A stretch of 64,000 nucleotides of DNA, from NCBI RefSeq assembly GCF_009834535.1, contig NC_045696.1, positions 32,304,001-32,368,000 on the forward strand. The letters are read 5' to 3'. The stretch is from Camelus ferus. Lineage: Eukaryota. The notes under the pieces were generated by a model, which saw only the letters and a list, made by a program, of their open reading frames with translations, ran no database searches and was not told where the DNA came from. Position numbers and translations under genes: made by a program. Below, piece after piece: positions 1 to 64,000 of this stretch; position 1 is the first letter of the stretch, and each line of letters begins with the position of its first letter.

Positions 1-160
1 TAATATTGTTTTATTCATTGTAGGAAATGTACCATACTTCTTACAAATGTTCAAATGTTAATAGCAGGAAAAATTGTGTGGGGATAGAGGGGTTAATGGG
101 AACTCCTTGTACTTTCTGTATAATTTTTCTGTAAACTTAATAAAACAGTCTATTACAAAT
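1..160 (+). mobile_element. Ancient L1 (L1MC/L1MD-like) 3' UTR end
   Basis: 'aaatgtaccatac...gggaactccttgtactttctgtataatttttctgtaaac' resembles the recalled L1MC/MD 3' terminal consensus; truncated by the window start. Confidence 0.7.
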
Positions 161-608
161 ACATAGGAAACAAAAAGTGCTTTAATGTAGTCTCTACCCT
201 TCTTTCCAATACTGATATTTGCTCATTGTTTTATGCATATTAAAGAGACAGTGCAGATGAGATTTGATTAATTTTATTGAATATGCTAAGAAACATAACT
301 TTTTACTTATTTCTACTTCATTGATAATAGATCTTGAAAAACAAGAGCTAGAAATAAAATCTCCAGTAGTTTAGGAAGATTCTTTCTGGAAAAAATTAAA
401 AGTAGCATTGTTAATACTGACCTGTTTCACAAAATATATTATTAGTCAAATTAGGAATATGAATCACTATTAATAAAGTCTAATATAAATAATTTAAAGT
501 ATTGTGTCATTAGTAAAAATATTTATTCATAAAAACTTAGAATTAATTTTACAAATATTGTAGCGTGTTTGCCACTCTCAGCAAACCAATATACGAATGT
601 TACCTGGA

Positions 609-830
609 ATTTACTGAGTACTTACCTATGCCAATCACCATTCTGAAGTTCTGTATGGACCATCTCAGGTAATCCTCAAACTTTACCACTTAATTAAGCA
701 CTATTATCCCTATTTTACAGATTAGAATGCCTGGGCTCTACAGAAAGTAGTAAATTTTGCAGGGTTCCACAGATAGCAAGTGGTAGAACAGGATTTGAAC
801 TCTGATTATACAGTCACTACACTGAATAGT
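609..830 (-). mobile_element. MIR SINE
   Basis: 'tattatccctattttacagattaga...gggttccacagatagcaagtggtagaacaggatttgaactc' is the reverse complement of the MIR core and head. Confidence 0.85.
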
Positions 831-1789
831 TAACTGCTGCGTTACCTTCCACCATCCACCATTGCGGCCTCTCTTTTATTTCAAACACTTACATATGTAT
901 GGTATTGAGATAAATTGTCTACACAGGGAATATTAAATGAGCTACATAATTACAGTGGCGTGTTCATAGAATTTGAGGTTAGGCTTGTGAAATGTTCTTG
1001 TTAAACAACTGTAGAAAACATAACAGTAGAATAAAATTTATAATCCAAAAGCTAGTCTGAACTAATGAGCTCTGTGTGGTGAACACTGGGTGTGACAGTT
1101 ATGCTGTCACTTTCACTCTCAAACATCAGTTCTCTGGTCTATATTATTATGAGTGGCATCTATCAGTCTGTCTCTGTCTCTCTTTCTCTCTCTCTCATTC
1201 TCCTACTATATAATCTGTAACAAAGAGAGATGGAGGCCAAATCTCTAAACTGAAAAACTAGTCACATCCCCCTTCGAGATGAAATCAAATATAGGATCCT
1301 TCATGCGGATGGCTCTTTGACATTTCCACTGTAATAACTCTGGACATTTTCTGACCACAATCATTGGCTCTATTGCTTTTTGATCAGGTGTCGCCTGCCC
1401 TCATGAAAGGCTGAGTGACATTTGGCCTCCTGGGACCTCTATACATTGGAGTCTGTATGAGTGACAACAAAACTTGTAGTGCAACCCTAAATTCTATTTA
1501 CTTTGGAATTCTATTCAAGTGGACTATCAAAAAAATACCCAAATAATGTCTTCCCAATCCTGATCATCAGGGTCTATGCTGTATTTTGATGCAAGAATTA
1601 TCAATTGCTGCAATGATAAATTGTAAAACACAAAATTGATATACTGTTAAAAGCACTGCATTTGATTCAATTTGCTCTTCTTTTAATAATTGATGTAAAT
1701 ATTTATAGACATTCATTTTTTAACCTACATTTTATAATAATTTCATTAACATCCTCAGAAGTTGTATTAGGGTTTTTATTTTCACTATA

Positions 1790-2290
1790 ATTTCATTACA
1801 ATTACATATTATTTTGGGCTGTCATCTCACCATGGCAAAATCTCTCTCTAAATTTGTTTCTTGGTATCTTTTATAGATATTCTTCCCATCTTTTTGCTTT
1901 TTTTGCCTTTGTAATAACATCTCAAATTATGTTTTCTGTCGTATTTTTTGGTGAATAATTGATGAGAAAGTATAGTAGATTTTTAAAAGTTGATTCTGTA
2001 GGCAACCATGCTGAAGGCTTTTATTTGTTCTCTTTAAGTCCTGTTAGATCATCCCTATGGATGTTTCAGGGTATGTTGGCCTGCATCTGTTGTTATCTGC
2101 TCTCCAACCATGTCAGTTTCTATTGCTTCCCTGTTGTTACCCAATTGAAACCTGGCTGGCATTAGGAGTTCTCTGCCTCATAATATTTTCGGGATGGATG
2201 ATGTTATTCCCAGGGCATTGTGGGAGAAAAAAGTACAACTCACAGTTGACCCAGCTAATCATCCATCTGTAGTAAAAGATGGTGCTAGCC
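1790..2290 (-). mobile_element. Highly decayed old L1 (L1ME-like) fragment
   Basis: T-rich run with antisense L1-like phrases ('gttgattctgtaggcaaccatgctgaa', 'ctgcatctgttg'); subfamily and limits uncertain. Confidence 0.4.
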
Positions 2291-3109
2291 CCTATTGAAC
2301 TCCTTGCTGCTTCTCCCCACAAAGGACCAAATACCTCTGTCCCCTCAGGTGTCCTTCCATACATTAATATTAGTTATTGGGATTGTTAATATTCCTCACT
2401 TCTGTAGCATCTCTTACATTATAATTGGGAGAGAGATTAAGATATCCATTCTACGCATAACTAACTATACAAAATGCAAAGAATATTTGTACAAAAGTAT
2501 CTTTTTTACTGGAGGTTTTTTTTGTATTGTGATTATATTAAAATATTTCATTTGCCTATTTTTCTAAAGTTTACTTTTAAATAACATGTGGACTTGTGGA
2601 GCTAATTGTAAAATATGAAAATGTATGCTATTTTTACTACTTGTGTTCTTCTAAACTCTTTTTGAGTAGAAAGATGAGATTGTGGTTTAAATATTTTTTT
2701 TTAAATCACTAATATATAGTTAACATTAATTTGGAGACTCACGGACAGAACTCTTTACATGTATGACAAGCTATGCTGCAAATGGGTCTTCCATACCAAC
2801 CATCATTAGCTCTTTCTCTACACACATATTAGTGTATTTCAAGGTATTGATGGATCCTGTGTGAGAAAAGTCATTGATGAGATTGATGTAAGTATAAGTG
2901 GGGACTTCAGTGACAGAGGAGTCCTTAGCAGTAAGGGCTGTAGAAAGAGAAGCAATAAAATAATCCCTTCTCTTAGGAGGTCACTTTCTGGCATGAATGA
3001 AACTGTACTAGACTTTAAGCAACTCCAGATAGTTGTATAGAAACTAGTATTTTAAATAGGCCCTTAAGCAATATTTGCTGAATGGGTAGTTAATATTTAT
3101 TAAACAATA

Positions 3110-3265
3110 TTTGATGAGGGCTGTTATGGCCATTTTGAAGATTAGGCAACTGAGGCTTAGAGCTGTCATTTTCCCCAAGGCCACACAAATACCAGAGGTC
3201 AGAGAGTAGTATTCAAACTCAGACCAGCCGAACTCCAGAGTGTTACAGCTCTTAACTGCTAGACT
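3110..3265 (-). mobile_element. MIR SINE
   Basis: 'gccattttgaagattaggcaactgaggcttagag...cccaaggccacaca...attcaaactcag...actccagag' matches antisense MIR. Confidence 0.85.
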
Positions 3266-3961
3266 AGACAGAAAGAAGGGAACGCAGGGTGCTAGGAGGG
3301 TGAGATCAACTCTTAGTGAAAACTGTAAATATCTATTAGGATTAAATTTGCCTGCATGTATTAGAAACATGGATTTAAATAATATATCATTCCCAGTGAT
3401 TTGTGGTTTAAAAGTAATCTCTAAGAAAAACTAATTTCATTACAGAGCTTATTCCCAATTTTATAGGAAAAACTATCAGGATACGTGTCTGTGTTACCTC
3501 ACAGTGATGACAACTTTTCATTCTATATATAATGGAAAAATTGACCAGATTTGAAAAACATCTTACAACTAGACAACTGAAAACTTACTCTGATTAATTA
3601 AATTAATTCTAATAACCACTTATGTAAATAATACAAGTTCTAAGTCAACATAATTGCATGCCACTTTAATTGTTCATCTCTCTTATTAAAATTTTTTTAG
3701 TTATTAAAAAGATTGTGCTTCTTAAATAAAGTGGATTTCAAGTATCAAAGCATCAAATTTTATACTTTCATGTACTATGCTTTTTATAAACATGAGGAGG
3801 TAAATACATATTTTATGGGGGAGAGTTTTGGAGGATTTTGAAAATACTGATCTTTAATGATCAGTGTAGTTGTTTGGAAAGTGATTGTCATATAATTAAT
3901 TACCATTCTCCCTTTAAAATTGGCTTTGAATTATTGTATTTTATTTGATTTTTTTGAAAAA

Positions 3962-4138
3962 TACTTTGGGTTCTAACACTAGTCCCACCATTTACCACTA
4001 TTATGTTTTTTTAATATAAAAATAGAAATAATAATAACATCTCTTGATAGCACTATTTTCAGGATTAACTGATACAGTTTATGAAAATCTTCTCTTCTGG
4101 CTTGGTACATTATAAATTCAAGATATGTAGCTATTTTT
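3962..4138 (+). mobile_element. MIR SINE (decayed)
   Basis: 'tgggttctaacactagtcccaccatttacca...aaaatagaaataataataacatct...aggattaactga...gcttggtacattata' follows MIR order. Confidence 0.6.
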
Positions 4139-4405
4139 CTAAAAATATATCAATTTTTATTGGCAATAAAATCATTTACTATTGTGCTAATTTCTCAAGG
4201 AGAGGAAAGAACCCTCTAACTCTCCAGAATTTTCCTTAAAAACTTACCAGTTTGCCATAATTTACATCCTAGAAGGGAATACAATCTCATTTTAATGAGT
4301 ATATAGTAAACAACTAATTTCTGTACGTTATTTTTCACTTCTTATGTCAAGTTTTGTAATTTCAGATCAAACCATTCTCATCATTTTAATACTTATTTGT
4401 GACAG

Positions 4406-4496
4406 GGAAAAACGATGTAGAAAGAATTCCGGAAAGAAAACAATGTGGTCTCAGACCACTGAAGAACAGCAACTTCTGGTGATTCAGCTCCCGGAG
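4406..4496 (+). other. FOXP2: Candidate 91-nt non-coding (5'UTR) internal exon; tentatively the FOXP2 upstream exon s3 ortholog
   Basis: Seen: acceptor 'ttctcatcattttaatacttatttgtgacAG' (4404-4405), purine-rich body with 3 CpGs, and donor GAG|GTTAGA at 4497. The gene name rests only on my recollection of a 91-nt upstream untranslated FOXP2 exon of similar sequence, plus the exon-free ~59 kb that follows. It is not database-verified. The exon itself is better supported (~0.7) than the name. Confidence 0.45.
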
Positions 4497-4739
4497 GTTA
4501 GAGGAGTGAAGTAATAATTTCCCTTGGGATAACCTGTCTTTCCTCTGAGCTCTTTGAATGTAGGGAAAGGCCCAAAGGGAAAAGTCAAGTAGCTGATCAA
4601 CAGCTTAGATGACAGTGAACAAATACTTGACTAGAACATTTGTTTTAATTAAGTAATTTGATAAAGTATTGTCCAAGGTAATGCATTTGGAATATTAAGA
4701 TACTTTGTTCAGGTGGCTAAGTTGATTATTTCCTGCCAG

Positions 4740-4777
4740 GTTTGTTTGTTTGTTTGTTTACTTATTTATTTATTTTA
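4740..4777. repeat. (GTTT)n/(ATTT)n simple repeat
   Basis: gtttgtttgtttgtttgtttacttatttatttatttt seen directly. Confidence 0.9.
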
Positions 4778-4955
4778 AGTAAGTTGACATAGAAAATAAA
4801 AGACCTTCCTAAAATCTTAACAATGTAAAATCCTCAAATATAATTGACTTTGCAAAATTGTTGTATAAATATACATATCAAAGTGCAAGGCAGTAAGGAA
4901 TGCCCTTTTATATTACGATGCTCCTTGAATGTAACAAAACATTAAGTATATTAAA

Positions 4956-5069
4956 TACTAACCATTATCCTTCTTTCTTTTCTCTTACAGGTGAGTAACT
5001 GAAGGTTAAAATCAGAGTTCCTGGATATGAAGTATTATATGCTTTTTTATTAGTGTCCTGTGGGTAAGT
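4956..5069 (+). promoter_or_regulatory. Candidate recursive splice site with 73-nt RS-exon (4991-5063)
   Basis: TACTAAC at 4956-4962, AG-free pyrimidine tract, CAG|GTGAGT at 4990/4991, downstream donor TGG|GTAAGT at 5063/5064. Confidence 0.55.
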
Positions 5070-6254
5070 AAAGAAACAGACTTGGCTTAAGCACCAGATT
5101 GAATGCTGAATCATGCAAAAGACATAAATTAGTGAGGAGTTGGGCACTCTGTCACTGGGAGACATGATCAAATATTGAAAACTATTTAAAGTTAGGCCCA
5201 TAAGTACTGAGGGCTGAATATTTTCTTATTTTTATGTTTTGTAATTGTGTCATTCAGAACTAGTATGCAAGTAAATTAGACTGCTTTATATTCGAATGCC
5301 AATGACTTGCTCTGATACAGTTAGTGTCAGTGGATGTTACTTCAAATGGAAGATTGTTTAAAAAATGTAACTGGAGATGTGATTTTGACTATTCCAGCTA
5401 TTAACACTGAAGAGTCTATAAAATGGTAAAAAATAAAATTATATTAAGTCTAGAAATAAACTGCTTTACTGAAAAACCTATAGAAATTAGATTTTTAATC
5501 TTGGAAATATGATAGATTTCATTTTTTTAACCAATGTAATATTAAATATAGATCAAATGGAGCACACTCACAGTGGGTTAATATTTAAGAACAAGATCTT
5601 GAGAGAAAATGAATCATTCTACTCTTAAAATCTAGTAGAAAAACCTTTCAAATTATTTTATTAAAAGGGCTTTTATAGAATTAGTTTGGGAATTGTTTTC
5701 TTTTGTCAGTCATTTTTTAACAAATGCTATTTGGTCCAAGTTATTAGAAGTATTTAAAATAAATGACTCTTCAAAAATCATTTAAAAGGAGAAAACAGCT
5801 TTTACTGTGAAATCCAAATGTCAGCAAAGGCTTCTTTACTAAATATATAATTGTATTCATGGAGGTTATTAGTGCACATTGAAATTTATGAGCTGGAAAT
5901 CTATTTCAAAAAATGAAAGTATTAGTTTCCTTAAAATTTGATTGTAGCATTAATAAATTATGTTATTTAAAGAATATATTCTGGAGAATGTATCCTTACG
6001 GTATGGATGAATGAATCATCAGATTTCTAATGTGATTGCATGATGCCATTTTGTAAGGAATTTTTTCTTTTCCTTTTCTTTGTCTGCTTCTGGTTTGCTA
6101 GCATTCATAAAATATGATATTGGTTTTGCTACCAAATTTAAGTAAAGTAAGATGATAAATATTTTAGACAAAAGTTTAGTTTTTTATATTGTTGCTTTAT
6201 TTAATATATTGTTAAGCATGGAAGAAGATAGAAAAGAACTAGGTATTTTTTTCT

Positions 6255-6356
6255 TTTTTAAAATTTTTTAAATTAATTAATTGATTTATTTAACATTTTT
6301 ATTGATTTATAATCATTTTACAATGTTGTGTCAAATTTCAGTGTAGAGTACAATTT
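6255..6356 (-). mobile_element. ~100-bp 5'-truncated camelid-type L1 with TSD
   Basis: T-rich tail then 'ttttattgatttataatcattttacaatgttgtgtcaaatttcagtgtagagtacaattt'; flanked by actaggtatttttt(t)ct at 6238-6254 and 6357-6372. Confidence 0.85.
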
Positions 6357-8329
6357 ACTAGGTATTTTTTCTATGTTTACATTTATGACTTTGTGTTTCT
6401 TGGCATGATATATTTTTTAATATGAAAAAAGCTATTTCTTGAAATGATTTACTTGTGATAGGATTATGTATTTACTTTAATTCCTGAAAATTATTTGTGA
6501 AGTTTATAGAAATTAACAAAATGCGTACCAGTGCTATCATGTCTCAACTTCTGATGTAATACTCTTGTCCATAAAATACTTAATTGGACCAACATCAATA
6601 ACATATTCAAGCTCATCAGTCTAGGGTAATGGCTCTTATTTTGGTGGTGATTAATATGACAAAATGAATGATCTGGGGACACTTCTAATAGGGAACTTGT
6701 CCCTGAGTTTGGTACAGCATTCTCAAGGGGACAAATCTACCAGGTTAGTTCTTCTGAGATTAAGCTGTTTCAAAATTCTGCTTATTTTCTCAGTCTGCTA
6801 GGACACCTAGTAAAGAAGGTTTTGTTTTGGATGATATATACACCTATTATTTCAAAATTTGTCATCATTTTAATGTTATCACAATATTTACTCATAAATA
6901 TTTGGGGCTAAATTGTCAAAATTTGATGAAGTAGCATAAATTTTGAGCATATAGAAAAGTAAGATAAGTGTTGGAATTGAACCTCTTTTATTTTTTGAGA
7001 ATTAGTTCCTAGGCATCCATGTGTTTAATTATAAGTGTATAGATTTAACTTACTCTTGAGATTGACAGGAAAGCAGCAATAAAATTTTATTAAGCATCAT
7101 AAACCTACAAGTATGACCTCCATGTAACATCAACAAAAGTCCAGAGCTTCAAAAATAAGAGAATATTGAAAAGCAGATTAGACTAGATGATGATAGGACA
7201 TTCATTGCTGATGAAATGCATGATAAGGCTTTGATTTTAGGGAACATTCGGCTTTATGAAAAGAAATGCTCTGGGGAGAAGAATTACAGTAGGCACAAGT
7301 TTTTAAAAGACAGTTTAAAGTTGATATGTAATACACAGGAGACTTTAGATAACTGAAATATTTTTCATTCAATGAAAATTCAGTTTTCATCCAAAATGTA
7401 CTTGGCTTATAAAATAGACTCTTAGGATAATATCAACTGACTGATGTTCTTTGTTCAAGAATGGGCAGTAATCTTAGTTTAGATGTTCAGCTGGTCAACA
7501 AAACATAGTTGATAAAATAATTTAGGTTAATTATACCAGTAGATACTATCATCAAAATTATTAAAGATATTCATTTTTTGGTAGATATATATTATCAAAA
7601 AGCACATTTTCTATTAATTTCAAATTTAAATAAGCTAAAAAATATCCTCATCTCTTTTAGGCATATGGTTTAATTAATTTTAAAAAATTACATTTCTGGA
7701 GAATTATATTCTGTGAAGGAAAAGCTAAATGCATCTACTCTATCCAGAACTAGCATACTAGAAATTTACTTGAAAATATTCACAATCCAATCTTCCTCTC
7801 TAGACCTTTCTTTTGAGTATCTTGTGAAAGGTGATTCAGCTGATAATAATAGAACAGCTGCATGCCCAAGATAACATCCCTTAGTCAAGAATCTTATTTC
7901 TTATATAGTTAAGGAAATCAAAATTTCAATTTGAATATTTCTTATATACTATTTGGGACTCAGGAGAGTTTTTATATAAAGTATTTCTAAGTATTCTCAT
8001 GAAGTAGTGTATATAAAACTTTTCTACGTGGACTTCTCAACTATCTATATAAAAACATGTTATAGGATGTCAAATTAATACCATATAAGTTCTCTTTTTT
8101 TTTTCTGTTAAGTTGTATGTATTTCTTTTTGTTGTTACATTTGCTCTGAGTTTTTTTGTTGTTGTTTGTTTTTTGTTTTTAATATAGGGGGAGGTTTGTG
8201 TTTTCAGAGTGGTGAAAAGGACAGTATTGCTATATAGTCCTCACTTTGTAAATAAGCTAGATTTTATTTGGAAAATATAAAGCTTATTGTTTAAAGAAAC
8301 ATCATAAAATTCACTTCTCACCTTTACAA

Positions 8330-8373
8330 ATACATATATATGTATGTATGTATGTGTATATATATATATATAT
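8330..8373. repeat. (TA)n/(TATG)n microsatellite
   Basis: Seen directly. Confidence 0.9.
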
Positions 8374-8424
8374 TTCTTTATTGTTTCAAGTCTAATGACC
8401 GTGTATTAAGACTACCACATATCT

Positions 8425-8720
8425 GGAGAAAAAGGAACTCTCCTGAACTTTCAGTAGAATCGAAAATTAGTGCAGCCATTATGGAAAACAGTATGGAGGT
8501 TCAAAAAAAAAAAGGTTGCCATGTGATCCAGAAATTTCACTTTGAGGTATTTACCTGAAGAAAACAAAATACAAATTTGAATACATGTACTCCATTGTTC
8601 ACTGCAGCATTATTTACACTAGCCAAGATTTGGAAGCAACCTTAGTCTTATGGATAGATGAATGGATAAAAAATAGATGTGTGTGTATATATGCATATAT
8701 ATGTATACACACATCTCTTT

Positions 8721-8752
<32 letters not shown>

Positions 8753-9213
8753 ACATGAAATATTACTCAGCCATTAAAATGCATTCTTGCCATTTGTGAC
8801 AAGATAGATGGATCTAGAGAATATTATGCAAAGTGAAATAAGTCAAAGACAAATAATGTATGATCTAACTTATATAGGGAATCTAAAAAACAAAACAAAC
8901 CAAATAAAAACAAACTCACAGATACAGAGAAAGAAAGAGTTCCAGAGGGGAGGGGGAGAGTAGGAGAGTTAGGGGCAAAATAAGTAAAAGGGATTAAAAG
9001 ATAGAAACCTCCAATTATAAAATTAATAAACCACAGGAATGTAACATACAGTGTAAGAAGTATGGTGTATAATACTGTAATAACTTAGTATGGGGACAGG
9101 TGGTTGCTAGAGTTATCATGGTGAATATCTCAAAGTATACAAATGTCAAATCACGGTGTAGCACACTTGAAATTAACATAATATTGTACATCAACTATAT
9201 TTCAATTTTAAAA
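8425..9213 (+). mobile_element. 5'-truncated L1 (ORF2 C-terminal remnant + 3'UTR; laurasiatherian L1MA-lineage) with 17-bp TSD
   Basis: 'ggagaaaaaggaactc...gtgcagccattatggaaaacagtatggagg', 'ttcactgcagcattatttac', 'tatgcaaagtgaaataagtca'; TSD aagactaccaca[t/g]atct at 8408-8424 and 9214-9230; TT/AAGA nick site; internal (TA)n at ~8678-8752. Confidence 0.92.
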
Positions 9214-10046
9214 AAGACTACCACAGATCTTTTTTAACGTATTAATAAATAACCAAATTTTAAAATATTGAACAAATTTTGAAAAGATTAAAAATCACTA
9301 GGGATTTTTTGATACTGGCTTTTTGGTCCTCTGAATATTTAATTGATTCTTTACCTTAGGAGATGCTCAGGTTTTAATATTATCTTGCCAGTGTAGATTC
9401 ACTAGTAATTATTTTTTTTTTAAATCATAAAGTCAAAGCCTAAATAATGGTGCATGATGCCAGTTCTGACAGTTCAAATCTGAACTTTTGTTCGTAAAAA
9501 ATAATTTTCAATATTGTTCCTCCTCTCATATGGTTATTTTACTTTTTTTTTAATGATGCAATTCATTACTCATTGCTCCTCAAAAGACCTGAAATTACTA
9601 CATGCCAATGACCTTGTTTTATTGAGAATAGAGTCAAAATATGTGATCAAAAATTAAACTTTAAATGAATGAAAATAACTCACATTGGTATACTGAGACA
9701 TCATATTTCTGCTGCATTTTAATAGCATTGCATATGTTTGACCTTAGTTACTAACAAATATTTATGAATGATTTGCTTAATGGATGATGTTTTCTAGAGT
9801 TCTAGATGTTGTTCAATGAAAACTACAAGGCAGTATGTATCTTTATAGCATGATGTGTCTGGTTCTTATGAAATTTCTTGATTTCTCATCAGGAATGTAA
9901 GATAATGTAACTTAAGTTATTCTACTTTTCACATAGGTGTGTGCCCAACTGATTAGAAGGTCATTTCTAAAGAACTGTCATTCATATATTAATATTGTCA
10001 AGTGGTACTCCTTTATTACTAAAAGCACTAATTACTTGCCTCAAAG

Positions 10047-10120
10047 TAATAATACTTTGCATTTGTAAAGTACTTTTATGCTCTTCAAAGTGATTTTGCA
10101 TGCATTATCTCATTTGGTCT
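10047..10120 (-). mobile_element. MIR 3' fragment
   Basis: 'gcatttgtaaagtactttta...ttcaaagtgattttgcatgcattatctcatttggtctt' resembles the antisense MIRb/MIRc tail. Confidence 0.55.
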
Positions 10121-11989
10121 TAAAAGAGGGAGCCTGCTCATTAAATTGTCCAGATGGAGTGAGGAATCAGAGTGTTCAGCCATAACTAATGTCCCCTCAA
10201 ACCAAGGTGAATACATATCTGGTAGGGACCTGTCTATAATAAAGAAAGGGGAAAAAAAATCAACTTCCCTGGTTATATTAGAATCAGAATTTCTCAAAAT
10301 AGGCCCACTGTCCTCTTCATGTACTTTGCATAATCCTTTCTTCCCAGGTTAGTTACTGTCAGAACAAAATTCAGAAATCAGTGTATTCTGATAGATCAGA
10401 CCTAATCATCTTCATTATTGTTGTTATTTAAATATTTAATATTCAAATATTTATATTAAAAAGCATTATGAAATTGATTATTTAAATCCCAAACATATTG
10501 TGCATTCCTTCCTCTAACATCTTATAGAAAAATGGACTGTAGTAATTGGATATTGTTAAAGATCAGAAGCTAAATTTTAGAGTATTTTCTACACTGAAGA
10601 GCCATAATCTGAGTCTCTTACATTGCTAAAAAAAATCTCCTACACTAAATACAGATTTCCTTTTAAATATGTATAAAAGTCATTTTATCTATGAAAAGGT
10701 TGGGTACATAGCTAATCATGCTGACCACCTTTTCAGTCTCTAGTTTATTATAACAAATAGTGTGGCAAAAATTTCAGCAACATGCAAGGGCTGTGTACTT
10801 GACTGAAGGATAATGTCTCTCTTGGGTCCTTTTGAATAAAGAGAGGTAAAACCTCAGCCAAAAACCTTGCACGGTAAAAGGTTTTAAAATAAGCATCGAT
10901 TGAACTTCCTCTGGCTCAACTTATTGAAACCAAATATGAAAATATTTTTATTTATCTATCTTTGGCAGCTCCAGATTAAATAATATTGGATAAAATTGTA
11001 AAGTTTTATTTTGATTTTTTATTGACCTTGCAAAAAAGGAAAGTATTCTGAAAACAAAGTTTCTGCAGAATACTTTGCGTTATGTTTGTAACAATTTCAC
11101 TATTATTTCTTGTTAGCCATTATTTTTCATTTTCAAAGCTATGATTTAGAGCAAAAGCGTAAGTATAAATCTTTGGAATCAATTTAGTTCCTTTCCACTG
11201 CAGGCTGCCATTCCAAAGTAGCTCTTTTTATAGGACCCTTGGGATGTCAGGTTTCTGAGGTCACTGAATCCATTCTATCTACTTGTTGAATAAGTCCTTC
11301 ACTCCCACACTTTTCACCATCCTGCTACCAAGCATTAATTTGCTAAAATTTTGAAAACTATAGGAAAATATTAATAGGCTTTAATTTTTTTTTACAAAGT
11401 CTTGCCAAGTATTGGAATTTGGAAGGTGATTAGAAATAGTATAGTTTGATTTTTTTTTTCTTGTAAAAGTATACATTGGCTAAATCCCTATTATTTTAAT
11501 CTATTTTACAAAAGACAAAAATAATACCTAGAAAACAGTGTCAGTCTTGAGTCATACAATAGCTGTTCCTACATGATTCTTTATAAGTGGGAGTCTTGCC
11601 AGGAAAACTAGACAATCCTTTACATAACTAGGGAAATCCAGGCAACCATACTGAAGTTGTCATGTGAACCATCAAAGAAAAATGATCCTGGAGTATTTCT
11701 TAAATCTGGATCAGCTTTGTGGATTCCAGAACATGTAATAAAACCCTAAAACAGTTGGAGAGTAAACTAAATACCCACTAAATGAGAATTCAGCCTGAGA
11801 CTTTCCTCTTCATCCACGTTTGTGTGTGTCTAGGTGGTGTCCCTTAGACTTGACCATTTGACCAGTATTCAAGGGTAAATGATTCTTTGCTAATCTAGTC
11901 ACCTGTTAAACTTATTTCTACCTTTCTTCCTCAAATTCAATGGCATGTAAATCGCTTGCAATTAAAAATGACTATTTATAAATATATTA

Positions 11990-12208
11990 ACTATAATATA
12001 TTAACTACCATGTGCCAAACAGTATGCTATATGCATTGCATATTCAGCCTCCCAAGAGCCAAACAAGAGAGAGGTTAATAACTTGTCTGTGAATGATAGT
12101 GGCTCATGGTGGTAAATTAAAAGCCAGAGGTCACCTAGCTAGCAAGTGGTGATGAGGGAATTAAAATCCAGATTTGTGTCATTACAAAGTCTATGCTTTC
12201 CCTCTACA
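11990..12208 (-). mobile_element. MIR SINE (rearranged)
   Basis: 'taccatgtgccaaacagtatgcta', 'agagaggttaataacttg', 'aggtcacctagctagcaagtggtga'. Confidence 0.75.
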
Positions 12209-14061
12209 TTTGCATTATACGACCTAGAAAGTTAAAGATTGTTAATGTAAATAGATTTGGTTAGTTACTTTGTGTGTGTGTTCTAAACATCACTTTTCAA
12301 ACTTCTCAAAAATTGTCATTGGTATTAAGGTATAAAATCTGTAAGACTAAATGATACAAATTAAAATTAGGGGTCATTTAACACAATGTTTGGAATGAAA
12401 AATCATCTTCAGAAGAACTGAAAAATACAAACTTGTCTGATATGAGGGGAGCCTCTTTAATAGTTAACAAATCAGAGTTTGTAAGAATTTAACCAGGCTT
12501 CTAGCAAAAACACTTCAGAAATATAGTTTAGTGACTGAACAAACTATACATCAGATAATTTAGTCAGAACATATTGTGAAGGAAATGCAAGAGTTCAATT
12601 TTTACTCTCAGTCAGTAAGACACTCAGGAAACATAAAGCTATTTTGGTTTTAAATTGCTTTTAGAGTTCTGAAATTTATGTATATTTTTATTTGTGTTTG
12701 TGCAAGAGGAAAGAAAAACTTTTTGCTACAGCTCTTTGTATTTTTATTGATATTTTATTTTATACCTGTATTGATTTGTTAAAAATCAATTCAACTAGTA
12801 TTTTAATCTATTCATGATATATTGATGTTTAATAGCATCTGACTTTTTTATTCCCAGTCACAAAGAAATTGAATTAAATGGTTAAGATATAGCAATTAAT
12901 AATGAGAAGCTTTTTGCTGTTGATATTGCACATGATACTAGAAATGATAGAATAAACTGCATGTCTAAAAACATGATTAACTTAACATCTTATTCTGAAA
13001 AGGGCATAACAAAGAGCTATAAAAACATTAAATTATATCAATTTCAGCGTAATTGATACACCAAAAAAATCTATAGTAGAACAAGTATGGTGTTATGTTA
13101 GATTTTTCTTTTTTGCCAAACCAAAACAAAATATTCTAAAATCTGTGAAAGAGTAATTTAATGCTCAAAGTATGAAACAAGCTATATGAATAATTTTTTT
13201 TTAAGTTTACACTGAAAGTACCAAGTGTAGTGTAAACATTTCCAACTAAAACAAGAATTGGGATATAATTTACAGAAGATTTTTTTAAACTAGAACTTGT
13301 TTTTACATTGAACAAATACTTCAAAAATAACTCAAAACGATTTTTCCTTTTAAAAAAAATTCAACATACAAAATTATATTTTATACTTAAATTAATTATA
13401 TTTTCCATGAATCATTTTAAATTGGGTCAATAACTCTTACATTATTATACAATTTCTTGATTATTTAGAAATTAACCATTCATTTTGAATAGTGTGAATT
13501 TTGTTTGTCTCTGCTCTTCATTATAATTTTGACAAAGTCAGATTTCTGGGATGTTTGCTGATGCTGACTTGGCCACTTTATTTTTTCCTTTATCATGATG
13601 GGTAATTGAAAATGAACAAAAAAATCCTAATTTTAATTCAACCAATACTTGCCAAACATGTATTACAATATTAAACTATAGTGGATACAATGGAGATGCT
13701 AGTTCAGTGTCTTATGTAAAACTGATCTAAGATTCTTGATATACATGTGTAATTTAACATTGGTCTTATTCATTAGAATTATTAAATTCAACCCAAAATG
13801 CATATCTAACAACATTATAAAAATCTGTCCTGTTGTTAATTTGAAAAATTCTCAGTCTGTCATATTTTACAACAATTACTTGTTTATGAATTATTCTCTT
13901 TTCCTAGCAAAAATCTAAAATATCATAAAATTATACTTTAAATGTTTTAATATTAATTACAACTTTATGTTTAAACCAAAGAACAATAATCTTCTTGAGT
14001 TACATGCAGAGCAATTGCCTTCTGAAGTTTCTCTCACATAGCCCTATGAACTGCCACATTA

Positions 14062-14240
14062 TCCACATTCATATATTCACTTAACAAATATTTATTCATT
14101 ACATGAAGTTTATTTACTGCCTCCTATGAGCATGCTTCTGTGCTAGGCTATAACTTTGTATATTCACTGTCTCCAAATAAGGATGAAAGGTAGACGAACA
14201 AAATATTTAAAACAGAAGTGGGTCAAATATATAAAAGAAG
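14062..14240 (-). mobile_element. L2 3' end fragment
   Basis: 'cattcatatattcacttaacaaatatttatt...tttactgcctcctatgagca...tgtgctaggc' is the antisense L2 tail. Confidence 0.6.
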
Positions 14241-17200
14241 TAATACCCAGAATACAATTATTTATAGATAGTCTCTAATTTGGCAATAAATAAAATGTTT
14301 CATGGAAACATGATCCATTGACCTAAATGAAAACATCTGATGTCATTTTTAGGGATCCTTGGTAAATCAACTTTCTCATCATAAGTGTGTTCAATCATAG
14401 AGAAGTCTGAATGAAAAAACAGTAAAAATTAGGCAACTTGATTTTGGAAAACAAAATATTGTAGAATTAATAAAGTATATGAAAAGTTTTTCATCTGTAG
14501 CATAATTACTTAGCTTCAAGAAAAAATTTATCAAGCCTCTTTTATCAGTGTTACTACATAGTGTAATTGAATACTCCTTGCTATGTTATAGTGTGAGAAA
14601 AAATAAACTGCTGTTATCAAATTGTTTCTCTATATTATTATAATTTAATATTTTTATTTGTATTGATTTAATTATTTTAGATCAAATATTCATATGGTAG
14701 TATCTCCTGCTCCAAAACAAAGCTATTACTGTAGCTTATGTTTAGATCAGGTTATGAATTTTTTTATAATTTTTAAACTTAGCAACTTCTAGTTAGCTAT
14801 TATCTGAGATATTTAATGTAAAGTGAGCTAATGCCATTGTAAAAAAGCTTACTCTCTAGAGCCATCAGAATATTTCTAACTTTTTTCTTTTTTTTTTTTT
14901 TTCCATATTTGCTGTCTGTTTGAAATAATGTTTTTGCAAAACGATTCTCATCACTTTCAAACACCTGGGGTAAAACCAGATCCTAGAATTTAAAATACAT
15001 AGGGCATTTGATGGTTTCAGTAGCTGGTTAAGTCATGGTTGACTCAACATTTATATTGTCCATATTAATTTATTCAACATTATATTAAATCATTATCCTT
15101 TCACATTGCCAGGATATTTTCCCTTTGTCCCTTGGAAAACAGTTTTGTGACTCATTTGAAACCAAAATAATACTTTATACATTTATTTTCATATAGAATA
15201 AAATTCAGAAAGACAACATCATAAATTTTAAAAAATATATACAATTTAAATTTATTATTTGCTCTAATTTTTTTCTAATCTCATTTGCTCAGTCCCTCGA
15301 GAAGTATACAAAGAGATAATTGAAAAATTTTAATGGATTAAGCAGACATTTGTGATTAATATATTCAGAGTTGTTAGCTCTAATTCTCATTCAGTTTACT
15401 TACCAGTGGGACAGGAAAGTTAACATGAAAAACTAAAAGAAAGAGCCTCTATAAAGGATCCTCATTAAATTTCTAATGAATTCTCTAATGACCATACTGA
15501 CGATCCCATAAAACAACATAAATGAAATAACTTATTACATCTGAACATTTTTAGTTCACCAATATTTTGTTAATGGTATGGGTCATTATTTCAGTTTATA
15601 AATCCCGAACAAGTATTATATATTATAGTATATTTTATTTCACCATATTAGCTGCTTCTTTTTATTCCCTAATTCTAAAGAATATTCTAGCCATTCTTAA
15701 ACAGTTTACCTAGTAACAATGTTCTGCCAGCTTGGTCTAAGCCTCCAGTAGTAAAGTCAAACTACCTCTTGCCCTTAAAAATTAATAAGAAATGGAATTT
15801 ACTTGGATTATCATAAACTCTTATTAAATATATTAGTATGAAATTGAAGTAAACTATCATATGGTTAAAGTATACTCTTCTGTTTATTTAATCCAGCAAT
15901 TGGTAAGCAACCAGACAAAATCCTACTAATATTTTATCAAGGAAAATGAATAGTATTTTATTTTCTCTGTATAGAGAATAAATGTACTGATGCCTTTCAC
16001 AGGTACTTTAAAATAATGTGAGTCTGAAAATGACAATGTTATTATCTAGACCATAATACACAACTACATAAGTTGAGCAATTATATCCTAGATATGTTAG
16101 GTAGAATCATATAACATTGCCAATCTCCAACCATTTTGAACTACAAAAACAATATTTTCAGGTGGTTTAATGTAATGTATTCTGTGAATGAAAGGAATTG
16201 CCTAAAATAAACTAATTGATATATATCAAGTTAAATGTATTTTATAATCTGAGTATTTTTGGAAATGAATAAAAAAATAATAATTTAAACACAAATAATA
16301 AAACTGGAATAATGTTATTGGTCCAAATCTAAGATCTCTATTTTTATAGATGGACAGTTATTTTGGTTGTATAATAAATTCATGTGGAATCTCTGACAAT
16401 TCTCATTTATGAATATTCCCAGTTTTAGTAATTGTCTGGGAAGCTATTTGTTAAGTATATTGGATTCAACCAAATGAATGGAAATAGCAACATTAGGGAT
16501 GAATTTCCTAATGTGCTAGAGAGGTGTTTATTTGAGAGGGGGTTTACTTATGCTGTTCTTTTTATTGTATAGGTTTATTATGAAGTTCCAGTGTTATACA
16601 TGAGAAAGCTCTTTGTTCCAGTTAACTCAAATTCTTTATGACTGTATTTTTGACATTTAATCCCATCCTCTTTTAGGAATTTATTTTGGCCTATAATGCC
16701 TAATTTGGTTCTAAATTGAATTTTCTTTCACTTTTCTGTTTAGAAAAATAGCTATTATTGCATGATCTTTTACTTATCAATGATTTGTGTCAGCTACTTT
16801 GGCCTTGCCTGCCTCTCAGCAAAAATGACACTTTAACCCATTTCATTTCTTCACTGTCCCATTCTCTAAACCTCTCTTCCTTTCATGGCAATTATCCTTT
16901 CACTGGCAAAGCCTCGTATGTATTCTAAGTCCAGATCCAACTTGAAAATTACAGAGACAAAAATATTACAGAGACAAACATCTTGATTTAAATGGGTCAT
17001 AGAGACAAGAAATCATATAGACTGAAAAGAGACTTCAATCAGTTATTTTACCAATATGGCAAATTTGTTCTTTCGGTTAGGATTTTTCTTACATTGCTAA
17101 ACTGAATGTGAAAATAGAACCATAATGACATTAGCAGAAGCAGTTAAATAACCCCATAGGCAGAAATCTGTGTTATCATAAATACTGTATCATCTCAACT

Positions 17201-18117
17201 TCTAGTGTCCTTCCTTTGGTCAGTGCTCATTACAGAAATATAAAAACAAAACCCATTGCAGAATAGTGTCTTTTATAAAGATTAGGATACAGGTAACCCT
17301 AATAATTAGTATATTTCTCTACTCAAATAAAGACAGGAAAACTACATTTATTACCACCATGCCGTTTTACTTTTCTGATATTTTCAAATAACTATCAGTT
17401 ACTTTACACAGAAGGCAATCAAAACCTAGAAGGAATTGTGAGACCTTGGAAGAAACTTCACAAAAATATTCCTTAACTCCATAGAGTTGGAAGGATTATC
17501 AGGTCAACCTGAATGACATTCCCTTTTTCTGGTAATTTATAGATTTTTCTCGTAATGGTCAATATCTCCCCCTACCGTTATCAGGAATTTGTCATGTTAA
17601 CACTCTTAATCGCCTTGTCACAAGGCCAGCACTTTCCATCAACTCTCATAAGATTTAGGAGATAGGGTAATAAGAATTAGCCCAGAATGAGAAAAGTTGC
17701 CAAATATTCTTCTGATCATAGCTCTTGACATCTCATTTTTTTTTCTCTTGATCCACTAAACAAAGATAGGTACAGCTTATACAATTTATCATGAATGCTG
17801 TAAACAAAATGAATTGCTTATGTCAACATATGGCAATAACTATTTTGAGATATACTCAGGAATAGGTGAAATTTCATAGGTCGTCTTTAAAATCCCCAAG
17901 ACTCCAAATGGCCACTTGACACCACCAAGTAATTCTGTAATAATGAAGAAGGAATAGATAAGTGAGAATGAGCTGGATGTGGGATTTCATTCAATTATTG
18001 GATGCCACATGCTCTAGAGTTTGTTATGGTGTTTTATATGTAAGCAGAGATGTACAAAGTAATAAGTAATATTATTAGAACATGGCAGCTAATGTGTTAA
18101 TGTCTTTAATCATAAGA

Positions 18118-18300
18118 CATAACACTTGTATGGTGCTCATTCTCAGATATTATTCTTAGTGCTTCATGTGTATTACTTCAGTCAGTCCTCCTATACACCA
18201 AGGTAGGTGGTGTTATGCTCATCTTTAAACATGGAAACAGACACAGAGGGTTAAACACTATTCTGTCTCAAGGAATCTGACTCCAGAACCTAGCCTCTCT
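18118..18300 (-). mobile_element. MIR SINE
   Basis: 'ttcttagtgcttcatgtgtattacttca...aggtaggtggtgttatgctcatc...gaaacagacacagagggttaa...tctgactccagaacc'. Confidence 0.75.
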
Positions 18301-18889
18301 ATGTCTACCATTGAGGTTAAGTTTATCTTTTTTTGTAAAGAACTCATCTGCTCTCAGTATTATCTGCCCCTTCTGCTGACTGTGGAGTATTTCTCAGAAT
18401 CAGACTGCTCACAAAGACAAATCATGTCACCTAATTTAATGACCTTGTTGTTAGGTAAAAAATGCTATCAAGCTTAGGAAAACAAAACTGTATACATTTT
18501 GAGGTTTTATACAAGCCCATATGTTAAGATAATGTTTTAATTTTTTTCCTAATACAGTCATAAAGTTTAACCTCCATTAAAAGTTATAATGACTCTCTCA
18601 GTAACTAATAAAACAAAAAGATAAAACAGAACAAATATTCTCTAAAGAATGCCACGCTGCATTTAAAATTATGCTCACCAACGTTCAAACTCTTTGGGCT
18701 TTAGGTATTACTAGCAAGATATTTAGTTTTCTCGTGGCACAGAGGTAGGTAACTGCACTATGGCCTATCTATATGTATACAATAGATGCATGATTGCAGA
18801 GGAAATGTATGCAAATGTCTGCATACATACTGTCTTTAAAATCAAAGTTAGTGTGTGATTATGATCAAGCTTTGGGAAATCAAGTTAAA

Positions 18890-19200
18890 TTTTCTGCTCA
18901 CTCAGGCTTATGTTCCTGTTAAAACCCTATAGTTTCCTTCCTTGACGAACACCCCTTTTTTTCTCTTATTATCTAGTCTCCTGGATACCTTTACAAGTTC
19001 ACTTTCCACCATTCCTGCTTCCCTGCAAGGCAGCATCAAAGATCTGTTTGTAGTTTCCTCAGTCTTCCTTTACCTTACTCTTTCCTGCTTTTACACAGGA
19101 TGCTCTTTGCCTGCAATGTCTTTTCTGTTTGTGGAACAGATGAAATTCTAGAATTTCTAAGAGCCTCTGTAAAACTTTTTCTTAAGTCCTCAAAGTTTGC
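18890..19200 (+). mobile_element. Decayed L2 fragment
   Basis: Pyrimidine-rich L2-like phrases ('tgcttttacacaggatgctctttgcctgcaatgtc'); weak. Confidence 0.4.
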
Positions 19201-19304
19201 TGTTTCCTCTCTTTGTTGCCTAGCATCATACGTCTCTAACTGAACTGAACTTACTTGCTGTGTGACCTAGAGTTTCCTTAGATATAAATTGGGAGTAACA
19301 GTAC

Positions 19305-19734
19305 TGCGTGGGTCAGAGTCCTGTCGAGAAAGAGATTGAATAATGTAAGTAATTAAATTGTGTTTAAGGAGAATTTAATAAAGGGTTTATTTATAAATGT
19401 GGGAAGGATACAGTAAGACTAGAAGACTAGCACAGTACAATGTTAGTAATAATAGGAGGTCCTGACCATCCCTGCACCCAAAGCGGGTAGGGGATGAACA
19501 ATTTGTGAAATTGGATAAAAAGGGATATGGAGTTGTACAGGAAAGGCTGTTTAGGGGGAACTCTGATGTTTTTAGTTGAAGGACGTGGCCAGCTGAGGAA
19601 ACAGATGCCCTGATATCCCTCTCCTTCCTTCCTGTCTCCAGCTGGTATTTCCTAATGGCCAGTCTCACCCAAGAGCCAGAGCCAGCGCAGGTCAGACTCT
19701 GGGACTAAAAGTCAGTTTGTGAAGGGTGATGGCA
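19305..19734 (-). mobile_element. ERVL solo LTR, LTR41-like, inserted into a MIR
   Basis: 'tgcgtgggtcagagtcctgtcgagaaagagat...aggagaatttaataaagggtttattta' matches the recalled antisense LTR41 end; MIR sequence on both sides (19250-19304 and ~19735-19770). Confidence 0.7.
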
Positions 19735-19879
19735 CCTATCTTTTATAAAGATAAAATGAAATCATATTAAAATTAATATTCCAATTATATTTTTTAATTT
19801 GTGTAATATAATTTACTTAGTAACTGCACACAATTTTTAAATTATTCACTGTTAAAAGTAAACAGTACCAACATGAGTC

Positions 19880-20414
19880 TGTTACCCCAAAAGGGGAAGG
19901 GAAAAACTTGATTCTTGTCTTAACCCAAAAGAGAATGATTGAGACAGGAGTCAGAAGCATTGTGTAATGAAAAGATTTTAAAGGTTTTGTTTAGCAAAGG
20001 GAAAGTACACCTTCAAGAAGGGAGGCGGGCTGATCCAAGGGCGGAGAGCAATAGCCTTTGTCCCTTCTCTTATACCCTTGCTTAGAGGTGGTCTCTTGAT
20101 TGATTGACAGCTCCTGCTGTCATGCTTGTCCCCTTTTGTGCATGTCCTTACCATGATGCACCCAGAAAAATCCAAAGGGGGGCCTAAACCACAATGCTAA
20201 TTATATTACAGTGAGCAGTGGGTCATGTTCAGTTAGGTCCTTGTCAGTACTGCACAGTTACAGCTGTCCCGGTTCTAACCAGTTTCTTGCTGGCACTCAT
20301 TTAGAGGAAGTAAAGCCTCTTTATGCTGAAGGCAGGCCTACCACCATTTTCCAGACCATCTTCGCTCTGCTCCACCTATCTGCTTGGTGCCCCCACTTAT
20401 CTAACTACTGAACA
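19880..20414 (-). mobile_element. ERV1-class solo LTR (535 bp)
   Basis: Termini TGTT...AACA, 4-bp flanks agtc/ggtc, GC-richer than the flanks; minus-strand TATA-like ggtataag (~20070) with caatcaat upstream. Family not identified. Confidence 0.8.
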
Positions 20415-20429
20415 GGTCTAATTGCTTGA

Positions 20430-21500
20430 AAGAGGAACTGAGGAATCATCTTTGAATCCGCATACTCCTTCATTCCCCATGTATAGTGTGTTTAGCATGG
20501 CATTTGAAATAGATCTCCTGTCAGATTGCCTGGGTCCAAATCCTATAAGATTGTTACCTTCAAGCAAATCAGAAGAAGCTATATTCCTTTAGGTGGCAGA
20601 CACACTATGACTTGGTTAATGCAGCATGAGCTGGATTTCAGTCCCAATGCAACCACTGCCCGCTTTCCTTCTGGAATGAAGCACCAACACAGACACACAT
20701 GAAGGCCCAGAAATCATGACTCCCTCACTTCATAGCTGTCTGACTTACCTTAACTCCTTTAGAAACTCATTTTCTTTTCTGTAAAATAGGGAGAATTGTA
20801 GTACCTACTTTATTAGATCCTTGTGGGAAGTAAATGAAGGCATATATGTAAAACTTCTAGAAAAACTCTGGAATGCATTAAACACTAGATACATCATTTC
20901 ACATTCAAAATAGATCTCAATCTTTTGCCACATCCCCACTGCCTGCACCCATTACAGGCTTTATTTCTTACTGGACGATAAAAATATGTCTTTATTCATT
21001 CTCCTCTTCCAGTCTTTCCCTACTTCTAATCCTAATTCCCCACACAGAGCAAGAGTAGACATGCTGATTCTATTCTACCACATACGGAATAAAACTTTAT
21101 TAATATTATTATATCTATATTTCTAGAAAAAGTCTACCTCTAATGTAATAGATATTTTGAAAACCTCCACTAGCTTAAAAAAAATTCTGAATCGCACTAT
21201 CCTTATATATGAAAGTACACATGATTGTAAGAATTCTCAGCATCCAGTGCATCTCCAGCCCATGCCGTTTCCATTTGCTACAGTCTTCCATCTCCTGGCT
21301 CCTGCTCTCAGGCAGTGACACACACTCCTTTCCGGACTCTCCCTGTGATGCTCTCCTCCCTGACAACTCCCAGCTAGCAGTTCTCGCTTTCCCTGTGGAC
21401 TTCTACGTCACAGTTCCTCTTCCAGCTTTTTTTCCCCATCAGGATCACTCTCTTCCATTTTTATTCCATTGCTCTGTCATTCATAGTAGCATCTCCCAAC
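20430..21500 (+). mobile_element. L2 fragment interrupted by a + strand MIR (20482-20545 and 20720-20895)
   Basis: L2: 'gaggaatcatctttgaatcc...catccccactgcc...ttccccacacagagcaagagt'. MIR: 'tcagattgcctgggtccaaatcc' and 'ctgtaaaatagggagaattgtagtacctact'. Confidence 0.65.
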
Positions 21501-22144
21501 AAGGATGTGTCATTTTCATCAGCCTGAAAGATAAAATAAAACTTCTAGATCAGCAGTACCTGTAGGATTGAAAGTCTGCATTTATGAGCTATATAAAGCT
21601 TTTATGAGGCATATAAATCTGCCGGAGGAAATGCACCTGTGGAAACTAAGCAAGCTCTCCTATTCAAAAAGCTGTACCTCTGAGGCCAAAGGCCTAAGCC
21701 AAACCAATAGAAAATGAATTTTTGGATATTGACTTTGTACAAAATGCTATAAAATATTTCTACCCCCCAAAGTAAATTGTTGAACTCTAGAGATTACTCA
21801 ATTATTGGTATCTTCACTCTCTCAGAAATCTCATTATTTACGAGTCTTTTTAATGCTCACAGAGTCTAATTTTGATTAACACCAAGGTTCGAAGATTATA
21901 AAGGCTCATTACAAATATATTAAAAGCTTAACTGCATTTTTAGTACATGCCTTCCACTTTGTAACTGTTTTGGCTCCTCTGTTGCTTTTCTGAAAGTGTG
22001 GTATTTTACTGCATTGTAAAAACAGTTATATTTCCTTTCTGTGGTTTGACTTTGATTTTCTTCTGCCACTTACTTCTTGGAAAAAAATAGATACATTTGC
22101 ATCAGGATTTATCACACAGAAAAAACCCGTCTTCTGAAAATGTA

Positions 22145-22382
22145 TTTTATTTTACCATTTTATATGCCAGACAGCCTTTTTACCATTTTAAGGATATTAA
22201 CACTTTTTATCTGTCTTATATCTCTGAGTGGTAGGCACAATTACTTAGTTCCATTTTACAAAATAGGAAATTGAGGAACAGGGAGGTCAAGTATCGCCAA
22301 AGGCGATGCAGCCAGTGGGTGGCAGAGCCAGGTACTGAAGGCAGACACTAGGCAGACACCTACTCTTAACCACCCTATATTA
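22145..22382 (-). mobile_element. MIR SINE, near full length
   Basis: 'tatatgccagacag...ccattttacaaaataggaaattgaggaacagggaggtcaagt...gtggcagagccagg...ctcttaaccac'. Confidence 0.9.
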
Positions 22383-25300
22383 TGTTTTAGTGGTAAACCA
22401 CGTTTTTTTATCTGACCCCAAAGTATGTACAGAGTACTAATGTAGCAGAATGCTTTTACTCATATGTGATGGAAAAAACCTCAAAATATGATTATCCTTT
22501 CTTATCCATGACAAATTTATTATTTTACACATATTGATAACTGCACCTGGACAGTATATTCTACTTTTTCTTAAAAACCACCTACACTAATGTAGTCGAT
22601 TAAGATAGCACAAGCATAAACAGCTAAACCTAAAATAGCTCAGGGAGAGAGAGAAAGACAGTGAAAATCAAACACTGATTTATTCCCCTCTAGTTGGGTC
22701 TGTTTATCCATCTTTGGCCTATTTGTTAAGTTTTGAAGCTTGTTAGGAGCATCATCTTCAGTGTCTGAAAATGTAATTTTGAGGGTTTTCTTTTCATTAA
22801 CAGAAGAAAAGATTAACACTTAGACGTTTGCATTGATGGGTTGGTGTCCCGTCCCAGGGTTAGTGTCTGGAGGATTATGGTCACTGACCGGAGACGTGAC
22901 ATCCTTAGATGTTTCTCCTTCGTCAGTTTTATGTAGAGGATGGGATTTAAAGTTATTTCTGTTATACTTCCTCATTTTTACCACTTTTTTCTTCTCAAGA
23001 GGTTTTATAAAAACCATATATATATTTATATTTGTAGTGACACAAACTAAACTAAAATGAAATGTCAGACAACTGATACTGTACAAACATGTAATTAGTG
23101 AAGTATTTCAGATTATAATTCAGGCAATTTGCTGTCATGTAAATATAATGCTCTTTTCTCTAAACTGTGTGGCTCCTCCCATTTCAAAAAGATCTTTATT
23201 TCACAGGTGCAATTATCAGAAATGTACAAGGAAAAATACAAGGTACAAAAGGGTAGGAAAAGAAAGATTATCTTTCTTTGTGGCATGAATTCAGATTCCC
23301 CAGCGGTCACTGCTTGTGTATGAGGCAACGTGGCCAACCTGAGTAGCCAAACTTGTGTTCACAGCTGATTATCCAGGATATTTAGAAGCTGGACCTTGCT
23401 TCTGCAAAGAATGTGCCTTGAGCACACTAGAAGACTGTCTTTGCAGCATTAAGAAAAGTTTTGGCAGAGAACAAAATGTTGTAAATGGCCATTTCTGGTA
23501 ATTAATGCCCAAGCAATTTCCATGGTGTTCCTCTTTTTTTTTTTTTTGTTCTAAAAAGTTTCTTTCTGACATCTTGTGCTGTTACCTTGGATGCCTTTCT
23601 TCTCAAAAGCCTACTGACTAGCTGCCAAAGAGAGGCCGGTTCACACCTTGCCTTTTTTCCAGCGTGCTCTTCTGCTCCATAGAGATAGACAATACTCACA
23701 AAAGGAGGAGGGGGGAAAAAAAAGCAACTCACACAGTACCAAGATGTGCATATTGGGTGACTTTCTAAGCTGCCAGATTGCCAGAACAAAGCCTCAGGAG
23801 GATGCCAAGATGCTATCCAATCCTTGAAAAGTGAACAAAAGTACCATATCCATTAGGATCAAAAAGCATACAGAAAGAAGACAATGCTTTTTTATTTCTT
23901 TCCAACGGGTAAAACTTGATTTATTTTACCTAACATGTTAGAAATTGGTCTCTATCTTCTATGATTTTTTTTTCCTGCCACTTTGTTTTAAATGATTATG
24001 TTCCAAATAAAACTGAACAACAATTAAAAGAAGAATGAAAGATGGCATGTTCACGTGTGCAAACAAGAAGTTTTCTCCAAACTTTATTATTTTTTCATTT
24101 TTCTTTCATTTTAGAAACAGATAGATAAGTAGAATACTGTTCCAAAGTGAAGGCAGTGAAGTGTGCAACTGCCTGCCCCTGTCAGATTGATAGAGTGAAG
24201 ATGTTGAACGAGATAATGGAAACTTTCTATTCAGCGAGGACTGGAATAAAGAAACCATTTCTAGTCATTCATCAGCATTGATTGGCTTAGTGCTTGAGGC
24301 ACAGATCAGGAATTAGGCGTTACAAAGGGAAACTAAAACAAGTGCAATGATCCACTTTGGGAAGTGTGGTTGGCTTCTGCTTATCGTTTAGTACATAGCA
24401 ATCATAATACATGGCAACAAAAACTCAGCAAAGCCTTGAACATGCAGCATGGCAGCAATGTAGGTGCATGTTTCTTCCTGTATTCTGGTTCTGCAACTTA
24501 TGAATATTTTATTCTGGTAACTGGGGACACTAAGTGAATTTATATTTGGGTTTTAATCATGTTTAATTTAGAGGAATTTTATTGGTTTCTTTCTTCATCA
24601 TTTGTGATGATCAAATTTTAAGAATTGTTTAGTTTTCAGAAATGGTTTAGTGATAAATAGCTACACCAAAATGCAATTTAGTGAACATGTGTGAGCGTGC
24701 ATGCTGTAATTTATTTTCTGTAAAGGAGGTACTGAAAATATGTAAATGATACCTTCAGTCGTTTTCAGTTTTATTTTCCTTTAAACGTTTACAAACTTTA
24801 TATGCCACAAAATGTGTATGTATTTTCACTGCACTGCATGAATGTGGTAGCTCACACGTTTGCTTTTGGGCAATTTATACCAGCAAGATGGAGTGGAGAA
24901 CTGAACCAATTATCCAAATCACTCAAACCACAGGAGCACTCTGGCCTCAGTCATTTAGATACAGAATTTGAAATCAAAGTATTTCTTGGACTTGAATGGC
25001 ATGGACAATTGTCTCAGTGCTCCATTATCGCTGACTATAGATTTCCAATCTGATTATGGGTCTAACATAAGATGGAAAAAAATAATAACATATAATTGTT
25101 TTTTGAGAACTTGGCTCATTCCAAAATCATTGTGCCAGGGTTTCCTAGTTCAGACACAATCTGCAAGGTTAGTCCTCTTCTGAAGATGAGTGACCTCTTA
25201 AAGCCACTCGAATACTATTTAGAACAGAGAAGTAGACACTCCTTCCTCGGTTAGTTTGCCTCTTCAAAAATCCATTTTGCTTCAACAAATTTTAAATATT

Positions 25301-26506
25301 TTCTTTCTGAAATGAATAATACTCCCCAATTCAGTGGAATACAACAATCCATGTAATCACAATGAATGTGAAAAAATGATTTAAATTAGTTTGACATAAA
25401 TACATGTGATTATACTGGGTCAGCCATTTTAATTTGATTTATGAATTTGTAAATAATAAAAGCCAACGTTTTCAGGAAATAATTATTATTGTATCAATTA
25501 TTGACACCAACTTGAGACACTTTCCAAACCAAATCCCTTTTAATTGATTTTTTTAGCATCATCTTTGTCTTTTGGCAATTTACAGAAAAGTGCTAGATTC
25601 AGCTGAAAAAAAATATGAAATGCTATGGCTTTTTCTGTGTTCAGGACTTTTTTCTTCTAGGAAAAGAAAATGAACAAGTCCTCAACATAACCAAACATAT
25701 TTCTGAAGTGCTAATGGGTTTCTTGCATTTATAAATAATTGTACTTATTGCAATGGCATTCCTAAAATGCCTTGATAGCATAAAAGCTCCTAAGTAATAA
25801 ATGGAGTTTGCAGTGGGTCTCAATCTGTTTGTCACCCTTGACAGACGTCCTTCACATTGGCATCATCCTATCATGCCCTGCACCTCGTCAGGAAGATCCC
25901 AAGTCATGTGCAGTTTCCAGCGTACTGTTTTCATTTTACCTTTATCCTCTGGCAGTCAATCAACCCAGTGAATACAGTGATAAGTATAATCTTAAATCTA
26001 TTCTAAATAAGTCAGAGAGTAAACCATTCAAAAGCTATAGCTTTTCAGCTATAATTAATTAGTAACAAATTTTTGCTACACCTGGCGACACCATGTTTAT
26101 GGATCACAGGTCTTAAGATGACTCCAAGAGGAGATCTCTAACCAGTGGAGTTTCCATTAGGTTTCTCAGAACTCTGACAAGTTAACAGTGTATATTCCTT
26201 GGGCTCCACTTTGAATAACATTGGACAAAACAGTTTTGACATTGTTCATTTCTGATGAAGAAATACGTCTTATTTCTTTTTTTCCCCTTCTCTGTTGCCT
26301 TTTCTATTACCCCTAACGTCAACTGCTTTTCTCTCCAAGTAGACATTTTGATCAGTATTAATCATAATTGTGCCAATTTCCTACTTTATTTAAACATAAA
26401 ATCTCTTTTTTGAATCACTACTCTAATCATTTTCTGTCCTTTTTTTCATTTTACATTACTGACTTATGAATACTTTTCTATGGCCTTCAGTGAGTATTCT
26501 GTTTTT

Positions 26507-26630
26507 TATAGTAAGTTAATGTTGATTAAGTGTTTACATATCAGATCTAATGTTTCACTTGTTTTGTATCCACTAATCCTTGTGATAATGTTGAGATGAT
26601 ATTTACATCCTCATTTTAAAGAATGGATTT
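26507..26630 (-). mobile_element. MIR fragment
   Basis: 'taatgttgattaagtgtttac...taatccttgtgataa...catcctcattttaaagaatgga'. Confidence 0.55.
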
Positions 26631-27419
26631 TTTTTAAGGGTCACATTGAATTACTTAACATACAGAGGAGCCTACAGGCATTTTTGGCAATTTAAATAGC
26701 TCTTTAAGAAAAAAAAAAAAAGCTTCCGCTAATATCACAACCCTTGAATTCAATAGTTGTTAAATCTGTATTTCTGCTTGTTAGTCCTAACCCTGGTCTG
26801 ACTCTTCCCGGCATTATTTGAGATTTTTGAAGATAGCAATCAAGCTACTTCCACACATTCTTTTATTCAGGTCAGATGCTTTCAAATTCTTGAAAATAGA
26901 TTTCATATACCACACCTCATCTCTATTTTCATCTTCATCATGTAACTCAGTGACTTTCTGAAAAGTTATGTTCATGATGTCTATGATTATATTAATAACG
27001 CATAAGCATGTATTTGCTTTCAAAACTACAGTATTAAACCTTATTGGATTTGGGTGAAATCAAACTGCATAGATTCAAATGAGACCCAATTTTTCTTAAC
27101 TAAAATGACTTGTTAGGCATATTTAACCCAATTTAACAATTCTCTTCATGTTATATATTATAATTTTCTGTCAATACTTGAGATGGTTTTGAACCTTAAT
27201 TCTGGCATCCAGCTGTCTCGACTCTTAATGATTTCTGTCTCTTCTAATCAAATCTTTCATTAAATATATTAAACCAAGGACTCATAAAACCATATTGATA
27301 TGGATTCTTTATTCAATTTATTAAAGTTTGTTTATTCAATGAAGCTGGATTTATAATATTTTCTTGGGAAAATTCATAATAAAACCAAGATTAATTATAT
27401 ATTTTGTTTAAATGGTTCC

Positions 27420-27612
27420 ACAGTATAAAAAGTACTTTTGTATAAAGTCTTCAAATTTATTTTCACAAAACCCCTGTGAATTAGTCACTGTTACTCCCCT
27501 TCAATAGTATGGAACTGAAACTCAGAGAGTTAAATAACCTATCAAAAATCATAGTTTACACATGCAGAATCGGGAATAAAACATCCCGATGTCCAGGGAA
27601 TCTTCTAGTGCA
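27420..27612 (-). mobile_element. MIR SINE
   Basis: 'ttcacaaaacccctgtgaattag...aactgaaactcagagagttaaataacct'. Confidence 0.75.
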
Positions 27613-27814
27613 CAAAGCTGTCTCCCACTTTGCTCCTCCAAGAGTTGCCACATCTATTTAAATAGAAAAAATACACCCTACACAGATATTTTGATAAAGT
27701 AATGATAAAATAAAAAACAAATATATGTGTTAAATCAGTTTTTAAAATATAACATGATTTCAGAAGATTATTACTATTTTTATCTTTATAGTTATATGAT
27801 ACCATGATCTTTGT

Positions 27815-27947
27815 ATGTACACACACACACACATATATATAATATACATGTATATATTATAAATGTGTAGATATATAGACCAATCTAGATAGAAACAAAT
27901 ATTTATATATATAGATCTGCCTAGAAGCATTTATCTATCTATCTATG
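27815..27947. repeat. Compound (CA)n/(TA)n/(TCTA)n low-complexity tract
   Basis: Seen directly. Confidence 0.85.
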
Positions 27948-27949
27948 TA

Positions 27950-28156
27950 CAGTTGATGCTTGAACAACTTGGGTCTGAATTATGGAGATCCACTTACATA
28001 TGGATGATTTTCAAAAAATATTTACTGCAGTACTACACAGTCTGAGGTTGGTTGAATCCACAGATATGGAACTGTGGATACAGAGGTTCAACTCTAAAGA
28101 TTTTTGACTGCACGGGGATCAGAGCTCCTAACCCCACACCACTCAAGGGTCAACTG
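27950..28156. mobile_element. Tigger2-family MITE (Tigger2a/MER8-like), 207 bp
   Basis: TIRs cagttgatgcttgaa / ctcaagggtcaactg; TA duplication at 27948-27949 and 28157-28158; internal 'ggttggttgaatccacagat...tggatacagagg'. Confidence 0.9.
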
Positions 28157-28199
28157 TACATATGGAGTCAGTAATGAAACCTAATCCTTTAACTGTTAA

Positions 28200-28415
28200 C
28201 TATGATGTCATACCAGGTGATTCACATACAATATTATCTTTAATCTTCTCATTCATGATATATTATTTAATTTTCTCATAACCGTAATCCTTATATTGGA
28301 GTTGAGGAAAGTAAGATTTAGGGAGGCAATTCTATTTTGCAATATTATAGCTAATAAACAGCAGCACAGGATTTAAATACAGGTCTCACTGACCCCAGTG
28401 TCAGTGCTCTAACAT
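28200..28415 (-). mobile_element. MIR SINE (decayed)
   Basis: 'tgaggaaagtaagatttagggagg...atagctaataaacagcagcacaggatttaaatacaggtct...tgaccccagtgtcagtgctct'. Confidence 0.7.
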
Positions 28416-29765
28416 ATTAACACATTCTTGAAATGACTTATTGTATTTAAGAATTTTTCCCAGTAATGACATCAAGATCACCCTCTCCTAATTTCTAATG
28501 GTTATCATTTGTCCTCTTTGCAAATTAGAAACTTTAGCATCTCTGATCTTTTGGAACTTTTTATATTTTTCTGAGATTTCAAACAAAAATTGAAAATAGT
28601 GCCTCTCTGTTTGTATCTGTAACCTTCATTCTTTTTTAAAAAATATAATCTGGAAGATGACTTTGTAGATGTGTAAGTGCTTCAAAATGCCTATTGTTTT
28701 AGTAGTATCTCCTGTCTCTCTTACAATGTCCCTGACTTTTAAATGTTTTCTCTCACTTCCAATTTCCTGTTCGTTCTGGGGGGGAAATATGGAAGGGAAA
28801 AGGGAGAGAAGGAATTTTATAGGTTCTCTGCCATCTGTCATCATTAAAGCGTCTGCTTATGGGCCTGACCTTTCTTTGCTCCCTTCTTCAAACCGTAGTT
28901 GACAGAAAATGATAGAAGTGTGTTTTCTTTCATTTTGATTTAGAAACTCAGCAAAGACTTTCATATTCATTCTCTAGTCCTATCTTCTGAGCCCCACACC
29001 TGTGTTCTGAGTATTAAAAATCAACTCCAAACCTAAAACTAACATTTAACACCCTTTTCCCCAGTCCAGCCATGCTGATTAGAGGGAAATGACTGTTGAA
29101 AGAACTTCTCTTCATCTTAAGTGTGTTTCTTCCAAATGCTATTGTTCTCTTAATGTTTTACACCACATGATGGGTAAAACGCTACTTCTTCATAGTCTAG
29201 TTAAACTGTGATTGAAAAATCCTATGCTTGTTACAACATCAGTGGTAAAATGCTTTCTTTCCTTTCTTCTTTGGGATATATTTTACTCACCTAGTTATAG
29301 GCAGTGGTTTTGCTTGACCTCATTCTCTGATTCTTCTTTGGGCTTCCTTCTCAGACTATGTTTCTTTGCATGGCCAGCCCATCTAGAAACTATTGATTCT
29401 CTACAATTAATTTCTTTTTAAACTAATTTTTGCTAGCAGATCTGTGTAGCTTCAGAGCTGACTGTAAGTGCACATGCCAATGCTGAATATATCACAGTCT
29501 CTACATCTTCCGGATGGACTGTAGCTGGGTAGGCTGTGGCAAGTCCAGAATGTGACAGACCAACCTCAAATTTCACAACTAATTTTGGTGTGCTGGATTC
29601 ATTATAAATCAATAAACATTTGGTTTTTGTTTACCAGGCCAACTTAAAATTCTAGTCTGTGTTCCTCAATATCATTCATTTTGGGTTGGCCTAATTATAT
29701 TATATTAGTTTTTTTTAAAGCAAGATACTATAGCATTGTGTGAAACACCATCTTTGAGGGAAAAT

Positions 29766-30618
29766 AAGTGATGTTTTTAACAGTTGGTTCTCTGGAAAAA
29801 AAATACGTGTATGTATACATACATAAGATTATTAAAAATTTTATTATGAAGGATGTATAACACAATTTTTAGAAAATAATAAAATATATATTAGTCATTG
29901 CAAAATGCATATGACCAATTTGTTCTCACAGAATGTTTTTGTTAATTTTTGCCCAATTCTTGTGCCCATAGCCACACCATAGGGCACTTTACAAATAAGA
30001 ATACTTCTGATAAGGATGTTCTCTGATAATTTTAATTTAATAGATGAAATGTTTCTGGAAAAAAGAAGACATATGTTGGAACTACAGCCCTGAGTCAGTG
30101 ATATGAGTGACTTCTTGCTGAATTGGATAATGGTTTTTGAATACTGTGAGAACCTATCCTCAATGTTTGTGCTATTCACTATGTAACAGCTACAGAGACT
30201 TTTAAAATTTGATCTGCATTATTTTCCTAAGTATAGAGTTTAGACAGTCAACAAAATGTATGTACAGCCCTGGTTTGTAATATTTGCCAGTTTCTGTGGT
30301 TGTAAATGGCCAATTTCAAGCTACTAAGGCACTGCTACTGAATCCTGAGTTGCAAAAAGATATGCAATAACACTATAGTATTTTGTCCATACAACAGTCA
30401 TAAAACACCTCAAGAATATAGATAATAGTAAAATTTAGAAATTTAATTAGTAAATGATGAGTTTTGAGTATGTATTGCCTTTTAAAGTATAACTTATATG
30501 TTACTTTTAGTGTCATTTAATTTTTAATAATGCTTGTTTTTGACAAGTCAGACAAATTCCTGAAATTTGAATAGTTGGCTCTCACAAGCCAGTATAAGAT
30601 GTTTCCAGTAACCCACTG
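29766..30618 (-). mobile_element. MER63 (C/D-like) hAT-Blackjack DNA transposon
   Basis: 'ggccaatttcaagctac', 'cctcaagaatatagataatagtaaaat', 'gatgagttttgagtat', 'aaattcctgaaatttgaatagttggctctcacaagccagt...cccactg' match antisense MER63 in order. Confidence 0.85.
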
Positions 30619-30661
30619 AAATAGGATGAAACCTAATTTTGCTCAGTATTTTCCTGGCATT

Positions 30662-30775
30662 TTATTTAACCTCTCTGACCCACGCATTTCATCATCAGTG
30701 AGAATTAGATAAAACAACATACATAAAGCCTTTAGAACAGCATTCAGAACGTGTTAAGTGATCACTAGTAGATAC
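30662..30775 (+). mobile_element. MIR fragment
   Basis: 'ttatttaacctctctgacc...catcagtgagaat...taaagcctttagaacagc'. Confidence 0.7.
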
Positions 30776-32649
30776 TGCTTGGCTCCTATTTAAAAAAAAA
30801 AAAATCTACTTAAGTTATAACAAGAAAGACCAGACTCCATATTACCTTGAATATGACATGTTATGATTACAAAGATAAAATGTGACTTCTTGCATTATAG
30901 CAAAAATATTACATAAAAGATTGTATTTTATTCGTTGTAACATATCCGAGTTATTTACCCCTCTCTAGTTACAAATGTACTATCTATTGGAATACTTTTC
31001 CTTATAAATAACATCTGTGGATTTTTTTCCCTTAAGGCACATTTCAAACTATCATATCTGAGAGGAAGATTCCGAATTACAGTACATCATGTAGAGCACT
31101 GTGAAACTTTAAATGGGAAGACTAACTTCTATTCGGAGCCTTCAGTTTTGCCAAACTACTTTCTTTGTATCATATAATAAATACATGCTTTGCCGACTTC
31201 CTTTCTCTTCCTTCCAGCATTAAGTCTGAAGAGACTTTCTTATTCATCCACATGTTCGAACGTAGCTGTTTCTACCTTAATAGAGCCAAAATTGTCAACT
31301 TTTTCAAACAGTAATTTGTTTTCTGTGCCCTCAGGTTTGGAAGAAAATAGTCTCGTAATAGAAAATAGTAAGCTGGCTTTCTGAATTCATAAATGACTCG
31401 ATTCTTTCTCGGGCTATGTTGTGCTACCTGTCTGGAGGTGTTGAGATGGCCTTCGAACAATAGGGAATGGAGTTGGTGGATAAATATGCCATAAATAACA
31501 ATTTTTGCTATTTCCCACTGAGTTTTTGTGATCTCAGAGTTAAACTCTTCAAACTTCGAGACACTAACCTAGAATTGTTTTAAATTGTAAAATGAATTTA
31601 AATATGATACTAGGAGGAAAAATAATGTTACGGCTATTTAATTAAAAATTTACAAGCCACTTTCAACTAAATATATGATATATAGCATGGGTGATAGATA
31701 CAGACTATGAGAGAAGGCTGACAGGTGAATAGGTTTATTTTTAATAATTATGTCTCATTATTAACCATGGGGTACTACTAATAAAAACAATACTAGGGCA
31801 AGACAAGACTAAAGTGATACAGTTTTTTAATGACTCTTTCACATCAGCTAAAGATGAGAAAAAAATAAGTATCCCTTATATAAAGGATCTAGCTAAGCAA
31901 AGTCAAGACTGCAAAGTTTTAACTGCTTCTGCATATGTCTTTAAAACACCAGGTATCATTTTATTAAGATAGAAATACAGGAACAGATACTGGGCATTTC
32001 ATATTGAACTGTGTTTAATGATCTATTTTCATGACATTCCTTTGGGTAATCAGCAATTTTATTGCTTTAATATTGTAGAAGAGCTAGATTATTTTTGAAG
32101 GGGAAATAGAGGGGAAAACCCACTTTGGATCAATGACTTGACATTGCTAGTTAACTTAAAGCATAAAAATACCTATTTAAAAATCTAACTAGCAGCTCTT
32201 CATCAGTAATCAACAGCAGTCCTCTAATTATGTAGAGAAATCTGACAATGTATTAAAGAATTTCTCTTTATCAAGTAATGTGCATGGGGATTTAATATTA
32301 AGTAACCTAGACGAAGACCAAAGGAGCATAATACATTTAAAGAAAGGTGTAAACGACTATCTTTTCGAAAGTATTTTGAATGAGTTACAAATGTATCCTT
32401 TTTTTTGTCTCAATCTAGGGTACAGTTGAAAAATCAGCAATTAATAAAGTAATTTTAGACAAAAGCAAATTTCTCTACATAGTAGGATTCTTAATTGTCT
32501 TCCCAACTTTCAGTACAATTCACATAAGAAATGTTGAGTTAAATAAGGGACCTTTTTGTCGGCAGAATTGGAAACAGGTTTTAGATAAACTTACAAAAAA
32601 AATGAACTTACAGATGTTATCAGTGAATTTTATTAAAATTTATAATAAG

Positions 32650-32790
32650 GTGATATGACTTAGTCTGGAATATGATGGAAGGGTTCCCTGAAGAAGTGAC
32701 AATTAAACTGACATCTGAGAATGAATTGGTTAGTATTGGTTACTACGTAAAAGAGAAAGGGCAGAGAGCTCTGTGTTACAGGGAAAAATT
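32650..32790 (-). mobile_element. L2 fragment
   Basis: 'ggaagggttccctgaagaagtgacaattaaactgacatctga' is a diagnostic antisense L2 phrase. Confidence 0.6.
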
Positions 32791-34669
32791 TTTGGAAAAA
32801 AACCATGGCAGATTGAAGCAACCTGATACACTGCATTTATTTCCATTAATACAAATAATTTTATTTAATTTGAAACTATTTAGATTCAAATGATTTTCAA
32901 TAGGATTTAACATCATGTGGCACATTTGTAATTCTTTTTAATATTTATTAAACTAAATTGAATATAATGTGAAGCCTTCCTTCAAAACTGAAACATTGAA
33001 GTTTTATTAAGTTAATAATTTCTGTTAATCAAGAGGGAAATAGATGCTTCACAAACTGACATTTTTGATAGTCAACTTTGTCAATTTTGGTAATTCCTTT
33101 ATTAGATGTTTCCTTGAACATATACAATGTAAGCATCTCATCTAAGCAAAGAACACCACAAATGTATAAAGCAGTTACAATTTTAATACACATTTGCATA
33201 TATACTGTAATTTGATACTCACAAAAATATAAAAACTCATTGAATCCCATATTATTAATTAGGCATCGAAACCCTACGAAGATCATACATTCAGATTGTA
33301 TGACTCCAAGCCCTTGGACATCTCTGCCATGCTGCCAGAATTTCTGGCCATTATAAAGAAAACTAAAATTAAAGAAAATCAATAAAGCTATGTTCTATGA
33401 GGCATAAAATTCTTTTCAAATACTCAAGTGAAATATAAAAAAGAAGTAAAACATTCTTTCACTCATATATAATTCTCTTAATTTTGAATGTTACAATTTT
33501 TCTTTGAACTACTCCCTAATGATATTGCTAGTCATAGTTTGTAAAAATTCATTTTCCATACCACTAAATGAATCAAATTTTATTTTATGCCATCTATTTT
33601 AACATTTAAAAAACACACAGCATCAACAAAAATCTAGTGGAGGTATTCATACTTAAATAAGATAAAATATGATAAAATAAGGTACTTTGAATTAGAAATA
33701 AAAAGTACCTAGCAATATCATCATGCTAATGAATAGAATAAATACAAATGCTCAGGAAATTTTTTTAAAATATTATAATTAACATTAAAACTAGAAATAT
33801 AATACTAGTAAATAGTTTGAATACTTACCTCTAAAACCAACTAATAAGACATTCTGATGAAATACGGACACCTACAAAATTATCTAGAATTATTCATATA
33901 TACTGTAACTTTTAGATAAAATATTGTCTTGAAACTTGGCTATTTACTTTTTTTTACTTGAAATAAACAAATTTAAAAGCTAGATATTTAGTTTTTAAAA
34001 TATAGAATATAATGCAAAAATATCAGGTAAATTATTCAATCTTGGTCTCATATGTTGAAGAATTAATATCACAATAAAAGTATTAACATAAATCTGCTAT
34101 CTGAGGAAAAAATGTGTTTAAAAAAGGATGTAGCTTCCCACCACTGGGACCTTTTGGTTAGTTTCATGATGAGAGAGTCCATTTTGAATAGTTGATTTAC
34201 CATTTCCCTATCTCTTGTGCACTGAGTCAGATAACATGCCACTGGGACTTTCCTCTTGGGATCACTATATTCCATGTGACAAAAAAGACAAAAACAAAAA
34301 GAGAGACATATGGCCCTAACAACCCTCAATTTCACTTTCTTTCTCTTTTGAGGCCAAATCAATGCAAACCATCTGTTTCAAGTAGAAAATGAGTATTTTA
34401 AATTTCTTTCTTTCTGACACTTCTGTTTATATTTGTCTTTTGAGTTTTATCCTTGTTTTTAATTTTTAAAATGTTTCAGTCATACAATGTATTATTTGCT
34501 AAGGTGTCTTTCTCATTATGTTGGGACCAGTAATTTCATTTGCAGGCAAAAGAATAGTTTTTCATTAGAGACTTAGGTTTCTGGGGAAAAAGGAGCACAA
34601 ACCCCCTTTAATAATAATACAGTTTTTCAAGTACCATAGGGTTTGGGTCAATCTGCTTTGCCTAATATA

Positions 34670-34727
34670 TTGCAGAATTTTACTTTCTTCTTACAATTTT
34701 GCAGAATTTTACTTTCTTCTTACAATT
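34670..34727. repeat. Perfect 29-bp tandem duplication
   Basis: ttgcagaattttactttcttcttacaatt x2 (34670-34698, 34699-34727). Confidence 0.97.
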
Positions 34728-36149
34728 ACCTCAAAAATTCTACTCCTAAATTATTCACTAGATTTATTGGCCTGAGATGAAATTTTTTATAAAGCATTCA
34801 ATCCTATTGACACATTCAGTCATGAAATTCATCATTTCTTTAAACCTTCATCATACTTTATACGATGGCTATTTTCAAGTAATTTCCAGTATATTTAGAG
34901 TTACATTAAGAATCAAAGAAAATCTTGATTTTACTTGAGTTTCCTAAGGTCTGGGGTGTCTGGTTTATATACCATATTCACCCAAGAAGGAAATTAAACT
35001 CTATATGCATGTGTGTATACCTGTGTGAGGGTGGGGTTTGTGTGTGATAGATTCTACATGTTTCGTATTTGGGATGTAGATAATTAATATTTTGTACAAG
35101 GTTATTACCGCCACTTTGCCTAAAATATTCTATTTGGAAAACTAGTTTTATTTTATTTATATGACCTTTTAAGCTTTATGGCTAATACGTGTGTGACCAT
35201 GCTGTTTTGCCATATGTTCTGTTTACTCTTTGGCATCAACATTCCAAATCTATGAAGCTGGCCATGGTATGGTGAGAAGAAGCTGAGTGATTTCTGGTCC
35301 TCCACCAAGCCTCATGTGAATCCAGCAAACAGTAAAAAACTCAAATAGCAGGTCCCCGCTGTTTGTCCAGGGCATAAAATTCACTGTAATCTTCTCATTG
35401 GTACTCATTCCACACATATCTATAAACATGGTTAAAGCAGAAGAGAAATAAAATCTCATATGTAAGCATTGATTCTTTCTAAATGCTCCTACCCCAAATA
35501 TGAATTTTATGAAAATATTTATTAAGTATAAGTTCCTTCAATAAGCTATGAACATGGAAAAAAATAATGAAAATGATTATTGCCATGTCTGACCTATGGA
35601 TTCAAACTTTCTAGTTTGTCTTCAATTTTTTGAATTTTAAGCTGGGGAAGGTTAATTGCTGTTACTCTTTCATGTTTTTTGTTACACAATCACTCTGATT
35701 GGAACACCATATGAAGCTTTAGAATCTCACAGTGCCTGGGCCAGAAGTCAATGTCATCTGAAGAGATGAATGATTAGCAGTTGGTCTTGAGAAAAATAGC
35801 CTGCTGGATGGAAAATAGTTCAGAGTGACTTCATGCTCTTATTTGAATACTGCTGTTTGGTAAATCAATGCATAAGTTTGTTTTTTGTTTTGTTTTGTTA
35901 TAATCTTGTATCTGCTTTTATTTATTTAAAACATTTATTACCAGAGATCAGTAAAAGATTTGCTATACTAATAAGTGCCATAATAATAAAATTTTATGGA
36001 AGGTTTTATTATCAAAATGCCTTCCTGTCTTTTAGGGCACAGAAGTATGACTCAAAAACTTGTTAGGAAATATCAAGATAGCAAGTGACATACTCTGGTT
36101 TAGTTTTAAGTTTTGAATAAGAAGGAATTTCTATAATTCTTTATTTTGT

Positions 36150-36270
36150 TTCCTTCATTTCATAGAAACAGAACTGGAGGCCTGGAAAGCATTAGTGTGT
36201 TACCCCAGGTCATAATGCTTGGTAATGGTAGAACCAGAAGAATAACCATCTCTTCTGACTCTAACTCTTA
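36150..36270 (-). mobile_element. MIR fragment
   Basis: 'ttaccccaggtcataatgcttggtaatggtagaaccagaa...tcttctgactct'. Confidence 0.7.
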
Positions 36271-36644
36271 ACTTGTTAGGACAAGTTGTCAAAATTAGAA
36301 TAGCACTATATTAACTTCATCATGCATAGATTTTGGAGCTTCACAGTAGCTTTTAAATTAAAAATAAATAAAATCAGGGGATTGACATGGGGTTTTCAGA
36401 GTTTTATTTCATCAAAAATAAAATCCGAAAGTAAAATTAAATAATTATAAGGAAAGAAAAGAAAACCATCTAAAAATCAGAAATACCTAATAGCAAATTA
36501 AAGAAAATCCCTTATATAATTAATTTTAATCTAAAAATCATGCACCCTATCATTGATACTTATTTTTGTCATGTCTGTAGACCAAAGGATATCCTAACAC
36601 TGGCCAACACTAATCCAACATTTTATTAAAGACCACTGTTGTAA

Positions 36645-36832
36645 GTTATCTGGCCTCATAACCACCCATTGAGGAAGGCTGGGCATGTCTCTTCATTTTA
36701 CAAATGAGATTTTAAAAAAAGTTTCCTGTGAATGATCCAAGGTCACAGGACTAGAAAATGGCAGAGTCAGGCAAAGGAATGACAGATTCTAAGCCAAAAT
36801 CTGATGTTCTTTCCACCATACAAAGCAGCTTC
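36645..36832 (-). mobile_element. MIR SINE
   Basis: 'cattttacaaatgag...ccaaggtcacaggactagaaaatggcagagtcagg...tgttctttccaccatac'. Confidence 0.85.
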
Positions 36833-37357
36833 AGAAAAGAGAAAAATGGCTTACTCACTTGAAGAACAATATTTTTTAAATGCAGTAAAAATATAACATG
36901 AAAAACAAACATGTAAAATAATCTTGCTCTTAAGGAGCATATACAACTTGTTCTACAGTTTTCTTGATGAAAAAGAAGTATATTATTATATACAATTTTA
37001 AATCATATTCACTTTTATGCTGAAAAATACTTAAAATCAAGTTATTGTTATGAAAAAAGGCAGTTGTTTGCACAGTTCTATTGAAACAACTTTCTATAAA
37101 AATGCTTCTTTTCTCAAATGAGAAAAAAAACAAAAGGATGATATTAAATACAGACTCTTAAATTTATTTGAGATTCATTATTATGTAGTGATACAAATGG
37201 TGATTTCTCTCTGTCGCAGCACTAAAATGAAAGAAGTGAAAAATAGTACCAATCATCATATGGCTGACTTCCCACATTTATGTTTGCAGTTACTGAATTT
37301 TATTATTTTAATGGTTATAAAGAGTTTCTTTATGATTAAGCCAACATTTCTCCTGTG

Positions 37358-39900
37358 CTTATTCATCCATTCAGTCAAAAAATACTTATAAATCCCCTAT
37401 CTTCCAGACACTGGAGATACAGCCATGAACAAACGAGACAAAAATCCCTGCCTTAACAAACATTTCAGACACTAGACAAACTGATAAGTGAAATATATTT
37501 TATGGAGCAAAGTAGGTGGTATGAAGAGTAACAACGACAGCAAAATCAGGAAGAAGGCTGAAAAAAGTGCCAAAGAGATGAGGAAGGGGGAAGACTAGTG
37601 TTCAGAAAAGGACTCACTGAGGTGGTGATTTTGAATGAAACCCAGCAGGAAGTGAGGGAGTGAGTCACATGTGGACACTTGGAGGAAGAAGATGTAGTCA
37701 GGAGGACCTTAAAAGGCAAAGACTCTGTGGCAAGATTGTGTATGGACTATTTTAAAATGACAAGTAGGCCAGCATGGTTGGAGCTGAATAAATAAGGGAG
37801 AATTTAGTAAGATATAGTAAAGTAAAAATGAATGATGGTTTAATCTGATAGAGTCCCCTGGGCCATTGAAGGGCTCTTTCTAACGAAATAGGAAGACACT
37901 GAAGGATTTTGAGTAGAAGAGGAGCATGACCTGACTTACATTTTGACAAAATCAGTCTGACAGCTGTGTTGCCAGTAAACTAGAGTTATCACAACTAAGA
38001 GGCTACTGCAAGGATCTTACAGAAACATGGTGGTGACGTGCATCCACATGCTTGCAATGGAGGTGGTGAACATGACTAGATTCTGGACGTAGTTTGAAAA
38101 TGTGGCCAGTGGGATATGCTGACTGACTGAATAAAGAACATGAGGAAAAGTAGGAAAGCTGAGAATGACTCTGAGATTTTGATCTGAGCATCTACATGGA
38201 TGACGTTGCCATTTGTTAAGAGAGAGGAAATTAAATGGAATTGTTTGGAGGAGATCAGAATTTTGATTTTCGACATTAGGTCTGAGATAGCTAATAGACA
38301 CTTAATGGAAGTGTTGAATAAACCCTTGGATATGTGAGCTGAGAAGAGGCCCATATGGGTGATAAAATTTATGAGTCATTATCATATAAATGGTAATTAA
38401 AGCCTTGAAACTGGCAGATATCACCAAGGGAGGAATGTACATCAGAGGAGGTTATGTTCAAAGTCTGTGCTCTGAGACATACTAATGTTTATAGGAGAGA
38501 AAAGAGAGAAAATTAAGGAGGAAGTATCAAAGGTGAATGAGAGAAGGAGCCACTGGTGAGGCAGCAAAAGAACAGCAAAGTGAGATGTCACAGAAGCCAC
38601 GTAGAGGGAGTGTTTCAAGGCAGAGCAAAAGATCAGCTGGGCCAGGTGCTATTAGTAGGTCAAATAGAATTGAAATTTCAATTCACTGAGAATTGGAAAT
38701 AGAATTTAACAGTGTGAAGACTATGGGTAAGTGTGACAAGAGCAATTTCATTGACATTGTGAGTTAAAAAGAAAATGGGAAGAGAGGAATTAAAGATAGT
38801 GAATACAGATTTTTTAAAGAGTTTTGCTGAAAAGATAACAGAGAAATTGAGCAATATTTGAAGTGGAGTGAGTTTAATAGATATAGATAGGAGAAATAGA
38901 AGTGTGTCTGAAGCTGTTATAATAAAACAACAAAAAAATAGTTGATATAGGAGAGAGAGGATCAGATTAAAGGAGTGGTGATGTCCTTCATACAGCAACA
39001 TAGGTTATCACCATGATGTCCTAGATCAGACACGAAGGGATGGATTCTAGAACACAAATGGCATGGAGCACAAACCTGAAGTTTAGAGCACAGAACACTC
39101 ATTCACTAAGGAAAGATATCTAAGTGCATGGACATAAATTCAGGATGGCAGGAGACGAGGTGGTGGTGGCTTGTAGAAGATCCTTCCTAATTCATTTTAT
39201 AGTCTAAGGGCTTTGAAAGCAAGATTTTCAGGTGAAAGAAAAGATGTAGAGAAGGTGGAGGAGTTTTGATGTAGACTGAAAAGTTAAAAAGTTCACTCGT
39301 AGGATGGGAGAGAAAGTAGATTCTGGACGTGCAATATTTTTTTATTTGAAGCATTAAAAGTACACTTGAAGTGGATGAGCCTAATCTTACTGAAAATAGC
39401 ATATTCATTTATGTGCTTTTCTTTAGCCACGTTTAACTGTGTGAGTACAGGCATGGGATGGATTTAGAGTTAGGTTTAACTGTGGTTAGGATTTAGCTGA
39501 GTAAGTATGACAGAAGTGAGAAAGGGACAAGGAAGTTGAAGGTACATGCAAGGTAGTGATTACGATGGTAGCCGTGTCACTGAAGTGAATAATGGGGAAA
39601 AAGAGAACTTGTGGGAGTGAGTGACAGTGAAAATGTGGGCGGTTTATAGGTCCATATGCAGTTAAATTAACTTTTTGAAGTCACGTTATTGGAGAAATTG
39701 AGCTGGAGAAAAAGGAAGTATGATTAAAGTGTGGGATTCTTGACACCGAGGAGTCCTTTGGAAGTGCCAGGTAGAGCACACGCCCACCTCCAGGCACAGT
39801 GACAGGATTTTGAAAGAGGAAACTGCTGTTAGAGAACCTCAGGGAAAGACTTGTCTTCGGGTGAGAGCCAAGACTCAGTAAAGAAAGAAGGTAAAGGAAC
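37358..39900 (-). mobile_element. Long L2 (L2a-like) relic, ~2.5 kb
   Basis: Starts at the antisense tail 'ttattcatccattcagtcaaaaaatactt...ctggagatacagccatgaacaaacgagacaaaaatccctgcc' and continues purine-rich with 'ggattttgagtagaagaggagcatgacctgacttacattt', 'gagaatgactctgagattttg'. Distal limit approximate. Confidence 0.88.
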
Positions 39901-40034
39901 TATAAGCATAGTTCTTAATTGGATATTGCAAACAAGAAAGTCACGCTGGCTTTAACTTCACTTGAAAATGTTTCAGGCATATATGTCTTAGTACAGTGTT
40001 TTAGTAACTGCTTTTGTTTCATCTCAGATGTTAA

Positions 40035-40140
40035 GTTTCATCTCCATTCTAAGATTAAAAAAACAATCCAAGTAACATTAAAGTATTTTCTTAGATCATT
40101 CAGCTTGTAAATGGCAGAACTGGGTCTTAGACCCAGGTCA
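40035..40140 (-). mobile_element. MIR fragment
   Basis: 'gatcattcagcttgtaaatggcagaactgggtcttagacccaggtc'. Confidence 0.65.
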
Positions 40141-40164
40141 TGTACACAGTATTTCATCAGAGTC

Positions 40165-40450
40165 TTTTTTTTTTTTTCTAGAGTACAGCTGATTTACAAT
40201 GCTGTTAGTTTCCGGTGTACAACATAGTGATTCAGTTATACATATATATTCTTTTTCATATTCTTTTTAATTATAGGTTATTATAAGATATTGAATATAT
40301 TTCTCTCAGATATACAGTAGGACCTTGTTGTTTATCTATTTTATATATAGTACTTAGTAACTGCAAATGACAAACTCCTAATTTATCTACTTCCCCCCTT
40401 TCCCCTTTGGTAACTGTAAGTTTGTTTTCTATGTCTATGAGTCTGTTTCT
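40165..40450 (-). mobile_element. Cetartiodactyl-type L1 3' end
   Basis: PolyT then 'gagtacagctgatttacaatg...gtgtacaacatagtgattcagttatacat...tacagtaggaccttgttg...gtttgttttctatgtctatgagtctgtttct'. Confidence 0.88.
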
Positions 40451-40589
40451 TCAACATTCTTAATATTTTCCCCCATAGGGCTTAATCAATCTTTTTAAAT
40501 GAGGTGCTGAGAAAGTAATCCAAAGATCATCTACCTAATGCCAGGATTATGGGATGGAACATGTTTTTACTTGTTGCACATGATTCTTA

Positions 40590-41090
40590 CATTTTCTTTC
40601 AATAAGTGAATAGGACTGTGGCCACTGGGGAAATTGCAGTGAACACAATAGACAAATTCCTTGCCTTCGTGAAATTTCATGAAGTATCTGAGGCAGGAAT
40701 TAAGTATGTAATTATGCAAATGAATTTAAAAGTCTACAGCTGTAATAAATTTCAGACAAGTGGTAGCCTGCTTCAAGTGATTGAGAAGGTTTCCCTGAAG
40801 AAGCGGAACTTTAAAAAGTCATCAGTAAAAGTGGTTAGGAGTTGGGGCTGAGTAGAGAGACTCCAGCCAGAGAATCTGTGAAGACTTTGAGATGGGAAGG
40901 ACCTTGGAGTCATGAAGAAAGAAAAAGAAGCCTAGCTATAAAATTTGATCATCAGGGAGGAAGAGACAAGAGACTTGGCTGAAGAGGAAATGAGGGACAC
41001 ATTAAGGTCATTTTATATACTCTATTTTTGTCTAAAAGCTCTAGCAAAGGTTTTGAAACAGAAGAGGAACTTGGGGCATTCTCATTTAAG
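40590..41090 (-). mobile_element. L2 fragment
   Basis: 'gcagtgaacacaatagacaaattccttgccttcgtg', 'gagaaggtttccctgaagaag', 'aaggttttgaaacagaagag'. Confidence 0.7.
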
Positions 41091-43229
41091 AAACTGCCTA
41101 ATTGAATTCCTTCTGAACAATTATGAAAATATGCAACTTGGTATCCAGTGACAGTATTGGATGTTTTTCTTCTATATTTGGCACACTTAAAAATTGCAAA
41201 GGGTACTTAGAAGTTCCTAAGGCAACTTCTAAAATACTTTTACATAGTGCATAAATTGAAGAGTGATTTAGTATATGCCATATTTGCCAGGTTTGGTTAC
41301 CTTAATGATTAATTTTAGTTTTATTTTATTTTGCAATAATTGTCCCTGCTTTCTACAAAAATGTCTTTTTATATGTATATACACATATATGTACATATAT
41401 AAGTATATATAAAATCTGCACATCTTTTTGGATTGCACTTTTATCTTTTTAATGAAAATATAAAATCCATATATACACAAAAACCTTGCATGGGTTTGAA
41501 CATCGTGATTAAGCATTCAGTTCCATTCATTTTCTCGTTGATCTGGCTTCTGCTCTCAAATTGTTACAACTGCATATTTTGCCAAATGTTCTCTTTTAAT
41601 ACATGCATTTGCTAAGTGATTTCTTAGGTGCTGGGCTAACGATCATAGTATCTTTGATTTCCTTTACTGAAGCCAAGGATATATTTAAAAATAAATTAAT
41701 TAATATAAAATTGACCCTGATTTCATGGTTTCGAAGCTATTTTTCTTTTTGAATTGTAGATATAAAGCAGACTTATTTTTCTGACAAGTAACACTTATTA
41801 CAAAGAACCTTAGGGTCATGATGTGTGAACTATAGTATAATATAAAAATGAGGACTATTATTGGTATTTCCGAATAATTTAAAATTTCTTTGTCAAGCAG
41901 TGACCCATGTACTAACATTTTTGTCAGTTAGTCAAAGCAGATCACTATTTTCAAGGAAAAAATGAAGATACTTGTTTTGCAATGATATCTCACTTTTATG
42001 GTGTTAATGTTATACAGTGAAATGTTAAGATATATAATCATTTGTCAGTATCTCCTACAAAGAAAAACAAAAAAACAAGCAAACACACAGGAGTGTGTGC
42101 ATGCACACATGCACACAGACACACTTTCTTTGACCTTGATATTAATTTAAGCTTAAATCTTTCTCTTTACTACATTCAAAATGTTTATATCTGTATAACT
42201 TTACATAGCCCTTAATCCTGGCATCTGGCTACAGCAGTCTTTATACTGAAACTATGCACTTCAGTGTAATTGAAAATCACAATTGGAAGATTCTTTAAAA
42301 AGTCCTTTGAATCAACGACACAGCATGGATTTAATAGCTTCTATTATATCCCTGTCAATTGATCACCCAACCACTATTTCAGAATTCCTGATTTCTCAAG
42401 GCCATGCATTCTGTCTTTGACTCCTAGTAACTTCTCCCGTATGTTTAGCAGTAACTTGTCTTCTTGTGCCTTCTCTCAGTTCGAGTTTTCCAACTTGGTC
42501 AACATAATGGCTAGTTTATAGTTCTCATCCACTTTGAACTGCATTTTAAGATAATAATACTGTAAAACTAACTGTATTAAATGCTATGTAAGTAAATGCT
42601 AAGTGGTGGTACAGTATCCTATTTAAAGATCCTCCTTTCTGTGGCTAGAGTTGACTCTTCTATTTATTAAATGTATGGTATTTTTGCCTTTTTAAATTCT
42701 AACTTAAATGATTCTTTATAAAAGTTAGAGTTGGAGAATTAGATGAGTTATAAATGCCTCCCATGAGCCTCTACCATTCCTTCATAAATAACTGTTTCTT
42801 TCTTCTTTTGGTCTAAAATTCTATTATTTTCCTACTGTCTAAAGCTAAGATATTGATGGCCGTGTATGACTCTGCTTCCTGCGCATATACAGGTAGCAGT
42901 CCTGGTGATTCTTCCTTTATCTCTTTATTTCTATTTTTATGAAAACTACCTTTCCCCCACCACTGGCTCCACAAATTCCTTTTTATTTCACTAATTCTAG
43001 TCTCTTTTCTAAAATCTGTGTTATATGTTTGTCCTTGAACTTTACTTAACACATTTAATAAATTAAAAATAATAGGTATCTAATCCCTAAATATTAATCA
43101 TTTTCTTTTTTAAGATTGATCTTTTCAACCAACAGTCACCTATAAATTATCCTCCCCAGTAAACATAACCTGGGCATTATTTCCTAAATATTCTCCCATT
43201 CCCATTCTCAACTCTACAGCGTTGTTTAC

Positions 43230-43530
43230 TCATTATGCATAATGCTGTCTCACTTGTCTCTCTACCCATGTGAACTCTACCTTCATTCTGAAGTACAGTT
43301 CAGGCTACTTTCTGAGCCCTTGGAGGTGTCTCCTTTAAAATTTTAAAGCATGATAAGACTTGTCCTGCTCATTTAGCACGTAGTATTACATTAGTTACGT
43401 TGATATTTTAAAATTTTGTATCTGTTCCTTTCTTCCAAAATATATCTTGAATCCTCTGAAGTCACATATATTATTTTATTCTTCTTTATCTTTGTATGCC
43501 TAACATTGTGCTTTAGAAAACATACTGTTA
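43230..43530 (+). mobile_element. L2 3' fragment
   Basis: 'gtgaactctaccttcattctgaagtacagttcagg...attcttctttatctttgtatgcctaacattgtgc'. Confidence 0.55.
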
Positions 43531-43601
43531 TTTTTGTTTATATAGTACCTCAGACTCTCCTCCTAAGCAGATGTATTTCCAGGAATGGACTGATGTTGAT
43601 G

Positions 43602-43633
43602 GTGTGTGTGTGTGTGTGTGTGTGCATGTGTGT
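43602..43633. repeat. (TG)n microsatellite
   Basis: Seen directly. Confidence 0.95.
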
Positions 43634-44576
43634 TAGTAGTTTTAGGAAAAGTAGGAATGTTTTAAGCACCATTGCAAAATGTTTTATTTTTATAAATAGA
43701 TATATGTAAATATACCTGTAAATATATGTAGGTATACAAATGTTTTACAGATTGATAAATTGATAGATTATCTTTTATATGTTGAAAATATTTCTGACTT
43801 AATGTGAGCAGGTTTACAACCCCAGTTACGGAATATCATATAATAGTACTGGACTGTGACCTTGACTTTTCTACCTTGACTTTTCTACTGCACTACCATA
43901 GTTGTGCAGATTTGATCAAATTTTGGAAATTCATATAGCTTATAAATAAATAATTATAGCACAGTTGTTCAATAACAAACAAGGTGTGTAAACATGGCTT
44001 ATATTGAAGTGTCAAGAGTAGGAAATATGCTTTCATTTAAATCAATAAATAAAAAGTAATGGTGATTTACCACTGGGGCATAAATGTAGCATGTACTTTT
44101 CGGTAGTATAAATCTCTGCCATAGAAATCCCAGTCCCTAATCACTTCTATAAATATGTTATGAGATTCTAGAGTTCACGACAGTCTTGTACTCTTGGCAA
44201 CCTTTCTACTGAAATAAATGAATTGGTCTGAATACACTGTAATAATGAGTCAGGGACACTCAGTGCAAACAAGCCAGGACACTTTTACTCACTTTCAGGT
44301 TTTGACAACTGAAAATACACAACTGATACTTGTATTAATCATCAAAATATTATGTTAGGGGATATAATCATTTTTTTCTAAAGGAGATTCAGTGTGTATA
44401 TGTTGATCTTTTTTTATTAATGGGAATGTCTAGATATATCTTTTTGAGGAAATAAAATTTAAACTTTTGTTAGATTCAATTTTATATATCCTCCTGAAGA
44501 AACATTTCTTTATTTCTCCATGTTTATGAATTTTTAAGCTTTTTATTGACAAGGTCTTTTATTATGTTTATTAAGT

Positions 44577-44752
44577 CAGTGCTTCTCTTACTTTAATATT
44601 TATTGATTACCAATTTTTATTAGTAATAAAATTAGTAATTTCATCTAAAGTGTTTATTAAGATTTCCATTTTAAGAGTGTGAATTTCAGGAGTACTGAAA
44701 TGAATATCTGAATATTTTAAAGGTCCCCGTGTAACCAAGTGAGAAGTGTTAG
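44577..44752. mobile_element. Possible hAT-Charlie MITE relic
   Basis: Ends 'cagtgcttctc' and 'tgagaagtgttag' resemble decayed Charlie/MER5-type TIRs; interior not recognised. Confidence 0.3.
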
Positions 44753-45654
44753 GGTAGAGCAGTAGGAAATTTTTTAACATATGTAAACTTTCAGGGCATT
44801 GAAGAAAAAATAAAAATTGACAGTAATACAGAGAATAAAAATTCTACATCCTTAAAATTTTTAAATGCAATTCTAATTTCAGATATTTGATAGTTCAAAC
44901 TATTTCTACCTTAGGTAATTTTGTAATCTTAGAAATGTTGTTTCTAAAAAGGATAAAAATCATAACTTTCCTGGACCGTATGTTAATTTCTTTTTATGTT
45001 TAAGAAAATTCTTGAGTGTGGAAAGCATGTAACAGTGAAATGATGAAGAAAGAGTGCATGGAAATCATAATACAAAACACTGTAATAGCAATAAAAAAAA
45101 ACATAGTGCAAATTTCTATGATCAGAATAGGGTGTGAAGAGGGAACTCCGAAGAAATTTTAAACACAGGAACCATAAATTCAAAGCCCCTTTAAACCATC
45201 ACATACACACACATATCACAACCAACACCAAGCATTTTCTGAGAATAGAGTCTTAAACAGGTTATTTGCCTGTGAGGATTCCAAGAATAGAATATGGGGT
45301 ATCTAATATAGCACATATAGGAGGAAAGCCAGAATCATAGAAACAGGAACCAAGATTAAATAAGAATGCCCCTTATCACAGACATAGTAGAAATAATTTA
45401 GAAAATAGGAACTTCACAATTTCTTCTGGCATCCTCAGAGTTTGTTAAAAAAGTAAAAAAATTAACAATTGAATAAACAGGATTTAAGACTAATACCTGT
45501 CATAAGGTTCAATAAATTTCCCAGAAAGTAAAACAAAAAAGGAACAATGATAGAAAATATGAAACAAAAGAGAGAGGATAAATATGAAAATTCCAACATC
45601 AGTATAATGCAGGTTCTGCAGGAAGAGAAGAGGGAAATGGATATGAGAAAAAAT

Positions 45655-45693
45655 ACACACACACACACACACGCACACACACACACACACACA
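45655..45693. repeat. (CA)n microsatellite with one interruption
   Basis: Seen directly. Confidence 0.97.
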
Positions 45694-46069
45694 GAGGAAT
45701 TTTGGTTACATTGAGTTCACATGCATCTTTAAACAAGAAGTGAAAGACAAATATGATTAAAATAACTTTAGCTCAAACCTTCCTGTTACTTTATCTTACT
45801 CTCTTTCGTTTCCCAGACATTCCCCCTGCCCCAATAGACATGTTGTATGAAACTCAGTTTCGTGGCTTTGCGTCTCTTTTTTTCCCCAAAGTATTTATTC
45901 TGCCACTTAGCACTTTATAATCAGACTGCAAATGGGGATAAGTGTATAAATTGTATTGAAAAACAGAGTGCAAATAAAAATCAACAAAAGCGAAAGCCCA
46001 GGAAATATATGTAGTATTTCAGTTTTGTTAGTTTTTTACATTTTTATATGATACAAATGCTATTTTGAA

Positions 46070-46071
<2 letters not shown>

Positions 46072-46112
<41 letters not shown>
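46072..46112. repeat. Perfect (AC)20 microsatellite
   Basis: Seen directly. Confidence 0.97.
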
Positions 46113-46117
<5 letters not shown>

Positions 46118-49100
46118 ATATAATGGTGTTCACATTCCAGGGTAATTTTTCTAAACTAAAATAGAATATACATCTTCAGATTGAAAAGGCCCACCAGTGC
46201 TTAGCAATGTGAATTAAAACAAAACAGGAAAAATGAAAGGAATAAAGAAATAAAAGATAAAAAGAAAATTCCAATTTCATGATAGTTTAATAAGAGATTA
46301 CTAAAACTGAATGATTATCTTACTGCTATTAAAAAATTTCACCAGCAATGGCAAGTACTACAGAAGGAACAAGGAAAGTATTTTCTCTGTTCCAAATAAA
46401 AGCAATAATTTTTGTTTAGTGTCACATAGTTAGCAAAGCAATCAAAATAAAAACAAAATTCTAGACAAAACTGAAGATATATTTATTGAAGGATTTTGGA
46501 AATATGCCTCCTATGCACTTCACATGGAAAGTATTAGCTAAGGAGTTAGTAGAATCAAAAATAATTACAAGAAAGAAAATGACACGAAATAGCAAAATAC
46601 TGGTCGTAAATAAGTCCAGTAAAAAGAAACTAAAACCAAAGAGAATCTTCAATCCATGATCTGGGATGGAGCATAAGTTAGTACAACCATTCAGAAATGT
46701 ATTTGTCAATGTATGTAAAGAGTACATAAAATATTTAAAACTTTTGACACAGTAACTTAAGATAATTGAAAAATCAAAGATATAGGCAAATATCATAGCA
46801 CTAACTCAAATAATAAAAATAACTCTGAAAAACAAAGATGCAAATAGGTAAATGACATCCCAGTTCAAATATTATTTAAAATTGTGGCCATGTTATCAGA
46901 AAATATTCTCAAGACCTATTAATCAAATTTATCTCTGGAAGTTTTCTATTTCAAAATCAAATTTACAAATGATATTTGTGACTAGAATATTGTTTCAATT
47001 TTTGTTTTTAAATAATGGATTAAGGTAACACATCTCATAGAGTCAAATATGCTTTAGAGAACTTTTTAAAGAGTGGCAAACTGTGTTAATTGCTCATTTA
47101 AACACATTTAAGCAAGTGTGAGAATAATTTTATGCATATGATGATGCAGTGAAATAGACTAAGCTCTTTGTGTTTTTGAAGAACTCACTAAATAGGTTCA
47201 ACATTTTAATCATGTTGCATCAAATTATTATTTGACTGCTAAATCTACCTAAAAAAAAAATCAACAGGACTTCTTAGAATGGTTGAATAGCTGCAGATTT
47301 TGTATGTCATACCCAACATGTCTAAAAGCTTTCTCTCATTATGCAAAAAGTCATGAATAATCAGGTCAAGGCAGTATGCAAAGAAAATTATCAGACTGTG
47401 AAACTAAGGGAAGGCCTATTAGGCACAAGCTGTACACCTGTTTGCTCGTTTCTCACTTTAAATGGTTTGTCGTTCTGTTTATAAAATCTCATTACTCTGA
47501 GAGTTCTGTGAGTGAAGAAAAAATAATCCTAAAATAAATCCTACTCAACAGTAAGGCAAATTATATTTACCTGAAGAATTCTTAAAAATATAGCTAACCT
47601 ATACTTAAAATGTTACATGTATGAAATATATAGGAAACATATTTTAAAATTTATATTTCAACATATATAGAATAAAACTTTTTTACTATAAAATACTGAC
47701 CAATTCTAATATGAAAATCTGTCAATTAAAAAAAATTCTAGACAGTGTTATATAAACCAGAGTCAATGCTTGCCAAAATACTTCAAATATAGATATAATT
47801 CTCCCTTAAACTTAAACCTACATAGATTGCAACAAACTAAATGTGAGGTGTTATTCTATTTAGTCCTTTTACATACTGTTATTATACAGACATATTCTGC
47901 TAAGACTATACCTCAAAATAGGAATATTTCTGTTTCAATTTCATATTGTACATATCCAGCATAGTAAAACAGTAATAAGTAAAGCATGCACAATTCTTCT
48001 GTAAATCCTCAAAAAAGTCACAGATGTGAAGATTTGTACATAACATGTACATACTAGAGATTTATATTTATGTACATAGGAAGTTAAATTTTATGTGCAT
48101 GGAATAATGATTTCCTTTGATATATTTGGCAAGTTGTTATATTTTATATTTTAAAAATATGTTTGAGTCTAACTTTTTTAATTGAAAAATTTCTAATATT
48201 ACAATGTGACTTTTTGTTTCTAACTTTTATTTTTCTGGAATTATTACATTTAATAATATTGGTAGTACTATTATAGAAAATTAAAATAAAATATTTCCAC
48301 AGAAATTTCACATTTTCATGGATGCATTTTTCTAATACTAGAATCTGTAAATTTATTCTACTTATTCAATTCTTTATTGTTTAATTCTGTAAATGTAAGG
48401 ATTGCACATGAATTATGCCTATGCACCAAAAAACAGTTATTTTCAAGAAATAGAGATACTCTTAGATTCACATCATAAAGCAAGCAACAAAGATTCATTA
48501 TTTACTAAAAGACTGGTATATCTGATATTTGCATTTATAGTGCTGTATTACTTGCATATGCTAACTTATGCATTCGACGAACATTACACTTTAGTTGGTC
48601 TTTTATTGTGGTTCTCACCAATGCTGTGACTTGTTATATTTAAAGTGTGAGACACTTTATGAAAAAAGCGTGCAGCAAATGAATCCTATAATTTGCCTCA
48701 GATTTGTTTATAATATATCTGTGATGCACATTATGCTTTTAGATTGTGAAATTGAGCCAATTTAATATGAACTAGAACAAGGTTTACTGAGAGATTTGAG
48801 GACAACCAAGTAATAATTTGGGAGCAAGTCATAACCTAGAGTTTGCAGAATTGCTTATCAAAGCCTCTGAAGAAGGAGTCTGGAAATATCAGTAAAAATT
48901 GCCAAAGCAAACATTTGAAGCTGTGACAATAATTTACTAATGGTGTTGAGTCTGTGTACATGAAGAAGTGGATATTGTAATAGCTTAATAAAAGATGACC
49001 AGAGGATTAATAATATTGAACTCCAGAATGTAAGAGAGGTTATACCCGATGAATACATTTTAAAGTTTCAAATCTGATGATTAAACTATATAGAGTAGAA

Positions 49101-49199
49101 TCAATAACTTAAAATTTGACAAGAAGGCCCAAATTTTCTTTCTTGAGAACTGGGTTGAATCGCATTGTCCCACTGATTGACAGAATAAGTTATAAGGAT

Positions 49200-50040
49200 T
49201 GCTGAGGGAGCAGCATTCCAGGTAAAGAGAACAGCAAGTGATAATATTTAGAGACAGAAGTTGGCCTACATTATTCAAGATTTGGTAAAAAAGATTCCAA
49301 ATTTTACTAATTGGGATCATCAGAGCTACTGAGCTGGTGAATAGGGGATTGATATTGATGTAGTAAATCATCTCATGGGGGAGGTAGGGAAAAGTCAGGG
49401 AAGGAGTGTGGGAGCAGCAGAAGGCAAAGGCATGACATGATGTTGCACTGGGAAAAGAGCTGGCTGCTGTGTCCTATGTAGACTGTAGGTAGAGGAGTAA
49501 AGAGAGGGCAGTGGAGGAAGCAAGCGGATCACTTTGTAGGCTACTGAAGTAATTCGGGAGAAAAATGGTGGTTTCTGGGGTAAAGAGGTAGCGCTGAGAT
49601 AAGATGGTAGTAAGATACTGGCTGTATTTTGAGGGTGGTGGAGACAGAATTTACTGATGCCCTAAATGTGGAGTATGAGAGAAGGTTCAGGGATGGTTTC
49701 CAGGTTATTGGAGAAAGCAATTAGAAGTGCAAAACTGCTGTTTATTGACTGTGGAAGAATTAAGATTTGAGGTTTGGACAAACATGGTTTAAGAATCCTA
49801 TTTGATATTCAAGTGGAAATAGTAAATATATGAATCTGGAATTTAGAGGTGAGTTCTACCTGGAGATACAGATTTTGCTATTTTCAGCACATGTATGGTA
49901 TAAAAGTCAACGTGATTATAACTGATGACTGAGAGATCAGTGAGTGTAGATGGAGAAGTGGCCTGAGGACCAAGACCCAGCATATACAGAGAGAGACGTA
50001 TTGTGGCAAGGAAAGTGGGAAAGGCACTGGAAACTGTCTC
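49200..50040 (-). mobile_element. L2 relic
   Basis: 'agcattccaggtaaagagaacagcaagtg', 'aggctactgaagtaattcgggag', 'gtattttgagggtgg...gacagaatttactgatg...aatgtggagtatgaga'. Confidence 0.82.
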
Positions 50041-51371
50041 AATGCTGAAGGAAGTTATGTGGATCATATTTAGAACTGAGTTAAAAAGTAAAGATGAAAG
50101 CTTTGTAATTAAAACTAAATGACCACAGGTAATTTAACTTGGGATAGAGAAGTAACTGAAGTTACTGAAATTTGCATCACAATTTACAATGAGTACAAAA
50201 ATTAAATTATGGTTGCAAATTACATACAAATAAGATCTAAAGATTGCTGTCATTTAACTTTTAGTCTTGAAGCTAGAAAGCACTTTAGCTACATTTTCTT
50301 AAGTATCATTTGATAACTAAAGCCCAAATAAGTTAGTTGATTGCTACTAATTGGCCTAGTCTTGAGTCTTATCTTTCTGAGTATAAATTGCACTTTTTTC
50401 TTTATTGTCATGTGTTTTGTGCTAGAGGTATGGGTGGGATATTGTCTATACTAACATATAATAAAAGGTTAAAAAAACAAGTTTTATGATTTCAGAATGT
50501 ATATTTTAGTTATTATTTAGTATCGGTAATTTGAAGTCCTAGAAATTTACACTAAAGAACCAAACCAGAAAGATCCAAATTCCTAGAAGCCTTCTTGAGA
50601 GTCACTCTTTCTGATTAACGTCTTTGGAGTAGACAGAATTTAACGGGACAAATAGCTTCAGATTTACTGTAGTCCTGCTCTCAATTGAATTGGTGGCAAC
50701 GTCTTGAATAAGTAATAAAAATGTAATCAAACCAATAAGGAGTTAATTAAATCTGCTGTTAATATTATCGTTGCATTGTTTCCCATCTAATCCTTTGACA
50801 AATTCCGAACTTTAAACTACTGGGGCAATACCCTGTATCTGTATCCTGTCTCTTCCTTTTTCAAGTTAGTCACTAATGACTGTCCCTGAAAGTAACACAT
50901 TGTTCTTTGAATAGGCTATGCATCCTGATTTTTGATCATGAAAGAAATTTTACGTTCACTTTTCTTAATAGCCTTATCAGGCAGTTTCGTATTCTGTGTT
51001 GCCTAACTTGTATCTTAATGGGGAAATGGGATTGTTTGGCTTGCTAATTATAGTAATAATAATTGAACACTCAAGAGATTTCCTCTCGTTCTCTTGTCAG
51101 AATCAATTTCCTTTAAAAAATAGATTATTCATTTGTATTTATCAGTCCTGTGGCATCAAAATAATAACAAAGTCATTCTTCTGATTGTTTATTCCAAATA
51201 CGCAAGGACCTTATTCTTCTGGATATTTGCCATTATTAATTATTAGGCAGTTGAGAACTAAGTATTTCACTTTAATAATTATAGAATATGACTGCATGAA
51301 GTGTTCCAATTATTATTTCCTGTACATTTCCTGAAGAAAATTATATTGATACACTATAAAGAAGCTACCAC

Positions 51372-51572
51372 TAGCATAGAATTCAATCAGTCCTAGCTTT
51401 TAAATCTCAGATCAAGCTCTTGCTAGTTAGAGACTGCGAAATCACAAAAACTTTCTGAACTTCGGCTTCCTCATCTCTTAAACTGGTACAGCATTCTACC
51501 TTGGAATATCACTGTGAGACTTTGAAGTAGTGTAAAAAGGACAACTAGTTAGAGACAGGAATATACTGAATT
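51372..51572 (+). mobile_element. MIR SINE
   Basis: 'cctagcttttaaatctcag...ctttctgaacttcggcttcctcatctcttaaactgg'. Confidence 0.7.
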
Positions 51573-51711
51573 ACAACAGGTAAAGTAAAAATGCCTTCTG
51601 TGTAGAGCAATCTGCAACCATTACCATTTGTAAGCTTTTAGAAATGTACTTTTTCCTCTATATTTACATGGATGATTTGAATTTGGTTTTGGTTAGTAAT
51701 TGTTGTTTTAA

Positions 51712-51782
51712 ATATATATATGTGTATATGTGAGTATATATACATTTTAAGTACATACACATATATGTATGAATGTATATAT
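51712..51782. repeat. (TA)/(TG) low-complexity tract
   Basis: Seen directly. Confidence 0.8.
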
Positions 51783-52334
51783 TCTGCAAAGAAAACAGTG
51801 TAAAAAGAGTGCAAGTACTTTTAAACGTATTAAAATATATAATAATTATTGCTAAATTAATTTATATTTTAAAAGTAGGAGAAATGCACAAATTTTATGC
51901 TGGCATATAAATTACATCTGCAGAATTTGTAATATATTCAATTACATGCATATTTCAAGTAATTGCACGGGTGAAATGGAAAGTTAGCTAGGCTAACCTG
52001 ATCTGTATGCACACATGCAAATCTCAAAGATAAGATTCAGATGCAAATTTGAGTGCTGCAGTTTAGGTGTATATTCCTTTAAAGATACCTCAGTTAGAGT
52101 CAGTTTTATTTCCTCCAGTCTTCTACTTTACCAGTAAATTCTTTTTTCTGTCATAGCTAATTTCCCAGAGATAGATTAAATTGACAACCTTGACTATTAT
52201 TGTTTTCTTGATTGTTTTTTGGTTTCTTCCTAGACAGATACTAAACTCAGTATTTAAGTAGGCTACTTGTTTTACCAATATTTCAGGAGGTGAATATAAA
52301 GTATACCTTTTTTTTGGCTGGAAACATTAGGTTT

Positions 52335-52600
52335 AGTTCTATAAATATTTATTGCCTCCTACTGTGTATCATACATTTTGCCAAGTACCAAGGTTCCTGA
52401 AACAGTGCTTGCCTGTGAATTTTCTTTGCTAAGTACCTCTTTCTTATCATCCATCCTACTGCCATTTTACAAATAAAAAAAAAATAAAAAGATACACTTT
52501 AGTAATTTGCTTAAATTTACACATCTAGTTAGTTACAGAGAGTGAGGAAGGCATTGTGTGTATCCTGACTTCCATTCAAATTATAACACGTTCTCTCCAC
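52335..52600 (-). mobile_element. L2 tail fragment followed by MIR fragment
   Basis: 'taaatatttattgcctcctactgtgt' (L2) and 'gccattttacaaata...agtaatttgcttaaatttacacatctagt' (MIR). Confidence 0.6.
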
Positions 52601-53164
52601 GTTGCTAATTATGGAGGGGTGAAGCACAGAGACTACATTTTCTTTTAATTCTATGAAATCTCTGTGGAATTTCTTTTTTAAATGAGGTTGGCGACAGGAA
52701 TGTCAATGGGTTAATGAAAGCAAAACTACTGCACATTTTGTGTCAAATTCACTTTAGTCTTGAAATAGTGCATGGCACTTAGGCTAGGACTTGCCTATAT
52801 GCTTATAATACAGCATTCAGATAAGAGATGTCAATTATCTGGTTAATTTGTCAATGTAGACGGCCAGTCAAGCCCCAACATGAACCTTCTTTAGTGTATA
52901 TAATCTGAGTTAACTGTAGACATAGTCTGAATTGATCTGTTAATTGCTAACTTTGCCTTCAATTTGATTTCTGTAGACTTTAGATGGATAAAAGCAATAA
53001 TGTCACTAAAGTGTATGGCTTATCTTCTCCCTACTCCAAATCAATCTCTTAATTTTAAGAATTATTTAAATTAAAATAAAATTGCCCTTTGATAGGAGGA
53101 AGTGCCTAGGATATAACAATAAATGCTGTTTTTAACAGGCACTTATTGCTAAGACTGTTTAAAG

Positions 53165-53255
53165 AATTTTACTTTTAAAGATCAGGAAATTAGAGAGGTT
53201 AAGTAAATTAACCAAGGTTATATACCTAGGAAGTAGTAAAGTCACAATGTGAATT
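53165..53255 (-). mobile_element. MIR core fragment
   Basis: 'agagaggttaagtaaattaaccaaggttatatacctaggaagtagt'. Confidence 0.75.
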
Positions 53256-53729
53256 TTTCTGTAAAGCGTGTCAGATGTCTCTATTTAAAGTTCATGACTA
53301 AAGCTCAGTATGAAATCTTGTGTGTAATTAATAGATGGGTTTATCTGTAGTTTTTATTTACTATAATTAATATCTATAATAGATTAAAGATAGTCAAATT
53401 TTTGAAAATTATGAAATGTGTGGAATGTAATATCAAATTAGCCAATCCATATTTTCAATTTAAAATAGAGCATTGATCCAGAGAGACAAATGATAACTTT
53501 AAGAAAGCACATCTAGCTTTAGTTTATGAAGTCTAAATACAGCTAAGAATGCAGCAGTAGTATTCTGAACAGTAGTGCTAGAACTAGAAGATACTACATA
53601 TTGTTTATAGACAACAACACATACCTTAAATTTAATAATTTTTTAAAGTTCTAAATAGAGACCTTTACAATTATCTATGTTAATAGAATATTATAATAAA
53701 CATTGTTGGTTTATCTCTTTCAAGGATTG

Positions 53730-54378
53730 TTACCCCTGCCGTGCTTGTATGGATATGATGTACTTGTTCATTAGCATGTTTTATAGTCCAGTAATCCAAC
53801 AAGACCTTCCAGCCTAGTCTTTCCCCACCACTAATTCTCCTACATACTGAAACACAAATATATTACTAAAGGACACCTAACATGTCATCCTTTAATATGA
53901 AAGATTTAGAGACTCTCCATTTCTACAAGATAAAATTCAGTCTCCCAAACTACATTCCCAGCTTCATTCTCACTATTTCCTTTTATTTATGAGATCTGAT
54001 CAAACTAGATGGGGTAATCGTCTTCAAACAAACCCCATGATTTCCCACTTTCAGATGTACAGATGCACACCCTTATCTGTTGATTGCAAATACTGTGTAA
54101 TTCAAGGTTTAACACATAAAGATAACTTCCCCCATTTATAGTCCCCCAGCTAAAATATAATACATTTTTACTCTAATTCTAATTACACTTATTGATTTCT
54201 TTCCCATGGTGTTATTACTTTTATTACTTTCTAATGAGCCTTTTGTAGTTTTTATATGTACTTTGTCACCCTTATAAGATGCTATGGACATTTAGGGAAG
54301 AGGCAATATCTTATTAATCATTTTATACTCCACACTACTTAACTTACAAGCTTTCCAATATAAGATGTATTAAATACA
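53730..54378 (+). mobile_element. L2 3' relic
   Basis: 'ctctccatttctacaagataaaattcagtctcc' through the terminal 'agggaagaggcaatatcttattaatcattttatactcc...attaaatac'. Confidence 0.65.
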
Positions 54379-54409
54379 CTAAGATAGACCAACATAGACT
54401 AACGTGAAC

Positions 54410-54495
54410 TTTTATGAATACAGCTAGGAGTCAGAGAGGTTAAGTGATTTCTTATGATCCTGTGGACCAGGATTTATACCTAGATCTCTGATTCA
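54410..54495 (-). mobile_element. MIR core fragment
   Basis: 'tcagagaggttaagtgatttc...accaggatttatacctagatctctgattc'. Confidence 0.7.
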
Positions 54496-55267
54496 AAAAA
54501 AAAAAAAATTCCTTATGTCTTTCTGGATGTAACAGTACTATTCATGAGGCTTTGAACTGTGATATTTAAGGGGTAGGGTGAACTTTGGCTTCATCTGCAC
54601 TGGTGTTTTTCTCTAAGGGTATATGTCTAGTGGTGGGGAGATGGAGGAGCACGACAGGAGTTCCTGGGGGTGGTGGTGACACTCAGACTCCTTTACGTGG
54701 CTTCTTGGTTTTAGGTTTGCTTTCACTTTTGCACAGGATGCCTGTAATAAAATAGGGAGCAGTGGGAGAGAAATACACAGGACCATAGGGTCCCAGCCAA
54801 GCAACTGAGCTTTAAGGAAAACTAAGAACTGCCAGCCTTGGGCCTTGAACTGACTCTTTAGCTTGCTCAGAAATCTTGCCTCCTTCCCCATCCCATGCCA
54901 CGAACCTTTGCATAATTACTTCCTTCTCACCACTCATGACTCCACTAAGTGTTTTGCTCCTCATAGAGACCTAACTTCTTGGAGAAGAACTAAAAACATC
55001 TATGAATTATGGAATGAGGATATATATGGCCAAATACTTTCTACTCCAAGTATTTAGGATTTTTTATAGTTCTCTAGTGTCAGATGGCATCATGCAGACA
55101 TGTCAGTTTCTTGCATAAATTCGACATAGAAGGGACTTTTAACCCACCCCAGTTCTGTGGGGTTGATGTATACAAATATTCATGTCATATTTTGGGGATA
55201 ATCATAAGAGTGTAGATCTAAGGGTAACATAGGAAATGTGGTACGGATCAGAAAATGTCAGTATTTA

Positions 55268-56003
55268 ACTTTATTTTTTAAATTTTTTTTAATTGAAGCA
55301 CAGTCAATTACAATGTGTCAATCTCTGGTGTACAGCATAATGTCCCAGTCATGTATATACATGCATATATTCATTTTCATATGTTTTTCCATCAAAGGTT
55401 ATTTTAAGATACTGAACTAAGTTCCCTGTGCTATGCAAAAGAAACATTTTTAGATCTGTTTTTATATACAGTGGCTAACATTTGTAAATCTCAAACTCCC
55501 AAATTTATCCCTTCCCACCCCCCTTTCCCTGACAACCATAAGATTATTTACTAAGTCTGTGAGTCTTTTTCTGTTTTGTTGATGAGTTCATTTTTTTAAA
55601 AATTAAATTCCACATATGAGTGATATCATATGGTCTTTTTCTTCTCTTTCTGGCTTACCTCATTTAGAACGATGACCTCTCAGTCCATCCATGTTGCTGC
55701 AAATGGCATTATTTTATTTCTTTTTTATGGCTGAGCAGTATTCCATTGTATAAATATACCACAACTGCTTTATCTAATCATCTGTCAATGGACATTTAGG
55801 TTCATTCCATGTCTTAGCTATTGTATATAGTGCATATATCTTTTCACACTAGAGTTTCCTCCACATACATACCCAGAAGTGGGATTGCTGGATCATATGG
55901 TAAGCTGTATCTGTTTTTAGTTTTTTGAGGAATCTCCATACTGTTTTCCATACTGGCTGCACCAAACTACATTCCCACCAGCAGTGAAGGAGGGTTCCCT
56001 TTT
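55268..56003 (-). mobile_element. 5'-truncated camelid/cetartiodactyl L1 with TSD
   Basis: T-rich tail, 'tccatccatgttgctgcaaatggcatt', 'gtgggattgctggatcatatggt', 'acattcccaccagcagtg'; TSD ag[a/g]a[a/g]atgtcagtattta at 55250-55267 and 56004-56021. Confidence 0.93.
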
Positions 56004-56409
56004 AGGAGATGTCAGTATTTAGTCTAGTTCCCGTGAGTCCACTTGACAGTGGAGACTCTGCTGTAGAGCTATGGTACCAGGGCTCCTTTCTGCCTGTATC
56101 ACTTCAGAGGTTGTAATGGAGGTGAGGGTAGTAGAGGGCTTTCAAATCCAAAACAACCAGTTTACTGATTTTCCTTTGCCTTATGTTATTGGCTTGTGAT
56201 TTTTCCAGAAGCATGAGAACTATAGTACATGAAACTTAGGTTATTTTTAAAGATTCAGCAGCAGATTATTATAATGTAGTTTCTTTTCCTACTCTGAATT
56301 CTAAAGACTCAGGTAGACCCTGAAGTAAAAATATTTTTGTTTCCTTTGTAGAGGATCTATCAAAAGGAAACAAAGAATAACAAATTTCCAACAATATGAC
56401 CAATATCCT

Positions 56410-56545
56410 CAACACTAATAGCTAAGTAGATCAACAAAGCATTCTATTATTTATAGGGATCTTTTACATATATTTTTGTCCTTTACTTATGGGAGGCATG
56501 AATAATAGATATTTTCACCCCATTTTCAAATGGAGACCCTGAGGA
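56410..56545 (-). mobile_element. MIR fragment
   Basis: 'tattttcaccccattttcaaatggagaccctgagg'. Confidence 0.6.
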
Positions 56546-58003
56546 ATACTTCTCTGAATCATTATGATTCCTTGTCCAGACACTTTCCACAAACTTGTAA
56601 TCCAAGTGTACAAAATACTATGCCAATGGTTCCCAGTTACTGGTTTCTAGATCAGATCAGATCTCTGGAGAAGGTTCCATAGATGTGCAGGAAAATGAGA
56701 AAACTATGTATATTTTTAAGTTTCACATATTGTGCCTTTCATAAAGATTATATAAGTTATTCTGAGATTGTCTTTCCTAATTCTTTGGTGTTAAAATACC
56801 CTATTTTTTATAAATGGTATTCTATAGATGGCATTTATTTAAGAGTTCTTGCTTGATGAATATGGAAACTTCCTATTAGTTACCATTTGTTTTTAATTGA
56901 CTGGTTATAGAAATAGAAAATACTAGATCCACTGTCACAGAGAAATATGTTGATAGTAAAATTGGCACCTGATACTTCCCAGATCTCTTTTAGACGCCAG
57001 GCTTACTGTTGAGGGAAGATTTTGGTGCCTTTTCTGAGCAGCTATAATCTAATCAGTGTCTGGGAGAGATCCAGGATCAAGAACTCAGAGGTCAGAATGC
57101 CACATGAAGGAGAGAGCAGAAATCAGAGTTAGGTTGCTGGAATAAGAAATAAAAGATCAAGATCCCATAGGAAGAAAATGATTACCAAAGGAAGAATTCT
57201 AGGTTGTCCCCTTTTATTAATAAAACTATGATGGGTATCTGCAGTGAGACAAGAGCTATACATTATATGCACAGTGAATAGGGAAAATAAGACATGGGCC
57301 AGACTACACCACAGGAAGTCTACATTTCAGGAATGATCACATTTGCTCAGTCCTCCTCAAACTGGATGTAATGTAAACACAGCCCCTGCTAAAGGGGACC
57401 CTTCCAAGTAAATCTTCCCTTCACTTCTCAAGCTGTAATTATAAAGAACATACGCTGGGTCAAGACATGCAGCTGCTGGAATGGACTGTTCGTCTTTCCC
57501 ACTATTTGGTGGGGAGTGGAGGAGAGAAGAGGGTGAGATTATAAATAGAATTTTATCACTTTAATGTTTTCCCCTCTAAGTTTCCCTTCAACGTTGTAAT
57601 GCCTGCTACCATTTGTGTGCTAGCATTTATCCTAGCAGCCACCAAAAGTGCTTGAGAAAGAAATAATACATAGGATTAAAATAAATAAACTCTAGAAGAT
57701 GATTCCTAAATCTTTAGTTTCCCTGGGGATGGGTGGGGGCTACGTTTACATATGATGGAATATTATTTACATATAGTCTGTTTTCCATAATAAAATTGTT
57801 CTGCTGTTTATGGGTGTAAGGTGTCCTATAACGAGAGAACATGATAACTATAGAATGCTTTGGAATACTGCACTTCAGGGATGCTGGGCAAAGTACCGAT
57901 AGGGCTGATGACTGTCCTGTTATGATACATTTATCTCCTCGTGTGAGTAGTTTCAAATCTCCTGATATCCTAGTTAAAATGGTTCCCCAAATAGTGTATT
58001 TTG

Positions 58004-58137
58004 TTGTATTATGGGGGGAGGAGATTAGGTTTAATTATTTATTAACTTTTTTTTTTACATGGAGGTACTGGGGATTGAACCCAGGACCTTGTGCATGCTA
58101 GGCAAATACTCTACCACTGAGCTATAACTTCCCCACA
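58004..58137 (-). mobile_element. tRNA-Ala-derived camelid SINE (Vic-1-type) with 15-bp TSD
   Basis: Minus strand: 'ggggaagttatagctcagtggtagag...cctagcatgcacaaggtcctgggttcaatccccagtacctcca' (A and B boxes) plus an 'aaacctaatctcctcccccc' tail; TSD aaat[a/t]gtgtattttg at 57989-58003 and 58138-58152. Confidence 0.92.
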
Positions 58138-60819
58138 AAATTGTGTATTTTGAATAGCATTTCTAAAGCTTCTTAAACCTCAGAAGAAAAAAATGGTGGG
58201 TTACATGTGGTTCTTTAATAACTGAAATTTTTATATGCTTATCTTTTTTGAAATGAGTATTTTTTAGAAGTCTTTTTTTCCCTTCAACTTAAATGGTGGG
58301 TCCTTGTTTTGCTAGAAAATCATGTGTGATGATATCAGACTGAATAGTGTATTCGAATATGTGTCATTGTCATGCAAACAACTAAATTACTTTGTATTAA
58401 CGTGTACACCACAAAGTGAATGGAACTCTTTGCCTCTATGATCCAATCTATTTAGGTTCTTGATCATTCATATATCCTTACATACTGTTTAAATATGGAT
58501 GGCATGCTTTCTTTTTTTTGTGACTTTCACTGTAGATATATATGTGAAATTGCTTTATTGCATTTTTTAAATTAATACTTGAGCCTATTTCCAAGATATT
58601 TCCCAGATTAGTGCCAAAAAAACCCAACAACTTTTTCTGTGTAAGCTTTAAGACAATGTAGAAATCCTGAGTGCGTCCATTAAAAAAATATGACTTTGCC
58701 TCGCTAGAGATTTCATTATATTGTCTAAGAAAATGAGCAGTCTAAACCTTAAGAATTAAAAGTAAGCAATTGCTGATAATTCCATACTTATTCTTCCCCA
58801 TCTTGAATACTTTTAATTATTGAAATTTTAACATATGTAAATTGTAATTTATATACTTCCTTATTAACCATCTGTAGTGTTTTTCATATATGTAATCAAA
58901 GTTTAAACTGGTTAAACTGGACACTGTATGAACTATAATCATGGCATATTGTTAGTAATAGATAGGAAGAATGCCATACAGCTGTTGTAACGTTTTCCTC
59001 AACATCACTCTGGTATATCTGCTTGAGTGAATCTGACGAAGCTTGTTGTAATTTCTAAGGAAATAATTTGCATTTTTCTTAACATTTGTATAATATAACA
59101 ACTATGTACCCTTACTGGCATGATCATTGACTATAGATATTGAGAATCAAAGGTTAGACTTTGATAAATGTTTTCATTTAAAAGCCAGACAGCGTTTTGG
59201 CTGAATATTAATCACTGAAATCTGAGGAATTAATATTAATATTGAGTAATTACAATAATTTAGAATTTAGATTTTTTAAATGCAATCACAAAGAGTCACT
59301 TTTTTAGAAAAAAGCTCTTTGCAGCTATATACAACTCCTATAAAGTCTAAGCATAGTCTTTGTTATTTATGTTTGGACAAAATTTTTGTGTGTGTCTGTG
59401 TGCGTATAAAAGTACTTTTCTCATAGCATTAATTGCGCGTTGCCAAAAGGCTTCCATTGCATGACACTGTTGGAAGTACACAAAAGAGCTGTATTTGTTG
59501 CCAGTCAGAGGAATGTGTTTTCAAAACAAGGATAACATTTTATTTTTCTTTCTCCCTGGTTCTGCAGTAGTGTAAGTGTTAAAGCCTGAGAGGTTTAGAA
59601 AGCTGCAGTGAATGTGTTAAGACTGTTAATGAAGCTTCTGAATCTAAGGACAAAATTAGCTCTCACACCCACACTGCGCAAAGTACAGCAACTGTCTGAT
59701 AGAATTGCATCATGACTTTTACCTGGGGACACGGGTATTATATTCAGCTGAATTGATGAAATTGGAAAGACAGATGTGCCCAAAGGACATTTTAAGAAGC
59801 TTGTACCTACATAAATTGCTTGTGAAAAATCTCTAAAATTTGAATAAGAAACCAATGTAAAATGCTTTCTGCCTGTAAACTTCAGGTCATATGATATATA
59901 TTATCCAGTGTACCCCTTAAGGAGAGAGAACATTTGACTTTCTCTTTCTATCGGATAATGTATATAATGTCAAGCCCAATGAATTTTTTTTTCTTTTTTC
60001 AAAGATAAGTTCTTAGGACTTTTAGTTTAACAAGAGATGTTAGTTTGTGTCGTAGTTTGCTTAAAAACATTAAATTCAGGCTTTCATTGCAATGTGACTG
60101 GCATATAAAGTAACGCATAAAATTAAATAATTTGGATAATGTATGCAAATAGAAATAAATGGCAGAGTAAAAACAGCAATGTCAATGAACAGCTTCCCCA
60201 AAACAAGCTACTAAGAACTTTAATCTAGGTCCTTAGAAATTGAGAACTGAGAATTTAATCCTATAAGTCTCATATAAGTCTTAAATGCTTGCTTTTACAA
60301 ATGGAACTGTTTCATTCCATTTTTAAGACATTTCCCTTAAGGAATGTTATTACTCGCAACTCCGCTCTATAAGGTCATGACCATTTAAGGAAGATGGCAG
60401 ATACACAGATTTGCTTTAGGTTTGCTTTTCTAAGAAATGTGGAAAAAAATGTCCAAAGTCCAGAAACTTGTGACTGTCAGTAGTGAAATGATCACGTGGA
60501 AAGGGTAGCTGTCTTATTCTTACCTTACACCTTCATAGAATATCAAAATACTAGAGACTTATATGATTGTGTTTAGAAATTTCACAGTGCAGATCACAAT
60601 TGAACAGAACATTCTTTCAGTATCTTAGAAAATTCTAGAAGCTGTAATTATGCCTATGTAACTGTGAAAAATGAATTCTTTGCAAAATGTTAATTCAGTG
60701 ACCTTTAAGACACTAAAAACCATCTGATACTGACAGTCCTGACTCCACTTCTAACACACGCTTATTGATATTGGGAAAAAAGATAGGGTCACCTTCGAAA
60801 TTCGTAAAACTGATAGTCC

Positions 60820-60838
60820 TGTCCACAAGAGGGCATGG
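60820..60838 (+). promoter_or_regulatory. Candidate CTCF-binding motif
   Basis: tgtCCACAAGAGGGCAtgg versus core CCASYAGRKGGCR (one mismatch), in repeat-free DNA. Motif only. Confidence 0.5.
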
Positions 60839-60984
60839 GTTTTCCATAGGAAAAGGACAGCATATTAAAGTTGAAAAATAAATGATTGTAATAACTGACC
60901 TTTCTTTTAACTGACCATACTCTTAACTTTGTTTTTTAAGATGTAACAATTTAGAATTGATTTGCATAAGGACACCAATGACTT

Positions 60985-61220
60985 AATTTCATCATGACCC
61001 CCGACTCTGATTTCCCACAGAATTTATTACCTCTTCCACTCCTTTGGCAGTTCACATACATAACTCTTTATTATCATGTGCCTTCTTTTTATATGCTCTT
61101 TCTTTCTGATTATACTGTAAGTCCTTGAAGGACATAGGCTTTTACTTATAAATCTTCATTCCTATAGTAAAACACAATACCTTTGTTCAAGGTAGGTGAT
61201 AAATTATTTGTCAATGAAGA
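60985..61220 (+). mobile_element. L2 3' end
   Basis: 'attatactgtaagtccttgaaggacatagg...aacacaatacct...gtaggtgataaattatttgtcaatgaa'. Confidence 0.75.
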
Positions 61221-62806
61221 CAATAATGGTTTTGAAGTACTAAACATTGTTATAGGTATTGAAAGGTGATTTTACTAAAGAAATCGATAGTTTACAAAAC
61301 ATATTTACACTTATTATTTATTTGTCCCCAAATAACCACATTCTCTATTTTTACTTTACATTCTAAATATTTTTCCCTCTAGGTTTGTAATGATAAATAA
61401 ATTACTGATGCAAAATGAATTTTTAACACAGACTTTTCTAATAGAGAATAGTGTCCACTTAGTGGCAAAAGCAAGATATTTTATGAAATTTCCTGTTAAA
61501 TAATCCATCATGAGATTATTTCATTTTCTTTTTACCTCACTAGCTTAGCTATATTTGGAATTTAAAATTAAAATAATTTATTTTTATCTGAAAGAGAAGA
61601 ATCCCACATTTTTCTTCTCTTTCTATTTATACCAAAAAAAAAATGTAATGATGTGTATGAATTACCTAGCCAGAGATCCTATAATACGTTTTTAATATGT
61701 ACAGACATTAACAGAGAATTAATAGTAGCAATTTCTTGCCAAATTTCAGAGTTAGTAAATAGAACTTGTGAAAGTAACTAATCCTGAAGGATCACACAAC
61801 TAAATTATAGTCGAAATAGTAAATTGACAGTCAATTCAGTGATTAAAAGCCACCAGTTACCAACAATCATGTTTATTAAATCTGCACTTTATTAAATCTA
61901 AATTGCGAAATGGATTAACACTAAAAATATAAGCCTTTTCAAAGTCAGGATATTGGCAATGTAGTTCAACAATTTCATCACCATCTTGCAAATGAGAATA
62001 TTAATTTCTATTTTTTTTTGATCTTCTGTAATTTTTTTTTAGGGAGTTCAGAGTTCATCCACTGAAGTTTTAATTTATTCAAGTTTAAGCAATTGAATTA
62101 TTTAAGTCCATTACTTAGAACCCATTTCAAGTAAACAAATGGAACAAATATAAATACATATAAAGCTTCTTGCCTCTTTATTCTTTGAAATAGAGGTACT
62201 ACATTTGGAAAACAAACATCTAACAGGATTCAGCAATGAGTATATTATCACTCAACACAACAGAATCTGCTTTCCAATCTTGACCAACACATTATATAGA
62301 GCTTCGTGCCCAAGGTCTCCAGAGAAGGAGGACAATATCATAGAAATCACTGCTAGAAAGAAAACCTCGTATTTCTTCCTATTATAATTTCTGAAATGAA
62401 AATATTCTTTGATGAATTATCCAAAGGTAGCTCAAGATATTTTTGTTCCCAAGATTGTTCCAACTACAAATTTCCACAGCAATTCTCCAAATATACAATC
62501 TGAACTCTTAAATTTCATAAATAAGAAACATCAATTTAATTAATTTTTGGGTCCGGTTATTCTTAGTGTAAATATATCTTATTTAAGTATAAGTCTTATT
62601 GTTAAAGAACTGATTTGTGAGTGATATAGATAAAACTAATTCTTCTATGGTCAGTAATCAAGTAAACAGATTAGTGATCATGTCAATCTCATGAAGGAAA
62701 TTGTATTCTATATAGGTCTCTTTTTCTGAGCAAATACTGAATAACTGTTAACTACACCGGTCAAAATCTGCATTAAAATATATTTCCATAGAAAATTAAA
62801 AATGTT

Positions 62807-62858
62807 TTCTTTCACTAATCCTAAAGCATTCTTTCTTTCACTAATTCTAAAGCATTCT
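62807..62858. repeat. 26-bp tandem duplication (1 mismatch)
   Basis: ttctttcactaat[c/t]ctaaagcattct x2. Confidence 0.95.
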
Positions 62859-63149
62859 GATATGGAACAGTTTTCATCAAATTTTAAGATATGATTAAAC
62901 TCGTTCAAACTAATGTTTTGTTTCTTCCTCTATAATATGTTTTTTTATACAGCACTATAGATATGCTAGGCTGTAGGTTCTTCCAAGTGCATGGGGGCTG
63001 AAACTCTGCCCTTTGCTGTTTGTCAAACTTTATGCCCAAGAAGCTGAATCTGTCCAGAAGAAGTACCCTCTGTAACTCCATAAAGATATTATGTAGCCTG
63101 GAGGGAGTACTGCTTTTATGCCTAGGCTGTATACACACAAGATGCTTAT

Positions 63150-63639
63150 TTTTTCTTTATTTTAATTATAACACATGCAATCAAATGCCTAAACCTTAAT
63201 TGTGCAGATTAATTCTTTTTTATAAATAAAAAATTAACTTTTTATAGGATCTACTGAGCAATCATTAAATTCTGTAGAGCCATTAACTCAATATAGATCA
63301 CAGGATCTTAATTATTTTTTAGAGGCTTTATCCCAATACCACCTTTAGAATTAGTATGGGTAGTATAGGGCTTTCCAGTATGTAAAACGGAACCATGTCC
63401 TAGCCAGTCTCTACCAACATGCGCATCTTCTGTAATAAATATATATGCAAATCAAGATAGAATACTTCAACACCCTTTATATTCTTTCTTGGTCAATATC
63501 CCTTCTCCCAGATGTAACCATTATCTGTCCCCATAGAAACTTTAGTCTATTCTTAAACTTCATATATATAGATGTGTGTTTTTTTAATATAACCATTATT
63601 TCACCTTTTATCCCCACAGAAACTTTGGCCTGTTCTTGA

Positions 63640-63680
<41 letters not shown>

Positions 63681-63695
63681 GTGTGTTTTTTTAAT
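63150..63695 (-). mobile_element. Ancient L1 (L1MC/ME-like) 3' relic containing an internal duplication and (TA)16 at 63644-63675
   Basis: 'aaccttaattgtgcag', 'aatcaagatagaatacttcaacacc', 'cagatgtaaccattatc', 'gcctgttcttgaa' resemble antisense L1ME 3'UTR. Confidence 0.55.
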
Positions 63696-64000
63696 TCTCA
63701 GAATTTTTAAAGGAAAGCTTTTCATTCACATATCAATTGAAATCATAACTATGTGACAACCAATACTTTAACTTTTGTATTAATTTACGTATAGAGTATA
63801 TTTATATTTTAAACCAGCTTTGTTTGCCTTATTATTTAAGCTTCAGAATTTTGTTTTATACCTGGCCATTTTTGTTAGAATAAACTGAGGAAGCATAGAA
63901 ATCCAGAAATTTCTGTGAACTTTTTTCAAAATAAATATCAAAGGGATGTTATACTTTTCCAAGGTGAAGGAGTGAGTTATTCCTAAAATCATCACTGAAT

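What the first reader, a model, noticed from the sequence alone, without database searches (positions are those of the whole stretch)
4956..5069. Textbook recursive splice site and RS-exon 494 nt after a weak-donor exon
Seen: a perfect TACTAAC branch point (branch A 4961, about -30), an AG-free pyrimidine tract, CAG followed immediately by the donor GTGAGT, and a second strong donor TGG|GTAAGT 73 nt later. Established: vertebrate recursive splicing in very long introns uses a juxtaposed 3'ss/5'ss defined by a downstream RS-exon. Inference: removing the short intron 4497-4990 would replace the weak GAG|GTTAGA donor with a strong GAG|GTGAGT before the very long intron. This 'donor upgrade' would be invisible in mature mRNA. 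I do not know of a report of it at this locus, but cannot exclude that it is annotated as a minor exon.
Basis: partly seen in the sequence, partly recalled or inferred. Interest (0 to 1): 0.75.

Follow-up and report, generated by a model that had tools for sequence, protein, structure and literature searches.

The report
Known CADM2 recursive splice site RS1

Summary
All four motifs are at the stated coordinates and are far above chance. The window lies in intron 1 of CADM2 in a camelid genome. The site is 239,477 nt after exon 1 and about 494 kb before the first Ig exon.

It is the orthologue of the published CADM2 RS1/RE1:
- Mouse Cadm2 RS1 has a 73-nt RS-exon, reconstituted donor AAGGTGAGT (MaxEnt 10.47) and RS-exon donor TGGGTAAGT (10.24), with 317 exon-1 junction reads.
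- Human RE1 is also 73 bp.
- Camel has the same two 9-mers, the same length and 20/23 identity to a mouse RS-exon primer.

So the "recursive site plus RS-exon" reading is right, but it is already known in human, mouse, rat and zebrafish.

The 91-nt "exon" 494 nt upstream has splice signals matched by 133 other pseudo-exons on the + strand of the window. Joined to exon 1 it would bring a stop codon. It is in 0 of 99 CADM2 proteins.

No camel RNA could be examined.

The scan has flagged recursive-site candidates in other genomes but none in CADM2.

The parts
4956..4962 (+). Candidate branch point TACTAAC (branch A at 4961, position -30)
   Evidence: TACTAAC occurs only 4 times on + and 8 times on - in 64 kb. 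Its use as a branch point is inferred; its conservation could not be tested.
4963..4990 (+). Pyrimidine tract without AG, and the 3' splice site CAG (AG at 4989-4990), of recursive site RS1
   Evidence: no AG and 89% pyrimidine over 4962-4988; top acceptor of 3,903 AG sites by a rough matrix. The mouse orthologue has 3'ss MaxEnt 12.33. The tract sequence itself differs from mouse by more than 3 of 21 bases.
4991..5063 (+). RS-exon RE1, 73 nt. Its first six bases, GTGAGT, become the intron half of the reconstituted donor AAG|GTGAGT after joining to exon 1
   Evidence: Length 73 nt, as in mouse (chr16:67364176-67364248) and human (RE1 73 bp). The last 23 nt match a mouse RS-exon primer at 20/23, with 0 of 100 shuffles matching. 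There are stops in all three frames; read from exon 1 it gives G-E-stop.
5064..5069 (+). Native donor of RE1, TGG|GTAAGT. It defines the RS-exon and competes with the reconstituted donor
   Evidence: The 9-mer is identical to mouse 'Down 5'SS' TGGGTAAGT, MaxEnt 10.24. It ranks 22 of 3,199 GT sites by the rough matrix.
4406..4496 (+). Listed for completeness; most likely not an exon
   Evidence: Acceptor rank 303/3,903 and donor rank 115/3,199. 133 equally good pseudo-exons on + and 107 on -. Stop codon if joined to exon 1. 0 of 99 CADM2 proteins carry it.

Best explanation
The element is the camelid orthologue of CADM2 recursive splice site 1 (RS1) with its 73-nt recursive exon RE1, in the roughly 733-kb stretch between exon 1 and the first Ig exon.

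Mechanism, shown in human and mouse by the cited papers and inferred for camel:
1. Once transcribed, RE1 is recognised as an exon through its very strong acceptor (branch point, pyrimidine tract, CAG) and its own donor TGG|GTAAGT.
2. Exon 1, which ends ...CAAG, is joined to 4991. This removes 239,477 nt.
3. The junction creates the donor AAG|GTGAGT. That donor outcompetes RE1's own donor, so RE1 leaves together with the next segment. That segment runs 249.7 kb to RS2, or further to the next exon.
4. No trace is left in the mRNA.
5. [quoted passage not shown]
For: Gene identity:
- A downstream exon translation is 100% identical to 'cell adhesion molecule 2' of many mammals (E 2e-28; 99 hits with E <= 1e-10 among 111 candidates).
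- A 444-aa CADM2 protein maps exon by exon on the + strand of C1. Exon 1 is at 32,069,453, the window at 32,304,001-32,368,000 and the first Ig exon at 32,802,530.

Orthology:
- Mouse Cadm2 RS1 has motif AGGTGAGT, a 73-nt RS-exon, r5'SS AAGGTGAGT (10.47) and down 5'SS TGGGTAAGT (10.24). It has 317 upstream and 22 downstream junction reads, and its upstream exon is 256 kb away.
- In human, RE1 is 73 bp, lies 279 kb after exon 1, holds a premature stop, and has a native donor weaker than the reconstituted one.
- Camel has the same 9-mers, the same length, a distance of 239.5 kb and an in-frame stop.
- The mouse RS-exon primer matches 5041-5063 at 20/23.
- The mouse-derived pattern hits this site and only one other place in 2.09 Gb.
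- The second known site, RS2, was found 249,771 nt downstream with the mouse 9-mers AAG|GTAAGC and AAG|GTAAAA.

Function elsewhere: deleting RS1 in human neurons abolishes exon1-RE1 splicing and lowers CADM2 expression by 23%.
Against: - No camel RNA was examined. The runs found hold shares of the stretch that track their contig size, so they say nothing about expression.
- Conservation rests on what two papers print for mouse and human: 9-mers, length, one primer and 20 nt of the tract. No alignment of the whole region across species was possible.
- The pyrimidine tract differs from mouse by more than 3 of 21 bases.
- TACTAAC could not be checked in other species.
- The key paper, Sibley 2015, is not held.
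Confidence: 0.9

Rival explanations
1. One reading: 4406-4496 is a real exon with a weak donor (GAG|GTTAGA). Removing the short intron 4497-4990 swaps that donor for the strong GAG|GTGAGT before the long intron ('donor upgrade').
For: The motifs exist. The junction would give GAG|GTGAGT, which is as strong as AAG|GTGAGT by the rough matrix (8.49 vs 8.41) and by U1 pairing (-12.4 vs -12.3 kcal/mol). Recursive sites can serve several upstream exons in other genes (the PDE4D example). Recursive splicing in short introns has been reported.
Against: The 91-nt stretch is at chance level: 133 (+) and 107 (-) equally good pseudo-exons in the window. Its acceptor tract is poor (score 0.45 against 13.23 for RS1). 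After exon 1 it reads into TGA at codon 26, so it cannot be part of productive CADM2 mRNA. It is in 0 of 99 CADM2 proteins. The documented partner in mouse and human is exon 1.
Confidence: 0.04
2. The 73-nt unit is an ordinary cassette or 'poison' exon that is usually included or regulated, not a recursive intermediate.
For: RE1's own donor is strong (10.24). Mouse shows 22 RE1-to-downstream junction reads. Human transcripts retaining RE1 were assembled, and RE1 can splice to RE2.
Against: RE1 has stops in all frames, and read from exon 1 it stops at the third codon. RE1 abundance in human RNA is low, and exon1-RE1 junctions are intermediates enriched in nuclear/total RNA. The mouse ratio is 317 upstream to 22 downstream reads. 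0 of 99 proteins contain RE1 6-mers.
Confidence: 0.04
3. Chance cluster of splice-like motifs in AT-rich intronic DNA, not used.
For: AT-rich long introns contain many GTAAGT (15 on +) and GTGAGT (17 on +) hexamers.
Against: The top-ranked acceptor and the top-ranked donor of the window coincide at one base. The site matches the published mouse and human site in 9-mers, length and position. The genome-wide pattern count is 2.
Confidence: 0.01

Closest known systems
Human CADM2 RS1/RE1. Sibley et al. 2015, Nature 521:371 (not held; known here only through citations). Boone et al. 2025, bioRxiv 10.1101/2025.08.14.666599 (I read the abstract, the Introduction, Results part 1 of 4 and found passages)
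   Same: Same gene and same intron. RS-exon of 73 nt. Premature stop in the RS-exon. Reconstituted donor stronger than the RS-exon donor. First of two sites; position 279 kb (human) against 239.5 kb (camel) after exon 1.
   Different: Only the species. The human sequence itself (their Fig. 1g and Fig. S5) could not be seen, so base-by-base identity to human is untested.
Mouse Cadm2 RS1, chr16:67364249 (PMC8797253; I saw found passages, supplementary files 4 and 5 in full, and rows of files 1 and 3)
   Same: AGGTGAGT core, r5'SS AAGGTGAGT, down 5'SS TGGGTAAGT, 73-nt RS-exon. 20/23 identity at the 3' end of the RS-exon.
   Different: Mouse has TAG and camel CAG at the acceptor. The pyrimidine tract sequence has diverged. 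The first segment is 256 kb in mouse against 239.5 kb in camel.
CADM2 RS2/RE2, the second recursive site, overlapped by an alternative exon used from a minor promoter
   Same: Same intron and same architecture. Found in camel at C1:32,558,762.
   Different: A different site, outside the window. RE2 is 42 nt in mouse and human and can be retained in frame. RE1 is 73 nt and always brings a stop.
Drosophila ratchet points with cryptic RS-exons (Hatton 1998; Duff 2015; Joseph 2018; as cited)
   Same: A juxtaposed acceptor and donor in a long intron, defined through a short downstream exon.
   Different: Fly sites are far more numerous (197 against 10 in human, quoted). They are not homologous to this site.
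Intrasplicing in protein 4.1 genes (Parra 2008, named in the review PMC5126111).
   Same: A first, local splice creates a new donor that is used for the next step.
   Different: There it couples promoter choice to acceptor choice. Nothing here shows that the 494-nt 'intron' is ever removed on its own.

Membership tests
Vertebrate recursive splice site with RS-exon (Sibley type) | Acceptor directly fused to a donor (YAG|GTRAGT) inside a very long intron | tested here: met
   CAG|GTGAGT at 4988-4996. It lies 239,477 nt after exon 1 and about 494 kb before the first Ig exon.
Vertebrate recursive splice site with RS-exon (Sibley type) | Strong acceptor: pyrimidine tract, a zone free of AG, and a branch point | tested here: met
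   89% pyrimidine, no AG, and TACTAAC at -30. Rank 1 of 3,903 AG sites by the rough matrix. MaxEnt was not computable here.
Vertebrate recursive splice site with RS-exon (Sibley type) | A second donor shortly downstream that defines an RS-exon | tested here: met
   TGG|GTAAGT 73 nt downstream. The same 9-mer scores MaxEnt 10.24 in the mouse table.
Vertebrate recursive splice site with RS-exon (Sibley type) | The donor reconstituted with the true upstream exon is strong, and at least as strong as the RS-exon donor | tested here: met
   Exon 1 ends AAG, which gives AAG|GTGAGT. The same 9-mer scores 10.47 against 10.24 in the mouse table. U1 pairing is -12.3 against -11.9 kcal/mol.
Vertebrate recursive splice site with RS-exon (Sibley type) | The RS-exon carries a premature stop, so inclusion is unproductive | tested here: met
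   Exon 1 joined to RE1 reads G-E-stop. There are stops in all three frames.
Vertebrate recursive splice site with RS-exon (Sibley type) | Upstream-exon-to-RS junction reads and a saw-tooth read depth in total or nuclear RNA | not testable with these tools
This is shown only for the mouse and human orthologues.
Orthologue of CADM2 RS1/RE1 | Lies in CADM2 intron 1, on the sense strand, as the first of two sites | tested here: met
   Searches give the gene and strand. RS2 was found 249,771 nt further on.
Orthologue of CADM2 RS1/RE1 | Sequence agreement with the published site | tested here: met
   Both 9-mers and the 73-nt length are identical to mouse, and the length matches human. The primer matches at 20/23. 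The full human sequence was not seen.
   Its signals are at chance level (133 and 107 equal pseudo-exons). It gives a stop after exon 1. It is in 0 of 99 CADM2 proteins. RNA evidence was not obtainable.

The most novel reading that the evidence does not exclude
The 'donor upgrade' idea may hold for the true partner. Camel exon 1's own donor is AAG|GTAATC, with T at +5 and C at +6; its U1 pairing is -6.6 kcal/mol. After the first step the same exon carries AAG|GTGAGT (-12.3 kcal/mol) for the remaining ~490 kb. RS1 and RS2 also cut the intron into three nearly equal parts (239.5, 249.8 and 243.8 kb). Recursive sites might therefore be selected both to strengthen the donor and to equalise segment length.

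Caveat: similar GTAAT donors score about 8.5-8.9 by MaxEnt in the mouse table, so the native donor may not be weak.
Probability: 0.15. Interest if true: 0.35.

Novelty: already known. Interest (0 to 1): 0.15.

Why it matters
CADM2 RS1 is one of the few vertebrate recursive splice sites with functional and disease data. Rare human deletions of it are associated with ADHD, and removing it lowers CADM2 expression. Finding it intact in a camelid, with both donor 9-mers and the 73-nt length unchanged, adds a small piece of evidence that the architecture is under selection across mammals. It does not change what is known. The useful outcome is that a reader working from sequence alone can pick out a genuine recursive site, while the partner exon it inferred nearby was a false lead.

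Tried and rejected
- RNA evidence. The look-up of sequencing runs listed 24 runs.
- Orthologues from other species. A metagenome scan with AGGTGAGT-N64-TGGGTAAGT gave 29 loci. None aligned to window 3500-6500 beyond chance pieces of at most 42 nt with E >= 0.048.
- Earlier notes of this scan. 'near' and 'relatives' gave nothing, and no note mentions CADM2.
- Sibley 2015 (PMC4471124) is not held.
- The mouse RS2 pattern with N33 gave 0 hits in the genome. The reason is that camel RE2 is 43 nt.
- The mouse exon-1 primer did not match L006 within 3 mismatches. Exon 1 was placed by protein match instead.
- The mouse intron-end primer did not match the window within 3 mismatches.
- Rfam found only a tRNA-like match far from the site.
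- True MaxEntScan scores for the camel acceptors, for GAG|GTTAGA and for AAG|GTAATC could not be computed. I used a rough matrix from recalled frequencies and U1 duplex energies instead.

Full report
**Observation**

- TACTAAC is at 4956-4962, with branch A at 4961, position -30.
- The 27 nt up to the acceptor are 89% pyrimidine and hold no AG.
- CAG at 4988-4990 is fused to GTGAGT at 4991-4996.
- TGG|GTAAGT has its GT at 5064, so the unit 4991-5063 is 73 nt.
- Upstream, 4406-4496 (91 nt) is flanked by ...gtgacag|GG and GAG|GTTAGA.

This is far above chance.
- CAGGTGAGT occurs once on + and never on - in the 64 kb.
- I scored sites with a rough weight matrix built from recalled human frequencies, not MaxEnt. 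The acceptor at 4990 is the best of 3,903 AG sites on + and the donor at 4991 the best of 3,199 GT sites.
- The joint score of this AGGT is 22.8, against 11.2 for the runner-up among 205 (+) and 185 (-) AGGT sites.
- Only one acceptor-donor pair in the window reaches RE1's quality, and it is 4991-5063.

**Where it lies**

Earlier notes of this scan said the genome is a camelid and that this chromosome starts with human-chromosome-21 genes. That was only a lead.

The window is G000:C1:32,304,001-32,368,000, and the stretch is single copy apart from a simple repeat. A GBE1-type CBM_48 exon lies at C1:29.67 Mb. C2-set Ig exons lie on the + strand at 32.876 and 32.894 Mb. Their translation is 100% identical to 'cell adhesion molecule 2' of many mammals (E 2e-28; 99 hits with E <= 1e-10 among 111 candidates).

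A 444-aa CADM2 protein (P0014) maps exon by exon on the + strand.
- Exon 1 (MIWKRSAVLRFYSVCGLLLQ) is at C1:32,069,453.
- The first Ig exon (aa 26-80) is at 32,802,530.
- The remaining exons run to 33,010,048.

Exon 1 ends ...CTACAAG|GTAATC at C1:32,069,513, in phase 1. The site at window 4991 (C1:32,308,991) is therefore inside CADM2 intron 1, on the sense strand, 239,477 nt after exon 1.

**What it is**

CADM2 is one of the few vertebrate genes with proven recursive splicing.

Boone et al. (bioRxiv 10.1101/2025.08.14.666599) report the following for human:
- There are two sites, RS1 and RS2, in the 767-kb first intron.
- RE1 is 73 bp and RE2 is 42 bp.
- RE1 starts 279 kb after exon 1.
- RE1 holds a premature stop, and its own donor is weaker than the reconstituted one.
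- Deleting RS1 abolishes exon1-RE1 splicing, flattens the saw-tooth read depth and lowers CADM2 expression by 23%.

I read that preprint's abstract, Introduction, Results part 1 of 4 and found passages. Its supplements are closed, so I did not see the RE1 sequence in Fig. 1g and Fig. S5.

The mouse study PMC8797253 prints, for Cadm2 RS1, chr16:67364249:
- motif AGGTGAGT;
- 20 upstream bases, with 3'ss MaxEnt 12.33;
- RS-exon chr16:67364176-67364248, which is 73 nt;
- r5'SS AAGGTGAGT (10.47) and down 5'SS TGGGTAAGT (10.24);
- 317 upstream and 22 downstream junction reads;
- upstream exon end 256 kb away.

For that paper I saw found passages, supplementary files 4 and 5 in full, and rows of files 1 and 3.

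Camel gives the same reconstituted 9-mer (exon 1 ends AAG, then GTGAGT), the same downstream 9-mer and the same 73-nt length. MaxEnt 5'ss scores depend only on the 9-mer (methods passage), so the mouse values carry over.

Further support:
- The mouse RS-exon primer matches window 5041-5063 at 20 of 23 bases, with 0 of 100 shuffles matching.
- The mouse-derived pattern AGGTGAGT-N64-TGGGTAAGT has 2 forward hits in the 2.09-Gb genome, this site and one unrelated place on C34. The reversed control gave 1.
- Read from exon 1, RE1 gives G-E-stop, and it has stops in all three frames.
- The second known site was found with a mouse primer at C1:32,558,762...ttttag|GTAAGC...CATCAAG|GTAAAA. That is 249,771 nt after RS1 and 243,768 nt before the first Ig exon.

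**How it most likely works**

1. RE1 is recognised as an exon through its acceptor and its donor TGG|GTAAGT.
2. Exon 1 is spliced to 4991, which removes 239,477 nt.
3. The new junction AAG|GTGAGT then serves as the donor. RE1 and the next segment are removed together and leave no trace in the mRNA.
4. Use of RE1's own donor gives a transcript with an early stop.

Shown here: the anatomy in camel and its match to the mouse and human sites. Shown elsewhere: use of the site, its competition logic and its effect on expression. Inferred: use in camel.

The idea was that a 91-nt exon 494 nt upstream is the partner and that RS1 'upgrades' its weak donor. The evidence is against it.
- The 91-nt stretch has an acceptor ranking 303 of 3,903 and a donor ranking 115 of 3,199.
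- 133 pseudo-exons on + and 107 on - in the same window score at least as well on both signals.
- After exon 1 it reads GKNDVERIPERKQCGLRPLKNSNFW-stop.
- No 6-mer from any of its frames occurs in the 99 CADM2 proteins retrieved.

What speaks for it is only that GAG|GTGAGT would indeed be strong, and that recursive sites can serve more than one upstream exon in other genes. Without RNA data, rare cryptic use cannot be excluded.

**Results against, and gaps**

- No camel RNA could be laid. The runs are not evidence.
- No orthologous DNA from other species could be fetched. The 29 metagenome matches were all chance.
- The pyrimidine tract differs from mouse by more than 3 of 21 bases, so its composition is conserved but its sequence is not.
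- Conservation of TACTAAC is untested.
- Sibley 2015 is not held. I cite it only through other papers.
- My matrix scores rest on recalled frequencies.

**Novelty**

This is already known as CADM2 RS1/RE1 in human, mouse, rat and zebrafish. A 2026 preprint even counts four recursive sites in human CADM2 (found passages only). The camel copy is simply an orthologue.

The scan has flagged many recursive-site candidates in other genomes (49 findings hold the words), but none mentions CADM2.

A modest idea is left open. For the true exon 1 the first step does replace AAG|GTAATC by AAG|GTGAGT, and the two recursive sites cut the intron into near-equal thirds. Whether either property is selected is untested.

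Noticed in passing
L036:1501-1543 (G000:C1:32,558,762-32,558,804), outside the window: Camel RS2/RE2 of CADM2. The recursive exon is 43 nt here against 42 nt in mouse and human: camel has one extra G (TGGTAT where mouse has TGTAT). If RE2 is retained, as in the gibbon isoform with the insert GKHINHSSVIRLHQ, the camel frame would shift. This may be a real lineage difference or an assembly error.
   Followed up: partly
G000:C1:32,069,513 to 32,802,530 (exon 1 to first Ig exon): RS1 and RS2 divide the camel intron into three nearly equal segments of 239.5, 249.8 and 243.8 kb. The human values from the preprint are 279, 273 and 214 kb, the last measured to exon 2.
   Followed up: no
L006:3511-3519 (G000:C1:32,069,511-32,069,519): CADM2 exon 1's own donor is AAG|GTAATC, with no G at +5. 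Its U1 pairing is -6.6 kcal/mol against -12.3 for the donor reconstituted at RS1. True MaxEnt was not computed.
   Followed up: partly
window 58060-58131 (-): Rfam tRNA match (50 bits, E 1e-07) deep in the intron. It is probably the tRNA-derived head of a SINE rather than a tRNA gene.
   Followed up: no
window 19224-19486 and 61051-61191 (+): These are the only other sense-strand acceptor-donor pairs in the window with acceptor score >= 8 and donor score >= 4.7 by the rough matrix. They are possible cryptic exons of CADM2 intron 1.
   Followed up: no
That suggests genome-wide coverage rather than specific expression.
   Followed up: no
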